From NCBI GenBank assembly GCA_028864975.1, contig JAGWLG010000009.1, positions 32,001-96,000 on the forward strand: a stretch of DNA of 64,000 nucleotides, given 5' to 3'. The first letter of the stretch is position 1; every line of letters begins with the position of its first letter. The stretch comes from Thermoplasmata archaeon. Its GTDB lineage: Archaea > Thermoplasmatota > Thermoplasmata > Lutacidiplasmatales > UBA184. Below are positions 1-64,000 of this stretch, piece by piece. Under the pieces are notes generated by a model. That model was not told the DNA's origin, ran no database searches, and was given only the letters and a program-made list of their open reading frames with translations. Made by a program: the position numbers and the translations under genes.

Positions 1-1
1 G

Positions 2-742
2 ATCGTTCCCTGCCTGGACCTGACGGACCAGGGGGTCGTGAAGGGGGTCCACTTCCGGCATCTGCGGCAGATGGGCGATCCCTTGGAGCTCGCTCGACGC
101 TACGAGCGGGAGGGCGCGGACGAAGTGGTGCTGCTGAAGGTCGACGCGTGGCGGGGCCGAGGGCTCTCCCCCAAGCTGCTCGCCCGGACCTCGCGGGAGC
201 TCAGCATCCCGCTCACCGTCGGAGGAGGTGTGGGGAGCGTGGAGCAGGCCGAAGAGCTCCTCTCCGCCGGCGCCGACCGGGTGTCGTTCAATTCGCTCGC
301 GCTTGAGCGCCCTCAGGTCCTGACCGAGGCGGCCGACCGGTTCGGACGGCAGGCGGTCGTGCTCGCCATCGACGCCCATCGAGAAGGGAGGGGCCCGGCG
401 ACGGTCTACGCGCGCGGGGGTACCCTTCGCGAAGGGTGGAGCGCCGCGGCCTGGGCGAAGGAAGGGGAGCGTCGGGGGGCGGGGGAGGTCCTGCTCACGA
501 GCATCGACCGCGATGGGACCCACCGAGGGTACGACCTACCGTTGCTGCGGGCGGTCCGGCGCTCGGTCCGCATACCGATCATGGCGTCGGGAGGGGCGGC
601 CGGTCCTCGATCGTTCTTCGACGCGTTCGAGAACGCCGGGGCCGACGCCGCACTCGCCGCGGGGATCTTCCACCGGGGAGAATGCACCGTCGGAGAAGTG
701 AAGGATTACCTCTCGTCGCGCGGGATCGAGGTCCGACGATGA
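2..742 (+). CDS. hisF: Imidazole glycerol phosphate synthase cyclase subunit (5' end outside window)
   Basis: Frame is open from base 2 (IVPCLDLTDQGVVKGVHF); TSIDRDGT..GYD, ASGGAG and ALAAGIFH motifs; ATGA overlap with next gene. Confidence 0.93.
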   Translation: MVPCLDLTDQGVVKGVHFRHLRQMGDPLELARRYEREGADEVVLLKVDAWRGRGLSPKLLARTSRELSIPLTVGGGVGSVEQAEELLSAGADRVSFNSLALERPQVLTEAADRFGRQAVVLAIDAHREGRGPATVYARGGTLREGWSAAAWAKEGERRGAGEVLLTSIDRDGTHRGYDLPLLRAVRRSVRIPIMASGGAAGPRSFFDAFENAGADAALAAGIFHRGECTVGEVKDYLSSRGIEVRR

Positions 743-1431
743 CCGACCGTGCCCCGAAGATCGAGGGACGCGCCTCCCGTCCCGACTTTCAGGACGGCAC
801 CTTGCTACCCACCGTGGTCCAGGACGTCCGCGACGGAACGGTTCTGATGGTCGCCTACTCGCGGGCCGACTCCTGGCGAGAGATGCTCAGGACCGGGAAG
901 CTCACCCTCTTCAGCCGCTCGCGGGCCCGGATCTGGACCAAGGGGGAGTCTTCTGGCAACACCGCGAAGGTCGTCGCAGTGGGCGTGGACTGCGACCGGG
1001 ACGCCCTGCTCGTCAAGGTCCTCCCCCGAGGGCCCATGTGCCACACCGGTACCCGAAGTTGTTTCGGGGAGACGCTGCCCCTCGAGGACCTCCAGGTCGC
1101 CCCCCAGGTGCGGCGGTTGGAGGAGCTCATCAACACCCGACGGCGGAAGGCGAGCCGCGGCTCGTACACCCGAAAACTGCTCCGGGACGAGACGATGCGC
1201 CTCAAGAAGGTCGGGGAGGAAGCGAGCGAGCTTCTGGTCGCTGCCGCCCAGCGGGACCGACGTCAGGTCGTCTGGGAGGCTGCGGACCTGCTCTACCACA
1301 CGACGGTCCTCCTCCGCGCTGCGGGCGTCGGCTGGGACCAAGTGCACGATGAGCTCTCCCGGCGAGCCCGCCCATCCTCGCGGCGTCAACGCGTCCCGCC
1401 CCGTTCGCGGGCAGGAGGTCGGAGAGCGTGA
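739..1431 (+). CDS. hisIE: Bifunctional phosphoribosyl-AMP cyclohydrolase / phosphoribosyl-ATP pyrophosphatase
   Basis: Start re-called to ATG 739 (ATGA overlap); SRSR..IWTKGESSGN, DCDRDALL, CHTG..SCF; KKVGEEASE and EAADLLYH. Confidence 0.93.
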   Translation: MTDRAPKIEGRASRPDFQDGTLLPTVVQDVRDGTVLMVAYSRADSWREMLRTGKLTLFSRSRARIWTKGESSGNTAKVVAVGVDCDRDALLVKVLPRGPMCHTGTRSCFGETLPLEDLQVAPQVRRLEELINTRRRKASRGSYTRKLLRDETMRLKKVGEEASELLVAAAQRDRRQVVWEAADLLYHTTVLLRAAGVGWDQVHDELSRRARPSSRRQRVPPRSRAGGRRA

Positions 1432-2069
1432 CCTCAATGGCGTTCCGACCCCCCGTGGTCCTTCAAGGCCGCTGGGTCGCGCTCGTCCCGCTCTCTCGCG
1501 AGCACCTTCCCCAGCTCATCAAGGCCGGGACCGATCCGCAGATCTGGTCGTACATGCGCTACGGGCCCCGGACCTCGCCGAAGAGCATGGAGGAGCTCGT
1601 CGACCTTCTCTTGCGGCTCCAAGAGAAGGGGACGGACCTCGCTTTCACGACGTTCTACCGCCCTGAGGGGGTCGCCGTCGGGATGACGCGATTCCTCGAC
1701 ATCCGTCGAGAGGACCGGGGCGTGGAGATCGGGGGCACCTGGATCGCCCCTCGGCTCTGGAGGACCCCCGTGAACACCGAATCCAAGTATCTCCTCCTCC
1801 GGCACGCTTTCGAGGTGGAAGGGTGTCTCAGGGTCCAGTTCAAGACCGACCTGCGGAACGTTCGCTCCCAGCGGGCCATCGAGAGACTGGGAGCGGTCAA
1901 GGAGGGGGTCTTCCGCAAGCACATGGCCCTCCCGAACGGCCTCGTCCGGGACTCGGTCTTCTACAGCCTCACCGACGACGACTGGCCCACCGTGAAAGCC
2001 CGTCTTGAGGGGTTCTTGGAAAGGGGATGGACGGAGCGGACCGAGGAGCCCTTGGGCCGCCCCGAGTGA
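1428..2069 (+). CDS. GNAT N-acetyltransferase, RimJ/RimL-like
   Basis: EIGGTWI...WRT.VNTESKYLLLRHAFE, RVQFKTD.RN.RSQRAIERLGA..EG..R.H. Confidence 0.85.
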   Translation: MTSMAFRPPVVLQGRWVALVPLSREHLPQLIKAGTDPQIWSYMRYGPRTSPKSMEELVDLLLRLQEKGTDLAFTTFYRPEGVAVGMTRFLDIRREDRGVEIGGTWIAPRLWRTPVNTESKYLLLRHAFEVEGCLRVQFKTDLRNVRSQRAIERLGAVKEGVFRKHMALPNGLVRDSVFYSLTDDDWPTVKARLEGFLERGWTERTEEPLGRPE

Positions 2070-2109
2070 GCTGTCGCGAGGGGCACCTCGGCATCCCCCC
2101 CGGGCGCCA

Positions 2110-2117
2110 CTTATATA
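2110..2117 (+). promoter_or_regulatory. Putative TATA box of the atpK-E-C block
   Basis: CTTATATA in a GC-rich context, about 36 nt upstream of ATG 2153. Confidence 0.65.
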
Positions 2118-2152
2118 CCGACAAGAATAGGCCGCTCGAAGGTCGACACCCT

Positions 2153-2383
2153 ATGGCCGTGGACCCAGGCGCAGCTATGCTCGCCATCGCCGCATCGATC
2201 GCCATCGCGGGAGGACTTATCGGGACGGGCATGGCCCAGTCCGGTATCGGCGCCTCCGGGATGGGTATCATCGCGGAGCGGCCCGAGAAGTTCGGTCAAG
2301 TGCTCGTGTTCTTCGTGATCCCCGAGACGCTATGGATCCTAGGTTTCGTACTAGGGATCCTGCTGCTCCTGCAGATCCTCTGA
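2153..2383 (+). CDS. atpK: A-type ATP synthase proteolipid subunit K (c), single hairpin, 76 aa
   Basis: Start re-called to ATG 2153; two hydrophobic helices, GxxGxG motifs, conserved carboxylate in FFVIPETLW. Confidence 0.92.
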   Translation: MAVDPGAAMLAIAASIAIAGGLIGTGMAQSGIGASGMGIIAERPEKFGQVLVFFVIPETLWILGFVLGILLLLQIL

Positions 2384-2422
2384 ACCGCTCCGTCCGGAGA
2401 GCGGGAGCGTGAGGCCCAACCG

Positions 2423-2980
2423 ATGACCCTCGACTCGCTCGTCAAGGAGATCGAGACCCGCTCCGCGAAGGAGGTTCGGGAGCTCGAAGCGAAGCTCGAG
2501 GGCGAGCGCCGGGCCATCGAGGAAACCGCCCGCACCGAGTCCGAGCGGATGCGCGCGGAATCGGAGAAGAAGGCCCAGATCGAGGCCGCCCGGGAGAAGG
2601 CGCGGCTCGTCGCCTCGGCCAAGCTGCAAGCGAAGAAGGTCCTCTTCGAGGCCCGTGAGAAGCGGACCGCGGCCGCCCTGGAGGAGGTCCGGCTTCGCCT
2701 CGGGGCCTACGCGAAGGGTCCCGAGTACGGGCCCTTGCTTTCCGGGATGGTCTCGGCCGGCAGCACAGCCCTCGGCGGCGACGTCCGCATCCTCGCCCGA
2801 CCGGAGGACGTGTCGCTCCTCCCGGCCAAGATGCGCGCCCTGGTCGACACCGCGCGACCGCTCCGCGGCATGGGGGGGCTCGTGGTGGAGAAGAAGGACG
2901 GGAGCCGGTCGCTCAACTTCACCTTCGAAGAGCTGCTCCGCCTCCGTGAGGACCGGGTCCGGGAGATCCTCTCCCGCTAG
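2423..2980 (+). CDS. atpE: A-type ATP synthase subunit E
   Basis: Charged N-terminal coiled coil, C-terminal GGLVVEKKDGS..LNFTFE..L motif, position after K. Confidence 0.88.
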   Translation: MTLDSLVKEIETRSAKEVRELEAKLEGERRAIEETARTESERMRAESEKKAQIEAAREKARLVASAKLQAKKVLFEAREKRTAAALEEVRLRLGAYAKGPEYGPLLSGMVSAGSTALGGDVRILARPEDVSLLPAKMRALVDTARPLRGMGGLVVEKKDGSRSLNFTFEELLRLREDRVREILSR

Positions 2981-3010
2981 GGACGCGAAGAAGGGGGGCC
3001 CCCGCGGTCG

Positions 3011-4081
3011 ATGGACACCTACGCCTCCTCCCTGGGACGCATCAAGGCGACCGTCCCCGGGTTCCTTCGGAAAGACCTCTTCAACGCCCTCCTCGCTGCC
3101 CGGGACATCGGCGAAGTGGCGAAGCTCCTCGAGGGGACCTGGTACGGCGGGGAGATCACGCAGGCGATGGGGGCGCTCACGGGGGCCGAGGCGCTCGAGG
3201 TCGCGGTGAACCGTCAGTTCGTAAAGCTCAACCGCTTCGCCTACAACGCCTCTCCCTTCGCGGGGCGTCCCGTGGTGGGGGCGTACCTCCGTCGCTGGGA
3301 CATCGAGAACATCGGCGTCATCCTCTCCGCGAAGGCCTACGGGCGGTTGGTCTCCGAAGGGGAGAGCTTCCTCGTCTCCGACCGCGAGACCCCGGCGGGG
3401 CTCTCCGCCGGACTGCTCTCGATCGACGACCTGAGGGTCCTCTTGTCCCAGTCGTCCGTCGAGGGCGTCGCGAACCAGCTGGTCAAGTTCGGCTACGGGA
3501 CGGTCCTGCTCCAGCAGCTGGATGCGTTCAACACGAACCGCGACATCTTCCCGCTCATCCAGGCGCTGGAGAAGCAGTACTACGAGCAGCTCCTCGCCAT
3601 GGCCCGGTTCTTCCAGGGGGACGAGTGGGTCGTGCGCCAGTATCTCGCCAACGAGCTCGACGTCCGTAACCTGATGACGGTCCTCAAGGCCAAGGACCGG
3701 AAGATCGCCCTCGACGACGTCTCGCCGCTCTTCTTGGACGGGGGCACGTTCACCCAGAAGGCGCTGAGCGACCTCTCCAACCTCGCGAGCGTCCAGGAGA
3801 TCGTCGGGTCGGTCGGCTCGGCCGTGCCGCTCGCCGACGGGGTGCCGAGCTACACGGAGAACGGGAGCTTGACCGGGTTCGAGCTCGCGATGAAGCGGCA
3901 GCAGGCGGAGAAGAACCTGGTCCGGATGCGCCAGTACCCCCTCTCGCTCGCAGGCATCTTCGGGTTCCTCCTCCAGGCCGAGGTCGAGCGATCCGACTTG
4001 AGGAAGATCGTCTACGGAAAGGTCTACGGATGGTCCGGCGACCGGATCTCGAAGGACCTCATCTCGACGAAGCTAGCGTGA
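3011..4081 (+). CDS. atpC: A-type ATP synthase subunit C (V0D/AC39 family)
   Basis: 356 aa; YA..LGRIKA, RWDIENI..IL, E.D..NL..VLKAK, E.E..DLRKI.YGK. Confidence 0.88.
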   Translation: MDTYASSLGRIKATVPGFLRKDLFNALLAARDIGEVAKLLEGTWYGGEITQAMGALTGAEALEVAVNRQFVKLNRFAYNASPFAGRPVVGAYLRRWDIENIGVILSAKAYGRLVSEGESFLVSDRETPAGLSAGLLSIDDLRVLLSQSSVEGVANQLVKFGYGTVLLQQLDAFNTNRDIFPLIQALEKQYYEQLLAMARFFQGDEWVVRQYLANELDVRNLMTVLKAKDRKIALDDVSPLFLDGGTFTQKALSDLSNLASVQEIVGSVGSAVPLADGVPSYTENGSLTGFELAMKRQQAEKNLVRMRQYPLSLAGIFGFLLQAEVERSDLRKIVYGKVYGWSGDRISKDLISTKLA

Positions 4082-4234
4082 GCCGGGCCACGGTAGGTCC
4101 CTCACTTCCTCCGGAGGAAGAGCGCAGGACCGCTCGGAGTTGACCAAGAGCGTACCCTGATGTCTCACAGGGGCGGTGTGGGGGCCCACGTCAGCGCCCC
4201 CTTTGAGCGCTGCAAGGCCAGGTCCGCCGCCTGG

Positions 4235-4253
4235 AGATGGTAAGTAACCATCT
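4235..4253. promoter_or_regulatory. Inverted repeat AGATGGT-N5-ACCATCT around an AT-rich core upstream of the MFS gene (candidate operator/TATA)
   Basis: Perfect 7-bp arms; core TAAGTA lies about 25 nt before GTG 4268. Confidence 0.4.
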
Positions 4254-4267
4254 TTGGTGCGACCCTC

Positions 4268-5512
4268 GTGGAACGCCGCCCTCTCATTGTTCTCTCCCTC
4301 TACCAACTGCTCTCGAGCAACCGCGGAGGGTTGTTCACCGTCTACTTCGTGCTCTTCCTGGCCAAGGACAAGGGGTCGTCGATCGCCGAAGGGTTGGTCA
4401 TCCTCTCGGCGGCGTACGTCGGAGCGAGCCTCATCGGACCGCTCGTCGGGAGATGGTCGGACTCCCTAGGTCGCCGCCGTCCGTTCCTCCTCGTGGGGGA
4501 GGTCGGCTCCCTGCCGCTCTTCCTCGCCGTCCCGTTCCTTCCCGGGTTCCTCCTTGCAGGCGCAGCGTTCGTGGCGGCCGAGGTGGTCCTGGCCTTCGGT
4601 TCTCCTGCGGTGAACGCCTTCGTCGCCGACGTGACGGGGGCGAAGGAGCGAGGTTGGGGATACGGGCTCCTCCAGGCGACGGGGGCCGCGGGAGCGATCG
4701 CAGGATTCCTTGTCGCAGGCTACCTCGTCGATCGCTTCGGCTACGTCGTCCTGTTCTACATGGTCGCGGCGGTGATGGTCGGCACCATCTCGATCGTTCT
4801 CTTCTTCGTTCCCGATACGAGAACGGCCCCGAGTGCGTCGCGCCGCCCCTGGCGGGAGCTCAAGGGCGTGGGGATCTTCTCGACCACGGTCTCCATCCGC
4901 GCGCTAGGAGCGGGAGCCGTGGTCACCTTCTATGGCGTGTACGCGGCCACCCTCGGCGCGAGCGCCTTCGAGATCAGCCTCATCGCCATCGCAGGGCTCG
5001 TCGTCACCGCCCTGCTCTCGGTGCCTCTAGGTCGCGTGGTCGATCGCATCGGAGAGGTCCAGGGGATGGTCTGGGGGACGACCATCAGCATCGTGGCCAT
5101 GGTCCTCTACCTCCTCGCTACGCGTTGGGAGGAGCTGGTCCCGGCCCGCGCGACCTACCAGGTCGGGTTTGCGCTGATGAATCCCGCGATGCTCTCGTGG
5201 GTGGCCCGGATCGCCCCGGAGGCGCGACGCGCGGAGTACCTGGGCTTCTTCGCTTTGATCAACTCGACGCTCTGGAGCTTGGGCCCGTTCGTCGGGGGGA
5301 TCGCGTACCAGCTCGCCGGGCCCTTCGGGCTCTTCCTCTTCGCCATCGTCGCCACGGTCATCTCGCTGGTCGCAATCGAGCTGATCTACGTGATCAGGGA
5401 GCGGCGGTGTCGGTCGGACCCTGATGTGCCGAGGAAGGAGAGCGGGCCGTCCAGCGCTGAGAGGCCGTCGGGCGCCGCAGCCCACGACCCTCTCAGGTCG
5501 AGCGGTGGGTGA
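4268..5512 (+). CDS. MFS transporter
   Basis: About 12 hydrophobic segments; motif A GRWSDSLGRRR and second-half GRVVDRIG. Confidence 0.92.
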   Translation: MERRPLIVLSLYQLLSSNRGGLFTVYFVLFLAKDKGSSIAEGLVILSAAYVGASLIGPLVGRWSDSLGRRRPFLLVGEVGSLPLFLAVPFLPGFLLAGAAFVAAEVVLAFGSPAVNAFVADVTGAKERGWGYGLLQATGAAGAIAGFLVAGYLVDRFGYVVLFYMVAAVMVGTISIVLFFVPDTRTAPSASRRPWRELKGVGIFSTTVSIRALGAGAVVTFYGVYAATLGASAFEISLIAIAGLVVTALLSVPLGRVVDRIGEVQGMVWGTTISIVAMVLYLLATRWEELVPARATYQVGFALMNPAMLSWVARIAPEARRAEYLGFFALINSTLWSLGPFVGGIAYQLAGPFGLFLFAIVATVISLVAIELIYVIRERRCRSDPDVPRKESGPSSAERPSGAAAHDPLRSSGG

Positions 5513-6344
5513 AGCCCCCGTTCTTGGGCCAGCTCTTCGAAGAGATGAGCGGAGGGAGCTTCTCGAGCGCCTGGAGCTCCTTCTGCCCGAGCTGCATCAG
5601 ATACATCCCCGAGGGCAGGAGCCGGAGGCTCCTTTCCTCCGGATCGTTCAAGAGCCGGAAGCTGAACCCGTCCACCCCTCCCTTGGCCTCGGTCGTGTAC
5701 CCCGAAACCTCCCAATCCTGGAGCACCTTCGTCAGGAAGGCTTCGAGCGCCCCACCCTTCCCGAGCGTGAAGAACGCTTGGGCGTGGATCCCCTTCCCTC
5801 CCGGAGCCAGGAAGAAGACCGGAGCCGCGGAAAGGGCACGTTCGCGCCCCTGGGTCACCTGGGTATCCGGGCCCTCCCCCACCGTCGGAAGCGCCCGGAC
5901 CTCGAGCGGGCTGCCCGGCGCACCGCGGATCTCCTTCAGCACCGAGTGCACCTTCTCGATCTCACCGTGGACATCGGCCACCGCGACGCCGTGCTGGGCC
6001 ATGTCCCGGCGGATGCTCTCCAGAGCGCCTCGAAGACGGCCGATCTCCGACCGGAGCAGCCGTGCGGTCTCCGTTCCGGGGGACTTGGCGGCCCGGGATC
6101 TGGGGGATTGGGACGATACCGAATCCTCGGCACCCGAGGGAGCACCCGACGAAGGCGGCAGTACCGCGGGCGTGTTCAGAAGTTCCGCGATCTCCCGCTC
6201 GAGGTCCTCTAACCCTGCCGGCGGGTCCTGCGTCCCATCTGACACCTCCGAAGGAAGGTCGCGGGGATCGGGCGACGCTCGGCGGTTCGCCGTGAACCGC
6301 TCGTCGGGCGTACCTGGCTCATCCCCAGGCATACGGAGGTGCAC
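5493..6344 (-). CDS. Hypothetical protein (disordered N-terminus, coiled coil, C-terminal alpha/beta domain)
   Basis: 283-aa ORF filling the gap; acidic/hydrophobic composition unlike shadow ORFs; start uncertain. Confidence 0.6.
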   Translation of the reverse strand: MHLRMPGDEPGTPDERFTANRRASPDPRDLPSEVSDGTQDPPAGLEDLEREIAELLNTPAVLPPSSGAPSGAEDSVSSQSPRSRAAKSPGTETARLLRSEIGRLRGALESIRRDMAQHGVAVADVHGEIEKVHSVLKEIRGAPGSPLEVRALPTVGEGPDTQVTQGRERALSAAPVFFLAPGGKGIHAQAFFTLGKGGALEAFLTKVLQDWEVSGYTTEAKGGVDGFSFRLLNDPEERSLRLLPSGMYLMQLGQKELQALEKLPPLISSKSWPKNGGFTHRST

Positions 6345-6364
6345 GTACGCCCTGGTGATAAACG

Positions 6365-8029
6365 TTGGGTCGCAATTCTGGCCAGGAGCTCGTCTACGGA
6401 TTCCGGAGCCTCACCCCTGCGGCCGTCAGACTTTCAAGCTCCGAGAAGATGCCCGGCTTTCCCATGGCCGCTCCGACCGGAGGAACCTCGTGGTCGGTGC
6501 CGGTGCTCCACGGTCCTTCCAGCGTTGATAACCTGCTCACGACCCTGGTCGCATGGGCCCGCCATCGCGGGAGGAACCCTCGCTCTTTCTATCTCAGCCT
6601 GGAGAACGACGGACGAACCCTCATGCTGCGGGGATTCGACCTCCCGCTCCTAAAGGACTTCCTCCGGTACGCCGAGTACAGTTCCGTACCGGCTTTGGAG
6701 TGCGGCCGCCCGACGGAGATCGCGGCGCCCTCTCCCGCATCCGCTTCCCTCCAGGAGGTGGTGGCCCCTGGCCCTCCACCCGCGCCGACGCCGTCGGCAG
6801 CGCCGACCCCCACGCGACCTCCCACGCTCTCGTCCTCGTCGATCCAGATGGTCCTCGGTACCGCACAGCTACTGGCGGACCGTTCCACCGACGTGCATAG
6901 CGCCGAGCACTGGGTGACCTCGATTCTCGCGACCCCGGACCTCAAACCGGAGGAGGTGGGTCTGCTGCTCAGGCTCATGCACGAACCGGAGCCGGAGGCG
7001 CTCCGTCTCGCGCTCGCCGAGAACTCGACCCTGCGCTCGCAGGGCGAGGCCCTCATGAAGGTCCCGTGCGAACAGATCCCCGACACCCTTCAAGCGTGGC
7101 TGGGTACGCCCAACCCTCCTCCTTCGGCTACGCCCGCGACGAACGCTCCTCCGTCTTCCGCACCGCCCTCTCCTCCGGCCGCTGCCGCAGACCCCGGATC
7201 GAAGAAGAAGGTCCGTCGGACAGCGCCCGTCGAGAGCGCTTCGGTCCCCACGCCCCCACCCCAGACCCCTGCACCGCCTCCACGCCCTACGGACAACGAG
7301 GTCCTGCTCCGCGTGCAGATCTTCGCGCGTGGTCTCGAGGCTCGGGCCCAGCACTGGCGCGAGGTCGCCTCCCGCCTCCGGGCAAGCCTGGCGCAAGGTT
7401 TCCCCGGGTTGGTGAGCGTGCTCGAGGGAGCGGTCTTCATCAACGAGGAGGAGCCGCGGGTCTCTTGGGTCGTGCCTCACAACAACTCAGCCGTGGTCAA
7501 GACCATCACCGGCTACGTGCACGAGTCGCACCAGCTCCTCCGGGAGGAGGCGACCCGACGTGCCACGGAGTCCGGGAGCTGGGTGGGGGAAGCGCGGCGC
7601 GAGACCTACGCGGCCCTCGAAACTGCCCGACGGAGCACCCAGCTCGCTCTCCGCCTGGGGGTCGAGCTCCGCTGGGTCGTGCTGCTCTCGACCGACTTCA
7701 ACGATGGCAAGGAGGAGGGGCTGGGTCTGCCCCTGGGAACCCGTCCACCGTGGGAAGGGACGCCTCCTCCCCCGACAGTGCCAACACTAGGATCTCCTTC
7801 CAAGACGACCCTCAAGAAGAAGGTCGTGCCCCTGGGCCCGCCAGCGCTCGCTCGGTTCTCCTCGGACATGGACGCCCCGCTGGAAGCCTGGCTGGAGAAG
7901 GGCGGGATCAAGGTCGGACTGCTGAGCCCCTCTGCCACGGCCGCGAATGTCGCCCCGCCGCCATCAACGGCGGTGCCCAAGGTGCCAACGACCGCAACCG
8001 TCGTGAGACCGGCTGCGCCGACCGCGTAG
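6365..8029 (+). CDS. Hypothetical multidomain Pro-rich protein
   Basis: 554-aa ORF; three folded-looking segments separated by Pro/Ala/Ser linkers; true start may be a downstream ATG (about 6450-6465). Confidence 0.7.
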   Translation: MGRNSGQELVYGFRSLTPAAVRLSSSEKMPGFPMAAPTGGTSWSVPVLHGPSSVDNLLTTLVAWARHRGRNPRSFYLSLENDGRTLMLRGFDLPLLKDFLRYAEYSSVPALECGRPTEIAAPSPASASLQEVVAPGPPPAPTPSAAPTPTRPPTLSSSSIQMVLGTAQLLADRSTDVHSAEHWVTSILATPDLKPEEVGLLLRLMHEPEPEALRLALAENSTLRSQGEALMKVPCEQIPDTLQAWLGTPNPPPSATPATNAPPSSAPPSPPAAAADPGSKKKVRRTAPVESASVPTPPPQTPAPPPRPTDNEVLLRVQIFARGLEARAQHWREVASRLRASLAQGFPGLVSVLEGAVFINEEEPRVSWVVPHNNSAVVKTITGYVHESHQLLREEATRRATESGSWVGEARRETYAALETARRSTQLALRLGVELRWVVLLSTDFNDGKEEGLGLPLGTRPPWEGTPPPPTVPTLGSPSKTTLKKKVVPLGPPALARFSSDMDAPLEAWLEKGGIKVGLLSPSATAANVAPPPSTAVPKVPTTATVVRPAAPTA

Positions 8030-8041
8030 GCCGATGTTCCC

Positions 8042-10141
8042 CTAGCTTGGGGGGGTCGGGGTCGGCGGGGGCACGGGTGCGGTCGTCGCCACGGCAGGGT
8101 GCTGAGGCAGTGTGAAGCTCCGCCGACCCCCGAAGGGCTTGAAGGGCTTGCCGTTCCCGGTGTAGAACTTGGAGAAGTACTCCACGTACATCAGCCGGGC
8201 CCCTTGGATCCCGGGCTCGAACACTCCGACGACGATGTTGAACACCGCCCCGACAAGGACCAAGACCACGGCCATCACGGCGTAGCCCACTCCGTGCGTG
8301 ATCATCGCGGTCTGTCCGTTCCCCCCCAGGACCGCGATGGAGTTGATGACGTAGGCCAGGATGACCGAGGCGAGGAGGATCCCCACGAGCCGTGCGTACG
8401 AAAGGACGTGGCTCACGATCGAGGGTAGCTCGATCGCTGCCAGACCCCCCTCGGTCAGGATGATCGTCGGGACCATTGCGACCGTGATGGCGATGAGGAC
8501 GTACTGGAACGGCTGGAAGGCGAGCGCGCTCGGACTGGGGTTGTTCGGCGTGATGAGCCAGGAGCCCGGGTAGGGGTGGTGGATGAGGGATAGCCCGAGG
8601 AGGGTGATCCCCCACGCGATCACGATCCAGGCGACCTTTCCGACGGCGTGCCTCGTCTCGTGGTGGAAGAGCTTGTTGAGCGCCCCGAAAACGAGGCCCA
8701 GCGTCACGGTGGCGAGCCCGATGTAGACGGAAAGGAGGAGGAGCTTCGCAATGTACGTGACCTGGCCGGGGAGGCTCCCCTTCCCGGGCCACAGGGCGAA
8801 GTCGAAGTGGTTCCCCGTGAGCTGCGCCAGAGAGAAGCCGAAGTACGCGTCGAACCCGACTCCCACGAAGATCCCGATGAGGCATCCGGGGACGAGGCAC
8901 TTCGCCAGCTGCTTCATCGCCGGAGCGGGCATGACCATCGTCGTGAACCGCACCAGGAACCCCGGTACAAGCGTCGGACCCGCCTTGGGGTTCCCGATCC
9001 GCCAGATCATCCAGAGGCAGACGGCGAGGATAAACGCCGCGTAACCGGCGTCGCCGATCATCAGCCCGAAGAAGAACGGGAAGACCACGGCGAAGACCAT
9101 CGTCGGGTCGATCTCGTCCGCCATCGGGAGCGAGAAGAAGCGGATGAAGAACTCGAAGACGTTCGTCCCCTTCGGGTTCCGCATCATCGTTGGGGCGTCG
9201 CCGGTCGCGGCGATGTCGTAGAGCTCCGTCCGGCCTCCGGTCACGCGCTCAAGCTCCGCGCGGAGACGAGGAACCTCGGGGGTCGGAACGAACCCCTCCA
9301 GGGCGAAAGCGTTCTTCGCGCCCGCGAGGCGGCCGTGGATGTCCGCCTTGCGGGCCTCCACCTGAAGCTGTTCCTCGATCGGGAGGATGGTGGCGTACCA
9401 TTCGTCCGAGATGCGACGAAGGCGCCCCTTCACCGCCGCGAGCTTCCCCTCGACATCGGCGAGCTCCTTCTCCAGACGCGGGACGAGCTCGCGAGGCGTC
9501 CCCTGGAGGTCAGGGGCGGCTGTGAGCCGCACGGAGTGCTTCTGGGCGAGCCGTCCGAACGCGTCCGCCCGCGCGCGCGGGACGGCGACCACGAAGCGGA
9601 CCTGCTTGGGAAGGGCCTCCTCGACGAACAGGACCTCGTGGGAGAGGGCGGCAACCTCCTCCCGGAAGGGCGCATACCGGTCGGTGGGGGACTCGCCGAG
9701 GTAGGAGAGGAGGCTGCGGGCCGTGAGGAGCGAGAGGTCCTCTGGGAAGAAGGCATACTCCCGGGCCAGCCGCAGATTGTCCTGGAGGACCTTGCGCTCT
9801 GTCAGGAGGCCATCCTCCTCGCGCTTCGCGGCGCGGACCTCCTCGTCGATCGTCATCTTGCTGGCCGCGCGCAGGAGCGCGGGGATGTCGGCGAAGTGCA
9901 CCCGCTTCTCGACGCGAACGGGTGGGAGCGCGGCCACGAGGGCCTTGAACCGCAGCAGCTCCTCGGCGAGCTTGCGGTGTTCCTCTCCGGCCCGCTCCGG
10001 GACCAGATGCGCCAACGCCTCCTTGCTGATCGCCTCGACCTGGACTACGCCCCGGTCGTGCAGGAACGAGAGGATCCGGTCCTCGTCGTCCCTCAGGCCC
10101 ACCAGGGCCACGCGAGACATCGGGGTCGGTCGAAGCGACAT
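8042..10141 (-). CDS. atpI: A-type ATP synthase subunit I (a)
   Basis: Start re-called to ATG 10141; EIDPT..F...FPFFFGLMIGDAGY, SHVLSYARL (essential Arg), RL.YVEYFSKFY.G.G..F.PF. Confidence 0.95.
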   Translation of the reverse strand: MSLRPTPMSRVALVGLRDDEDRILSFLHDRGVVQVEAISKEALAHLVPERAGEEHRKLAEELLRFKALVAALPPVRVEKRVHFADIPALLRAASKMTIDEEVRAAKREEDGLLTERKVLQDNLRLAREYAFFPEDLSLLTARSLLSYLGESPTDRYAPFREEVAALSHEVLFVEEALPKQVRFVVAVPRARADAFGRLAQKHSVRLTAAPDLQGTPRELVPRLEKELADVEGKLAAVKGRLRRISDEWYATILPIEEQLQVEARKADIHGRLAGAKNAFALEGFVPTPEVPRLRAELERVTGGRTELYDIAATGDAPTMMRNPKGTNVFEFFIRFFSLPMADEIDPTMVFAVVFPFFFGLMIGDAGYAAFILAVCLWMIWRIGNPKAGPTLVPGFLVRFTTMVMPAPAMKQLAKCLVPGCLIGIFVGVGFDAYFGFSLAQLTGNHFDFALWPGKGSLPGQVTYIAKLLLLSVYIGLATVTLGLVFGALNKLFHHETRHAVGKVAWIVIAWGITLLGLSLIHHPYPGSWLITPNNPSPSALAFQPFQYVLIAITVAMVPTIILTEGGLAAIELPSIVSHVLSYARLVGILLASVILAYVINSIAVLGGNGQTAMITHGVGYAVMAVVLVLVGAVFNIVVGVFEPGIQGARLMYVEYFSKFYTGNGKPFKPFGGRRSFTLPQHPAVATTAPVPPPTPTPPS

Positions 10142-10166
10142 CTTGGATCCCTCGCGATGGGGTCGA

Positions 10167-10619
10167 TCACCGCGCGGGCACGGCGACAGTGGCCTTGGCG
10201 CCGCTTGCGGGGGCCTTCGCGGGTTCGCTCGTGACACGGGGGGTGTTCGGACGGAGGTCAGCGAAGACCGCCGACAGGATCTCGTCCAGCCGGTCCTCCA
10301 GCTCCCTGGCTCCGAACGAGCCCAAACGTCCGACCTCGACCTTCGCTTCTTCGACGATCTTGCGAGCTTCCACCTCGGCCTGGGCCCGGGCCTCGCGGAG
10401 CCGGGACGAACGGATCTCCTCCGCCACGCGTCGGGCGTCGGCCAAGGCCCGGTCCCGGGCAGCTTGGGCGTACTTGATCTTCGTCTCCCCTCGGGAACGG
10501 GCGTCCTCCAGCCTCTTCTGCCAGGTCGACTCGGTCTCCTTCAGTCGTCGGAGGCTCCCCACGGCGGCGGGGGGGACCGTGGAAGTGGTCGCGTGGCCTT
10601 CCTTCTCCTCAGCGCTCAT
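10167..10619 (-). CDS. atpH: A-type ATP synthase subunit H (peripheral stalk)
   Basis: Start re-called to ATG 10619; charged coiled coil (EARAQAEVEARKIVEEAK); precedes I. Confidence 0.75.
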   Translation of the reverse strand: MSAEEKEGHATTSTVPPAAVGSLRRLKETESTWQKRLEDARSRGETKIKYAQAARDRALADARRVAEEIRSSRLREARAQAEVEARKIVEEAKVEVGRLGSFGARELEDRLDEILSAVFADLRPNTPRVTSEPAKAPASGAKATVAVPAR

Positions 10620-10645
10620 GCTTCTCGGCTCGCTCCCTCTCTCAT

Positions 10646-10774
10646 CTAGTGGCTCAGTACGTGGACCAGTACCCCGGCGAAGACGCCCAAGAGCCCCATG
10701 CGGACCAGGGAAAAGGCCCGGCGGACCCTCCAGTAGCGCCACGCTCCCTCGTTCGGGAACTCAAGCGGCGACAT
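10646..10774 (-). CDS. Small single-TM hypothetical protein (42 aa) inside the ATP synthase operon
   Basis: MSPLEFPNEGAWRYWRVRRAFSLVRMGLLGVFAGVLVHVLSH; SD GGAGGTG a few nt upstream of the ATG, inside the atpD 3' end. Confidence 0.65.
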   Translation of the reverse strand: MSPLEFPNEGAWRYWRVRRAFSLVRMGLLGVFAGVLVHVLSH

Positions 10775-11474
10775 CAGCCACCTCCCGGCGGGGACGGGAC
10801 CGGATCTCGCCCGCGCTCCGCTCTTCGGCCGGCGTCTCCGCGATCTCCTTCGCCTCGCGCTCCATCTTCCGCTTGACGCTCTTGAGCATCGCGAACGAGT
10901 CGCGCTCCATCTCATCGAAGCGGAACTTGATGTAACGGACCGTGTTGTTGAGCCTCGGCAGCACGACGTTCTCGATCGCGTTCGCCCTCCGCTTGGTCTT
11001 GTCGATCTCCTGGAGCAGACGGCGCATGGCGTTCTCCTTCTCGGCGACCGCCAGGACGACCTTGTAGATCTCCTGGTACCGGCGCAAGGACTCGTCCACG
11101 CTCGCCGGGAGATGGAGCAGGGCCTGGGCCTCCTTCGGGGAGTAGACCTCGCCCTGGAGCGAGGGGGTCTTGACCCCCATGACGTTGCGGCTCGCGATCT
11201 TCATCGCGGCCAGGGTCGGCAGCATCATCGAGATGTTCTCGAGGCGGATCGGCCCCTCGAACATCTCGGCCTTCCGGATGGCGTCGTAGCCCTCCTCGAA
11301 GCGCCGCCGCAGGTCGCCCCTGAGCTCGAAGGCCTGTTTCGCGATCGTCCGGAACTCGAGGATGAGGGCGGCGCGCTTGAGCTTGAGGAGCTTCAACCCC
11401 TTCCGTGCGAGGACGATCCTTCGCTTCGTGCGGATCAGCTCGATCCGCGTCGGTCGGATCGTTTCGCCTGGCAT
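10761..11474 (-). CDS. atpD: A-type ATP synthase subunit D
   Basis: Start re-called to ATG 11474; PTRIELI..K......G..LLKLKR, N.MGV..P, EI.KTKRR.NAIE.V..P. Confidence 0.95.
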   Translation of the reverse strand: MPGETIRPTRIELIRTKRRIVLARKGLKLLKLKRAALILEFRTIAKQAFELRGDLRRRFEEGYDAIRKAEMFEGPIRLENISMMLPTLAAMKIASRNVMGVKTPSLQGEVYSPKEAQALLHLPASVDESLRRYQEIYKVVLAVAEKENAMRRLLQEIDKTKRRANAIENVVLPRLNNTVRYIKFRFDEMERDSFAMLKSVKRKMEREAKEIAETPAEERSAGEIRSRPRREVADVAA

Positions 11475-11503
11475 GCCCTTCCCTTCGACGTCCGTCCGTC
11501 GGA

Positions 11504-12916
11504 TCAGGCCACCTTGGCCGGGGCGGGTTTGCGGTACTTCTGGATGTACTCGGGCTTGATCTTCTTGAGCTCGCGCTCGGGCAGCTCGGAGAGGACGTCC
11601 CATCCGATGCTGAGGGTCTCCTCGATGCTCCGGTCCTCGTCGTAGCCCTGGTTGATGAAGCGTTTCTCCAGTTTCTCGGCAACCCGTAGGTAGATGCGTC
11701 CCTCGGGGGTGAGCGCCTCCTCTCCCACGATCTGAGAAAGGGCCCTCTGGTCCTTTCCCTCGGCATAGCTCGAGAAGAGCTGGTCCTTGAGCCCGGCGTG
11801 GTCCTCGCGCGTCTTACCCTTGCCGATGCCCAAGCTCATGAGGCGGGAGAGCGAGAGCGACACGTCGATCGGAGGGTAGACGCCCCGTCGGTGCAGGTCG
11901 CGGCCCATCTCGGTCTGACCCTCGGTGATGTAGCCCGTAAGGTCGGGGATGGGATGCGTGCGGTCATCCGCCGGCATGGTCAGGATGGGGAACTGCGTGA
12001 TCGAGCCCTTTCGGCCCTTCATCCTCCCAGCCCGTTCGTAGATCTGGGCCAGGTCCGTGTACATGTATCCCGGATACCCGCGTCGTCCCGGAACCTCCTC
12101 GCGAGCGGCAGAGATCTCCCGAAGAGCCTCGCAGTAGTTCGTCATGTCGGTGAGGACGACCAGGACGTGCATGTCGCGCTCGTAGGCGAGGAACTCCGCG
12201 GTGGTGAGCGCCATGCGTGGCGTGATCACCCGCTCCATCGCGGGGTCGGAGGAGATGTTCAGGAAAACCACCGTTCGCTCGAGCGCACCCGTGCTCTCGA
12301 ACTCCCGTGTGAAGTAGTTCGCCTCCTCGCTCGTGATCCCCATCGCTCCGAAGACGACGGCGAAGTTCTCCGACGAGTTCAACACCTTCGCTTGCCGGAC
12401 GATCTGGGCGGCGACCTGATTATGGGGCATCCCCGCGCCGGAGAAGATCGGGAGCTTCTGGCCCCGGACGAGGGTGTTCATCCCGTCGATGGCGCTGATC
12501 CCCGTCTGGATGAACTCCGAGGGCTGGTCGCGAGAGTAGGGGTTCATCGCGTTCCCGACGATCTCGAACTTCTCCTTCGACACGATCTTGGGGCCGCCAT
12601 CGCGAGGCTGACCGAGTCCGTCGAAGACGCGCCCGAGCATCTCGTCGGAGCAGGCGAGCCGGGCGACATCGCCGGAGAACTTGACCGTGGTCGCGGTATC
12701 GTTCATCCCCAGGGTCGGTCCGAACACTTGGATGATGGCCAGACCACGTCGGGACTCGAGCACCTGGCCCGTACGGGTGACCCCGTCGGGTAGGGTGATC
12801 TCGACGATCTCCCCGTAGGCGGCGTTCGAGACCCCTTCCACGAAGAGGAGGGGCCCCGCGATACGTTCGATCGTTCGGTAGTCTACGGGCACGGGGGGCA
12901 GTGTGGAAGCGCTCAT
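11504..12916 (-). CDS. atpB: A-type ATP synthase subunit B
   Basis: Start re-called to ATG 12916 (ATGA overlap with atpA); [39 protein letters not shown]. Confidence 0.97.
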
Positions 12917-14679
12917 GACCCGACCTCCTTGACCAGCTGAGAGAGTTGGGCCGACGCCTCCCGTTCGACCGCCTCGATCGCTGCGAGCCCGCCCTTCTCG
13001 CTCGTGGTCTTCATTCGAGCGATGCTCGTTCGAGCGGGGAGCTGGGCGATCTTCCGGACCGGGACGCCCTTGTTGACCGCTTCCACCTCCTTGCGGCCGA
13101 AGTCGAGGATGGTCTTGAGCATCCGATACTGCTTCGCGATCGACGCGTAGGTATCGATGTCGTCGTAGGCGCTTTGCTGAAGGTAGTCCTCTCGGATCAT
13201 CCGGGCGGTGTCGAGGACCGCCTTCTCCTTCTCTTGGAGGGCGTCCTCCCCTACGAGCTGGACGATCTCCTTCAGGGACGCTTCCTTGTCGAGGATCTCG
13301 AGCGCTTCCTTGCGAAGATCGATCCACTCCTTCGAGACCTTCTCGTTGTACCACGGAGCGAGATCGTCGGTGTAGAGGGAATAGCTCGTCAGCCAGTTGA
13401 TCGCTGGATAGTGTCGGCGGCTGGCGAGGTCGAAATCGAGGGCCCAATAGACCCGCGTGGCGCGCAAGGTGTTCTGGGAGACCGGCTCGCTGGTGTCACC
13501 GCCCGGCGGGCTCACCGCACCGATGACGCTGATCGAACCCTGGCGCTCTGGAGCGCCGATGACCACGACCTGACCGGCCCGCTCATAGAACTCCGCCACC
13601 TTTCGGCCCAGGTAGGCCGGGTAGCCCTCCTCCCCGGGCATCTCCTCAAGACGGCCCGAGATCTCTCGCAGCGCCTCGGCCCACCGTGAGGTGGAGTCGG
13701 CCATCAGCGCCACATCGAACCCCATGTCACGATAGTACTCCGCAAGGGTGATCCCCGTGTAGACGCTCGCCTCACGGGCGGCCACGGGCATGTTGGAAGT
13801 GTTGGCGATCAGGATCGTCCGCTCCATGAGCGGGCGCTTGGTCTTAGGGTCCTCGAGGTGGGGGAACTCGGTCAGCACCTCCGTCATCTCGTTGCCGCGC
13901 TCGCCGCAGCCGACGTAGACGACCACGTCGGCCTCGGCCCACTTCGCGAGCTGTTGCTGAGTGACCGTTTTTCCCGTCCCGAAGGCCCCAGGAATACATG
14001 CAGAGCCACCTTTAGCTAGAGGAAATAGCGTGTCGATGACCCTTTGTCCGGTAACTAGCGGTAATCGAGGAGGCAATTTCTTGGAAACTGGGCGGGGAAC
14101 TCGCACCTGCCATTTGTGGGAGAGACCGAGCGGGACGTTCCCTTTCGGGGTGTCGACCGAACCGATGGTCTGACGGATCGTGTACTTTCCGCTCGCCAGC
14201 TCTTTGATGGTGCCGGCAACGGTCGGAGGGACCAGGATGCGGTGCTGGATCAAGGGGGTCTCTTGCACCGTCCCGAGGACGTCCCCGCCGCGGACCGTCT
14301 CCCCGGGCTTCTTCGTGGCGGTGAACTCCCAGACGGTCTTCTCGTCGAGCGGGGTCGTTACGAACCCGCGCTGGATGAAGTCCCCCCCGGCGGCCTTCAG
14401 GACGTCGAGCGGTCGCTGGACCCCGTCGTAGATGGACTTGAGGAGGCCGGGACCCAGTTCGACCGAGAGGGCCTGTCCGGTGTTCTCCACCTTGTCGCCA
14501 GGTCGGATGCCGGTGGTCTCCTCGTAGACCTGGACCGTCGCGTCCCCCTCGACGAGCCGGATGATCTCCCCCACCAGGCCGAGCTCGCCCACGCGCACCA
14601 CATCGAACATGCGGGCGCCCTGAAGACCTTCGGCGATGACGACGGGGCCGGACACTTTGGTGACCACGGGTTCGGTCAT
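12913..14679 (-). CDS. atpA: A-type ATP synthase catalytic subunit A (no intein)
   Basis: 588 aa; P-loop [32 protein letters not shown]. Confidence 0.98.
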
Positions 14680-14689
14680 GGACTTTCCA

Positions 14690-15037
14690 TCAAGGAGACG
14701 CGAGCCGGTCGAGGGAGACCCCGAGCACGCGCTTGGTGAGGGAGGCGACGCTCTCCGGCTCCTCTCCAGCCCCGGGGGTGGGGAGGAAAACGACGAGCGG
14801 GTCGATGGATTGCTCGGCCGCCTTCCGGAGGTTCTCGGGAAGCACGTTCTGGATCTTCCGGCTCGCGAGGATCAGGCTGTGCATCCCGGACTCGAAGACC
14901 TTCTGGAAGTCGCGGGAGGCGGAGCGCTCGTCGGTGATGACCGTGTCTCGGACGCCGATCAAACGGAAGCCGATGACGAGCTCCCGTTCTCCGATCACGG
15001 CGGGGGGCTTGCCGCCCGCGGGCTTCTCGGCTGGCAC
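14690..15037 (-). CDS. atpF: A-type ATP synthase subunit F
   Basis: AVIGERELVIGFRLIGV at N-terminus, P.VV.LP and L.KRVLGV at C-terminus. Confidence 0.9.
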   Translation of the reverse strand: MPAEKPAGGKPPAVIGERELVIGFRLIGVRDTVITDERSASRDFQKVFESGMHSLILASRKIQNVLPENLRKAAEQSIDPLVVFLPTPGAGEEPESVASLTKRVLGVSLDRLASP

Positions 15038-15060
15038 GGCGGGGCCCCCGGGCCTCCAGG

Positions 15061-15069
15061 CTATTTATG
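15061..15069 (-). promoter_or_regulatory. Putative TATA box for the atpF-A-B-D-H-I block
   Basis: CATAAATAG on the minus strand, about 25-30 nt upstream of GTG 15037. Confidence 0.5.
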
Positions 15070-15171
15070 CATGGCGCCCTCGATTTACCGATAGCCGGGA
15101 CCGCTGGGCCCGGGGAGCGCGGGGGCTGCTTCAACTAGCGGACCGGGAGAGGAGGATGGACCTCCCCTCCC

Positions 15172-15450
15172 TCACTTGTAGGTCGAGTGGTGGACGTTCC
15201 CTTCGTCGTCCGTGATGTCGATGCACTCGCCTTCGCACTCGAAGAGGCAGGCCTCGCAGACGATGCATTCGGGGCCGTTGACCGCGACGGACTTCTCTCC
15301 TCGGAACCGGAACTTCGCCGCGACCTCGGCGTCGTCCACCATCCCGGGGAACTCCGAGGTCGGTTTGAGCTCGAAGACGTTGACCGGGCAGACATCCCGG
15401 CAGTGGGCGCATCCCGTACACTTTTCGGTCTTGATGTCGACGGTTACCAT
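15172..15450 (-). CDS. Ferredoxin, 2x[4Fe-4S] type
   Basis: CTGCAHCRDVCP and CIVCEACLFEC motifs separated by a long insertion; TATA-like CTAAATAG at 15486-15493. Confidence 0.9.
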   Translation of the reverse strand: MVTVDIKTEKCTGCAHCRDVCPVNVFELKPTSEFPGMVDDAEVAAKFRFRGEKSVAVNGPECIVCEACLFECEGECIDITDDEGNVHHSTYK

Positions 15451-15608
15451 CTTGGCCCCCGAGGGAAACCTCCGACCTGACGGACCTATTTAGGCGTTGT
15501 TGGGGAGAAGCCTCGACGGGAACGCTGTTGTAGGGCGGGTGGGACCACCCACCTCGACCACCTCAGCGCGCGTCCTTATGCGGAGGGCTCCCCTCGAAAG
15601 GTTCCAGC

Positions 15609-17252
15609 ATGCCCTCGGACCCGGACCTCTCCTCGGGCGATCCCCCATCCCGCACCGCGACCGCAGGCTCCTCCTCGCTTCGACGCGCGCTCCAACGACT
15701 GAAGACCGGGCGGTTCGAGGAGCAGATGGCCGCCCTCCAGTTCCTGGGGGAGGGGCCCCCGCTCGGAGACCCCGCCCCAATCCTGGAATCGCTCGCATCC
15801 CCTCGCCCGGCGCTTCGGGTCGCCGCGGCGTGGGTGCTCCGTCGTCATGGGGAGCGGCGCGGCGTCCCGCACCTACTCCCGCTCCTCCACGACCCCGACC
15901 CCAACGTACGGGCCGCAGCGGCGGAAGCGCTCGGGGTCATCTGCGATCCTCAGGCGGTCCCCGCGCTCTCGGAGCTCCTCAAGGACCCGGAGCCCGTGGT
16001 CCGCATCCACGCCGCGTGGGCACTCTGGTGTCTCAACCGTCCCCACGCCCAGGATGCCCTCACAGGCCTTCTTCGCGACCCCGACCCTCAAGTGCGGTAT
16101 AGCGCCGTCACCGCGATGGGGCGCTTCCGTGACCCCAGGGCGTATCCCTTGCTGCTGGAGTCCATCCACGACGCCTCCGACCGGGTCCGACGGGATGCCG
16201 TACTGGCCCTCGGTCACTTGGGGGGGCCGCACACGGCCGAAGACGTTCGGCCCTGCTTGGAGGACGAAGCCGACCGGGTCCGGATCGCGGCGGCCGTCGT
16301 CATGGGCAAGCTCCGCGACCGGGTCTGCGTTCCGACCCTGCTGCGAAGGTACGGGGGCGAGGACGGCTGGGTGCGCCCCTCCTACCTCGTCGCCCTGGGC
16401 CGGATCGGAGACCGTCGGTGCGTGCCGCTCCTCGTCGGAGCCCTGGAAGAGCGGACCCCCTGGACCGTCGTGTGCGCCCTTTGGTCGCTGGGGGAGATGC
16501 GAGTCCGCAAGGTCGCGGGACCTGTCCGAGGGCTCCTCGCCTCCCCCCACCGGACGGTGCGGGGCGCCGCGGCCGAAGCGCTTGGGCGCGTCGGGGGGAA
16601 GCAGGACGTCCCGAGGCTGCTCGCGCTTCTCTCAGACAAGGAGCCCTGGGTCCGGCGCGGGGCCTGCGTCGGGTTGGGCCATCTAAGGTCCCCTCGCGTC
16701 GGCCCCGCCTTGCGGGCCCGTCTGAGCGACGCGGACGCCGAGGTGCGCTCTGCCGCGGTGTGGGCTCTGGGGCACGTTCGGGACCCCGGCTCCGTTACCC
16801 GTCTTCTCCACATGCTCGAGGAGAGCACCCCACAGGAGCCCTCTCCCCTCAGTAAGGGGGCCGCGCCCCCCGGATCGCCTGGGGGTTTGCCTCCGATGGA
16901 AGAGGAGGTCGTGGTCGCCGAAGGCGACGGCGCGGTCCGCCTCCTGAGCGACGCACAGAAAACGCTCCTGGATACGCTCCTGGTGAGCCTGGGGAGATAC
17001 GCTCGACACGCCTCTGCCGGAGAACGGGACCGAGTTGTCCGTGCGTTACGGAGCGCACTGCAGGCGCTGCCGGCGCCCGCCCGAGAACAGAGGCTCGTGC
17101 TGCCGCGCATGGACCGGGTCGCGGGGCGGGAGGCCCCGAGCCGAGAGCAGCTCGCCGACGGCACCCTTCCTGAGGACCCGCCTCGGAAGGACCGCGTCCA
17201 CGCGAAGGGACCTCCGCGTGGCCCGGTGCAGAGGTCAGCTCCGTCGAGGTAG
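15609..17252 (+). CDS. HEAT/PBS-lyase repeat protein
   Basis: About 11 repeats of roughly 31 aa (L.D.D..VR..A..ALG..G) plus a unique C-terminal region. Confidence 0.9.
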   Translation: MPSDPDLSSGDPPSRTATAGSSSLRRALQRLKTGRFEEQMAALQFLGEGPPLGDPAPILESLASPRPALRVAAAWVLRRHGERRGVPHLLPLLHDPDPNVRAAAAEALGVICDPQAVPALSELLKDPEPVVRIHAAWALWCLNRPHAQDALTGLLRDPDPQVRYSAVTAMGRFRDPRAYPLLLESIHDASDRVRRDAVLALGHLGGPHTAEDVRPCLEDEADRVRIAAAVVMGKLRDRVCVPTLLRRYGGEDGWVRPSYLVALGRIGDRRCVPLLVGALEERTPWTVVCALWSLGEMRVRKVAGPVRGLLASPHRTVRGAAAEALGRVGGKQDVPRLLALLSDKEPWVRRGACVGLGHLRSPRVGPALRARLSDADAEVRSAAVWALGHVRDPGSVTRLLHMLEESTPQEPSPLSKGAAPPGSPGGLPPMEEEVVVAEGDGAVRLLSDAQKTLLDTLLVSLGRYARHASAGERDRVVRALRSALQALPAPAREQRLVLPRMDRVAGREAPSREQLADGTLPEDPPRKDRVHAKGPPRGPVQRSAPSR

Positions 17253-17260
17253 GCACCCCT

Positions 17261-18208
17261 GTGATCTATCGTGAACTGCGCCGGACCGACGTCCAGCAGA
17301 TCTCGCACGAGATGCAGCTCAACTTCGGCCAGGAGCTCTCCCTCAAGGGGTGGGATCCCGCGCACTTCGAGGAGATCTTTGAACGGTCGTTCGGTTTCCC
17401 TGCGGGGTGGGTCCTGGCCATCCTTCGCGCGGTCCGACGTCCCCCGGTGCACCTCTTCGTCGCCGAGGAAGGCGGGAAGGTCGTAGGAACGACCTTCCTC
17501 TTCCTTCAGCGCACGCACGGGTACATCGGGGCCGTCATGACCGACCCCGGGTTCCGCGGGAAGGGGATTGCTTCCGAACTGCTCTCCCGGGCGGAGCGAG
17601 CGTGCGCTCGTCGAGGGCGCCGATGGGCGGTCCTGGACGTGCTCACCGACAACCACGTCGCGCGACAGCTCTACGTGAAGCGGGGATACCGCCCGCTTCG
17701 GGTCCAACACTGGCTCTCGAAGCCCCTCGCGCAACGGCGCGAGGCCTTCCGCACCGCCGGGCCGGAGATCCGGGCCATGGAAAAGGCGGACCTGGACCAG
17801 CTGCTCGACCTCTACAGCGCCCAACAGCCTCCCGAGGTGCGGGAGATCCTGGCGCCGGAGCGAGGCCTGCTCTCTCCACCAAGGTACCTCCAGTCGTTGA
17901 TGTCGGCCACGTCCGCCGCATGGTGTACGGGCGCCCTCGGGAACCCTTCGGGGTACGCCCGAGCGACCTTCACCACTCCCCGAGAGGCGGGCAACCTCGG
18001 AGCTCCGCTCTTCGCCGACCGGGCGAGCGCGGTGGAGAAGGAGGAGCTCCTGGAGACCGCGTTGGGATGGCTCGCGGCGAGCGGCGCCAGCAGCGTGGTC
18101 TGCGAGGTACCTGCGTACCAGGGCGCGGTCCTCCAGATGCTCCAGGACACCGGGTTCGAGGAACGATGGACCATGGACACGCTCGCGCTCGAGGTCAACG
18201 GCAGGTGA
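17261..18208 (+). CDS. Tandem-domain GNAT acetyltransferase
   Basis: IGAVMTDPGFRGKGIASELL (acetyl-CoA motif A), N..ARQLY.KRGY; second degenerate GNAT domain. Confidence 0.85.
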   Translation: MIYRELRRTDVQQISHEMQLNFGQELSLKGWDPAHFEEIFERSFGFPAGWVLAILRAVRRPPVHLFVAEEGGKVVGTTFLFLQRTHGYIGAVMTDPGFRGKGIASELLSRAERACARRGRRWAVLDVLTDNHVARQLYVKRGYRPLRVQHWLSKPLAQRREAFRTAGPEIRAMEKADLDQLLDLYSAQQPPEVREILAPERGLLSPPRYLQSLMSATSAAWCTGALGNPSGYARATFTTPREAGNLGAPLFADRASAVEKEELLETALGWLAASGASSVVCEVPAYQGAVLQMLQDTGFEERWTMDTLALEVNGR

Positions 18209-19599
18209 GCGCCCCCGGACCGAGGGGCGCCCCACGGCGTCCCGGGGTTGTGGTCTATCTCTACCCGTGCCGGATCCAGCAGGGCTGGGGCGACATCGCC
18301 GAGATGGCCCAGGCGGCCTGGGCGCTCCACCGAGCGGGGTTCGAGCTGCGGTATCTCGCGCCTCCCGAGGCCATCCACAAGCGTCCCGATCCCCGCATCG
18401 TTCCGTTCGATCCTACCGCGCCGGGTCCGATCCGCTTCCCTCCCGTGCGCCGTTTGTTCGCACCGGCGCGGAGGGGACGGGCCGTGGTGCTCGCCACATG
18501 GTGGGGTCTGAGCGCCCGTAGGTCGGACCTCGAAGGAGGTCCCCTGCCGGGGCCTCTCGAGGATGCGATCACGAGGATCGTTCGGTCGCACGGGGCCCCG
18601 AACGTTCTCCATGTCAGTTTGGAGGAGTTCGGGTCCGACCAGACCTCCCTTTCAGCCCTGGACGAGGGACTTCGTCAGGCAGGTTGGAGCGCGGCACGGC
18701 GGCAAAGGGCGCTGGCGAGCCCCCAGGGTCGGCGTCAGCAGTGCGCTTACCACCGTGCGTTCGCCCTTGCGAGAGCCGCCGAACGTGAGGGAGTAGTGCA
18801 TCTCAGCGCGACCTTCTCGCCCTCGTTGCCCGCGATGCGGGAGTTCCCCTTCCTTCTGCCCGTGGCGCCCTTCGGTCTCGGAGGGACCGCGATCCTCCGT
18901 CCTCGGGTCTGGGACCGAGGCACGTCCGCCGACCTTGCACGCTCCGCGGTCATCTGGTACGCCAGCCCGAAGAGCTCGGTGGGCTTCGCCCCCGCGTTCC
19001 TCTCCGCCCTAAAGGGACGGAGCCCGAAGGTCCTCCTGCAGGTCCGTGCCCCACCGGCGCTGGAGGAGAAACTCCTCGCCCTTCCGCAGGATGACGTGTC
19101 GGTGGAAGTGCTGGAGGAGCTCTCGCCCTCCAGGTGGAGGAGTGCCCTGGACCGGGCGCACCTTCGGGTCGTTTCCGGAAGTCAGTCGCTTGTCGAGGTG
19201 GTTCGGGGGGGCGGACCGTTTCTCTATTTCAACGGGCTCGTGGGCAAGCCCCGCGGCCCGACACGCGCCTTCCGCCGCGAAAAGCTGCTGTCGCTCGTTC
19301 GGGCTCTAGATGGGCTTCCGAGGGCCGGGGCGCTTTCCAGGGACCTCCTGGACTTTGCGGATGGCAGGAACCTGCGTTCCGTCCTCCGAAGAGCGCTTGG
19401 GTCGGAGGCGTGGCGAGAAGCGATGCGAAGGGCCCTCGCTGCCGTGGTCCTCCGCCTCACGGCGATGGATGGGGACCGGACGCTGGTCTCGATCGTTCAA
19501 GAGTTCGCGCGGAGCGGTGAGGCTGCGAACACCTTCGCGAAGCGCGTGCGCGAGCGGCACCGAGCCCGGCTGTTCCGCGTCAACCCCGAAGCACGGTGA
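18205..19599 (+). CDS. Hypothetical protein, probable GT-B glycosyltransferase with EarP-like motifs (464 aa)
   Basis: Start re-called to GTG 18205 (GTGA overlap); N-terminal PCRIQQGWGDIAEMAQAAWAL, C-terminal LRVVSGSQSLVEVVRGGGPFLY; family assignment by eye only. Confidence 0.55.
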   Translation: MSAPGPRGAPRRPGVVVYLYPCRIQQGWGDIAEMAQAAWALHRAGFELRYLAPPEAIHKRPDPRIVPFDPTAPGPIRFPPVRRLFAPARRGRAVVLATWWGLSARRSDLEGGPLPGPLEDAITRIVRSHGAPNVLHVSLEEFGSDQTSLSALDEGLRQAGWSAARRQRALASPQGRRQQCAYHRAFALARAAEREGVVHLSATFSPSLPAMREFPFLLPVAPFGLGGTAILRPRVWDRGTSADLARSAVIWYASPKSSVGFAPAFLSALKGRSPKVLLQVRAPPALEEKLLALPQDDVSVEVLEELSPSRWRSALDRAHLRVVSGSQSLVEVVRGGGPFLYFNGLVGKPRGPTRAFRREKLLSLVRALDGLPRAGALSRDLLDFADGRNLRSVLRRALGSEAWREAMRRALAAVVLRLTAMDGDRTLVSIVQEFARSGEAANTFAKRVRERHRARLFRVNPEAR

Positions 19600-19656
19600 C
19601 CTCCACGATTTCAGGGACCCAGGGGGGTTTTCTACCCCACCCCGCTCCACGGCCGC

Positions 19657-20808
19657 ATGCAAGCCAGCGTTCTTCCACCACCGCCTGCGTCCGCCCCCCC
19701 GGCGCCGTCGTCCCTCCCCGCGTCCGAGGCCGCTGTGGCCCGAAAGGTCCTCAAGGAGACCCTGCGGGTGAAGAAGGGTGAGAACGTCGTCATCGAGACC
19801 TGGAACCATACCCTCGATCTCGCCCGAGCTTTCGTGCTCGAGGCCCGGAAGTTGGGCGCACATCCGGTCCTCCTCTTCGAGGACGAGCGGACCTACTGGG
19901 ATAGCGTGGACTCGGCCGACCCCCGGGAGCTCGGCAAGGTCGGGAGCCACGAATGGGCACTCTTGTCGAAGGCCCAGGCCTATGTCTTCCTCTGGGGACC
20001 GGAGGACCGGCCCCGATTCCGACGGCTCGACCCGAAAGTGATGGAGAAGCTTCACGCGTACAACGACGAGTGGTACGCGCGGGCGAAGCGCGCCCGCCTT
20101 CGCGGGGCCCGGATGGAGATCGGTCGCGTCACCGAGGCGAATGCGCAGCAGTTCAACGTCCCTCTCGCCGCCTGGCGCCAGGAGGTCCTGGAGGCGACCA
20201 TGGCCGACACCGCGACGATGGTGCGAGAGGGGAAGCACCTCGCGCAGGTCCTGCAACGGGGCAAGCGGGTCACGATCGATCATCCCAACGGCACACACCT
20301 GGAGCTTCAGCTTCGGGGAAAGCGTCCGGTGGTGGAGGATGGCGTCGTCGGCGCGGAGGACGTTGCCGCAGGACAGAACATGACCAGCGTTCCCGGAGGA
20401 TACGTCGCGGTCGCGCTTGATGAACGCTACGGGGAAGGGACGTTCCGATCGAACCGCACGAGCTTCCTCTCGGGCGGCCGGGCCGAAGGAGGGGAGTGGA
20501 CGATCTCGGGCGGCCGCCTCACTGCGTCGACCTACCGGAGCGGCGGCGAGTTTTTCTCGGCCCCCTTCGAGAAGGCCCCGAAGAAGGGGAGGGACCAACT
20601 GGGGATGCTTTCGATCGGTCTCAACCCCCGGATCTCGAGCTCTCCCCAGATGGAGGACCAGGAGCGCGGCGTGGTCCTGGTCACGTTGGGAAGGAACGAC
20701 AACGTGGGCGGGAGCAACAAGGTCCCGTTCCTGACGTGGCTCGCTCTGGGAGGGGCCAACGTGTCGGTGGACGGCAAGCCCCTGGTCGCGGGTGGGAACA
20801 TCGTCTGA
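19657..20808 (+). CDS. Peptidase M29 (aminopeptidase T/II) homolog, metal ligands apparently lost
   Basis: VKKGENVVI, PGG.V, LSIGLNP, LG.N..VGG scaffold. Confidence 0.75.
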   Translation: MQASVLPPPPASAPPAPSSLPASEAAVARKVLKETLRVKKGENVVIETWNHTLDLARAFVLEARKLGAHPVLLFEDERTYWDSVDSADPRELGKVGSHEWALLSKAQAYVFLWGPEDRPRFRRLDPKVMEKLHAYNDEWYARAKRARLRGARMEIGRVTEANAQQFNVPLAAWRQEVLEATMADTATMVREGKHLAQVLQRGKRVTIDHPNGTHLELQLRGKRPVVEDGVVGAEDVAAGQNMTSVPGGYVAVALDERYGEGTFRSNRTSFLSGGRAEGGEWTISGGRLTASTYRSGGEFFSAPFEKAPKKGRDQLGMLSIGLNPRISSSPQMEDQERGVVLVTLGRNDNVGGSNKVPFLTWLALGGANVSVDGKPLVAGGNIV

Positions 20809-20816
20809 CCCTCACC

Positions 20817-21446
20817 ATGACCGGCCGGTCTGACCCCTCCGCGGTCCGGAAGGTCCGCCCCCACGCGAACTGGAGGGGCTCGTTCGAACGCCCCCTGCCT
20901 CGTAGCTTCTTCGCGCGCCCCACGGCTCGGGTCGCGAGGGACCTGTTGGGATGTTACCTCGCTCGTTCTCCCGAGGATGGTGGCCCGGAGGGGTGGCGGG
21001 TGGGACGCGTGGTGGAGACCGAGGCCTACGTGGCCAACGATCCCGCCAACCACGCCGCGAGAGGGATGACCGAGCGCAACCGGTCGATGTTCCTCGGGCC
21101 GGGGCATGTCTACATCTATCGGATCCACCAGGTCCACTGCGCGAACCTCACGACCGCTCCCGGGCAGGCCGTGCTCCTGCGCGCGGTGGAACCGGTCACC
21201 CCTCTCCCCTCCGCGCCACGGGGGCCCGGACTGCTGTGTCGGGCCTTCGGGCTCGAACGCACCCAGGACGGGGCCGATGCGGTCAGGGGGGAACTTCGGG
21301 TCCTTCCGCGCGACCAGGCCCCTCCCCAGTTCGTCGCGGTCCCCCGGGTGGGCATCCGGCTCGCGTCCGAGCGGCGGTTGCGATTCCTCGTCCCGACCTC
21401 CCCGTGGGTCTCGAAACGGCCATCGCTCCGAAGGAAGGGAGCATGA
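20817..21446 (+). CDS. mpg: 3-methyladenine DNA glycosylase (MPG/AAG family)
   Basis: Start re-called to ATG 20817; FFARP...VARDLLG, VETEAY, PGHVYIY, AVLLRA.EP, GPG.LCRAFG, PRVGI. Confidence 0.92.
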   Translation: MTGRSDPSAVRKVRPHANWRGSFERPLPRSFFARPTARVARDLLGCYLARSPEDGGPEGWRVGRVVETEAYVANDPANHAARGMTERNRSMFLGPGHVYIYRIHQVHCANLTTAPGQAVLLRAVEPVTPLPSAPRGPGLLCRAFGLERTQDGADAVRGELRVLPRDQAPPQFVAVPRVGIRLASERRLRFLVPTSPWVSKRPSLRRKGA

Positions 21447-22267
21447 CCGCGGGCAAGGTCCTCATCGGCTGCTCCGGCTGGGACTACCCTGAATGGGTGG
21501 GGCGCTTCTATCCCGCTCGCGGGCAGGTCGACCGACTTGCGCGCTACTCCCAGGTGTTCCCTGTTGTCGAGGTCGATTCGAGCTTCTACAACATTCCCAC
21601 GGAACGGACCGTGGAAAGATGGGACCACCGCACCCCCCGGGGTTTTCGGTTCGCGGCGAAGTTCCCCCAGGAGATCACCCACCGTCGGCGCCTCGAGGAC
21701 TGCGCGGAGCCCCTGGAAGCCCACTATCGAGCGTTCCACCCGCTCATCCGAAGCGGGAAGGTCGTAGCGTTCCTACTGCAGCTTCCCCCGTCGCTGCCGT
21801 TCGACGAGAGCAAGGTCCGTGGGTTCTACGCGACCCTGCCCACGGACCCCCCCGTGGCGGTCGAGTTCCGCGAGAAAAGCTGGCTCTGCCCCGCCTCCTA
21901 CGACCTCCTGCGGGAATACCACCTTTCGACGACGATCGTGGACGAACCGTTCCTTCCCGCGGACCTCACGCTGACCAACCCCGACCTTGCCTACATGAGA
22001 TGGCATGGGAGGGGAACGACGGTCTGGTACGACTACCGGTACAGCCGTGACGAGCTCAAGGCGTGGGTCCCACGGGTGGAGGAGGTGGCGTCGAAGGCGA
22101 AGCTCTTCTTGGGTTTCTTCAACAACCATTTCCGGGGCGACGCCCCGGCCAACGCGCTCGAGATCGACGAGATGCTGGGGATAGGGCCTCCGCCGTGGAG
22201 CGGCAGGCTTGACCAACCGGCCATCCCCTCGGCGTCCACCGCTCCGGCCTCCACGGACGCTCCCTGA
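21443..22267 (+). CDS. DUF72 (YecE-like) TIM-barrel protein
   Basis: IGCSGW.Y.EW...FYP, VEVDSSFY, F..KFP..ITH, L.QLPPS, AVEFR..SW, Y.RWHG, FFNN. Confidence 0.9.
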   Translation: MTAGKVLIGCSGWDYPEWVGRFYPARGQVDRLARYSQVFPVVEVDSSFYNIPTERTVERWDHRTPRGFRFAAKFPQEITHRRRLEDCAEPLEAHYRAFHPLIRSGKVVAFLLQLPPSLPFDESKVRGFYATLPTDPPVAVEFREKSWLCPASYDLLREYHLSTTIVDEPFLPADLTLTNPDLAYMRWHGRGTTVWYDYRYSRDELKAWVPRVEEVASKAKLFLGFFNNHFRGDAPANALEIDEMLGIGPPPWSGRLDQPAIPSASTAPASTDAP

Positions 22268-22434
22268 AGGTCGTGGACACGCAGGGACGGGCGGCAACGC
22301 CAACCCTGCCCGCAAAGGACTTCGTTCGTCGTCCCCACGGTGCGGTCGCTGCTCCGCCGGGCCAACGATGGGTCCCAGCAGGTCGGATGGGTCCCGGGCC
22401 TTCCGATGCGTGAAACGCCACGCGGAGGACCCGC

Positions 22435-22635
22435 TCAGTGCTTGCGGATGAGGTTCTTCGGGTGGACGTTGCCGCTCTTGGGCTTAGCCCACGCGTATCC
22501 GCGAAGACGGGCGGTGCTCCCGAACCCGCAGCGGGCGCAGGAGCGCTTGCGCACGTGGTAGGAGTGATGGCCGCACCTCCGGCAGCGGATGTGGACGATC
22601 CGTCCACCGCTGCGGGATGGTGTTCCCTTACCCAT
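22435..22635 (-). CDS. rpl37e: Ribosomal protein eL37 (L37e)
   Basis: MGKGTPS, HIRCRRCG..SYH..K..CA.CGFG...RLR.Y.W. Confidence 0.96.
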   Translation of the reverse strand: MGKGTPSRSGGRIVHIRCRRCGHHSYHVRKRSCARCGFGSTARLRGYAWAKPKSGNVHPKNLIRKH

Positions 22636-22659
22636 CGGACCTCTTCTCCTGGGGCCCCC

Positions 22660-22872
22660 CTAGGGGGCAACGTACAGAACGCTGTCGCCCCTGAAGAGCG
22701 CGGTCCCACAGGGCTTGGTCGTGCCGTTCTCCAGCACCTCGACGGTGTCGTTCAGGACGAGGTTCATGTGCTGGTCGAACCCGTCCAGGACCCCACGGTA
22801 GGTCTTCCCGCCCTTGACCTCGACCAGGACCGACTGGCGGAGGTACTTTTGGAAGACCTCGATGGGCTTCAT
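22660..22872 (-). CDS. lsm: Sm-like (Lsm/SmAP) RNA-binding protein
   Basis: Start re-called to ATG 22872; G.L.GFDQHMNLVL and RGDSV; conserved lsm-rpl37e pairing; TATA-like GTTAAGAA at 22899-22906. Confidence 0.93.
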   Translation of the reverse strand: MKPIEVFQKYLRQSVLVEVKGGKTYRGVLDGFDQHMNLVLNDTVEVLENGTTKPCGTALFRGDSVLYVAP

Positions 22873-22909
22873 GGGGGTGCGGGGCACCTGCGGGACCGTT
22901 CTTAACGTT

Positions 22910-23272
22910 TCACGCCGAGGGCGCGGGAAGCCGGACCAGGGGCCGACCACAACGGGGACAGAGCGAGGTACTCTTCTCCTCTCGCCACCCACAGGCGGTG
23001 CACAGCCACTTCCCCGGATAGGCCCTTGGCCTCCTCCACCAGGGGAGGGGCGCTTCGGACGGGAGGGGCGCCCCGGGTCGGACCAGGGCGCGGCTCCAGC
23101 GCCCTTCGTCCCAGAAGAGCACCAGGCCAAGAGCGAGGATCGCCCCCCCAGCGGCAAGGTACCTCCAACCGCTTCCCGCCGCTCCCAGGGTGGTCAGGAG
23201 GGCCCCCAGCAGGACGAGGAGGTTGGCCGCCGGCAAGCGGACCATCTTGCGTAGGACCGGGGACGGTGCCAA
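22910..23272 (-). CDS. Small membrane protein with C-terminal zinc ribbon
   Basis: Two hydrophobic helices followed by CTACG...CPRCG. Confidence 0.7.
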   Translation of the reverse strand: MAPSPVLRKMVRLPAANLLVLLGALLTTLGAAGSGWRYLAAGGAILALGLVLFWDEGRWSRALVRPGAPLPSEAPLPWWRRPRAYPGKWLCTACGWREEKSTSLCPRCGRPLVRLPAPSA

Positions 23273-23354
23273 GGCGACCTGCTTTCCCCCTCACGGCCAA
23301 GGGGAGGGACGGGAACGTCCGCGTGTAAATAGCCAGGACGAGTGGTCGGTAGCC

Positions 23355-24302
23355 ATGACGAGGTCCCGCGCGCGGAGCGCTTCAGGGAAGGCCCCGGAGA
23401 AGATGGCCGCCTCCCCGAACCCTCGAACGGTCCGCACCCTCCGCTTGGGGCACGGACGCGTCCTTCCGATCGGGGCCAGGACGCTCGTCATGGGCGTTGT
23501 CAACGCCACCCCCGACTCGTTCTTCGATGGCGGACGCTTCGCGACGGTCCCGGCGGCCGTCGACCACGCCCTGAGGTTGGTGTCCGAGGGAGCTGACCTC
23601 GTCGACGTCGGAGGGGAGTCGACCCGCCCAGGGGCGAGGGAGGTCTCTGCCGCCGAGGAGCTCTGTCGGGTCGTTCCCGTCCTCGAGTCCCTTCGAGGAC
23701 GCGTCAAGGTCCCGATCTCCATCGACACCCGAAAGCCCCAGGTCGCAGAAGCGGCGATCCGGGCCGGTGCGGACCTCGTGAACGATGTCGAAGGCCTGGG
23801 ATCTCCAGCGATGCGAGAGGTCGTGCGACGCGAAGGCGTTGCGGCCGTCATCATGCACATGCGGGGTGCTCCAAAGGACATGCAGCAAGATACCCGCTAC
23901 GACGACGTCGTAGGGGAAGTGCGCGACTTCCTCCGGCAGCAAGCCCTCGCCGCCGAACACATGGGGATCCCTCATGACCAGCTCGTTATCGATCCCGGGA
24001 TCGGGTTCGGGAAGTCGGTCGAAGGGAACCTGGAGCTCCTGCGGAGCCTCCCGGAACTGCGATCGTTGGGCTATCCCCTGATGGTCGGCGCATCGAGGAA
24101 GTCGTTCCTAGGGGCACTGCTCGGCGGAGTCCCCACCGAGCAACGCTTGGGGGCTTCCGTCGCCGCGGCCCTCGCCGCCAGCCTCGGAGGGGCCGACATC
24201 GTTCGCGTCCACGACGTGGCCCCGACGGTGGAAGCGCTCAAGGTCGCCGACGCGGTCCGCTCGGGCGCGTCGCGGGGTCGGCCCGTTCCGTCGGACCCCT
24301 AG
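23355..24302 (+). CDS. folP: Dihydropteroate synthase
   Basis: MGVVNATPDSF.DGG, DVGGESTRPG, SIDT.K, DPGIGFGK, GASRKSF, RVHDV; TATA-like GTAAATAG about 27 nt upstream. Confidence 0.96.
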   Translation: MTRSRARSASGKAPEKMAASPNPRTVRTLRLGHGRVLPIGARTLVMGVVNATPDSFFDGGRFATVPAAVDHALRLVSEGADLVDVGGESTRPGAREVSAAEELCRVVPVLESLRGRVKVPISIDTRKPQVAEAAIRAGADLVNDVEGLGSPAMREVVRREGVAAVIMHMRGAPKDMQQDTRYDDVVGEVRDFLRQQALAAEHMGIPHDQLVIDPGIGFGKSVEGNLELLRSLPELRSLGYPLMVGASRKSFLGALLGGVPTEQRLGASVAAALAASLGGADIVRVHDVAPTVEALKVADAVRSGASRGRPVPSDP

Positions 24303-24769
24303 GCGCCTCGGGACCGCCGCGCGCGTCGGGCCCTGCGCGGCCCCTCGGGTCTCGGCAGGGCCGCAGCGTCCTCTCGCTCGACAGCGACCTCGGTCAGCTC
24401 GCTGGGCTCCTCAGGGGCAGGCACCGGAGCTTGAGAGGTGCCAGCCTTCCTTTGGACCTCTCCCAGCTCGAGCAACATCGAGTTCGTCGCCTCCTGGAGG
24501 GCGAAGAGGAACGCGCGCTCGGCCTCCTTGACGGAAGCAAGCACCCTCGGGTCCCGGGGGCCCCGACGCAGGCCCTCCTCCGCGGCCTTCCGAAAGGCGG
24601 AGACGGCGTGGAGGCCGGACATGAGCGTCGAGGGGTTCAGAAGGGCCGCGAGGAGGAGCTTCGCATGCCGGTCCAGCTCCCCCTGGATGAACGTCGGCTC
24701 GGGGAGCCACTTTCGGATCTTCTCGCGCGCGGCCGTCGCTTGAGGTTTCGCTTGGGACCTACGAGGCAT
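24299..24769 (-). CDS. Hypothetical helical protein coupled to arsA
   Basis: 156 aa; start overlaps the arsA stop by 11 nt; amphipathic helical composition. Confidence 0.6.
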   Translation of the reverse strand: MPRRSQAKPQATAAREKIRKWLPEPTFIQGELDRHAKLLLAALLNPSTLMSGLHAVSAFRKAAEEGLRRGPRDPRVLASVKEAERAFLFALQEATNSMLLELGEVQRKAGTSQAPVPAPEEPSELTEVAVEREDAAALPRPEGPRRARRARRSRGA

Positions 24770-25949
24770 GTTGGGGGACCTCCTTGGAAGGTAGGAACTC
24801 GATGAGGAGGGACCCCCCCGAGAAGACGGCCTTCCCGAGCTTGGCCCCGATGTACGCGTAGGGCAGGAGCAACGTCCGCCGGTACCATCCCACCTTGACG
24901 TAGAGCGTGTCGCCGCGCGAGGAGACCTCGAGCGCCTCCTCCCCCGCGAACGGGAGCTCGATCTTCACGTACTTCTTCCCCGATCGGGAGAAGAAGCGGA
25001 CCGGCTGGGCCCGCGCGAAGATCCTCGTCGGGTCCTCCGCGTCGAACACGTCCGTGCCGAGGCGGCGAAGCCGCTCCAGGCCCAGGACCTCATGGGGATA
25101 GCGGGGCGAGCGCCGCATCGGGACGCCACCGAAGTACTCCTCGATGAGACCCAGGTTCGCTTTCTGCTCCGCGAGTGCCTGCTCGAAGAACTTCCCGTCC
25201 AGCTGGTCCGAGAAGACCCGGTTCACGACGAGCATCTCGATCGGCAGACCGAAGAGGCAGAGGTAGGTGTAGGCCCGCTGGGTCTCGGTGATGACCATCC
25301 GCTCGGGATTGAGCACGAGACGGACAGAGGTCCGGTCCGGGTCAGAGAGCATGTTGCGCACCCGACGGAAGCGCAGGTAGAGGTCCTCCAGCGATTCGAA
25401 GAACCGGTCCGAGGGCAGCGGGGTGCGCATGAGGCGCCCCACCGTGGGTCGGGCGACCTTCATCATCCTCTTCTCGAGCTTGAAGAACCGGTCGAAGTAC
25501 CACTGGACGGCGTCCGGGAAGGAGAGGAGCCGAAGCGTGTCGGCCGTCGGAGCGGTGTCGACGATGGCGACGTCCCAGGACTTCTCCCTCTCGTACCGCT
25601 CGAGGAGGAGCAGAGCGGCGATGAGCTCCATGCCGGGGATCACCACGACCTCCTTGGCCGTGATCTCCTCGACCCCCTGGGACTGGAGCAGGGCGGTGAG
25701 GTAGTTCGAGATCTCGGCCCAATGGCGTTCCATCTCGGCCAGGACGTCGATCTCCTGTCCCCACAGTCGGTCGGTCACCTTCGTGGGGTCGCGCCCGAGC
25801 GATACCTGGAGCGAGTCCCCGAGCGAGTGCGCGCTATCGGTCGACATGACGAGCGTGCGGTGGCCATGGGCGGCGGAGGCGAGCGCCGTGGCGGCCGCGA
25901 GGCTCGTCTTCCCCACGCCGCCCTTCCCCGTGTAGATGATGGTCCTCAC
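24759..25949 (-). CDS. arsA: ArsA/Get3-family ATPase with C-terminal HSP20-like domain
   Basis: GKGGVGKT, STDSAHSL, VDTAPT, LVLNPE.MV; beta-rich C-terminal extension. Confidence 0.92.
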   Translation of the reverse strand: MRTIIYTGKGGVGKTSLAAATALASAAHGHRTLVMSTDSAHSLGDSLQVSLGRDPTKVTDRLWGQEIDVLAEMERHWAEISNYLTALLQSQGVEEITAKEVVVIPGMELIAALLLLERYEREKSWDVAIVDTAPTADTLRLLSFPDAVQWYFDRFFKLEKRMMKVARPTVGRLMRTPLPSDRFFESLEDLYLRFRRVRNMLSDPDRTSVRLVLNPERMVITETQRAYTYLCLFGLPIEMLVVNRVFSDQLDGKFFEQALAEQKANLGLIEEYFGGVPMRRSPRYPHEVLGLERLRRLGTDVFDAEDPTRIFARAQPVRFFSRSGKKYVKIELPFAGEEALEVSSRGDTLYVKVGWYRRTLLLPYAYIGAKLGKAVFSGGSLLIEFLPSKEVPQHAS

Positions 25950-26146
25950 GGCGCCTCCTCGTCTCCTTCGAGCGTATCCGCCTCGTTCCTCGCGTCCTTC
26001 TCCAGAACGAGGGCCCCCTCATAGCCGCAGCGGCGGCAGCGATAACGGGTCCCCCCGAAGAGCAACGGGTCGCGGTCGACCTCTGGCGAGAGACACTTGG
26101 GGCAGAGGAGGATGGACGGTCCTCGGGGCCGTCGGCGGACCGGCAC
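25946..26146 (-). CDS. Small zinc-ribbon protein (66 aa)
   Basis: GTG 26146 with upstream GAGGG; CPKC...CRRCGY; acidic tail; GTGA overlap with arsA. Confidence 0.75.
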   Translation of the reverse strand: MPVRRRPRGPSILLCPKCLSPEVDRDPLLFGGTRYRCRRCGYEGALVLEKDARNEADTLEGDEEAP

Positions 26147-26171
26147 GTTCTTCCCTCCGAGGGTGAAGGGC

Positions 26172-28784
26172 CTACGGCTCCTCGTCCTTCTCCGAAGGGG
26201 GGTTCGGGGGGGAGCCCTCCCCTTCGCTCTCCAGGGCGGGAGGGGGCGGTGAGGGTGGCGGGGGGGCCGAGCCTTCCGCAAGCGTAGTGGCAACCTGCTC
26301 CGGCGCCGACGCTTCCCCGGGGGCGACGAGCCGAACGGCGGCCTTGACCTCATCCCCCTCCTCGATGCGGATGATGATGACGCCGAGGGTGTTGCGCCCC
26401 TGCTCCCGGATCTGGCGGACAGGGCTACGGATCGTGATCCCTTTCTGGGTGGTAACGAGGATCTCGTCCTCTTCACGGACCGGGATGACGGCGACGACCT
26501 CCCCGTTGCGGCCGCCCGTCTTGATGCCGATGACCCCGCTCGCGCCCCGCTTCGTGAGGCGGTACTCCTCCACCGGCGTGCGCTTGCCGAAGCCCGTCGA
26601 GGTGAGGGTCAGGAGCGATGGGAACGTGGGGCTCACCGGGCTCATCCCGACCACCTGGTCCTTCTCGCCCAGGCGGGCCCCGATGACGCCGTAGGTGGCC
26701 CTCCCCATGGGGCGCAGCTCGGTCTCCTTGAACCGGATGACCTGCCCTTCCTTGGTCGCGAGGAGGATCTCGCTATCGCCCTGGGTGAGCGCGACGTCCA
26801 CGAGCTCGTCCCCTTCCTCCAGGAGGATGGCCTGGATCCCGCTCACGCGGATGTTCTGGTAGAGGGTGAGCTCGGTCCGCTTCACGAGCCCCTTCGCCGT
26901 CGCGAAGACGAGGGTCCCGGGCCCCTCGAGCCCCCGGACCGCGAGCTCGGTCTGGATCTTCTCCCCTTGCTGGAGCCGCGGGAGGAGGTTGACGATCGCC
27001 TTCCCCTTGGCATGGCGTCCGAGCTCGGGGAGCTCGTAGGCCTTCAGTCGGTACACGCGGCCCTTGCTGGTGAAGAACAGGACGTCGTCGTGCGTCCGCG
27101 CGGCGAGCGCGCGCGTCACGAAGTCCTCCTCCTTCGTCTCCATCTGGACGAGGCCCTTGCCGCCGCGGCGCTGGCGGCGGTAGGAGTCGAGCGGCAGCCG
27201 CTTGATGTACCCGTCGTTCGAGATCAGCACGACGATGTCCGTGTCGGGGATCAGGTCCTCGAGCGAGTGCTCGGTGAACGCGGAGGTGAGCTGTGTCCTT
27301 CGCGCATCCCCGTACTTCTGTCGGATCTCCTCAAGCTCGTGGTCGACGACCTTGTCCAGGACGTGCGGGCGGGCAAGGATCTCCTCGAGCTCCTTGACGA
27401 GGTTCTTCTTCTCCTCGGACTCCTCCAGGATCGACTCGCGCTCGAGGGCGGTGAGCCGAGCGAGCCGCATGTCGAGGATCGCCTTGGCCTGCTCCTCGGA
27501 GAGGAGGAACTTGCCCATGAGCGAGGCCTGCGCGGTGGGGACATCCTTCGAGCGGCGCAGGAGCTTCACGATCTCATCGATGTGGTCGATGGCCGTGAGG
27601 AACCCCTCGAGGATGTGCAGGCGTTCCTGCGCCTTTCTCAGGTCGTAGGTGCTCCGTCTTCGGACGATCTCGCGACGGTGGTCCAGGTGGAGCTGCAGGA
27701 GCTCCTTCAGCGGGAGGACGCGGGGTCGGCCGTCCACTAGGGCGAGGTTGATGATCCCGAAGGAGACCTGGAGCTTCGTGTGGGTGAAGAGCTGATTGAG
27801 GACGATCTCGCTCTGGGCGTCCCGTCTCAGCTCGAAGACGACGGAGATCCCGTCCTTGTCGCTCTCGTCCCGGAGGTCGGTGATGCCGTCGATCCGCTTG
27901 GACTTCACCAGCTCGGCCGTTTCCTGGAGGAGCTGGGACTTGTTGACCTCGTAGGGGATCTCCGTCACGACGATCTCGTTGCGGTCGTCGCGGACGCGCG
28001 ACTCCGCCCGCGCCCGGATCTGGATGATGCCGCGCCCCGTCGTGTAGGCCTCCTTCAGGCCCTCCGTGGAGACGATCCCACCCGTGGGGAAGTCGGGGGC
28101 GGGGACGAACTTCATGATCTCCTCGAGCGGGAGGTTCGGGTCGGCGAGCAGCGCGCGCAGCGCGTCGACGACCTCGCCCAGGTTGTGGGGGGGCATGTTC
28201 GTCGCCATCCCCACGGCGATGCCGCTCGCCCCGTTCACGAGAAGGTTCGGGAGCTTCGAGGGGAGCATCCGCGGCTCCTTGAGGCTCCCGTCGAAGTTGT
28301 CGGTCCATTCGACCGTCTCCTTCTCGATGTCCTGGAGCATCTCTTCCGCGAGCGCGCCCAGGCGGGCCTCGGTGTACCGCATCGCGGCGGGGGTGTCCCC
28401 ATCGATGGAACCGAAGTTCCCCTGCCCTTCGATGAGCGGGTAGCGGAGCGAGAAAGGCTGGGCCATCCGGACCAGCGCATCGTAGACGCTCATGTCGCCG
28501 TGCGGATGGTACTTCCCCAGCACGTCCCCCACCGTGCGCGCGGACTTGCGGAACGGCTTGTCGTGGGTCGCCCCAGATTCCCACATCGACCACAGGATGC
28601 GCACCTGGACCGGTTTCAGACCGTCGCGGACGTTCGGGAGCGCGCGTCCGACGATGACGCTCATCGCGTAGTCGATGTAGGAGCGGTGCATCTCCCGCTC
28701 CAGGGGTTGCAGCCGGACCCGGCTCCCCTCAGGATGGGCCTCCGCGGGGGGAGGTGGAGGGGGCGACGCCGGGGCTTCCGCCAT
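26172..28784 (-). CDS. gyrA: DNA gyrase subunit A
   Basis: Start re-called to ATG 28784; [25 protein letters not shown] (catalytic Tyr), GyrA-box QRRGGKG, beta-pinwheel repeats. Confidence 0.97.
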
Positions 28785-28837
28785 GATGCACCGAGGGTGT
28801 TCCGAGGCTCGCGTCCCGAGGATAAGGGCGTTGCGCC

Positions 28838-30259
28838 TCAACCCGAAGAGGGTACCGCGGTGCTCTCGGCGGAGGGGGGGGCATGGAGCCCTCCGATCTG
28901 ACCTTCCACGATCCTTCCGGCCTCGCGCAGGAAGTCCGCCTCGCGTCCCCGCGGGATGGTCGCCCCGCTCGCGACGGCGTGCCCTCCCCCTTCCCCCCCG
29001 ACGGCGGCCGCAGCCTCGCGGCACGCCCGGTCGAGGTTCAGTCCCTGGCCCGTCAGCCAGAGCGTCCCGCGGGAGGAGACCTTGACCGCCTCCCCCTTCG
29101 GCGCCAGGGCGACGATGGGCCGCAGCGGGTCGGCAAAGTAGGCGAGCGCGAGCCCGGCGATGGTCCCGGCGAGGTCCGGCTTGGGCGCCTCGAACCACTG
29201 GAGGTGTGGCTCCCGGTGGAGCGCGCCCTTCTTCTCGAGGCGCTCGAGCCCTTCCAGGACCTCGCCCCGCCATCGAGCCTCGAGCTCCCGTGCGCGCTGA
29301 TGTGCCCCGGGGTCGCCCAGGGCGAGCGCGATGCCGAGGGAGGGCTCCCCCTCGCGCCCGCAGGCGTTCTGCCATCGGGACAGCTCGTTCGCTTCCCACC
29401 CTCCGTGAGGGAGCACGATCCGCTCCTCGCGCAGCCGTTCGCAGAACTCCGGGCGCGCCCCTTGCGTGAGAAGCTGGGACAGGAGCGCGCTCGCGAGCCG
29501 GCGCCCCTCCTCCTCCCCCAGCGAGCCCACAGGGGCGGTGGGGGGAAGCCCCAACGAGGAGAGCAGCGTGCGTGCCGAGGCGATCCTTCCCGAGATCCCG
29601 ACGAAATAGGGGTCCAGGCTGGACGCGAGCGCCTCCTCGAGCGAAGGACCGACCAGGTTGAGCGAGGACCGGCGGGTGAGCGCTCCCCGGGCCTGAGCCT
29701 CCTCGATCAGCTTGCGGTTCAATCCCTGGAACCCTCCGACGTGCATGCGGTCGGCGATGGCGCCGGAGAGCCCGAAGGCGAGGAGGTCGAAGGCGCCCGG
29801 AAGCAGCTCGCGGGCGAAGAGGTAGGTGAGCATGCTCGCCGAGAGCTCGGTCATGCCGTCGACTCCCCAATGGTGGGGGTTGACGAAGGCGAGCGATCTC
29901 GCGGTCGGGGTCACCCCAGGAGGGACATGGTGGTCGAGCACGATCACCGGGCGGTCGTGCGCGGCGAAGAGGTCGAGGAAGCTCGACCCGGTGTCCACGA
30001 CCAGGAGCGGGCCCCGGGTCGCTCGCAGGACGCGATCGACCCCCGCTTGTTCCACGCCCAGCAAGGGGGAGAGCTGCCAGGAGCGCCCCAGTCGCGACAG
30101 GGTGAGGGCGGCCACGCTCGCCGAGGCGATTCCGTCGCCGTCGTTGTGGTAGAGGACCCGCCAGCGGCCGGGCGAGGAAGCGAAGAGGTCGGCCGCCGCG
30201 CGGAGCTCTCGCGAGGCGTTGGGGTCCGCGACCAGTCCCTCCAGGGACGGACCGCTCAT
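28838..30259 (-). CDS. recJ: RecJ-like DHH phosphoesterase (GAN-type)
   Basis: Start re-called to ATG 30259 (ATGA overlap with rps15); HNDGDG, VDTG, LDHH, DHHA1 GGGHAVASG. Confidence 0.9.
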
Positions 30260-30711
30260 TGGACCATGAGGGCCGCGGTCTCGCTGCTGTAGCGCCACTC
30301 GGCGGGCAGTCGGCCGCGCTTACGGTAGTAGCGCGAGAGACGGCGGATCTTCGATTCGATGAGGTTCAGTCCCCGTCGGTTGGACAGGTCCTTCGGATGG
30401 TGTTCCAGGTGCTGCTGGAGGTGGACCACCCGCTTGAGCAGCGCCGAAAGGTCCTCGGGCAGCGTGGGCTTCGTTCCCTTCTCCTCAAGGAAGGCGGTCA
30501 GCCGCTTTCCCGTGAGAAGTCGCGTGGAAGGGACCCCGTAAGTGTCGCGCAGCGACAGCCCGATCTGGGACGGGGTCGTGCCGGCCTTCGCGAGCCGCAG
30601 GACCTCTTCCTCGACCTCGTCCTTGTCCAGCGGGACCCACGACGGGAGCGCCACCGGGAAGGGCCTACGGCTAGAGGCCTTGCCGCGATGCGAGGAATGG
30701 AGCCGGCTCAT
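30256..30711 (-). CDS. rps15: Ribosomal protein uS15
   Basis: MSRLHS..RGK..S, PSQIG..LRD.YGVP, LPEDL, H.KD....[13 protein letters not shown]. Confidence 0.97.
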
Positions 30712-30722
30712 GGGGGGGAGCG

Positions 30723-30746
30723 GCGAACCTGGGTTCGCTATTTAAG
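30723..30746 (-). promoter_or_regulatory. rps15 promoter: TATA (CTTAAATA) followed by palindrome GCGAACC-N2-GGTTCGC
   Basis: TATA at 30739-30746; perfect 7-bp inverted repeat at 30723-30738, between TATA and start codon. Confidence 0.55.
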
Positions 30747-30762
30747 GACGAAGGGGGCGAAG

Positions 30763-31170
30763 TCACTTCACCCGTTGGCCCTGGGCCGAGAGCCGTTGGG
30801 AGTCCTCGAGGAACTTCGCGAGGAACAGCTTCCCCTCCCCGTTGATCCGGTAGTGAGGGCCGAAGTCCCGCTGACGCGTCCAGGACCGGACCGTACCTCC
30901 GACGTGGTCGACCATGCGGTTCCGCACCAACAGGCCGACGATGACGGGGACCTTGACCCCCGCCTTCTGGACCGACCAATGCTCGAGGGTCATCGTCGAG
31001 ATCTCGTCCAGCTCGAGCCCCTTCTCGCGCTCGTCGTGGAAGCTCTCCGCTTGGTTGAGCAGTCGTAGGACCTCCACCAGGGCGGCGCGGGTGGGGTCGG
31101 CGGGCTCCCCACGGGGGGGCGTGACCTTCGCCGAGGCGCTTGGGACCGACGGACGCGACGGCGTGGGCAC
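30763..31170 (-). CDS. Putative winged-helix DNA-binding protein
   Basis: Start re-called to GTG 31170; helical bundle followed by wing-like HYRINGEGKLFL. Confidence 0.6.
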   Translation of the reverse strand: MPTPSRPSVPSASAKVTPPRGEPADPTRAALVEVLRLLNQAESFHDEREKGLELDEISTMTLEHWSVQKAGVKVPVIVGLLVRNRMVDHVGGTVRSWTRQRDFGPHYRINGEGKLFLAKFLEDSQRLSAQGQRVK

Positions 31171-31234
31171 GGCGGAAAAAAGGAGCGCGCCCTCATTATC
31201 ATTGTGGGGCCCCCGCTCCCCCCCCGGGAGGCCC

Positions 31235-31897
31235 TCACCCCGGGGCACGAAGCACGAGGGCGAAGTGCCCCCGCGAGAACGGCGCAAGGTCGACCGTCTC
31301 GAGCAAGTCCAACCCTTCCTGCTGGAGGTGGCGGGTCGCATCCTTGAGGACCGCTCGTGGTGGTGCTGTCTGGGTCACGGACCGGGTCTTGAGCATCAGG
31401 AGACCCGTGCCATGCGGCTTGAGCGAAGCGCGGAGGTTCTCGAGGAAGATCTCCACCTGGCCGCGCTGGGAGACGTCCTGGTAGAGGTGGTCGACCTCCC
31501 CGCAGTCGGCCCTGTAGCGCTCGGGGAGCTGGACATCCGCCAGGACCGGCAGGACGTTCTCACGTCGCTGGGAGAGCGCCAGGAGGGCACCGAAGGCGCG
31601 GGGGGACTTCTCGACGACGTGGACCGTTCCTCGGGGGAGGATGTCGGAGAGATGGCTCACCGTCGTCCCATGCCCCCCACCCAGGTAGAGGACCGACCGG
31701 ACCCGCTCGTAGGGCCATTGCCGGCCCCCCTGCGCGACGAAGGCCCCGAGCTTGCTCCGCCAGGGGTCGATCCGCCGGTACTCGACCCCATCCTCGACGA
31801 CAAGGTCCTCACCGTAGACCTTCTCTCCGGGGCGCAGGTTCACGGTGTAGAACCCGGGCCCCCGACGGAAGAGGCCCGGGCGAAGGAGCTCCTGCAT
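31235..31897 (-). CDS. flpA: Fibrillarin-like rRNA/tRNA 2'-O-methyltransferase
   Basis: Start re-called to ATG 31897; GEKVYGE, YR..DP.RSKLGA, VLYLG..HGTTVSHLSDI, LYQDVSQ. Confidence 0.95.
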   Translation of the reverse strand: MQELLRPGLFRRGPGFYTVNLRPGEKVYGEDLVVEDGVEYRRIDPWRSKLGAFVAQGGRQWPYERVRSVLYLGGGHGTTVSHLSDILPRGTVHVVEKSPRAFGALLALSQRRENVLPVLADVQLPERYRADCGEVDHLYQDVSQRGQVEIFLENLRASLKPHGTGLLMLKTRSVTQTAPPRAVLKDATRHLQQEGLDLLETVDLAPFSRGHFALVLRAPG

Positions 31898-31920
31898 GCT
31901 GAACGAAGCCTCCCCGGCCC

Positions 31921-32391
31921 TCAGGGCCGGACCGCGACCACCATCTCCACTTCCACGGGGGTGTCCAGAGGCAGGCGAGCGGCGCCGATCGCGGCGCGAG
32001 CATGGCGGCCCGACTCGCCGAAGACCTCCACGAGGAGCTCCGACGCTCCGTTCGCCACCTCGGGCTGGGCGGTGAACTGGGGAGCGCTCGCCACGAAGAC
32101 CCCGACCCGGAGGATCCGCTCCACCCGGTCCAGGTTGCCCAGCACGCTCCGCAAGGCCGAGAGCGAGTTCAAAGCCGCGAGCCGGGCCGCTTCCTTCGCT
32201 CGCTCGACGGTGACGTCCGATCCTACGAGGCCCTTCGCCAGGAGCTGCCCGTCCCGGAGCGGGAGCATGCCCGAGACCCACGCCTCCCCGCCGTGGACGA
32301 CCACAGGTGCGTAGGCCCCCTTGGGCGCAGGAGGCGGAGGAAGCTCAATCTTCCGGAGACGCAAGGCCTCCTCCGCGCCGGTCGAGGTCAT
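31921..32391 (-). CDS. ridA: RidA/YjgF family protein
   Basis: P.P.GAY.P, VSG.LP, VANGASELL..VFG..G.HAR.A.G, LP...PVEVE. Confidence 0.9.
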   Translation of the reverse strand: MTSTGAEEALRLRKIELPPPPAPKGAYAPVVVHGGEAWVSGMLPLRDGQLLAKGLVGSDVTVERAKEAARLAALNSLSALRSVLGNLDRVERILRVGVFVASAPQFTAQPEVANGASELLVEVFGESGRHARAAIGAARLPLDTPVEVEMVVAVRP

Positions 32392-32506
32392 CCTTCAGGG
32401 CGACCTAGGTCGGGGCATAAGCGTCGCTCCCGTTCCCCAAGAAGGCCCCCCCTTGCTTGCGCTCCGCCGGAAGCGATATGCCATACCTCGTCCATCCCGT
32501 TTCTCC

Positions 32507-34540
32507 ATGACCCTGCGAAGCACCTTGCCCTCGGGTGTGAAGGGTCCGGGTTCGTGGCGGATCACACTGGCCCCCGTGCTCTTGTCGGTGGTGCTCGTGC
32601 TGCTCTCGGGAGCCGCCTTCGGCGGAGGACCTGCACGTCTCCACCCTGCTCCGGTCTCGGACTCCTCCGCCCTTCACCACCGCATCTCGAGCAGTGTCCG
32701 CCCGGGGACGTCCCCCACCCCACAGGACCGGGGCGCGTTCGCCGTGGGCCTGACCATCATGACCCCCGAGGGCCCGAACCAGCCCGCGACCCTTCCCGTG
32801 GGGGTGAAGGCCACGGCCACTCCGAGCGATCCCAACTGCACGTCCGGCTTCCAGTTCGCGTTCAATTGGGGTGACGGAACGCCGAACACGACGGACACGA
32901 ACGGGACCGACAGTCACTACTACAGCACGGCGGTCGCCAACCTATCCACGGTCGACGTCACCGTTCAGGTCACCGACTGCAGGGGGAAGACCGGTCAGGG
33001 ATTCGACTCGCCCTTCTTCTATCCCCCGGTCACGGCGACGCTCTCCACCCAACTCGCGCCGGCCTCGACGCCGCTGATCGCTCGGAACGTGTCTTCCCTG
33101 CAGCTGAACCTGACGGTCTCCAACATCCAGGGAGGGGCGTTCGGTGCCGTCCCCCCGTACTTCGTCAATTGGACCTTCGGCGATGGTGGGAAGCTCCCAC
33201 TCGTCCCGCTCTCCTCGGGAGCCAACGGGTTCGCCGACACGGAGGTGCATACCTTCCTCCGCCCCGCCTCGTGGTCCGGACCCGACATTTTTACCGTGAG
33301 GGCTTGGGTCACGGACCGAGCCAACGGGAATTTCACAACCTCGCTCGAGGTCCAGCTCAACGGGACCCCGGCCATCGCTCATCCCCCTTCCGGGCCGTTG
33401 CCAGCGCTCTACCTCTACGCGATCATCGGCGGTGTTGGGGCGGCCGTCGCGGTCGTCGCCGTCGTTCTGGTCCGTCGTCGGACCACGAGAAAGCTCGGTG
33501 GAAAGGCACCCGAGGAGGGAACGGGCGACGTCGCGGACGATGGCTCCGTGTCGACGAAGACGGGGAAGTCGACCCCGGCTTCCAGCTCAACGCTCTCGGC
33601 GGGTGACCGACCCCTAGCGTCGAAGGTGTCCGGGTCCACGGCCATGCCCGGCGAGATGGGGTCGTCCGGTCCCCCTCTCGCCTCCGAGCCCTCCGTGAAG
33701 CCCTCGCCCGCGGTCGTGGGCAGGCCTTCCCGCGCGGCGGCGACCTTCCCCTCCACCCCAGCCGTTTCCGATCCGGCCGCACCCGTTCCCTGCATCATCT
33801 GTGGTACACCCTTGCCATCGACCGATGCCCCATGCCCTCGCTGCTCTCCCGAACGCTCGAGGGGCGTTGAGGTGGCCCCGCCTTCCCCGATCGAAGCGAG
33901 CGGTTCGGGCCTGGGACCGTCCAGTCCTCCGCTTCCGGGGCTGGCGAACACCGGCTTGACGCCCCCTCCGCTCCAGGTCGCTGGACCGGCCGCTCCTCCG
34001 ACCGCCCCCTCGTCTCCCGCCCCATTCCCCCCGACGGCTCGCCCCATGACCGCTCACCCGTCGATCTCGTACGCTCCGGTGGCCCCGATGCCGGAGATCG
34101 AGCCCTTGCCCCCGACACACGCCCCCGCAGGTCCCGAGCCCGGCGTCGACACGACCCCGGTCATGCCGCTCGCCCCCCGGCCGAAACCGGAGCGAGCTGC
34201 ATCCGAGCCCGCTCAGGCTCCCGCGCCCGGACCTGCGACCCCTGGGGGATCGGCGACAGCTCCACCCGCCGCGCCGAAGGGTGGCGCACCGGCGGGGTCG
34301 GCCGCCCCCTTCCTCTTCCCCGTCTCTCATAAGGCCCTTTTCGAGACTTTGGTGACCAGTGCTCCGGCTCCCAGCCCGGGCGCGGAGCCACCGACCGCGC
34401 CCTCCACCTCCAGCCTCGAGGGCGTGACGTCGTCGATCCCCGCAGCGCCCCCGAGCTCGGTGGCCACGAACTGCATGGTCTGCGGCGGGCCCTTGCGAGA
34501 GGGCTATTGCGCCTCCTGCAAGATGAACTGGCGAGAGTGA
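32507..34540 (+). CDS. Single-pass membrane protein: signal peptide, PKD-like domains, TM helix, Pro-rich tail with two zinc ribbons
   Basis: Start re-called to ATG 32507; NWGDGT and WTFGDG PKD motifs; TM LYAIIGGVGAAVAVVAVVLV then RRR; CIICG..CPRC and CMVCG..CASC. Confidence 0.82.
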   Translation: MTLRSTLPSGVKGPGSWRITLAPVLLSVVLVLLSGAAFGGGPARLHPAPVSDSSALHHRISSSVRPGTSPTPQDRGAFAVGLTIMTPEGPNQPATLPVGVKATATPSDPNCTSGFQFAFNWGDGTPNTTDTNGTDSHYYSTAVANLSTVDVTVQVTDCRGKTGQGFDSPFFYPPVTATLSTQLAPASTPLIARNVSSLQLNLTVSNIQGGAFGAVPPYFVNWTFGDGGKLPLVPLSSGANGFADTEVHTFLRPASWSGPDIFTVRAWVTDRANGNFTTSLEVQLNGTPAIAHPPSGPLPALYLYAIIGGVGAAVAVVAVVLVRRRTTRKLGGKAPEEGTGDVADDGSVSTKTGKSTPASSSTLSAGDRPLASKVSGSTAMPGEMGSSGPPLASEPSVKPSPAVVGRPSRAAATFPSTPAVSDPAAPVPCIICGTPLPSTDAPCPRCSPERSRGVEVAPPSPIEASGSGLGPSSPPLPGLANTGLTPPPLQVAGPAAPPTAPSSPAPFPPTARPMTAHPSISYAPVAPMPEIEPLPPTHAPAGPEPGVDTTPVMPLAPRPKPERAASEPAQAPAPGPATPGGSATAPPAAPKGGAPAGSAAPFLFPVSHKALFETLVTSAPAPSPGAEPPTAPSTSSLEGVTSSIPAAPPSSVATNCMVCGGPLREGYCASCKMNWRE

Positions 34541-34641
34541 CCTGCTCCCCCCGAACCCCTCTGGGATCGTAGGATCGCCACGAGGGGAGACCGCCCGAAC
34601 TACGAGGAAGAGGTCGTCGGAGGAAACGCTCTTACCTTCCC

Positions 34642-36360
34642 GTGGTAACGGGTACCGTGGTCGGAGCGACCCTCGACCCCGAGCGCGGGATCCCTTCCCT
34701 CGAAGTGCCTCCGGGGGCCACTTCCGAGGAGAGGTCCTTTGCCGCCGTGGAACGCGAGGTGGTCGAGCACCTCTTCCGTCTCTCCCCCGGATTGGCGGTG
34801 GTCCTGGGGATCCACTCGTACGACGGGCTGCTTCCGGACCTCGGCAGGTCCAGCGTTGAGAACTGGGCCCGTCGAAGCCAGGAGCTCCTCGCGAAGCTTG
34901 GCGCCTTCGGAGACAAGGAGCTCTCCCGCGACCGTAAGCTCGACCGGGACCTCCTCCGGCTCCGCCTGAGGAGCGAGCTCTTCGACCTGGTCGACTACCT
35001 CTACCTGGACCGGCTTCCTCTCGCCTACGTCGGGCCGCTCGAGCTCGTCCCCTACACGGCCCGCCCCTATGCTCCTGCCGCGCATCGGGCCGAGGCGATG
35101 GTGCGCGTGCTGCGAGGGGCCCCATCGCTGCTGCGCACGGGGCTTGAACGCCTCTCGCGTCCTCTCCCCGAGGCCTTCGTGAAGATCGCCCTCGCGATGG
35201 CCGAAGGTCTGGTCCCTCACTTCCGGGAGAGCGAGAGCTTTGTCCGGAACGAGGCCCCGTCGCTCTTGCGGGAATACCAAGCTGCGCGCGAGGGGGCCGA
35301 GGCTGCCGCCACTGGGTTCGTGGAGCATCTTCGAGGCTCCCTGCCCGGGGCGACGGGCGACTTCGCCCTCGGCCCCGAGCGTTTCCAGCGGTTGCTCAAG
35401 GTCCGGGAGGGGCTCGAACTGCCCTGGGCGGCGCTCGAAAAGGAAGGATGGGAGGACCTGCGCCGGAACCAGAGACGGTTGGAGGAGATCGCCCGCTCGG
35501 CCCGCCCCCCGACGACCAAGGAAGCGGTGCTCAAGGCGATGGCCGCGGACCACCCCCGGGCCGAGGACCTACTGAGCGAGGCTGCGGGCCAGGTCGAGGA
35601 GACCCGCAGGTTCGTCCTCGACAAGGAGCTTGTCACGATCCCGACGCCCGAGCGATGTCGCGTGGAGCCGACCCCGCTCGTCGACCGGGCCTGGACCACG
35701 GCGAGCATGGACCCGCCCGGTCCCTTCGAGACCTCGACCCATGAAGGGGTCTACCACGTCACACCGGTCGAGGACTCCTGGGACGCCGAGAAGAAGGAGC
35801 AATGGCTCGCGTCGTTCAATCGACCGGTGCTTCGGAACGTGACCGCCCACGAGGTCTACCCCGGGCACTACGTCCAGTTCCTCCACTTCCGGGCCCACAC
35901 CTCCACCCTCACCCGACGGGTCTACCTCTCGGGGGCTTTCACAGAGGGTTGGGCCCACTACACGGAGCAGCTCATGATCGAGCAGGGTTTCCGTGCGGGG
36001 GAGCCCGCGGCGGAGCTCGCGGAGCTTACCGACGCGCTCCTTCGTGACGTGAGGCTCCTCGCCTCGGTCGGAATGCACGCCAGGGGGACGACCGTGGCCC
36101 AGGCGACCACGCTCTTCGAGAAGGAGGCCCACATGGAGCACTTCCCCGCCGAGCGAGAGGCGATGCGGGGAACCTTCAACCCCGAGTACTTCGGTTACAC
36201 ACTGGGCAAGCTGGCGATCCTGAAGGCCCGTCGAGCCTACTTCGAGCGCCACCCAGGCTCCTCGCTCAAGAGCTTCCACGACCTCCTGCTCTCCTTCGGG
36301 GCCCCGCCGGTCGGCTTCCTCGAACCTCTGCTGCTGGGGACGGAGCTTCCTTCTCCGTGA
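34642..36360 (+). CDS. DUF885 family zincin-like protein
   Basis: TAHEVYPGHYVQ, FTEGWAHYTE, P..Y.GYTLGKL.I...R. Confidence 0.88.
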   Translation: MVTGTVVGATLDPERGIPSLEVPPGATSEERSFAAVEREVVEHLFRLSPGLAVVLGIHSYDGLLPDLGRSSVENWARRSQELLAKLGAFGDKELSRDRKLDRDLLRLRLRSELFDLVDYLYLDRLPLAYVGPLELVPYTARPYAPAAHRAEAMVRVLRGAPSLLRTGLERLSRPLPEAFVKIALAMAEGLVPHFRESESFVRNEAPSLLREYQAAREGAEAAATGFVEHLRGSLPGATGDFALGPERFQRLLKVREGLELPWAALEKEGWEDLRRNQRRLEEIARSARPPTTKEAVLKAMAADHPRAEDLLSEAAGQVEETRRFVLDKELVTIPTPERCRVEPTPLVDRAWTTASMDPPGPFETSTHEGVYHVTPVEDSWDAEKKEQWLASFNRPVLRNVTAHEVYPGHYVQFLHFRAHTSTLTRRVYLSGAFTEGWAHYTEQLMIEQGFRAGEPAAELAELTDALLRDVRLLASVGMHARGTTVAQATTLFEKEAHMEHFPAEREAMRGTFNPEYFGYTLGKLAILKARRAYFERHPGSSLKSFHDLLLSFGAPPVGFLEPLLLGTELPSP

Positions 36361-36388
36361 ACCGATCAGGCCTCCACCGGAGCGGGGT

Positions 36389-37258
36389 GTGAGCGGACGA
36401 GACTGGGCCCCCCCACGTCCCATGGGCGCGGCGTTCCGCCGACACTACGAACGCCAGGCCGACGAGGCTCACCGCGTCCGCTCGGGAAGGAGCGTGATCG
36501 AGTTCGAACGCCAGAAGGAGATCCTCACACGCTTCCTCCCGCGCCCACCGGCCCGGGTCCTGGACATCGGGGGGGGACCCGGGGCGTACTCGCTCTGGCT
36601 GGCGCACCAAGGATACGAGGTCCACCTCCTCGATGTGATGGGGCTCCACATCGAGGAAGCGAAGCGGAGGGCCCAAGCGCAGCGGGTAGCGATCGACGCC
36701 ACGGTCGGAGATGCCCGTGCACTTCCGTACCCGGACCGCTTCGCGGACGCGCTCCTCCTGATGGGCCCCCTCTACCATCTCACGGACCCTGCCGGTCGGA
36801 AGGCCGCCCTCCTCGAAGCGCGGCGGGTCCTTCGCCCGGGAGGGCTGCTCGCGACCGTCGGGATCTCGAGGTTCACCTCGATGCTGGACGGTAGCTGGCA
36901 GGGATTCATCCGCGACCCCAAGTTCCGACCGATCGTCTCCCGCGACCTTCGGTCAGGACAGCACAGGAATCCTCCCGGTCATCCGTCCTACTTCACGACG
37001 GCGTACTTCCACCACCCCGAAGAGCTGCGGTCGGAGATCAAGGGGGCGGGCTTCCGCGACGTGCACGTGGTCGCCTCGGAAGGCTTCCTCTGGTGGACCC
37101 CCGGGATCCTGGAACTGTGGAAGGACACCCATCTACGGGAGTACCTCAAGGGACTCCTCCGACGCGTCGAGGAGGAACCTTCGCTGATCGGTCTCGGCCC
37201 CCACCTGATGGGCCTCGCGCGGCGCCCAAGGCGCCGAGCGCTTCCTAGCGCACCATGA
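36389..37258 (+). CDS. Class I SAM-dependent methyltransferase
   Basis: VLDIGGGPG.YS, GDAR.LP..D...DA.LL.GPLYHL; alternative start ATG 36422. Confidence 0.9.
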   Translation: MSGRDWAPPRPMGAAFRRHYERQADEAHRVRSGRSVIEFERQKEILTRFLPRPPARVLDIGGGPGAYSLWLAHQGYEVHLLDVMGLHIEEAKRRAQAQRVAIDATVGDARALPYPDRFADALLLMGPLYHLTDPAGRKAALLEARRVLRPGGLLATVGISRFTSMLDGSWQGFIRDPKFRPIVSRDLRSGQHRNPPGHPSYFTTAYFHHPEELRSEIKGAGFRDVHVVASEGFLWWTPGILELWKDTHLREYLKGLLRRVEEEPSLIGLGPHLMGLARRPRRRALPSAP

Positions 37259-37811
37259 GCCAGCAGTCGCGTGGGACCCCTTCGAAGACCTCGTGGCCCT
37301 CGAGCCTCCGCGCCTTGCGGAACCGGGCCTTCTCGAACGCGCGTACCGATCGCGGGTTGTCGACGCGGGGGTCGGCCATCACCCGGTCCGCGTGCCGTTC
37401 GCGCTTCAGGAACTCGCAAAGGAGATCGATGCTCCTCGCGCCTAGACCCTGGCCCCAGAGGTCGGTCTCCCCGAGGAACAGGTCGATCCCGAAGGTCCGC
37501 TCCTCCGGAGCGAAACCGAAGCGAAGTGCATCCTCTCGCAGAATGCGATAGAACTGGAGGAAGCCGACCGGCCGACCCGCGACCTCCAGGATGCACGGCT
37601 GGTACTCCTCGACCCGGGACGCCCCCGGGTCCGTCTCCCTCCCGAAGTAGTGCCGCCGGACCCCCTCCTCGTCCAAGGGCCGGTCGCGTCCCGAGTAGAA
37701 CTGGATGACCTTGGGGTCGGAACGCCAGCGGGCGAGCATGCGGGTGTCCTCTTCCATGGCGGAGCGGATGCTCAGGTCGCCCGAGGAACAGATCAGGGTC
37801 AAGGCCGTCAT
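37245..37811 (-). CDS. GNAT acetyltransferase resembling aminoglycoside AAC(6')-Ie
   Basis: Start re-called to ATG 37811; [14 protein letters not shown]...WGQGLG, FLKRER.A..V..DP...NPR.VRA.EK, HE..EG...DCWLM. Confidence 0.85.
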   Translation of the reverse strand: [188 protein letters not shown]

Positions 37812-37913
37812 GCGCAGGAGCACGCTAGGCTTCTCGCTTTGGCTCTTCCGTTCGGTCCCCCCGGCACCACTGGACCGCCGGCCTTTATCCACCGGTCCTC
37901 GGTCGGGCCCACC

Positions 37914-38249
37914 ATGACGTGGGACCCTCAGACCTACTCCTTCGACCGCTGCTCCTCCTGCGCCGCACCGGTGACCGAGCTTCTCGTGGTCCGGACCGGC
38001 GAGGTCGCGGACGACTGGCTCTGTGCGGGATGCGCGGGTCGGTTCCGGTCGGGGCTTGGCGCCCTCGGGGCGAACCAGGTGATCGCTTCCACCCCGCTCC
38101 GAGTGTCGGAGGACCCCCTTTGCCCCTACCACCAAGGCGCGGAGGCGAACGCCTGCAAGCTGCACCGATGGGGGAACCGTGTGTTCCTCACCAAGATGGC
38201 CCGGAAAGGTAGTGGTCGCAACGTGGGCCACTTTCCCGGGGTCCGCTGA
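37914..38249 (+). CDS. Small Cys/His-rich putative zinc-finger protein
   Basis: ATG 37914 with TATA-like CTTTATC about 27 nt upstream; CSSC, CAGC, CPYH and CKLH. Confidence 0.55.
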   Translation: MTWDPQTYSFDRCSSCAAPVTELLVVRTGEVADDWLCAGCAGRFRSGLGALGANQVIASTPLRVSEDPLCPYHQGAEANACKLHRWGNRVFLTKMARKGSGRNVGHFPGVR

Positions 38250-38399
38250 CCAGGGGCTAACCCGGGGGGGTGAGACGACCCGCCGCTCTCGTGGATGCCG
38301 CCTCTGCACCGAACGAGAGCTCAGCCCAGCTCGAGACGCTGCGTCCTCCGCGCAAGCGAGGGGAGGGCGAGCACGCTCTGCCAGGAAGGGGGGGCGAGC

Positions 38400-38780
38400 T
38401 CAGCGCTTGCCCGCGGGCTTGGCGCCCGGCTTCGCGTAGTCCTTCATCCCCTGGATGTCGATCGAGACCACCGGCTCGTCCCCTACGACCCACGCGTCGT
38501 GCCCCGGGGGGATGAGGGCGACCTCGCCTGGGCGGATCTCCTGCTCCGTGCCATCGTCCATCTTCACGCGCAGGACCCCCGACACCTGGAAGGAGAGGTG
38601 AGGCATCTGGCAGCTTTTCGTCTTGGCGATGGGTTGCAGGTCCTTCGACCACTTCCATCCAGGCTGGAAGGTCGCACGTCCCAGGGTCAGCCCCCCGACG
38701 TTGACGATCTCGATCTTGCCGTTCGGTACGTTCCTCGCCTCGTGCGGGGCACTGAAGCTGTGCTTCTCGGGCTTCGCCAT
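38400..38780 (-). CDS. Cupin domain protein
   Basis: Start re-called to ATG 38780; FQPGWKWS...P...T.SC..PH....SG.L, G....IPPGHDAWVVG.EP. Confidence 0.9.
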   Translation of the reverse strand: MAKPEKHSFSAPHEARNVPNGKIEIVNVGGLTLGRATFQPGWKWSKDLQPIAKTKSCQMPHLSFQVSGVLRVKMDDGTEQEIRPGEVALIPPGHDAWVVGDEPVVSIDIQGMKDYAKPGAKPAGKR

Positions 38781-38915
38781 GCCCAGCAGCAATCGTCTCA
38801 CATATGAAACAATTTCGCGCCATGACCGTGACAGGCGGTTGGAGGCCTCCGCCGCTGCTCGCTGGGCTGGAACGCGGGACGGTTCTCTTGAGTCGGCGAA
38901 GGATGACCCCACGAG

Positions 38916-38927
38916 TGTCGGAGGAGG
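38916..38927. repeat. Direct-repeat copy of the tRNA-Met 3' end (candidate att site)
   Basis: TGTCGGAGGAGG identical to 40946-40957, same orientation; 6 of the next 11 nt also match. Confidence 0.55.
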
Positions 38928-39031
38928 TACCAGAATCCACGCGAGGGTGTTGATCCCGCGGCATCGTTGGGGTGGACAATCAGTCCAGCGGGCCGGCCAT
39001 CTTTTGGGGAGGGGGCGGTGAGGGCCGCGGA

Positions 39032-39265
39032 CTAGCTCTCGAGAAGCTCTGCGAACTCCTCAGGTGAGACTCCCGCAATACGCAGGCAGGCGCGGAGCGT
39101 ACCTCGCTTGAGGGGCCCTTCGTGGATCGGGATGACGACGAGCCCGAAAACACCTGGCTTGCTCATGATGTAGTGGCTCCCTGTTTGGCGTCGAAACACC
39201 CATCCGGCGCGTTGGAAACCGCGGATGGCCTCGCGAGGGGAGATGTTACCGAGGTTTGTCCCCAA
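39032..39265 (-). CDS. hicA: HicA family toxin (mRNA interferase)
   Basis: ..GF...RQTGSHYIM, VVIP.H...L..GTL...L; TTG start abuts the hicB stop. Confidence 0.9.
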   Translation of the reverse strand: MGTNLGNISPREAIRGFQRAGWVFRRQTGSHYIMSKPGVFGLVVIPIHEGPLKRGTLRACLRIAGVSPEEFAELLES

Positions 39266-39529
39266 TCAGACCGCCGCTAACTCAACTCGGAAGGTTCGGA
39301 CAGCCCGCCCGGCTTCCGAAGGCTTGCGGGGATGGGCCTGCTGGGCGAGTACCTCAAGATACCCCTCGATGGCGTCAGCGATGTTCTTACGGATTCCCGA
39401 CAGATTCTCGGCTTGGGTCACGCAACCCGGCAACTCCGGTACTTCCGCCCAGTATCCGCCTTCTTCGGCCTTGTAGACCTTGACGGTGAATCCACTCCTC
39501 ATCACACGGGGGACGCGGCGAATGGCCAT
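39266..39529 (-). CDS. hicB: HicB family antitoxin (short, no DNA-binding domain)
   Basis: EEGGYWAEVPELPGCVTQAE......NI.DAIEGYLE; alternative start ATG 39502. Confidence 0.9.
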   Translation of the reverse strand: MAIRRVPRVMRSGFTVKVYKAEEGGYWAEVPELPGCVTQAENLSGIRKNIADAIEGYLEVLAQQAHPRKPSEAGRAVRTFRVELAAV

Positions 39530-39788
39530 ATTGGTTCCGTCTGGGCTTGACCAGTGGCCACGACTCGTCGTTACGGTCGCGCGGGAGCCCTAGACCAGAC
39601 CCTCAGCGGGTCCGCTTCGCTTTCGATCTTCGGGACCGCGCCAACCTCGGGAGCCGCCTCAGCACTCTTGCGATAGCGAGCGCGGGGCCCTTCTGCCCGG
39701 CGGCGCGTTTGTCGCGCGAGGCATTCTTCTCGCGGGGTTGGGCCGAAGCGAGGTTGGCGGAAGGTCGGTGTTCCCTGCGTATAGCACG

Positions 39789-40763
39789 CTACGAGAGTCG
39801 GCCGGAAGAAGCGAGGACCCTAAGGGCGTTCAGCGTAATCATCTCGTTTCGCCCTTCCCGCCCCCAATCCACCACATCGGTGTTGGCCCCGGAACCCTTT
39901 CCCAAGCGCCAATAACGTCCCTCGATGTGCCAGGTACCGTCCTTCGCGCGCTTGGCCTCGACAATATCGAGAGCTTCCCGAGTCCTTGGGTCCCCCAGTT
40001 CTCCGACCTGATCGAGCACTCGAAGGGCCTGGAGCACGTCGTAGTGCCAGTAGAGTGGGTAGTGGAGTTTGACCCATCGCGGGTCAACTACCGCCTCCGC
40101 TCGGCAGGACTTGAACAGTCGATGCTTCAGGAAGAACTCGGCGGCCCGATCGACCGCTTCGCGAACGGACTCGTCGTTGGTAGCCTGTAGGTATCCGTTC
40201 AGCCCCCAGAGCGTGGCGAGACTCTCGTAGAAGGAGGAGTGATGGGCGTCCTCGGAAGGGTCGCAGTTCCACCCTCCGTCGGGCCACTGCCATCGGACGA
40301 GCCCATGCGCGATTCGTTGGACCGTCGGACCCTCCACCATACCCAATCGAGCGCATACGCCCAGAGGGTTGCCGACTACGGACGCATGAACTCTGAATCG
40401 TCCTCGGACCTGGTCTGGTTCTGTCCGAAGATACGGGAGCTGAGAGAGCACGAAGTTTGCCGCACGGTGGGCTGCTTCGTTCTCGGGAGGAACACCAAGC
40501 TCGACAGCGGAGACCAGTCGCCATGTCGCCCCGGCCCACTTCTTATACCAATGCACGCCGAAGCCCCCGTCGACTCGCTGGCCCGAAAGAAGAGCACGGA
40601 GACGAGGTCCGCCAGGGATCTGCTCCTTCGCAGAGCGTACCTCGCCAAGCCGTTCAGTCTCCCCGAGAACCTGCGTGCGAGTGAAGTAACGAACCGAGGG
40701 GTCCTTCGACTGGAGGAGCCACCGGACTCCCGGATCGTTTCTAAGCATCTCCGTGATCGTCAT
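39789..40763 (-). CDS. Prenyltransferase/squalene-cyclase repeat protein
   Basis: QW-like repeats: LSGQRVDGGFG, WQWPDGGWNC, KRAKDGTW; L.YP.YW.YD.L.AL.VL. Confidence 0.75.
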   Translation of the reverse strand: MTITEMLRNDPGVRWLLQSKDPSVRYFTRTQVLGETERLGEVRSAKEQIPGGPRLRALLSGQRVDGGFGVHWYKKWAGATWRLVSAVELGVPPENEAAHRAANFVLSQLPYLRTEPDQVRGRFRVHASVVGNPLGVCARLGMVEGPTVQRIAHGLVRWQWPDGGWNCDPSEDAHHSSFYESLATLWGLNGYLQATNDESVREAVDRAAEFFLKHRLFKSCRAEAVVDPRWVKLHYPLYWHYDVLQALRVLDQVGELGDPRTREALDIVEAKRAKDGTWHIEGRYWRLGKGSGANTDVVDWGREGRNEMITLNALRVLASSGRLS

Positions 40764-40945
40764 TCGGGATGCGATACTTCAGCCACGTCGTCATGATCTT
40801 GGAATCTCCGTGCATTCGTCCGCCATCGCCAGGGCAGGCTTCTTCCCGCGGGCGTCGATTCGTCCGATGCGTGAAGGCCCTCAATGCCCTAACCTCTGAA
40901 CTTCAGAGACATGACCAGAATACTGACGGGATTACGAAAATCGTA

Positions 40946-41050
40946 TGTCGGAGGAGGGATTTGAACCCTCGGCCCCAGGATCTCTCCGGCCCCTCGCGTG
41001 AACGAAGGGCCCTATGAGTCCCGTGCTCTACCAGGCTGAGCCACTCCGAC
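40946..41050 (-). tRNA. tRNA-Met(CAU), probably elongator, with 31-nt intron at 37/38 (intron 40982-41012)
   Basis: Full cloverleaf after intron removal: acceptor GUCGGAG/CUCCGAC, anticodon loop CU-CAU-AA, T-loop UUCAAAU; bulge-helix-bulge-like structure; no encoded CCA. Confidence 0.92.
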
Positions 41051-41089
41051 GTATTGCGCTGGACGCGCCGACACGGACCGGGCTATAAC

Positions 41090-41830
41090 TCATGCCGGCG
41101 GCGCGGCGACAGGGGGCGAGGTCTCGGGGGCGGGGACCTCCTGCGGTCCCTCCGGGGCACCCTGCGCCGGGGTCGGCTCCGCCGGAGCGGGCGGGGCCTC
41201 GGGAATCGGGCCCTTCACCTCGCTCGCACGGATCTCGATCTTCTTGAGAGGATAGAGGGGACGGAGCCCGTTCGACAGGGCCTTTCCCAGCTCCCCGTCC
41301 AGCATGTCACGGACCAGGTCCGCGGCCACCTTCTGCGACGCGACCTGGGTCAAGAGCTCCCGCATCTTCATCCGCATCCGGGAACGGAGCTTCGCCTGGA
41401 GACGGTGCTCGCTCACCGCGACGGGCTTCAAGGTGATCTCGACCCCATCCTTGCTGACGACCGTGATCGAAAGGTCGATCTTCGAACGCTTGCGGCGGGC
41501 GAGCCGGCGGATGTAGTCCGAGGTGAGCTCGTGGCCGACGAACCGAGCGTTCGCCACATGCTCCTGGGCGTTCGCTTCCTCGATCGCGAAACGGAGCTTG
41601 ATGTGGGCCCGGGCCACGTCGGTCCCGCCCGAGAGCTCCGAGAGGGTCGTCTCGAGGGAGCGTCCGATGATGGCTTCGGGCTCGGTCGCGAGGGTCTCTC
41701 CGAGCTCCACGTGCTGGAAGAGCCCGGGGGCGCGGACCTTGAACCAGACCTTGGACCGCCACTTGTCCTTGACCGTACGTGCGAGGGTGGTCTTCTTCTT
41801 CTCGCCGCCGCCCTCTTCCGCCGGGGACAT
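41090..41830 (-). CDS. rps3ae: Ribosomal protein eS1 (S3Ae)
   Basis: KDKWRSK.W..V.AP..F, IGR..E..L..L, F.GHELT.DYIR.L.RR..SKID, IRPLYPL..IEIR.SE-like C-terminus. Confidence 0.95.
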   Translation of the reverse strand: MSPAEEGGGEKKKTTLARTVKDKWRSKVWFKVRAPGLFQHVELGETLATEPEAIIGRSLETTLSELSGGTDVARAHIKLRFAIEEANAQEHVANARFVGHELTSDYIRRLARRKRSKIDLSITVVSKDGVEITLKPVAVSEHRLQAKLRSRMRMKMRELLTQVASQKVAADLVRDMLDGELGKALSNGLRPLYPLKKIEIRASEVKGPIPEAPPAPAEPTPAQGAPEGPQEVPAPETSPPVAAPPA

Positions 41831-41957
41831 GGGTGGAAGCGGGCCAGACGGGTTCCTTCATAAGTCTTGTCGAGAAGGAGGGGACCGGTCGGAGCCCACG
41901 TCCCGCGCCTGAGGGCGGCCTCCAAAGCTAATTAGGGACCCTCCAACTGCCGCGCCC

Positions 41958-43508
41958 GTGGCCGCCAAAGGGGTCGCCGCCGCATCGACCAGCGCCTCGG
42001 CAGGGGCGGGGGGTGGACGTGGAGCGGCCTCTCAGCTCCCTCAGGTCGAACTGCTCTATCGAACGCCCGGGGAGGTCCTGCACGACCACCTGACGGGGCT
42101 CATGACGGCCCTCCAGGGCAAGGGGCTCTCCCGAGAGGAGGCATTGGCCTCCCTCTTCCCCAAGACCGTCCTCCCGTACGAGACCTACGAGGACACGATG
42201 GCCGCCCTGCTGTCGGGCGCCCACCTCCTCTTCTTCGGCCCCTCCGGGAGCGGGAAGACGAACCTGGCGAAGGAGCTCTGGGACCTCTACCCCAAGACCA
42301 TCTGGACGGTCGACGGATGCCCCCTGCTGGACCACCCCGCCTCCATCCTCGATCCCGCCGCGGCCGCCGAGGCCCCACCTTGCCCGATCTGCACCCGACG
42401 CTTCTCTCCTGACGGAGCCCCCGACGGGTTCGACCCGAAGAGGGTGGATCCCTCGAAGGTCCCGGTGCGGAAGATCACCCTCCGAGAGGGGTTCGGGTTC
42501 GCCAGGATCCAGGGATCTTCGGAGGTGTTCCCCGACCACCTGACGGGCAACATCAACCTCCTGAAGCTGGAGCAGGTAGGCGACCCGATGAGCCCCCTCG
42601 TCCTCGAGCCGGGGAAGCTCCTCCAGGCGAACCGTGGGTTCCTCCTTGTCGATGAGATCGGGAAGCTCCCGCTCGGGACGCAGAACGTGCTGCTCCAAGC
42701 GTTGCAAGAGGGGACCGTCACTCCCGCGAAGTCGCGGGAAAGCTTCCCTTCACGCTTCGTCGCGGTCTGCACGTCCAACCTCTCCGACCTTGACAACATC
42801 AACGACCCGCTCTCCGACCGCCTGACCTCGGTCCATGTCGAGTTCAACCGGGTCCACGGACGGAACCGACGGATCGTGGAGTTGGCACGGCACGGGCCGG
42901 CCATGGCGTGGGTGCCGGAGGTCCTCCTGGACGCCGGCGTCCGAGTGATCGAGCTCTGGCGCGAGAAGATGTCCGACGACAACCCCGACGTGGGGGAGGT
43001 CGGAAGCAACCGTACCCTCATCGACGTCGGCTTCCGGATGGAGGCCTACGCCAAGCTCAAGGGCCATTCCTGGCCGACCTACGAGGACCTGAAATCGGGG
43101 CTGCTGCACGGGATGCGGGGGCGGATCCGGGCCCGCAGCGGCGACTCCTTCCAGCAGAACAGCCGCCTCGTCTCCGAGTTCGTCGAGCGCCACGCGGAGG
43201 AGGCGGTGAAGCGCTCCGCGACGGTCTACTGGTGCCGATTCTTCCGCGATCGTCTGAAGGGGAACAAGGCCGAGGGGGAGGGGGTCGTCTCCGAGGGCCG
43301 GCGTCTCTCGAAGGACTCGGCGCTCGTCGCCCAGGTCGCGAGGGGCGAGCCGCTCTTCCCGCGCTTCCAGGAGTTCTCCAAGTGGGTGTCGGAACGGGAG
43401 AAGCTCCCGAGCTCCGTCTCGTCCGCCGAAGCGGCCATCGGGGAGTTCGCCCTGCTCGAGAAGTTCTCCCTCTTCAGCTGCGAAGAGGGGAGCGATGACC
43501 GCGAGTAG
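41958..43508 (+). CDS. AAA+ ATPase, Mg-chelatase ChlI/MoxR-related
   Basis: Walker A GPSGSGKT; Cys-rich insert GCPLLDHP...CPIC; G.LLQANRG.L.VDEIGKL...QN.LL.ALQEG; sensor TSN; arginine-finger region PL.DRL. Confidence 0.88.
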   Translation: MAAKGVAAASTSASAGAGGGRGAASQLPQVELLYRTPGEVLHDHLTGLMTALQGKGLSREEALASLFPKTVLPYETYEDTMAALLSGAHLLFFGPSGSGKTNLAKELWDLYPKTIWTVDGCPLLDHPASILDPAAAAEAPPCPICTRRFSPDGAPDGFDPKRVDPSKVPVRKITLREGFGFARIQGSSEVFPDHLTGNINLLKLEQVGDPMSPLVLEPGKLLQANRGFLLVDEIGKLPLGTQNVLLQALQEGTVTPAKSRESFPSRFVAVCTSNLSDLDNINDPLSDRLTSVHVEFNRVHGRNRRIVELARHGPAMAWVPEVLLDAGVRVIELWREKMSDDNPDVGEVGSNRTLIDVGFRMEAYAKLKGHSWPTYEDLKSGLLHGMRGRIRARSGDSFQQNSRLVSEFVERHAEEAVKRSATVYWCRFFRDRLKGNKAEGEGVVSEGRRLSKDSALVAQVARGEPLFPRFQEFSKWVSEREKLPSSVSSAEAAIGEFALLEKFSLFSCEEGSDDRE

Positions 43509-45435
43509 CCCCACCGAGGCGACCCTCCCCTCCCCCTCGAACACCGCTCCCGCGGCGATCGCCCTACCGGCCTGTGAGGCGGTGAGCGAGGAGCTGGAGG
43601 ACGACGACCTTCTCTCGCTCCTCGCCAAGGACCGGATGGTCCGCGCGCTCGCCGAGCAAGGGCTGGGGGGGGTCCGTGAGATCGTCCGGGAGGAGGAGGC
43701 GAAGGGGGGTCGGTTCGCCGAGCGCGTCGCCTCGCTTCGGGAGCGCCTCCGCCGCCAGTTCTCGCGCCAGGTCCACCACCTCCAGCAGGAGTACCGCCGC
43801 AAGGAAGACGATCTGCGCCTTCGTCAGGAGGACCAGCGACGGCTCCTCGAAGCGGAGATCGCACGCTTGCAGGAGTCGCTCCAACGAGCTCGAGAGCTCT
43901 CGGCTCCTTCGCTCAAGGCCGACCAGGACCTGATGGAGGCCGTAAGGTCGGCGCTCCTCCTCCCGACGGACGCGCTGAAGCGGGCCTCGCGGGAGCGCCC
44001 CCCATCGCTCTGGCAGCGGATCCGGGCCTTCTTCTCGCACCTGTGGCAGGCGATCTTGCGCCTCTTCGGAAGAGGGAAGCGGGCGGAGCCCCGGAGGAAG
44101 CCCTCCGAGGGTCGGACCGTCACCATCGGGCGCCTGGCCTCCTTCGGCCGAACGCTCTCGCCGGACAACGCGGGGGACCTCTTCGGTCAGCTCACCCCGG
44201 CCCAGATGAAGGCCATCCAGGACGCGACGGAGCAGCGGCTCCGGGACCGGACCCGCGACCTCACGCGCCAAGGAAAGGAGTCCGAGGTCGAGGTTCGTCG
44301 CCGGAGGGACGACCTGGCCCGGGAGGCCGAGGCCGCGCGGGCCGAGGCGCTCCGCCGCGCGGAGGAGCAGACGCGGGCGGGGGTGGAGAAGAAGGTCCGG
44401 GACGAGCTCAAGGAGCGCGGATGGGTGCGCGAGCGGAGCGGCCAGATGGCCATCACGTACGCCCTCGTGGAGAAGTTCGCACGGCTCGTGTTGGAGGAGG
44501 AGTCCCGGTCCCTCCCTGAGGGACTTCGGATGTCCCTCAAGGGCTCGGCCTCCACGGGTCTCTACGAGAAGGGCAGGCTCCGTCAACTGGACGAGGTGGC
44601 GCGGCTCGACCTCGTGGGCTCCCTGGTCGAGAGCCGACTGCGCGGGTCGCGGCACCTCATCGAGGATGCCTCCTACGTCTACCGGGAGATCCGCTCGGAG
44701 AGCCTGCACGCGGTGCTGCTCCTCGACACGAGCGGCTCCATGGCCGAGGGGGAGAAACTGCCCGCGGCGAAGAAGGCGTTCCTCGCCCTCTACATGGCGA
44801 TCCGCCGTCGCTATCCGGATGCCGTGCTCGACGTCGTCGCCTTCGACAACAATGTGCGGGTGCTGGACCTCGTCTCCCTGTGGGAAGCGAGGCCCGGGGC
44901 CTTCACGAACACGGGGGAAGCCCTACGGACCGCCCACGAGCTCCTGCGCTCCTCCCGGGCCCATCGGAAGGAGGTCTACCTGATCACGGACGGTCTTCCG
45001 GAGGCCTACAGCGAGGAGACCGGCGAGGTCAAGAGCGGCAACCTCCAGAAGGCGCTGGAATCCGCGCTCCAGCGCGCGACCGAGCTGAGGACCGTGGGGC
45101 CGCTCGCCTCGACGATCGTCCTGCTCAAGTCCGAGGACCCCTCTTTCGAGAAGGCCGCACGGGCGCTCGCGCGCGTCCTCGGGGGGAGCGTGGTGATCAC
45201 CGACCCGAGAAGGCTCGCCTTCGAACTGCTCGTCCGGTTCATCGGGGACCAGCCGATGGAGCGCGCTGCGCCCGCGGGCCCCTCCGAGCCCACCGCCCCG
45301 CACCCTCCCGCCGCCAGCGCCTCCGCCCCCACGGTGGGGGTGTCCGTCCCGGGGGGTACGGCTCGCGACCGCCGCAAGGCGCGACGCGCCTCGGGCGGAG
45401 GGGGCACTCCCCCTTCGGCGCCCTCCCCGTCCTGA
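43495..45435 (+). CDS. VWA (MIDAS) domain protein with N-terminal coiled coil
   Basis: LLDTSGSM, TNTGEAL..A, YLITDG; overlaps the AAA gene by 14 nt. Confidence 0.88.
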   Translation: MTASSPTEATLPSPSNTAPAAIALPACEAVSEELEDDDLLSLLAKDRMVRALAEQGLGGVREIVREEEAKGGRFAERVASLRERLRRQFSRQVHHLQQEYRRKEDDLRLRQEDQRRLLEAEIARLQESLQRARELSAPSLKADQDLMEAVRSALLLPTDALKRASRERPPSLWQRIRAFFSHLWQAILRLFGRGKRAEPRRKPSEGRTVTIGRLASFGRTLSPDNAGDLFGQLTPAQMKAIQDATEQRLRDRTRDLTRQGKESEVEVRRRRDDLAREAEAARAEALRRAEEQTRAGVEKKVRDELKERGWVRERSGQMAITYALVEKFARLVLEEESRSLPEGLRMSLKGSASTGLYEKGRLRQLDEVARLDLVGSLVESRLRGSRHLIEDASYVYREIRSESLHAVLLLDTSGSMAEGEKLPAAKKAFLALYMAIRRRYPDAVLDVVAFDNNVRVLDLVSLWEARPGAFTNTGEALRTAHELLRSSRAHRKEVYLITDGLPEAYSEETGEVKSGNLQKALESALQRATELRTVGPLASTIVLLKSEDPSFEKAARALARVLGGSVVITDPRRLAFELLVRFIGDQPMERAAPAGPSEPTAPHPPAASASAPTVGVSVPGGTARDRRKARRASGGGGTPPSAPSPS

Positions 45436-45459
45436 GCCGAGAGAAGAGGTCGAACGCTC

Positions 45460-46938
45460 GTGGTCAGGCGAGGTCCAGGGTCGGAGGGGGACACGCTCGT
45501 CGACCACCTCGAGTCGTTCTCGCAAGAGCTCCTCCGGGAGGCCTACCTCGTCGGAGCCGGCAGGAAGGCGCGGGGCGACGAGGCCCGGATCTACCGGAGG
45601 TGGCGCACCCTCTTCCTTCCCTCGGCGTGGTCGCGTCTCCCCTCCGGCCCCCCGCGGACCCGAGCCCGCCTCGAGGAGTTCCTCAAGGTCGGCTACGTCG
45701 ACCGGGCGGTCGCCCCCTGGCAGGACCGAAGGCGCAACCGTCTCCTTCGGTCGACCGTCCTCTGGGAGGGCCGTAAGGTCCCGTTCTTCTCGGCCAGCGT
45801 TCAGCTGGCGGAGCTCCCACGTCGCGAGGATCGCCGTGCGCTCTACGGCGAGCTGGCGAAGGTGTGGCGGTCCGTGGCCGAGGAAGAAGAGGGCGTGTGG
45901 GCGACCTTCCAGGAGGGCACCCGCTCCCTAGGCTTCTCGGACGGACGCGCGGCCTCGGAAGCCCTCTTTCACTACGGCATCCCGCGCCTGCTTCGCGAGA
46001 CCCGCAGGTTCGCCTCCTCCACCCTCTCGATCTATGCTCCGTTACTTCGGGAGCGCGCGGAAGCGGAAGGGCTCGCCCCCAAGGACCTCCGAACCTACGA
46101 TGCCGGTCGGCTTCTTCGGGGGATGGGGTGGAGCGCGAGCTTCCCCAAGGACGGGCTCGTCCCCTTCCTCCGGCGGTTCCTACGGGGGACGGGCCTTCCT
46201 TGGGGGGTCTTCCGACCGGACCTCGAGGTGAGGCCACGGAAGAACCCCCGTGCCTTCTGCGCCCCCGTCCGGGTCCCCGAAGAGGTCTATCTCGTGCTCC
46301 GCCCGACCGGGGGGTACGAGGACTACCACACCGCGCTCCACGAGATGGGACACGCCCTGCATTTCGGGCTCACCGACCCCGCGCTCGACCCGGTCTTCCG
46401 TCGACTCGGGGATGCCTCGCTCACCGAGGGGTGGGCGTTCGTCCTCGACCTGCTCTTCCTCAACCCCTCGTTCGTGCGGACCTCCCTGCACGACCGCGAG
46501 TTCGTGCGGTTCGTCGCCCTGGCCCAGATCTGGATGTTGAGGAGGTACGCGGGCAAGATCGCCTACGAGTCCCGGTTCTTCCGCGACCCCACCGACCCTT
46601 CGCTACGCTCGCTCTATGTCCGGAGCCTCCAGAGGACGACCCTGGTCCGACCGGACGAAGAGGGGAGCATGGCCGATCGCTGGCGCTCCGACGTGGACCC
46701 CTGGATGTACACCGCGGCCTACCTTTGCGCGTGGATGTTCGCGGGGGCGTTCACCGAGCTCCTCGAGAGGCGATGGGGGGAGCGTTGGTGGTCGCGCCGG
46801 GAGGCGGGAGCCTTCCTGGCGAGGCTCTGGTCGCACGGTCTCCACCCCACCGTCGAGGAGCTCTCCGAGGAGTTCGGGCTGGGGGCGCTCTCCCTGCTTC
46901 CTCTCGAAAGATTGGTCCGGCGGGCGCTCGGGGACTGA
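45460..46938 (+). CDS. M3/M32-like zinc metallopeptidase
   Basis: K.PRAFCAP, LHEMGHALH (HExxH), LTEGWAF, YTAAY. Confidence 0.8.
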   Translation: MVRRGPGSEGDTLVDHLESFSQELLREAYLVGAGRKARGDEARIYRRWRTLFLPSAWSRLPSGPPRTRARLEEFLKVGYVDRAVAPWQDRRRNRLLRSTVLWEGRKVPFFSASVQLAELPRREDRRALYGELAKVWRSVAEEEEGVWATFQEGTRSLGFSDGRAASEALFHYGIPRLLRETRRFASSTLSIYAPLLRERAEAEGLAPKDLRTYDAGRLLRGMGWSASFPKDGLVPFLRRFLRGTGLPWGVFRPDLEVRPRKNPRAFCAPVRVPEEVYLVLRPTGGYEDYHTALHEMGHALHFGLTDPALDPVFRRLGDASLTEGWAFVLDLLFLNPSFVRTSLHDREFVRFVALAQIWMLRRYAGKIAYESRFFRDPTDPSLRSLYVRSLQRTTLVRPDEEGSMADRWRSDVDPWMYTAAYLCAWMFAGAFTELLERRWGERWWSRREAGAFLARLWSHGLHPTVEELSEEFGLGALSLLPLERLVRRALGD

Positions 46939-46962
46939 GGGAGGGCCTTCCTCCCCCTACCT

Positions 46963-47403
46963 CTACGATTGACCCAGCTGCTGAAGACGGGTCTGACGGG
47001 CGCTCTGGATCTGGGTCAAGGCCTGGTTCGCCGTGTTGGGGTCGTGGAAGGCGATGCTCTGGCCATTGATCACGAGGTTCGCGGGAGCTTGGCCCCCCAA
47101 ATTGCTGAAGGGATTGCCGATCGGGGAATAGTCCGAAGCAGCATTCCCCGCAGCGTTCCCTGCGGCCTGAGAGGCGGCGTTCGGGTTCCCGTCCACGACC
47201 TGGGCATCCTGGATCGCCTCGAGGTCGACCCCCCAGGAGACCTCATGATGCCCCCCCAGGCCGCCGATCCCGCCGCCCTTCATCAGGAAGCAGCGTTGGT
47301 CGGTCAGGTGGAACTCCCCGTGATGGGTCTTCCACTGACCGAGGACGTGTTCGTTCTGTCGCAGCGGCGTTGCGGGTTGGTTCTGGTGTCCGAAGAGCGG
47401 CAC
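46963..47403 (-). CDS. Hypothetical protein with PH-like domain
   Basis: GEFHLTDQRCF motif typical of bacterial PH-like domains; Asn/Gln/Ala-rich insert; more AT-rich codons than neighbours. Confidence 0.55.
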   Translation of the reverse strand: MPLFGHQNQPATPLRQNEHVLGQWKTHHGEFHLTDQRCFLMKGGGIGGLGGHHEVSWGVDLEAIQDAQVVDGNPNAASQAAGNAAGNAASDYSPIGNPFSNLGGQAPANLVINGQSIAFHDPNTANQALTQIQSARQTRLQQLGQS

Positions 47404-47484
47404 GCGACCACCGCCCTAGGTAAGGAGGTCCCCCCTGATGTTCTTGCCGATGCCGCCGGGCCGAGGGGGGCCGCGCCTCCCCCA

Positions 47485-48577
47485 TGCTCTGTTGAATGAA
47501 TAGGGGGGAGGAGTCCCTCCAGCGATGCCGCTCGGCTTGGGCTACTCGATCCGGTATCCCTGGCCCTCGCCGTACTCCCGCAGCTCGTCGTAGGCCCACG
47601 CCCTCTGGTAGCCTTCCGCCACCAGTCCCGTAGGGGAGCGCGAGAGCACGTTCTCGCCGAACTTCCGCTTCATCGCCGAGAAGATCCCCTCCGTCCCCGG
47701 CCAGCGCATGCCGTACCCCTTCTGCGCTGCCCAGTCCCTGTATCCGAGCGCCCCGTACTCCCGAATCGCCCGACGCCGATGCTTGGCTCCGGGCGGGCGG
47801 CGTTTCGGACACGACTCCGAGTTCCGGGCGATCTTGATCACCGGCTCGGTCCCGGTTTCGTGGAGGGCCGTGAACATGTCGTAGGAGTCGAACGCCCCGT
47901 CCCCGTAGAACTTCCCTACACGGTATCCTCGTCGCGTCGCCTCCCGGACGTGGGTCGCGGCCGTCCCGGCCTCCGAATGACCCTTCCCCTCGATGTGGAC
48001 CTCGATCCCGATCACCTTCTTGCGTCGCACGTCCGCCGTGATCACCACCACCAAGTGCTTCCTCTGCCGAGCCTCCGGGTCCCCGTAGCGGAAGATCCGG
48101 TACTCCCCGGCGTTGGTGGTCTTCAGGCCGGTCCCATCCGAAGCCACCTCCAGGTCCTTGTAGGCCGGCATCCGAATCTCTGGGGTCAAGGCGTGGAGAC
48201 GGTGCCAGAGGGTGGTGTAGTCCGGGGCGGTGGGGATGATCCCCAGCTTGACCATCCTCCGGGTGATCCCCTCGAGGCCCCGGTAGTCCACCAGCTGCTT
48301 CCAGATGACCAGCCACCGGACGAACGACTCGGGGACCTGGTACTGCCCCCCTCGTTTGCCCCGATTCATGGAGGCGAGCTCCTTGTCCCAGTGTCGAAGA
48401 GGGCGGAGGTCTAGGTAGAACTCGCCTCGGAGGACGAGGGATTCGTTGTAGGCGGGCCAGTCGCGGTGGTCCTGGTAGGGCTTGCCCCATCGGGCGGACA
48501 TCCTCCCGGGGTGGGGGATCAGGGGGTCGTTCCCTTCGCTCCAGTCGAACCGGGGTTAGGGTTCATTCAACACAGCA
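47485..48577 (-). mobile_element. IS5-family (IS903-like) insertion sequence, 1093 bp
   Basis: TIRs TGCTCTGTTGAATGAA (47485-47500) and TTCATTCAACACAGCA (48562-48577), 15/16 match; 9-bp target duplication CCTCCCCCA at 47476-47484 and 48578-48586. Confidence 0.96.
47542..48501 (-). CDS. tnp: IS5-family DDE transposase (intact, 319 aa)
   Basis: RDWPAYNESL..RGE N-terminus, PDYTTL, DGTGLK (D), GDGAFD (D), TEGIFSAMKRKFG (E). Confidence 0.95.
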   Translation of the reverse strand: MSARWGKPYQDHRDWPAYNESLVLRGEFYLDLRPLRHWDKELASMNRGKRGGQYQVPESFVRWLVIWKQLVDYRGLEGITRRMVKLGIIPTAPDYTTLWHRLHALTPEIRMPAYKDLEVASDGTGLKTTNAGEYRIFRYGDPEARQRKHLVVVITADVRRKKVIGIEVHIEGKGHSEAGTAATHVREATRRGYRVGKFYGDGAFDSYDMFTALHETGTEPVIKIARNSESCPKRRPPGAKHRRRAIREYGALGYRDWAAQKGYGMRWPGTEGIFSAMKRKFGENVLSRSPTGLVAEGYQRAWAYDELREYGEGQGYRIE

Positions 48578-48661
48578 CCTCCCCCACCAGGCATCATATA
48601 GGCCGAAGAACCCCCCTCGACACCGGGTGGTGCCGGACCGCCCGGGGAGCGTGATCGTCCC

Positions 48662-49951
48662 GTGGGAAAGGCCTCGGTCCAGGCGGAGTGGCAACCGCTT
48701 CGACGCGTCGTCGTCCGCCGCCCTGGGATGGAGACGTTCTTCGGCCTCCTAGAACCCTTCTCCTCCCTCTACGAGCGCGTCTTCTCCTTGGAAAAGGCGC
48801 GCCGGGAGCACGACGAGCTCGTCGAGACCCTCCGGCGCGGCTTCGGGGTCCACGTGCAGTACCTCGACGAGATCCTTCTGGAGGCGGCGGGGAGGGACCC
48901 CGAGTTCTACAAGGAGCTGGTCGACCGCGCCATGTCCACGATGCAGTTCGCCGGCGCGGGGGCGCGGCGGGCGCGCCGGGAGTTCGCGCTGAATCTCCAG
49001 CTCCTCGACCGGGAGCAGTTGATCCAGGTCCTCGCCCTCGCCCCGATGATCACCTTCGTGAAGAAGAAGGGCGCGCGCAGCATCCTCCCGTTCACCACGC
49101 TGCGCGTCCCGCTCACGAACCTCTTCTTCATGCGCGACCAGCAGGCCGTCGGGGACCGCGGGATCATCCTCGCGCGCTTGGCGAAACCCCAACGGCGGCG
49201 CGAGACGGAGATCACCTCCTTCGCTTGGCAGGCGCTCGGAGAGCCCCCGGTCCTCTCGATCCGTCGTGGGACCTTCGAGGGGGGTGACTTCCTCCCCGCG
49301 GGGGACTTCGCGCTGCTCGGGACGGGGGACCGCACTTCCCCGGCCGCGATCCAGGAGATCTTGTCCGCGGGGGTGGGGTTTGTCGAGGTGGGCGTGGTCC
49401 ACCAACCCCGCCACCCGCTCCTAGACGCGCCCGATCCGATGGTCAACATGCACCTCGACACGTACATGAACTTCGCCGGGGAGCGCGTCGCGGTCGGCTA
49501 CCCGGACATGCTTCGGGCCGCTCGCGTCGAGGTCTACCGACGGAGCGATGGAGGGCGATACCGCCTCGTCCGCAGCACCCGCCTCCTCCGCTACCTCGAG
49601 GTCGACCACCGGTTCCAGGTTGTGCCGATCACGACCTTGGAGCAGCTCTGCTACGCGACGAACTTCCTCACCGTCCGCAACCGTCGGATCCTGGTCCCCG
49701 ACGTCGCTCGCAACGCCGAGAAGGTGCTGGCGAACCTTCGCAGGGCGGCGGAAGCGAACCCGGCCAAGTACCATCGACTGTACCTTCGCGCGAGCGTCGA
49801 CTTCGGAGAGCTCCGGAGCACGGGGAGCTTCTTCCCGCACAAGCCGCTCGCCAAGGAGGTCGGGATTGAGGCCACCCAGGTTCCTCTCGCGAACCTGACC
49901 GGGGCCTTCGGCGGCGCTCACTGCCTGACCTGCGTTCTGGAGCGCAGCTGA
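48662..49951 (+). CDS. arcA: Arginine deiminase family protein
   Basis: NLFFMRDQ, FEGGDF, MHLDT, FGGAHCLT catalytic motifs. Confidence 0.88.
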   Translation: MGKASVQAEWQPLRRVVVRRPGMETFFGLLEPFSSLYERVFSLEKARREHDELVETLRRGFGVHVQYLDEILLEAAGRDPEFYKELVDRAMSTMQFAGAGARRARREFALNLQLLDREQLIQVLALAPMITFVKKKGARSILPFTTLRVPLTNLFFMRDQQAVGDRGIILARLAKPQRRRETEITSFAWQALGEPPVLSIRRGTFEGGDFLPAGDFALLGTGDRTSPAAIQEILSAGVGFVEVGVVHQPRHPLLDAPDPMVNMHLDTYMNFAGERVAVGYPDMLRAARVEVYRRSDGGRYRLVRSTRLLRYLEVDHRFQVVPITTLEQLCYATNFLTVRNRRILVPDVARNAEKVLANLRRAAEANPAKYHRLYLRASVDFGELRSTGSFFPHKPLAKEVGIEATQVPLANLTGAFGGAHCLTCVLERS

Positions 49952-50173
49952 CCTAGCGCCCCTCCACCGTGGTCCCCCTCGAAGCTTGATGTGGGTCCGC
50001 GGGATGACCCGTTCGGCCTTTGGCCAGGAGGTCTCCGGAAATGGTCGCATCTCTCGGATCTGTCGCGCCCCCGGAGACCCTGTAGACCCTCGCGTCCGCA
50101 CGGCCCTCGGTGGCCGGGGGTCCGTTGAACATGGACGAACTTCCGGAGCTTCTTGGGTCGTGGGCCGGCCAAC

Positions 50174-50914
50174 ATGCCCAACACACCGTACCTGGACAAG
50201 AGCGTCCGCTGGCGACTGAACACCGGGAACCTCGCCTTCCACGAGCTCCGCTACCGAGAGGTCGCGGACGCCATCCTGGACGCGGGGCTCGCCACGGAGG
50301 TGATCTCGAAGATCGGCTCCGGGAAGGAGGCCGACGTCTACCTGGGCCTCCTTCATTCCCGGAGGGTCGCGATCAAAGCCTACCGGTACTACCGCACTTC
50401 GCACCGAGGTCTGCGGCCGGTCAAGGCCGAGGAGCTAGGCCAGGTCGCCTCGCGGGAGTTCGAGCTCCTCTCCTACGCGTTCGTGGGGGGCGCCCCGGTC
50501 CCCGAGCCCATCGAACGGGACGAGTACATGCTCTCGATGGCCTTCTTGGGAACGGCCGACGGCCCCGCCCCCCGCCTCAAGGATGTGCGACTGGAGGAGC
50601 CCGGGCCCTTCCTCGACGAGGTTCTCGAGGGCGTGGAACGCCTGTCGAAGGCCGGGTTGGTGCACACTGACCTCTCCCCGTTCAACATCCTCGTGCACGA
50701 CGGCCATCCCTGGGTCATCGACTTCGCGGATGCTCTGCGGGTCGATCGATTGGGCTCCTCCCCCTGGGAACGGTTGACGCTCGCCCGGACCGCCCTGACG
50801 AACGGCCTGGGGTCGCTGCGCAAGTACTTCCGGCGTTATGGTCTGGACTTTGAAGAAGCCCCGCGGGTGGACCGCATCATGGAACGGCTGGACCGCTTCG
50901 GGTTGATGCGATGA
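50174..50914 (+). CDS. rio1: RIO1-family atypical kinase/ATPase
   Basis: Start re-called to ATG 50174; IGSGKEADVY, VAIK, VHTDLSPFNIL, VIDFADA. Confidence 0.9.
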   Translation: MPNTPYLDKSVRWRLNTGNLAFHELRYREVADAILDAGLATEVISKIGSGKEADVYLGLLHSRRVAIKAYRYYRTSHRGLRPVKAEELGQVASREFELLSYAFVGGAPVPEPIERDEYMLSMAFLGTADGPAPRLKDVRLEEPGPFLDEVLEGVERLSKAGLVHTDLSPFNILVHDGHPWVIDFADALRVDRLGSSPWERLTLARTALTNGLGSLRKYFRRYGLDFEEAPRVDRIMERLDRFGLMR

Positions 50915-51705
50915 AGTACCCGGCTTCCTCTCGATCACGCTCGAGGGCCCCAGCCTTCTTCCTCCTCCTGCGCGGTCCGCTCGGGGTGGGGAAGTCCACC
51001 GTCGCGCGGGCGCTCTCCCGCAAGCTAGCGGCGAAGGTCGTTTCGATGGACCGTGTGGTCGACCGATGGGCCTGGGACGGGGGTTCGGAGAGGCTCTTCC
51101 TCCGGGCCAACGTGGTGGCCGCGGAGATCGCCCGTCCCTCGCTCGAAAGGGCCGTTCCGGTGATCTTCGACGGTTGCTTCTACTGGAGGAAGGTGATCGA
51201 GGACCTGCGGGCCCGCCTTCCGTACCCCTCGAGGGTGGTGACCCTCCGCGCCCCCCTCGCGGTCTGCATCGAGCGCGACAGCGAGCGGAGGACCTCCTAC
51301 GGCGAGGGGAGTGCGCGCGCGGTCTACCGGAAGGTGCGGCGAGAACGGGTCGGGACGAGCGTGGATGCCTCGGGGGACCTCACAAGCACGGTAGAAGCCG
51401 TTCTCGCCCTCCTCAACGGGAGGGGACGATCGGGTGACGACGCTCGAGCTCCAGCAACTCGGGAGGGGTCAGGTCCAGGCATCCGACGAGCCGAACCACG
51501 ACGGAAGGTCCAGGCCTCCGTCCCGACGAAGGACGCCGGCCCAGGCGCGACTCGAGCGCCCCCAGGAGCGAGTGCTTCTCGGCGGGGGAGAGGTGATGGA
51601 GGGGCGCGAGGCTCCTCTGCTTCACCGCGAGCTCCACACCGCGCGCCAGGTCCTGGCGATGGGCGTGCTCGAGCTCGGGGAGGAGCTCACGCTGGAGATA
51701 GTTGA
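50911..51705 (+). CDS. P-loop small-molecule/nucleotide kinase (AAA_33-like)
   Basis: LRGPLGVGKST, VIFDG, L.APL.VC..RD..R; ATGA overlap with rio1; last about 90 aa are low complexity and overlap an opposite ORF. Confidence 0.8.
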   Translation: MKYPASSRSRSRAPAFFLLLRGPLGVGKSTVARALSRKLAAKVVSMDRVVDRWAWDGGSERLFLRANVVAAEIARPSLERAVPVIFDGCFYWRKVIEDLRARLPYPSRVVTLRAPLAVCIERDSERRTSYGEGSARAVYRKVRRERVGTSVDASGDLTSTVEAVLALLNGRGRSGDDARAPATREGSGPGIRRAEPRRKVQASVPTKDAGPGATRAPPGASASRRGRGDGGARGSSASPRAPHRAPGPGDGRARARGGAHAGDS

Positions 51706-51790
51706 TCGCCTCACGCTCGGGAAGGTTCGACGGCACGGAGGGCGTGCGAGCACGGGAGGCCGCTTCCTGCGGCGTAGGCGGGTTGCCCAT
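51413..51790 (-). CDS. Hypothetical helical protein
   Basis: 125 aa; TATA-like CTTAAGTA about 50 nt upstream; protein-like composition. Confidence 0.45.
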   Translation of the reverse strand: MGNPPTPQEAASRARTPSVPSNLPEREAINYLQRELLPELEHAHRQDLARGVELAVKQRSLAPLHHLSPAEKHSLLGALESRLGRRPSSGRRPGPSVVVRLVGCLDLTPPELLELERRHPIVPSR

Positions 51791-51866
51791 CTTGGTGCTG
51801 GGGACCGAGGTCCTCGTACGAACGAGCGGGGCGTCGGTACTTAAGCGGCGAGTCGCCAGGGTGACA

Positions 51867-53684
51867 TCACGCGGCGGCGGCGACGCCCGGGGAGCCCGGA
51901 GGCATCGGCGCCTGGGGCCCGGAGGTCTTCACGCCCGCCTTGGCCATGTCTTCGCGGCACTCCGTCAGGCACCCCGCGGGCTCCTTGTAGTAGAAGGCGA
52001 CCAGGCGGCCCACGTCGCGGTGCGTGAAGGGCTTCTGACGCGTCGCTTGAGCCTCCTTCCAGCGCATGAACTCCAGGACCTCGACGCGCCGGCGGACCTC
52101 GCGCTCCATCTCCTTCATCGTCCAGTTCTTGAGCACGGCGACCTGCTCGTAGACGTAGGAGTGCCCGCTGTAGAGGAAGGTGTCGTCCGGGGCGTTCCAG
52201 GTGTAGACGGCGTTCGTGATCAGCTCGTTGGTCTCGGGGTCCAGACCCACGATCTCGGTCAGGCTCTGGACGCGCCGGGTCATCTTCGTCCCCACCTTCA
52301 CCTGCTTCTGGAGCAGGACCAGGTGGAGCGCGGCGACGAGCGAGCGGGGGAGCGAGATGGGGGGGTTCTCCATCCGGTGGACCATCGCCGAGACGGATTC
52401 CGCGTGGAAGGTCGTGTAGCATGTCTTCCCCGTGGCCATCGCCTGGAAGACGATGAACGCCTCCGCGCCACGCACCTCTCCGACCATCAGGTACTGCGGG
52501 CGTTGGCGTAGCGCCGCCGCGAGCAGGTCGAACATGTCGATCTCTCCCGGGGCCTTTCCCGTGAGCACGTTCTTCATCCCGAACCCGCTGCGCGTGAGCG
52601 ACGGGATCCAGTTCTCGTGCGGGAGGTTGAGCTCGCGCGTGTCCTCGATGGAGACGATCTTCATCTGGGGGGGGATGAACAGCAGCACGGCGTTGAGCGT
52701 CGTGGTCTTCCCCGAGGCCGTCCCTCCGCAGACCATCATCGAGCGGCCGTTCTCGATGGCCACCCAGAGGTAGGCCATCATCTCGGTGCTCATCGTCTTG
52801 AACTTCATCAGGTCGACCGGGGTGAACGGGTTGTCCCGGAACCGCCGGATGGTGAAGGTCGACCCCTTCTTCGTCACGTAGATCCCGAGCGTCGCCTGGA
52901 GACGGCTGCCGTCCGGTACCGTCGCATCCAGGACCGGGCTCGCGACGGAGATGTGCTTCCCCGAGCGCTGCGCGAGCCACACGACGAAGGCGTCCAGCTC
53001 CTGCTCGTTCGTGAACTTCATGTTCGAGCGGATCGACTGGTGCTTGCGGTGGTAGATGTAGATCGGAACGCCCACCCCGTCGCACGAGATGTCCTCGACC
53101 TCCGTGTCGGTCATCGGCGCGTCCACGATCCCGTAACCGATGAAGTCCCGTTCGAGGTAGTAGAGGACCCGGCCCTTGGTGACGGGGGCGGGGGAGAGGT
53201 CCCACTCCCGCAGCATGTTGTCGACCATTCGGCGCATCTCCCGGCGCTTCGTGATCGGATCGACCTCGGGGAGAGGCTGGAAGCGGTCGATGAGCGCCAC
53301 CTTGAGCCGCGTTAGGAGCTCCTCCTCCAGCGGCGAGAGGGGGGGCTCGATGACCTCGTACATGTATTCGTTGCGAGCGTTGTTGAACGTGATCCGGACG
53401 TAGGCGTAGGGCTCGCGGATCGGATAGGTCTCGATCTCCGTGGTGTCCGCGTCCGGTAGCCCGGGCTTGGGCGTGGGGACCGACCCGCTCGTGGCGTAGG
53501 TGAGCTGGGCCATCTTCACCTGCCGGGGGAAGGTCTTGTCGCCCCGGTTGAGCGTGGCCGAGACCTTGAGGTGGAAGGGGAAGAAGATCTTCTTTCGGCG
53601 CTCCACCGTCGGCACCGCGGGACCGCGATGCGCGGCGGGAGCACCACCACGCCTCTTCGAGGTCTTCTGGAGGTTCGTGCTCAT
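51867..53684 (-). CDS. Type II/IV secretion (archaeal pilus) ATPase 2
   Basis: EDISCDG, FTIRRF, GGTASGKTT, SIEDTREL, RQRP.Y..VGEVRG.E, MATG....TFHA. Confidence 0.94.
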   Translation of the reverse strand: MSTNLQKTSKRRGGAPAAHRGPAVPTVERRKKIFFPFHLKVSATLNRGDKTFPRQVKMAQLTYATSGSVPTPKPGLPDADTTEIETYPIREPYAYVRITFNNARNEYMYEVIEPPLSPLEEELLTRLKVALIDRFQPLPEVDPITKRREMRRMVDNMLREWDLSPAPVTKGRVLYYLERDFIGYGIVDAPMTDTEVEDISCDGVGVPIYIYHRKHQSIRSNMKFTNEQELDAFVVWLAQRSGKHISVASPVLDATVPDGSRLQATLGIYVTKKGSTFTIRRFRDNPFTPVDLMKFKTMSTEMMAYLWVAIENGRSMMVCGGTASGKTTTLNAVLLFIPPQMKIVSIEDTRELNLPHENWIPSLTRSGFGMKNVLTGKAPGEIDMFDLLAAALRQRPQYLMVGEVRGAEAFIVFQAMATGKTCYTTFHAESVSAMVHRMENPPISLPRSLVAALHLVLLQKQVKVGTKMTRRVQSLTEIVGLDPETNELITNAVYTWNAPDDTFLYSGHSYVYEQVAVLKNWTMKEMEREVRRRVEVLEFMRWKEAQATRQKPFTHRDVGRLVAFYYKEPAGCLTECREDMAKAGVKTSGPQAPMPPGSPGVAAAA

Positions 53685-53687
53685 CGC

Positions 53688-54722
53688 TCAGCCTCCTGGG
53701 AGCACCACCGGCGGGACAATGAACCGCATGATGAACCAGCCGACGGCGAGCATGACGCCGCCGTGCAGCATCCCCTCCGAGAGGCGTCCGGAGTGGATGA
53801 CGCCCGCCATCATCCCGTCGCCCACCGCGTGGACGATGACGGCCGCGAGGAAGGCCAGGAAGACCGCCGGGATGAACGCGATGGAGATCCCCACTCCGCC
53901 GTTCCCCGCCGCGCTCGCGGCGGAGGACTGGAGCCCGGCTCCCGCCGTGACCATCTGGGGAAGGAACGTGACCGCCATGATGATGATCGTCACGAGGAAG
54001 ACGAAGAACGAGATGTAGATCACCGTGAGGTAGGTGAGCATCGTGATCTTCCGCTGCTCCTCGTTGAGCTGGGTCTCGCGCGTGTCGTGTGCGACCATGG
54101 TGAGGACGTCCGCGACGTTCCCCCCGGCCTCGTTCGCCTTGATGATGATCGAGACCACGCGGCGGGTCAGCGGGGTGTCGATCCGCTCCTGGAAGAGGGT
54201 GAGCGCGTGGGCCACCGGGACGCCCCACTCGAGCTGGCTCGCCATCCGCTTGATCTCCTCTGTGAGCCGGCCGTAGCGCCCCTTGCTCGCAACGATGATG
54301 GCCTCGGGAAGCGTCATGCCGAAGCGACCGGCCTCCGCGACATCGCGCAGGAAGTCCGGAAGACGGGACTCGATGTTGTCGATCATCGTCGCTTGACGGT
54401 AGGCGACGATCCCGTAGGGGAAGAGCACCGCGAGGCCCCCGATCACGGCCCAGTCGACCAGGGCGTTGGTATGGAACGACGCGTTCGCCTGGTCCTCCCC
54501 GGCCCGGAGGGTGAGGGCTCCGGTGGTCCCGGCGATGATCCCGATGACGATGCAGACGACCATCACGGCCAGGCCAATGTAGAAGATGTAGATCGTGCGG
54601 AATCCCGCCTTCTTCGTTCGGGTGGCGGTCGCGATCACCGGGACCACGGACCCGGCGGACTTCGAGACCTTGGGCTTGCCGACCCCGCCCGGGGCCTGGA
54701 TCTTCACGTTCGCTGTCGCCAT
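53688..54722 (-). CDS. TadC/FlaJ-like pilus membrane platform protein
   Basis: IE.RLPDFLRDVAE..R.G..L..A, YG.L..EI; several TM helices. Confidence 0.9.
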   Translation of the reverse strand: MATANVKIQAPGGVGKPKVSKSAGSVVPVIATATRTKKAGFRTIYIFYIGLAVMVVCIVIGIIAGTTGALTLRAGEDQANASFHTNALVDWAVIGGLAVLFPYGIVAYRQATMIDNIESRLPDFLRDVAEAGRFGMTLPEAIIVASKGRYGRLTEEIKRMASQLEWGVPVAHALTLFQERIDTPLTRRVVSIIIKANEAGGNVADVLTMVAHDTRETQLNEEQRKITMLTYLTVIYISFFVFLVTIIIMAVTFLPQMVTAGAGLQSSAASAAGNGGVGISIAFIPAVFLAFLAAVIVHAVGDGMMAGVIHSGRLSEGMLHGGVMLAVGWFIMRFIVPPVVLPGG

Positions 54723-54723
54723 G

Positions 54724-55749
54724 CTACTTCCCCTCGTTCGCGGCCAGGTACATGAGCGTCACGAAGGCGAACTGTCCCAGCGGGATCATGAGGCCGATGA
54801 TCGCCCATAGGAAGGTCAGGACCTGGGCCCCGTAGTTCCCGACGATGGCGAAGATGGCGAGCATGATCACGAGGAAGAGGGGGAACGCGACGATGGTCGT
54901 CACGAAGACCTCGGCGAGGAGACCCATGCTCTCCACGCGCTTCAGGAGGTCGAGCTTGTTCTCGCGCTCGTACTGTTCGGCCTTGAGCAGGAAGTAGGGC
55001 TTGAGCAACCCTCCGCTCGTCGCGGTGGTCACCACCCCCTGCAGGAAGTCCTGGAAGCGCTTGGAGGGGGTCCGGTTCGCGCCCTGCTTGATCGCGGTCA
55101 GGATATCGATGCCCAGGAGCTCGGTGTCCCGGGTGATCCATGCCGCTTCCTCCGCGACCTGGCCGTAGATCTTCTGCTGGCCGAGCTCCTTGAAGATCGC
55201 ATCGATGTTGACGTCAGCGCTCGCCATCGCGGAGACGAAGCTCATCGCGGCGGAGATCTTCACGTCGATCTTCTTCCCGCGGGACTTCGCCCGGGAGTGG
55301 GGCGCGCTCCTCAGGATCATCGGCAGGACGAAGAACATGATGAGGACGAGGACCGCGCCGATCGCGATCGGGATGAAGATGTTGAGGCCGCCCAGGACCC
55401 CCAGGAGCAGGATGATGACCCCGGCGAGGGCGAGCCCCGCGGGGAGCAGCACGACCCACTGGAGGAACATCACGTAGGCCAGGTATTCGTCGGCCCGGAT
55501 CCTCATGTGCGCGCGAGGGAGCTCCTCGGCGAGGAGCGGGTCGGGGTTGCCCCGGACACGGTCCTTGAACATCCTCCAGGCCGTCACCTGGAGCGGCGTC
55601 AGCCCGGCGAAGTCCGGTTGCTCGCCCTTCTTCAGGCGGACGGCGCGGTGGACCTTCTCATCCACCTTCACCACGGCCGCGTGGGTCCGGTAGAGCGACT
55701 TGCGCTCCGCTTCGAGCCGGCCGAAGCTATCGACGGCTTCCGGTGCCAT
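54724..55749 (-). CDS. TadB/TadC-like pilus membrane platform protein
   Basis: A...A..MASA, YG..AEEA..I.RD....G.D...A, TPS..F..FL.G....SGG; TM helices. Confidence 0.9.
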   Translation of the reverse strand: MAPEAVDSFGRLEAERKSLYRTHAAVVKVDEKVHRAVRLKKGEQPDFAGLTPLQVTAWRMFKDRVRGNPDPLLAEELPRAHMRIRADEYLAYVMFLQWVVLLPAGLALAGVIILLLGVLGGLNIFIPIAIGAVLVLIMFFVLPMILRSAPHSRAKSRGKKIDVKISAAMSFVSAMASADVNIDAIFKELGQQKIYGQVAEEAAWITRDTELLGIDILTAIKQGANRTPSKRFQDFLQGVVTTATSGGLLKPYFLLKAEQYERENKLDLLKRVESMGLLAEVFVTTIVAFPLFLVIMLAIFAIVGNYGAQVLTFLWAIIGLMIPLGQFAFVTLMYLAANEGK

Positions 55750-57408
55750 TTACGCCGCCACCTCCGGGCGGTAGCCGATCTTGGTCATGACCTCGGTCGC
55801 ATCGCGGTAGTAGCTCGTGACCAGCTTCCAGATCTGGCGATAGTCGACCATCTTCTGCTCGACCATGTACTTGACCACGGCAACGCGCCGCTGGAACTCC
55901 GCCTCCATCTCTTCGTGGGTCAGGTTCTTGAGCTCCATCAGGGTGTCGAAAAGGAACGAGTGGCCCTTGAAGTTGAACGCATCCTTCGAAGGGTCCCATT
56001 CGTAGACCGTGTTCGTGATGAGCTCGTTCGTCTCGGGCTCGAAACCGACGATCTCCAGGATCTGCTTGATCCTCCGGACGACCGAGTCCCCCACGCGCCC
56101 CTGGTACTGGATGATGACCGTGTTGAGCGCGGCGAGCAGGATGCGCGGCGTGTTGATGGGGGGGTTCTCGAGACGGTTGACCATGCTCTTGACGCTGTCC
56201 GCGTGCATGGTCGAGTAGGTACAGTGGCCCGTGGCCATCGCCTGGAACATCGTGTAGGTCTCCTTCCCTCGCACCTCCCCCACGATGATGTAGTTCGGGC
56301 GCTGACGCAACGCCGCACGGACCAGGTCGAACATGTCGACCTCCCCGGCGGCCTTCCCGTCCGGCCCCCGGTCGCCGGAGCCGCTCCGCGTCGCTCCGGG
56401 GATCCAGTTCTCGTGGGGCAAGTTCACTTCCCGGGTGTCCTCGAGCGAGACGATCTTCGCTGTGGGGGGGATGAACAGCGCCGCCGCGTTCAGCGTCGAC
56501 GTCTTGCCCGAAGCAGGCCCACCGCAGATGATCATCGACTGCTGGTTCTCCGCCGCAAGCCAGAGGTAGGCGACCATCTCGGGGCTCGCCGTCCCCGCCA
56601 GCACGAGGTCGACGGGGGTCCAGGGCTTCTCCTTGAACCGACGGATGGTGAAGCTCCCGCCGCGGGTCGTGACCTCCCGCGCATAGGTGGCTTGGACACG
56701 GTGCCCTTCGGGAGTGGTCCCGTCCAAGATGGGGGCGGAGCGGGAGACCTGCTTGCCGCAGCGCTGACCCAGGCTCACGACGAAGCTGTTGAGCGCGTCC
56801 TCGTCATCGAAGATGACGTTGGTCTTGACGCTCTCGTACTTCTTGTGGAAGACGTAGAGCGGGACCTCGACGCCATCGCAGGAGATGTCCTCCAGCGCCT
56901 CGTCCGCCATCAGGACGTCCACGGGTCCGTAGCCGACGAAGTCGCGGAGGATGTAGTAGGAGATCCGCTCCAGCGACAGCGGCGAGAGCGAGACCGAGCG
57001 GGTCTTGAGGTAGTTCTCGACCGTCTGACGTAGATGGGCCCGCTTGTCCGCGGTCTTCATCTTCGTCCCCTCGGCACCCAGGAGCTTGTCCAGGGTCTCC
57101 TTGATGTGTTTGAGGACGGTCTTCTCGCTCCCCGTGAGCTGGGGCTCGATGACCTCGTAGAGGTACTCCTTCGTACGGTCGTTGTAGGTCACCCGCGAGA
57201 AGGAATAGGGAGGCTGCACTCCCACCAGTTCCACCAGCCGAGAGGCCTTTTCCGGTGGTGGGGGAACGGCGGTGATGTAGGTGCCCGCGAGGTCCGCGCT
57301 CCCCTCTTTCGCTCCCGGTTCGGCGCCGGGGGCCGACGGCTTCGCCTTGAGCTTCCCCTTGGGGACGCGGATGACGTAAGCACCTTGGGTGGTCTGGGTC
57401 GTCGCCAT
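55750..57408 (-). CDS. Type II/IV secretion (archaeal pilus) ATPase 1
   Basis: EDISCDG, GGPASGKTS, SLEDTREV, RQRPNYIIVGEVRG.E, MATGH...TMHA. Confidence 0.95.
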   Translation of the reverse strand: MATTQTTQGAYVIRVPKGKLKAKPSAPGAEPGAKEGSADLAGTYITAVPPPPEKASRLVELVGVQPPYSFSRVTYNDRTKEYLYEVIEPQLTGSEKTVLKHIKETLDKLLGAEGTKMKTADKRAHLRQTVENYLKTRSVSLSPLSLERISYYILRDFVGYGPVDVLMADEALEDISCDGVEVPLYVFHKKYESVKTNVIFDDEDALNSFVVSLGQRCGKQVSRSAPILDGTTPEGHRVQATYAREVTTRGGSFTIRRFKEKPWTPVDLVLAGTASPEMVAYLWLAAENQQSMIICGGPASGKTSTLNAAALFIPPTAKIVSLEDTREVNLPHENWIPGATRSGSGDRGPDGKAAGEVDMFDLVRAALRQRPNYIIVGEVRGKETYTMFQAMATGHCTYSTMHADSVKSMVNRLENPPINTPRILLAALNTVIIQYQGRVGDSVVRRIKQILEIVGFEPETNELITNTVYEWDPSKDAFNFKGHSFLFDTLMELKNLTHEEMEAEFQRRVAVVKYMVEQKMVDYRQIWKLVTSYYRDATEVMTKIGYRPEVAA

Positions 57409-57424
57409 TTCTCGTTCCTAGCTC

Positions 57425-58372
57425 CTAACTGGGGTTACCGATGCCCATCTGGATGGTGAAGGTTGCGACCGTGAAGGTGAAGGTGGGGACCGTCGGGAAG
57501 TAGACATGCATCTGTTGGAGCTGGTCCACCAGCCCCAGGTTCGCGGGGCAGGTCGCGGGGCTGAACTGCGGGACGATCCCGTTCTGCTTGAGCACATTCC
57601 CGAGGAACGACTGCCAAGCGCACGGGTAGTAGGTGTCGAAGGTCATGTTCACCGCGGTGTTCGAGGTCTGCCAGATCTGGCTCTGGATGTAGGTGACATA
57701 GACCTCGTTGGTGCCGGTGGAGGAGAGCCGCGTCGTGTTCCCGTACATGTAATAGAGGGTGATCGAGAGGGCCTGCTGGAACCCCGTCCCGGTCGCGGTG
57801 ATGCTCGGCTGGTAGAGCATCGTCTGCTGGTTGCCTCCCTGGGTCTGGAAGAGCCCTCCGAGGGTGATGACGTAGGTCACGGGAGTGTAGTAGCGGTTGG
57901 GGAGGACCATCGAGATCTCGGCGGGGGAGTTGTTCCAGTACGTGTTCCCATGAGGTTGCGGAGGCCCGTAGGGCGATGCGGACATGTTGAAACTGACATT
58001 GGCGTAGAGCTGGGGGATCTGGAGGAAGGAGAGGGTCCCCTGCGTCGGAGTGGCGAAGACCGGGATCCCTCCGGACTGCATCGTGACCGGGGTCGAACAT
58101 CCGTGCCCGGGGATGTTGTAGAGCGCAAGGAGGTCCATGCACTGCTTGACCTCCCCCAGCTGACCGGCGACCTGGTTCGCGAACATCGACTCGTTGTCGG
58201 CCATCCAGAGGGGAAGGAACTGGGTCAGGAAGATCCCGAACAGGGTCATGAACACGAGAAGGGCGAGCAGGGTGCCTACCACGGCCGCGACCCCGCGGGA
58301 GGAGCGCTGGAGCCGCCGCCCCCGTAGCCTCTTGAGGGGACGGCCGGGGATGCGGTCGCGTGGGCAAGACAT
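57425..58372 (-). CDS. Archaeal pilin-like protein with class III signal peptide
   Basis: Minus strand checked on the sequence; basic leader RRLQRSSRG then hydrophobic VAAVVGTLLALLVFMTLFGIFL; Thr/Asn/Tyr-rich extracellular domain with many N-x-S/T sequons. Confidence 0.85.
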   Translation of the reverse strand: MSCPRDRIPGRPLKRLRGRRLQRSSRGVAAVVGTLLALLVFMTLFGIFLTQFLPLWMADNESMFANQVAGQLGEVKQCMDLLALYNIPGHGCSTPVTMQSGGIPVFATPTQGTLSFLQIPQLYANVSFNMSASPYGPPQPHGNTYWNNSPAEISMVLPNRYYTPVTYVITLGGLFQTQGGNQQTMLYQPSITATGTGFQQALSITLYYMYGNTTRLSSTGTNEVYVTYIQSQIWQTSNTAVNMTFDTYYPCAWQSFLGNVLKQNGIVPQFSPATCPANLGLVDQLQQMHVYFPTVPTFTFTVATFTIQMGIGNPS

Positions 58373-58513
58373 CGGTGAACAACCCCTCGGGCCACCGACC
58401 CGTTGGGCGTAAGGATGTACCTCGAAGCCCGTCTTAAACCCTCCCCTGGGGGTCGCCCGAAGCCTCGAGGGCCGTCCAAATCATTAAACCCTCGCCCCAC
58501 TGGAAGCCGACCC

Positions 58514-59005
58514 ATGACCGTCCAGGAGATCTCCCTTGTCGTGGCGAACCGCCCCGGGGCCTTGCGGGATGTCGCCCACCTCCTCGCCGAAGGCAGGATC
58601 AACGTCGCGGCCCTCTCGGTCGCTTCTCAGGGGAACCGGAGCTTCTGCCGCGTCGTGGTGAACGATACCGAGAACGCCCTCTGGCGGCTGAGAAAGGCCG
58701 GCTACAAGGTCGACGCGACCGACCTCCTTATCGTCCATATGGAGGACAAGGCCGGGGCGCTGGTGCGGGTCCTGGATGTCCTGGCCGCCAAGAAGATCAA
58801 CGTTCTCGCCGCCTGCATCCTCGTCACCCGGGCCCACCAGCGGGTCCTCATCGGTCTGGCCGTTACGAACCCCCAGCGGGCGCGAACGATCCTCTCGGAC
58901 AGCGGATTCCTGGCCCCGGGAGCGGAGGAGCTGGTGACCAACGCCGACCTGGTCGCGGGCACCCCCTCGGCGGTCCCCGGGGAATCGGTCGGTCTGCTCC
59001 TCTAG
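58514..59005 (+). CDS. ACT domain protein (two ACT repeats)
   Basis: Start re-called to ATG 58514; NRPGAL..V...LA...IN, EDKAGAL..VL..LA...IN. Confidence 0.88.
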   Translation: MTVQEISLVVANRPGALRDVAHLLAEGRINVAALSVASQGNRSFCRVVVNDTENALWRLRKAGYKVDATDLLIVHMEDKAGALVRVLDVLAAKKINVLAACILVTRAHQRVLIGLAVTNPQRARTILSDSGFLAPGAEELVTNADLVAGTPSAVPGESVGLLL

Positions 59006-60213
59006 CCCGAGCCGGCATCCGGGGAGGCCGGCCCTCGTGCAGGGTCCCTGAGGCGGCCCGCTCTCCGCGGAGGTAGGGGGGCCACCGAGAGGGTGACCCC
59101 TGCTCCCGGCTGCTCCCGTTCGACCAGCGCCCGTACCGACTCCATCTGGCGGCGGTAGGTCTTGCTGTCGCCCTCTCGGATCGCCTTGCGGAGCCCTCCC
59201 AGGGCCGTCTCCAATCGGGTGAACAGGGCTTCCGAGGCGGGGTTCAAGGTCTGGATGTCGAAGGAAAGCTCGGGGTTCTCCGAGGCGATGATCCCGGCGG
59301 TCTCCGCCTGGCGGAGGAAGCTCGTGGGAGCGGCGCGGAAGAGCTCACCGGGGGGGCGAGGGTTCTCCGCGAGGGCGGCCCCGAAGAGCAAGCTCACGAC
59401 GTGGGGAAGGGCCAGGGTCTCGGCCATGAGCGCGTCGTGCCGCTCGATCGGTAGCTCGTTGATCGTGAGCGAGCTCGCGGCGAAGAGCCTCCGGGCCCGT
59501 TCGTTGGCCCGGGCGTCCCCGCAGTCCAGGATAAGGAGGTTCCGGCCGGAGAGCGTGCGCGCCGAGGGCCCGAAGAGCGGGTGGACGCTCGTGATGTGGA
59601 ACCCCGCGTCCACGCCACGCCGGATCCAGGGAAGGATGGGCTGCTTGATCGAGAGGATGTCCAGGATCGTCCCCTCGGCCTCGGTCTTGAGGAGCTCCCG
59701 ATAGACCGCGGGGGCGGCCCGCATGGGTGTCGCGACCACCACGACGTCCGCGTCCTGGGCCGCGCGAGAGAGGTCCGACTGAACGGAGTACCCGCGGGCC
59801 CGTCGCGGGTCCGCCCGTGGGTCGAGGACCCCCACGCGATGCCCCCCTGCCCGGAGGAACTCTCGGACCCAGGCTCCCATCGCCCCTTCGCCGCCCACGA
59901 CGAGGACGTCCGACGCGCGCGGAGCGCCGCGGGCACCCTCGCCCATCCGCTCCTGGGCACGGACGGCCTCCTCGATGAGCCATCGGGCCAGCGCCTCGGC
60001 GCGCTCGGGGGGGACCTCGACGCGTGCCAGGTCCTCCGTCCAACGTTCGAGGACACTGCGCTCCGCGGCGTAGTCGCGGATCGGCAGGCCGACCGACCGT
60101 TTCGCCTCCCCGATCTGTCGCGCGATCGCCAAGCGGCGACCGACGGCGGAGCGGATCTCGGCGTCCGCCTTCGCGAGCTCCGCCCTCAGCTCCGAGAGAT
60201 CAGGGTCCGCCAC
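59002..60213 (-). CDS. tyrA: Chorismate mutase / prephenate dehydrogenase
   Basis: LSELR..L...D......RR.......K...LPI.D..E (CM); VVGG.GAMG, DILSIK, HPLFGP, HD..MA....LPH. Confidence 0.92.
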   Translation of the reverse strand: MADPDLSELRAELAKADAEIRSAVGRRLAIARQIGEAKRSVGLPIRDYAAERSVLERWTEDLARVEVPPERAEALARWLIEEAVRAQERMGEGARGAPRASDVLVVGGEGAMGAWVREFLRAGGHRVGVLDPRADPRRARGYSVQSDLSRAAQDADVVVVATPMRAAPAVYRELLKTEAEGTILDILSIKQPILPWIRRGVDAGFHITSVHPLFGPSARTLSGRNLLILDCGDARANERARRLFAASSLTINELPIERHDALMAETLALPHVVSLLFGAALAENPRPPGELFRAAPTSFLRQAETAGIIASENPELSFDIQTLNPASEALFTRLETALGGLRKAIREGDSKTYRRQMESVRALVEREQPGAGVTLSVAPLPPRRAGRLRDPARGPASPDAGSG

Positions 60214-60284
60214 GGACGTCCTCGGCCTCGCACAGAGGTATCCACCTTCCTGGCATAACCCCCCGGGGGGTGGGACGAAGGACG

Positions 60285-60818
60285 ATGAAGACGCTCGAGG
60301 TCCGTCGCCATAGCCTGCGCACCCCGCCAGAGGAGCACCTGTCCAAGGAAGGCCTCGAGCTCGCCGAAGACGTCGGCCGAAGTTCCGGGGGCTTTGCTGC
60401 CGCCCTCTCGAGCCCCCTCCCTAGGGCCAGGGAGACGGCGGAAGCCATGGGGGTCGTCCCGACCCGAGTGGAGGAGCTGTGGAGCTCCCTCGGAGAGGCG
60501 GACGACCTTCCCTGGCCGGCGACGTTCCTGATGTGTCGGGAAGCGTTGGCCCGCGGAGGAGGCGCGGCCCGGCTTTCCGGTCGTCTGGTCGCTTCAGCGC
60601 TACGGCTCGTCCAAGAGGTACCGGAGGATACCTCGGCGCTGATCATCACCCACGGAGGTCTGCCGGAACTCCTCGCCGCGGCGCTCTTCCCTGCCGAGGA
60701 CGCTCGCGCCTGGGGCGGCGCGTTGCGTTGCATGGAGGGGATCCGGATCACGTTCGAGGGGGGTCTACCGGTTCAGATCGGTGTCCTTCGGCTGGACCCG
60801 GGGCGGACCCGCCTCTGA
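60285..60818 (+). CDS. Histidine phosphatase superfamily protein
   Basis: Start re-called to ATG 60285; VRRHS, LS.EG, SSPL.RA.ETA, IITHGG. Confidence 0.82.
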   Translation: MKTLEVRRHSLRTPPEEHLSKEGLELAEDVGRSSGGFAAALSSPLPRARETAEAMGVVPTRVEELWSSLGEADDLPWPATFLMCREALARGGGAARLSGRLVASALRLVQEVPEDTSALIITHGGLPELLAAALFPAEDARAWGGALRCMEGIRITFEGGLPVQIGVLRLDPGRTRL

Positions 60819-60874
60819 GGACGAAGCCGTTCTCGGGAAGCCTTCTTAGGTCCCTCGAATCTGCGCCCCGCCGC

Positions 60875-60946
60875 GCGGACATAGTGTAGTGGTTAGCACG
60901 CAAGCTTCCCAAGCTTGCTACCCGGGTTCGAATCCCGGTGTCCGCA
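60875..60946 (+). tRNA. tRNA-Gly(CCC)
   Basis: Cloverleaf: acceptor GCGGACA/UGUCCGC, anticodon arm CAAGC-UUCCCAA-GCUUG, T-loop UUCGAAU; 72 nt, no encoded CCA. Confidence 0.96.
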
Positions 60947-61080
60947 TCGTGGAAACACCGTCGAACGAGAGGGTTTGAGACCCCCTCTAATCTGATGGAC
61001 AATCGGGCCCATCGAGGCGGGCCCACGTCGTGCCCGAGACGGTGTCCGCGGTCACGCTCCCCTCTTCTCGGATCTCTCGC

Positions 61081-61992
61081 TCAACCGATCTCGCGCTGTG
61101 CTCGCGTCCGAAGGAACTTCACGTTCTCTTCGAACTGCCCGGGCTCTTTCCACGCTCGGAACCGCGTGGGAACTCTGGGAACCCTCCGTGAAGGCAACGG
61201 TAGCGCGAGGATCGTCTCCAGGTAGTCCTGCATCGTCGTGATGCTCTCCCCCGTACCAATGGGCCCGTGACCTGGCACGACGCGTTCAGGACGAAGGTGT
61301 TCGATCTCCTTCAGGACCTTGAGCCAGTGCTCGGGGTCTCCGGAGGTGAGGTTCGGATGGGTCCCGCCGACCACCAGATCGCCCGCGCACACGACCCGGT
61401 CCTCGGGAAGGTGAAGGAGGGCGTCGCTCTCGGTGTGGCCGCTGCCAAAAGAGAGGAGTTGCGCCCTGCGCTGCCCTGGGAGCGTGAGGCGGTCGCGGAA
61501 GGTTCGGTTGGGAACGGTAAGATGGAGGTTGGGTGCGGCCCGCAGGACCCAACGGTTGAGTTCGAGAACGCCCCCGAGGTACGCCTTGGCGTCCTTCGTG
61601 GGAGCCGATCGCACCATCTCCTCGAGCCCTTGCACGTCCTTCTGAAGAGACTCGACCGAGATCTCCGAGGCGAGGGTCTCCCTTCGCTCGGTGAGGATCC
61701 GCTGTGTTCCCGTCGTGGAGTACCTGGGCAAGGATGCGAACACCTGGTTGCCGAGGAGATGGTCCAGGTGCCAGTGGCTGTTGGCCGCGAGGGTAGGATG
61801 TCTCCCGGTCGCCTCCACGGTCGCTCGGACCAGGTCCTCGGCGGCAAAGGGCGTGAGCGAGGTATCGAAGACCAGCACCTCCGATCCGAGGTCGACCAAC
61901 GTCGAGTTCGAGAGGGCGCCCCCGCTGCTCCGGGCGTGGGCGAAGATCGCTCCCTCGGTCAGGGTCTCGAAGTCGTAGTGGACCGACCGCAT
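61081..61992 (-). CDS. MBL-fold metallo-hydrolase
   Basis: SHWHLDH..GN, GHT..D, GDL, VPGHG; start re-called to ATG 61992. Confidence 0.9.
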   Translation of the reverse strand: MRSVHYDFETLTEGAIFAHARSSGGALSNSTLVDLGSEVLVFDTSLTPFAAEDLVRATVEATGRHPTLAANSHWHLDHLLGNQVFASLPRYSTTGTQRILTERRETLASEISVESLQKDVQGLEEMVRSAPTKDAKAYLGGVLELNRWVLRAAPNLHLTVPNRTFRDRLTLPGQRRAQLLSFGSGHTESDALLHLPEDRVVCAGDLVVGGTHPNLTSGDPEHWLKVLKEIEHLRPERVVPGHGPIGTGESITTMQDYLETILALPLPSRRVPRVPTRFRAWKEPGQFEENVKFLRTRAQREIG

Positions 61993-62092
61993 AGTGGTCT
62001 CACGGGCCGCCCTTCGGTCACCCCCCACGGGCCATGCTCCCGGCCGACTTGATGGCTGCTCAGACGCCCCGACGCAGGACCATCCTGGACCC

Positions 62093-62710
62093 TCAGCGCG
62101 GGTCGGGGGTGCGGGAGCCGGCCCGCCTCCTCCGGCGCACGTCTTCTCCCGAGGTCATCGACACCACCATCTCCCGTGGGGGAGCCATCTTGATCTCCCC
62201 CTCGGAACCGCGAGGGGCCTGCGCACCACGCGACACTGATCGCGGGGTGTCGTCGGTCTCGTCCTCGACGGGTCCGAGGTTCCGCAGCATGCTCTCGAGC
62301 CCGTTCTGCACGGTGCGTAGCTCCTCCGACGAAAGACCGGTGAGCATGGCCTGGACCCGACGTGCACGCCAGGTCTCGCTCCCGCGGGCGGCCCGTTCCC
62401 CCTGAGGGGTCAGCGTGAGGGTCACGACACGGCGGTCCTCCTCGCTGCGGAGCTTCCGGAGGAGCCCCTTGGTGGCGAGCCGGTCCGAGAGCCCGGTCAC
62501 GTCCGCCGGCGTGACCCCCAACAGGGGGCAGAGGTGTCGTGGGGGGAGGGGTCCGTGCTCGAGGAGCGCCCTCAACAAAGTCCCCTGCCGGTCGGTGAGG
62601 GAGGACCCCTCTGGCCCTCCGTTCAGGTACTCCAGCGACCTCCAATAGCAGAGCCGGAGCAGTCGTAGGAAGGTCTCGCGGTGGTCCGCCGTCGCTCCTT
62701 CGGTCGTCAT
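62093..62710 (-). CDS. MarR family transcriptional regulator
   Basis: LT..Q..LL..L, L....GV....VT....RL..KGL......DRR...L.LT..G. Confidence 0.88.
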   Translation of the reverse strand: MTTEGATADHRETFLRLLRLCYWRSLEYLNGGPEGSSLTDRQGTLLRALLEHGPLPPRHLCPLLGVTPADVTGLSDRLATKGLLRKLRSEEDRRVVTLTLTPQGERAARGSETWRARRVQAMLTGLSSEELRTVQNGLESMLRNLGPVEDETDDTPRSVSRGAQAPRGSEGEIKMAPPREMVVSMTSGEDVRRRRRAGSRTPDPR

Positions 62711-62711
62711 G

Positions 62712-63218
62712 CTATGCCCTCGCGCATGGTAGGTCCGTCAACGAAGGAGGTCGGTCCCGGACCGGGGCGGGGTCGGGACGATTTGCCAGAAGCAGCAAGG
62801 ACGAACGGAGGGCTAGCGCGAAGCGAGCAGAAGCGGTCGATGCCGCAGAGCCCTTGCCGGGCGGACTATCGCCCGAAGAGGAGCCGGTCTCTCCCGAGGA
62901 CCGAGCGGCCCCGCCGCTCCCTTCCACGCCTCGGGTGCAGGACGGGGAGGTCCGTCCGGTGCCGGCCGCATGGCCCTTCCGCCCACTCCCCCCCGGTCCT
63001 CCTAGGCAGCTAGGGCGCCCCCGGCCTCGCAGGTGCTGGGCGCGGAACGCCCCCAACGCGACCGGCACGGGACGAGGGCGAAGGTGAGAGCCATGCGAAG
63101 CACCCCCCGGTGCAAGAGAGGGGCTGGTCCCGGTCGAGACGACCCCGAGTCCCACGAGGAAGAGCGCGACGAGGAGGGCCGTCAACCCTCGCCAGAGCCC
63201 CCGGGACCCTCGGAACAC
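62712..63218 (-). CDS. Possible secreted low-complexity protein or gene remnant
   Basis: GTG 63218 with AT-rich TAGAAATAG about 28 nt upstream; signal-peptide-like LTALLVALFLVGLGVV, then Gly/Ser-rich sequence. Confidence 0.3.
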   Translation of the reverse strand: MFRGSRGLWRGLTALLVALFLVGLGVVSTGTSPSLAPGGASHGSHLRPRPVPVALGAFRAQHLRGRGRPSCLGGPGGSGRKGHAAGTGRTSPSCTRGVEGSGGAARSSGETGSSSGDSPPGKGSAASTASARFALALRSSLLLLANRPDPAPVRDRPPSLTDLPCARA

Positions 63219-63366
63219 GACCGAGAGAGGGAACCAGCCTATTTCTACGCCACCCGATACGCAACTGGAGCATCCCGGAGCGGCGAAAGATGGTGAGCTC
63301 GTCCCGGAGGCCGCGCTGGACCGCGATAGGGTTCGAACGAACGAGGTCCAGTGAGGGAGCCATGCC

Positions 63367-64000
63367 GTGAGCGGTGGCGAGGACCCCGCCGGCTTCGCCA
63401 CCCTAAGCGACCTGGAGGCGTCGGCGAGGGCGAAGGTCATCGACCCGGTTTGGGCCTATGTCCAGGGGGGAGCGGGAGAAGAGCGGACCCTCCGCGCGAA
63501 CCGGGAGGCCTTCGAGAGGACGTGGCTGCGCCCCCGAGTGCTGGTCGACGTCTCCTCGGTCGACGCGGCGACCTCGTTCCTGGGGACGCGCAGTTCCGTT
63601 CCCTTCTTTGTCGCCCCCACGGCCTTCCAGGGACTCGTTCACCCCGACGCGGAGGCTGCGACAGCGCGCGCGGCCGCCTCCGCGGGGGTCCTCGCGGTCT
63701 TCAGCACGGTCACGACGCTCTCCATGGAGGCGATCGCTCGGGCGGCACCGGAGGGCCCGCGGTGGTTCCAGCTCTACCTTCAGAAGGACTGGTCGCTCAC
63801 CGAGGATCTGCTCCACCGCGCTGAGCGGGCCGGCTACCGGGCCGTCGTCCTCACCGTCGACGCCCCCGTCCTCGGGACACGGGACCGCCAATTCCAACGG
63901 GGGTTCGCCCTGCCCTCCGACATGCCGGTGGGGAACCTCCCTCCCTTGCCGCCGGTCGAGGGAAGAAGCCTCGCCCAAGCGGTCCACGCTGCCCTGCGGA
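63367..64000 (+). CDS. FMN-dependent alpha-hydroxy-acid oxidase/dehydrogenase (3' end outside window; absent from ORF track)
   Basis: Translated by hand from GTG 63367: WAYVQGGAGEERTLRANREAF, LRPRVLVDVS, PFFVAPTA, WFQLY, A.RAGY.AVVLTVDAPVLG.R. Confidence 0.92.
   Translation, partial: MSGGEDPAGFATLSDLEASARAKVIDPVWAYVQGGAGEERTLRANREAFERTWLRPRVLVDVSSVDAATSFLGTRSSVPFFVAPTAFQGLVHPDAEAATARAAASAGVLAVFSTVTTLSMEAIARAAPEGPRWFQLYLQKDWSLTEDLLHRAERAGYRAVVLTVDAPVLGTRDRQFQRGFALPSDMPVGNLPPLPPVEGRSLAQAVHAALR

What the first reader, a model, noticed from the sequence alone, without database searches (positions are those of the whole stretch)
15609..19599. HEAT-repeat / tandem GNAT / EarP-like glycosyltransferase gene run: candidate new protein-modification system
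Seen: three co-oriented genes with an 8-nt gap and a GTGA overlap. The third has four segments in the same order as motifs of the bacterial EF-P arginine rhamnosyltransferase EarP as I recall them: PCRIQQGWGDIAE..A..L (EarP FCxVVDNYGDIGVxWRLA), LHVSLEEFGS (WxNLEYLS), LDRAHLRVVSGSQSLVEVVRGGGPFLY (LWxCDxNxVRGEDSFVRAQWAGxPFxW), and REKLLSLV (HxxKLxAFL). One acidic residue (GD) is kept, but VVD and GED are replaced, so chemistry or acceptor probably differs. Knowledge: archaea are known to activate aIF5A by lysine (deoxy)hypusination; I know of no archaeal EarP. Inference: a GT-B enzyme, an acetyltransferase and a solenoid scaffold could glycosylate/acetylate a protein target or a small molecule.
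Basis: partly seen in the sequence, partly recalled or inferred. Interest (0 to 1): 0.75.

Follow-up and report, generated by a model that had tools for sequence, protein, structure and literature searches.

The report
Archaeal distant EarP-like glycosyltransferase operon
One family of uncultured Thermoplasmata archaea carries, as a nearly universal gene, a very basic glycosyltransferase-fold protein whose only detectable relative is the bacterial EF-P rhamnosyltransferase EarP; its active site is rebuilt, and its sugar donor and target are unknown and probably differ from EarP's.

Summary
Three co-oriented genes (HEAT-repeat, double GNAT, a 464-aa protein "X") have an 8-nt gap and a GTGA overlap. 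An M29-type peptidase gene follows.

X has no Pfam or NCBIfam family. It folds with confidence as a GT-B glycosyltransferase. By structure, EarP and MurG tie as best matches. By profile comparison, only EarP is significant (E about 1e-4); MurG, GT1 and reversed controls give E of 0.08 or more. Protein-language-model features also point to EarP.

X is not an EarP orthologue:
- Only one of the three invariant catalytic acids is kept (EarP D17 = X D30).
- EarP R271 and E273 are replaced.
- The acceptor half is a generic GT-B N-domain.
- aIF5A keeps its hypusine lysine and deoxyhypusine synthase is present.
- Most relatives have no clear RmlC match.

X occurs in 155 of 180 genomes of one GTDB family and in none of 391 other Thermoplasmatota sampled. 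HEAT-GNAT-X-M29 is conserved in five of seven genera and broken in two.

Most likely X is an inverting NDP-sugar transferase with a new donor and acceptor. A role in protein modification is plausible but unproven.

The scan found this operon before in another genome (e1-3819732), with the same reading.

The parts
15609..17252 (+). HEAT-repeat (PBS-lyase HEAT-like) protein, 547 aa, with a Pro-rich C-terminal tail. It has no His-Glu diiron motifs, so it is not a DOHH-type hydroxylase.
   Evidence: Pfam HEAT_2 8.7e-70, HEAT_PBS 8.4e-39. The sequence has no 'HE' dipeptide. Orthologues lie upstream of the GNAT gene in g1, g5, g4, g164, g2 and g163.
17261..18208 (+). Double-GNAT protein, 315 aa. The N-terminal domain keeps the acetyl-CoA motif (R99-x-x-G102-x-A104) and Y138. 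The C-terminal half has no Pfam GNAT match.
   Evidence: Pfam Acetyltransf_1 8.4e-19 on residues 45-143. Alignment A5. The closest solved relatives by profile are protein N-terminal acetyltransferases and RimI (6wqb 2.8e-14, 9mto 1.3e-11, Naa30/20/10). Orthologues were found only in the window's GTDB family (6 of 9 against 0 of 391).
18205..19599 (+). Protein X: a GT-B fold protein of 464 aa and pI 11.4, a remote EarP (GT104) relative. It represents a new family.
18283..18294 (+). G27-W-G29-D30, the loop between strand 1 and helix 1. D30 aligns with EarP D17 and is the candidate catalytic base.
   Evidence: G27 and G29 in 104 of 104 ungapped sequences; D30 is D in 98 and E in 6. Aligned to EarP G-D17.
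18616..18630 (+). S138-L-E140-E141-F142, an invariant acidic motif at the end of an N-domain strand. It is a candidate acceptor-site element.
   Evidence: S in 108 of 108, E140 in 105, E141 in 108. Strand 134-140 in the model.
18955..18966 (+). W251-Y252-A253-S254, the first strand and loop of the C-domain. Y252 aligns with EarP F191 (base stacking) and S254 with Y193.
   Evidence: Y and A in 108 of 108. hhalign register. EarP residue roles from PMC5615199.
19174..19197 (+). S324-G325-S326-Q327-S328-L-V-E331, the donor-site motif aligned to EarP R271-G-E273-D274-S275-x-x-R278. The Arg and Glu of EarP are replaced. E331 sits where MurG and GT1 enzymes have their ribose-binding Glu.
   Evidence: High-confidence hhalign block. 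Residue frequencies. The MurG comparison is from my own knowledge and was not tested here.
19216..19236 (+). P338-F-L-Y-F-N-G344, an invariant motif aligned to EarP P285-x-x-W288-H-I-Y291.
19273..19284 (+). R357-R-E359-K360. K360 aligns with the invariant EarP K301.
   Evidence: R357 and K360 in 108 of 108. Alignment.
19657..20808 (+). M29-family (aminopeptidase T/S-like) protein, 383 aa, directly downstream of X.
   Evidence: Pfam Peptidase_M29 4e-10. Follows X in g1, g5, g4, g164 and most g2 loci. Lies elsewhere in g3 and g163. No solved relative by sequence.

Best explanation
The gene at 18205-19599 encodes the founding member, in this window, of an undescribed GT-B glycosyltransferase family. 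The family is a remote homologue of bacterial EarP (CAZy GT104), mainly through the nucleotide-sugar-binding C-domain and the N-terminal G-D loop.

It most likely works as an inverting Leloir glycosyltransferase:
- An NDP-sugar binds in the C-domain. Y252 stacks on the base. The Ser/Thr-rich loops 253-255 and 324-328, with R357 and K360, hold the diphosphate. E331 holds the ribose.
- D30 in the loop between strand 1 and helix 1 acts as the base for the acceptor nucleophile. The invariant E140/E141 pair shapes the acceptor site.

The donor is probably not dTDP-rhamnose. The acceptor is not an arginine of aIF5A. With a pI near 11.5, the protein probably docks on an acidic macromolecule.

In the ancestor of this archaeal family the gene sat in a HEAT / NAT-like double-GNAT / X / M29-peptidase operon. 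The best guess for the acceptor is therefore a protein that is also processed by those neighbours.

Shown: the fold, the specific EarP relationship, the residue replacements, the distribution and the synteny. Inferred: catalysis, donor class, inverting mechanism and protein acceptor.

For: Specific EarP link.
- hhalign of X against EarP gives E 4.1e-5 (70% probability, 113 columns) and E 7.8e-5 to 1.4e-4 over 280-289 columns.
- The same X profiles give E 0.11-0.17 against MurG, 0.08-0.15 against GT1 MGT, and 0.17-0.31 against reversed EarP.
- EarP against MurG or MGT is also at noise level (E 0.31 and 0.55).
- The positive control, MurG against MGT, gives E 4.8e-12.
- In the ESM feature search, 19 of the 30 nearest clusters are PF10093 EarP (best 0.92, 180 shared features). 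EarP is the first named family in both Atlas structure searches that is not X's own.

Active-site map (with EarP residue roles from PMC5615199). D17 corresponds to D30 (98 D and 6 E of 104). F191 corresponds to Y252 and K301 to K360. G325, S326, P338 and the Y341-F-N-G344 run are invariant or nearly so.

Different donor and acceptor.
- aIF5A reads SKPGKHGEAK in this genome and in 28 relatives.
- The genome has two deoxyhypusine synthase genes.
- RmlC was not found in this genome. It reaches the Pfam cut-off in only 13 of 61 high-quality relatives, and only one match is strong.
- X has pI 11.4 (family median 11.6). EarP proteins have pI 4.8-6.1.

A real, selected gene. It is present in 155 of 180 genomes of one GTDB family, in 63 of 67 high-quality genomes and in all 7 genera. 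It was found in 0 of 391 other Thermoplasmatota sampled.

Operon. HEAT-GNAT-X-M29 occurs in g1, g5, g4, g164 and g2. These genera lie on both sides of the deepest split of the X tree (100/100 support). The GNAT is NAT/RimI-like and is restricted to the same lineage.
Against: - No activity, donor or acceptor has been measured. The organism is uncultured.
- Two of the three EarP catalytic acids and the diphosphate-binding arginine R271 are missing, so catalysis has to be organised differently or could be lost.
- hhalign probability is only 53-70%. By structure alone, EarP and MurG are tied.
- X sits away from HEAT, GNAT and M29 in g3 and g163. GNAT is absent from two g4 loci and from two g3 genomes. 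X therefore does not strictly need these neighbours.
- The whole region is syntenic within the family, so adjacency is weak evidence of shared function.
- Within the window's own genus, X is 49-51% identical. GNAT is 67-77%, M29 66-71% and ATPase subunit A 90%. That rate of change is unusually fast for an enzyme acting on a conserved target.
Confidence: 0.6

Rival explanations
1. X is a peripheral-membrane or small-molecule glycosyltransferase, in the manner of MurG, MGD1, PimA or BshA. It would make a lineage-specific glycolipid, lipoglycan precursor or small glycoside. The HEAT, GNAT and M29 genes would be neighbours by descent and not partners.
Against: There is no profile similarity to MurG or GT1 (E 0.08 or more). 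No other glycan or lipid biosynthesis genes were seen in any of the three genomic contexts. The language-model features point to EarP and not to lipid glycosyltransferases.
Confidence: 0.22
2. X is a functional counterpart of EarP acting on aIF5A, for instance by glycosylating the (deoxy)hypusine side chain or a neighbouring residue. HEAT and GNAT would be further aIF5A-modifying partners, echoing the eukaryotic HEAT-repeat hydroxylase DOHH and the GNAT enzyme SSAT1.
For: EarP is the only detectable relative, and aIF5A is the archaeal homologue of EarP's substrate. The genome carries two DHS paralogues. When X is relocated it lies beside translation genes: the rpl3 ribosomal-protein operon in g3 and glycine-tRNA ligase in g163.
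Against: The aIF5A loop is the standard hypusine loop, and it is identical in relatives with X and in one genome where X was not found. The acceptor domain shows no EarP-specific similarity. The two EarP acids thought to activate arginine are missing. The HEAT protein lacks DOHH's His-Glu metal motifs. X evolves fast, whereas aIF5A is 70-80% identical across the family.
Confidence: 0.07
3. X keeps the GT-B fold but is not a transferase. It could be an NDP-sugar hydrolase or epimerase, as PseG and UDP-GlcNAc 2-epimerase are, or a non-catalytic binding protein.
Against: About 30 invariant residues, including acidic ones in both domains, argue for a working active site. There was no NCBIfam match of any kind, so none to PseG. 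No genes of the Pse pathway were seen next to X.
Confidence: 0.08

Closest known systems
EarP, the EF-P arginine-32 rhamnosyltransferase (CAZy GT104, Pfam PF10093; PDB 5NV8, 5WXI-K, 6J7J-M)
   Same: - The only significant profile match (E about 1e-4).
- A shared G-D loop after strand 1 (EarP D17 = X D30).
- A shared C-domain motif chain: aromatic residue after the first C-domain strand, x-G-x-x-S/T, P-x-x-aromatic, and K301 = K360.
   Different: - The PF10093 HMM does not match X.
- EarP D13, R271, E273, D274 and Y291 are replaced (Q/G, S/T, S, Q/R, G).
- X has Glu where EarP has R278.
- X has about 90 extra residues: a helical insert at 148-189 and C-terminal helices.
- pI is 11.4 against about 5.
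- X is archaeal and is not next to the EF-P/aIF5A gene.
- The substrate homologue carries Lys and not Arg.
- Most relatives have no clear RmlC match, which argues against dTDP-rhamnose as donor.
MurG (GT28) and GT1 macrolide or antibiotic glycosyltransferases (MGT, Gtf, CalG)
   Different: There is no detectable profile similarity (E 0.08-0.17), although MurG and MGT recognise each other at E 4.8e-12 in the same test. No lipid or peptidoglycan context is present.
N-terminal acetyltransferase complexes (catalytic GNAT plus a helical-repeat auxiliary subunit, e.g. NatA Naa10-Naa15) and O-GlcNAc transferase (TPR solenoid plus GT-B)
   Same: These are analogies only. The operon combines a NAT/RimI-like GNAT, an alpha-solenoid protein, an aminopeptidase-family protein and a GT-B enzyme.
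   Different: The solenoid here is of the HEAT_PBS type and is a separate gene. No interaction has been shown. The GNAT has a second, degenerate domain.

Membership tests
EarP / GT104 (PF10093) | Match to the family HMM PF10093 | tested here: not met
   No PF10093 hit for X at E up to 1, and none in a six-frame search of the whole genome. The same model finds EarP at E 1e-81 to 1e-159 in Pseudomonas, Shewanella, Comamonas and other genomes.
EarP / GT104 (PF10093) | GT-B fold with two Rossmann-like domains | tested here: met
   [not shown]
EarP / GT104 (PF10093) | Three invariant catalytic acids D13, D17 and E273 (PMC5615199) | tested here: not met
   D17 corresponds to D30 and is kept. D13 corresponds to Q26 (G in 74 and Q in 21 of 108 sequences). 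E273 corresponds to S326 (S in 101 of 108).
EarP / GT104 (PF10093) | Diphosphate-binding R271 and the TDP pocket (F191, Y193, F252, Q255, F258, Y291) | tested here: not met
   R271 corresponds to S/T324, Y193 to S254 and Y291 to G344. Only F191 (= Y252) keeps its aromatic character. F252, Q255 and F258 lie in a low-confidence part of the alignment and could not be placed.
EarP / GT104 (PF10093) | Acceptor is EF-P with Arg at the hairpin tip; earP usually lies next to efp | tested here: not met
   aIF5A has Lys in SKPGKHGEAK in 29 of 29 genomes examined. It lies on another contig (C121). DHS is present.
EarP / GT104 (PF10093) | Donor is dTDP-beta-L-rhamnose (rmlABCD present) | tested here: not met
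   RmlC (PF00908) was not found in this genome, which is 89.6% complete. It reaches the cut-off in 13 of 61 high-quality relatives, with only one strong match. RmlA, RmlB and RmlD were not searched.
Leloir GT-B glycosyltransferases (superfamily) | An NDP-sugar-binding C-domain, and a catalytic base in the N-domain loop between strand 1 and helix 1 | tested here: inconclusive
   The fold and conserved motifs fit. No ligand docking or residue-level superposition was possible with these tools.
MurG (GT28) / GT1 | Profile similarity to the family | tested here: not met
   hhalign E 0.11-0.17 against 19 MurG sequences and 0.08-0.15 against 24 MGT sequences.
PseG/SpsG-type UDP-sugar hydrolases | Match to NCBIfam or Pfam models, or best structural match | tested here: inconclusive
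   No NCBIfam or Pfam hit. A PseG/SpsG cluster appears at TM 0.56 in the Atlas list, below EarP. No PseG chain is among the top 50 PDB rows. No profile-profile test was run.

The most novel reading that the evidence does not exclude
The operon is a lineage-specific protein-modification module built around a descendant of the EarP lineage. In this reading, a NAT-like GNAT held by a HEAT solenoid, an M29 aminopeptidase and the EarP-like transferase act together on a component of the translation machinery. That component could be aIF5A's (deoxy)hypusine or a ribosomal protein, and the result would be a glycosylated residue of a kind not yet described in archaea.
Probability: 0.1. Interest if true: 0.85.

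Novelty: new variant of a known kind. Interest (0 to 1): 0.55.

Why it matters
EarP (GT104) has so far been an isolated, purely bacterial family with a single known substrate. In the tests here it showed no profile similarity even to MurG or GT1.

An archaeal sister family changes that picture. It keeps the donor-domain scaffold and one catalytic aspartate but rebuilds the rest of the active site. This shows that the EarP scaffold has been reused for different chemistry, and it gives a handle on where arginine rhamnosylation came from.

The protein is a near-universal marker of one family of uncultured Thermoplasmata. It lies in an operon with a protein-N-terminal-acetyltransferase-like GNAT. 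It is therefore a concrete, clonable entry point to an unknown modification pathway.

If the target proved to be a translation factor or ribosomal protein, that would be a new kind of archaeal translational modification.

Tried and rejected
1. Sequence searches of X against the PDB, with a profile of 38 sequences, gave only chance hits.
2. The PF10093 HMM found nothing in X or in the genome.
3. A profile search of 5.8 billion proteins with alignment A1 returned 141 hits at E 0.001 or better. The 120 listed all belong to X's own family, so no bridging relatives were seen. A single-sequence HMMER scan of 1.84 billion representatives gave 71 hits.
4. Apparent GNAT-X fusions (P0140 of 757 aa, P0153 of 505 aa). 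The middle of P0140 does not align and reads like an out-of-frame Arg/Pro-rich translation on a long-read contig. I treat them as frameshift artefacts and not as Rosetta-stone evidence.
5. Complex prediction with GNAT (A5) plus X (A1) scored 0.00 in both runs against a mark of 0.32. No controls were run. The verdict is 'no answer', which is evidence neither for nor against binding.
7. The search with P. putida EarP returned only Pseudomonas proteins of 71% identity or more, which did not deepen the EarP profile. The diverse EarP sequences came from genome searches instead.
8. The class II tRNA ligase beside X in g163 might have been ProRS, which would link to polyproline. It is glycine-tRNA ligase.
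9. Genomes without X. In G331 the M29 gene starts 131 nt from a contig end, so an assembly break explains the absence. For G574, G588, G620 and G622 only M29 homologues in other contexts were found, and loss versus missing assembly stays open.
10. The M29-like protein has no solved relative by sequence and no NCBIfam name.
11. The HEAT protein as a DOHH-like hydroxylase was rejected because it has no His-Glu motifs.

Full report
**1. What is there**

The window (67% G+C) is contig C6:32001-96000 of a 3.6-Mb genome that is 89.6% complete. Homologues of the focal protein that carry a source name are all labelled 'Thermoplasmata archaeon' MAGs.

Downstream of a divergently oriented A-type ATP synthase operon (subunit A at 12913-14679, minus strand) lie four co-oriented genes:
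- a 547-aa HEAT-repeat protein (15609-17252; HEAT_2 E 8.7e-70);
- a 315-aa double GNAT (17261-18208; Acetyltransf_1 E 8.4e-19 on residues 45-143);
- a 464-aa protein with no Pfam or NCBIfam family (18205-19599, called X here);
- a 383-aa M29-family peptidase homologue (19657-20808; E 4e-10).

All four quoted peptide motifs are present.

**2. X belongs to a real, narrowly distributed family**

- X has about 90 to 140 cluster-level homologues. All are unnamed or 'hypothetical', and all named sources are Thermoplasmata MAGs.
- Whole-genome searches found it in 155 of 180 genomes of the window's GTDB family. That includes 63 of 67 high-quality genomes and all 7 genera.
- It was found in 0 of 391 other genomes sampled across the phylum.
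- These tallies include three unpublished genomes (G701, G702, G703). No sequence from them was used in any alignment or quoted here. The tally of 41 of 41 for aIF5A also includes G701 and G703.
- About 30 columns are invariant across 108 sequences. They include G27-x-G29-D30, S138-L-E-E-F142, W251-Y-A-S254, G325-S326, P338-F-L-Y-F-N-G344 and R357-x-E-K360.

**3. Fold and relationship to EarP**

AlphaFold2 with 38 homologues gives a confident two-domain alpha/beta model (pLDDT 88.8, pTM 0.90).

Structure comparisons:
- Foldseek against the PDB ranks P. aeruginosa EarP first (6j7l, E 8.4e-9).
- Structure alone therefore shows a GT-B fold with EarP and MurG effectively tied.

Sequence-profile comparisons break the tie. 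I fetched genuine EarP genes from Pseudomonas, Shewanella, Comamonas, Alishewanella, Achromobacter and other genomes.

| hhalign comparison | E-value |
|---|---|
| X vs EarP (5 sequences; 70% probability, 113 columns) | 4.1e-5 |
| X vs EarP (12 sequences; 280-289 columns) | 7.8e-5 to 1.4e-4 |
| X vs 19 MurG | 0.11-0.17 |
| X vs 24 GT1 MGT | 0.08-0.15 |
| X vs reversed EarP or reversed MurG | 0.17-0.31 |
| EarP vs MurG | 0.31 |
| EarP vs MGT | 0.55 |
| MurG vs MGT (positive control) | 4.8e-12 |

Independently, a protein-language-model search puts PF10093 EarP clusters in 19 of the 30 nearest hits (best 0.92). EarP is also the first named family in the Atlas structure search made with my model (TM 0.59/0.68).

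X is thus a specific, though remote, relative of GT104, a family that otherwise stands alone in these tests.

**4. X is not an EarP orthologue**

- The PF10093 model does not match X or anything else in the genome.
- According to the EarP structure paper, D13, D17 and E273 are invariant and each is essential. R271, Y193, F191, F252, Q255, F258, D274 and Y291 form the TDP-rhamnose site (PMC5615199).
- In the hhalign register and across 108 family members, only some correspondences are conservative: D17 = D30, F191 = Y252, G272 = G325, S275 = S/T328, P285 = P338 and K301 = K360.
- The others are replaced: D13 by Q/G, R271 by S/T, E273 by S, D274 by Q/R, Y193 by S and Y291 by G.
- EarP R278 is replaced by Glu (E331). 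From my own knowledge, this is the position of the ribose-binding glutamate in MurG and GT1 enzymes that use ribonucleotide sugars. That is an inference and was not tested.

**5. Donor and acceptor**

- aIF5A in this genome reads ...SKPGKHGEAK..., the standard hypusine loop. The loop is the same in 28 further genomes of the family.
- Two deoxyhypusine synthase genes are present. An EarP-style arginine glycosylation of aIF5A is therefore excluded.
- RmlC was not found in this genome. It reaches the Pfam cut-off in only 13 of 61 high-quality relatives, with one strong match, yet X is nearly universal. dTDP-L-rhamnose is therefore an unlikely donor.
- X is extremely basic (pI 11.4, family median 11.6, net charge +29). 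EarP proteins have pI 4.8-6.1. This suggests docking on an acidic protein, RNA or an anionic membrane.

**6. The neighbourhood**

- Twenty loci from all seven genera, plus three metagenomic loci, were compared.
- HEAT-GNAT-X-M29 is kept in g1, g5, g4, g164 and g2, down to about 30% identity in X.
- In the X tree these genera fall on both sides of the deepest split (100/100 support; midpoint root). The arrangement is therefore most simply read as ancestral.
- It is not obligatory. Two g4 loci have HEAT-X-M29 with no room for a GNAT gene.
- In g3, X lies divergent from the rpl3 ribosomal-protein operon and is followed by a DUF998 gene. Two of three g3 genomes have no GNAT orthologue.
- In g163, X follows glycine-tRNA ligase, a kinase-like gene and a histidine-phosphatase gene. 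There, HEAT-GNAT stay adjacent on another contig and M29 is elsewhere.
- The double GNAT is, like X, confined to this archaeal family: 6 of 9 genomes against 0 of 391.
- The GNAT's active N-terminal domain keeps the acetyl-CoA motif. It is closest to protein N-terminal acetyltransferases and RimI among solved structures (6wqb 2.8e-14, 9mto 1.3e-11, Naa30/20/10, archaeal Ard1).
- The combination of a NAT-like GNAT, an alpha-solenoid and an aminopeptidase-family protein fits a protein-processing module. However, the whole region, including the Pterin_bind, DUF72, LSM and L37e genes, is syntenic across the family. Adjacency alone is therefore weak evidence.
- Within the window's own genus X is 49-51% identical, against 67-77% for GNAT, 67-68% for HEAT, 66-71% for M29 and 90% for ATPase subunit A. 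X evolves markedly faster than its neighbours.
- A structure-prediction test of GNAT-X binding gave no verdict.

**7. Verdict**

X represents an undescribed GT-B family that is the only detectable relative of EarP in the tests run here. It has a rebuilt active site, a different donor and a different acceptor.

The most likely mechanism is inverting NDP-sugar transfer, with D30 as the catalytic base, onto an acidic macromolecule. The acceptor may be a protein that is also handled by the NAT-like GNAT, the HEAT protein and the M29 peptidase. The steps from 'conserved motifs' to 'catalysis', 'donor class' and 'protein acceptor' are all inferences.

Rivals remain open: a lipid or small-molecule glycosyltransferase, an aIF5A-directed enzyme, and a non-transferase use of the fold.

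In the literature held here I found no report of an archaeal EarP relative. 'Archaea' appears in the EarP papers only in connection with aIF5A.

The same operon was already examined by this scan in another genome (e1-3819732) with a concordant conclusion. New in this report:
- the controlled hhalign comparison;
- the separate test of the N-domain;
- the distribution and tree-based synteny analysis;
- the RmlC survey;
- the NAT-like assignment of the GNAT.

Noticed in passing
L006 (G000:C83:47666-48529, minus strand) and L007 (G000:C32:89676-90560, plus strand): The genome carries two full-length deoxyhypusine synthase (PF01916) genes, at E 5.6e-100 and 6.4e-87. A single copy is usual in archaea. 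The role of the second copy is unknown.
   Followed up: no
window 20951-22267 (+): This 438-aa ORF has DUF72 only on residues 188-408. Its first roughly 180 residues have no Pfam or NCBIfam match. In relatives, a separate 200-219-aa Pur_DNA_glyco (Mpg) gene lies in this position between M29 and DUF72 (L001, L004). The window ORF may therefore be two genes or a fusion.
   Followed up: partly
window 18205-19599 compared with loci L175-L177: Within one genus, X is only 49-51% identical. Its operon neighbours are 66-77% identical and ATPase subunit A is 90%. This is unusually fast divergence around a set of strictly invariant motifs.
   Followed up: partly
L132/L133 (Paraburkholderia, G004:C1:636736-637855) and L199/L200 (Duganella, G726:C1:4282249-4283353): In these two bacterial genomes the EarP HMM matches in two adjoining pieces (positions 1-200 plus 191-371, and 2-245 plus 238-371 with a TGA inside). 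The earP genes may be frameshifted or split.
   Followed up: no
L195:5001-7274 (P0140, ENA contig_91610): A 757-aa 'GNAT-X fusion' gene call has a central 180 residues that are Arg/Pro-rich and cannot be aligned. It probably results from indel errors in a long-read assembly. Such calls could be mistaken for natural fusions.
   Followed up: yes
L182:4662-7952 (G562, genus g163): In genus g163, X lies directly downstream of glycine-tRNA ligase (E 2.3e-130), an AAA_17 kinase-like gene and a His_Phos_1 gene. CHAD and Ppx/GppA genes lie on the other side. This is a third, unrelated context for X.
   Followed up: partly
window 16830-17252 (HEAT protein residues about 408-547): The window's HEAT protein ends in a Pro/Arg/Glu-rich tail of about 140 residues that looks disordered. 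Relatives in other genera are about 40-50 residues shorter (497-509 aa).
   Followed up: no
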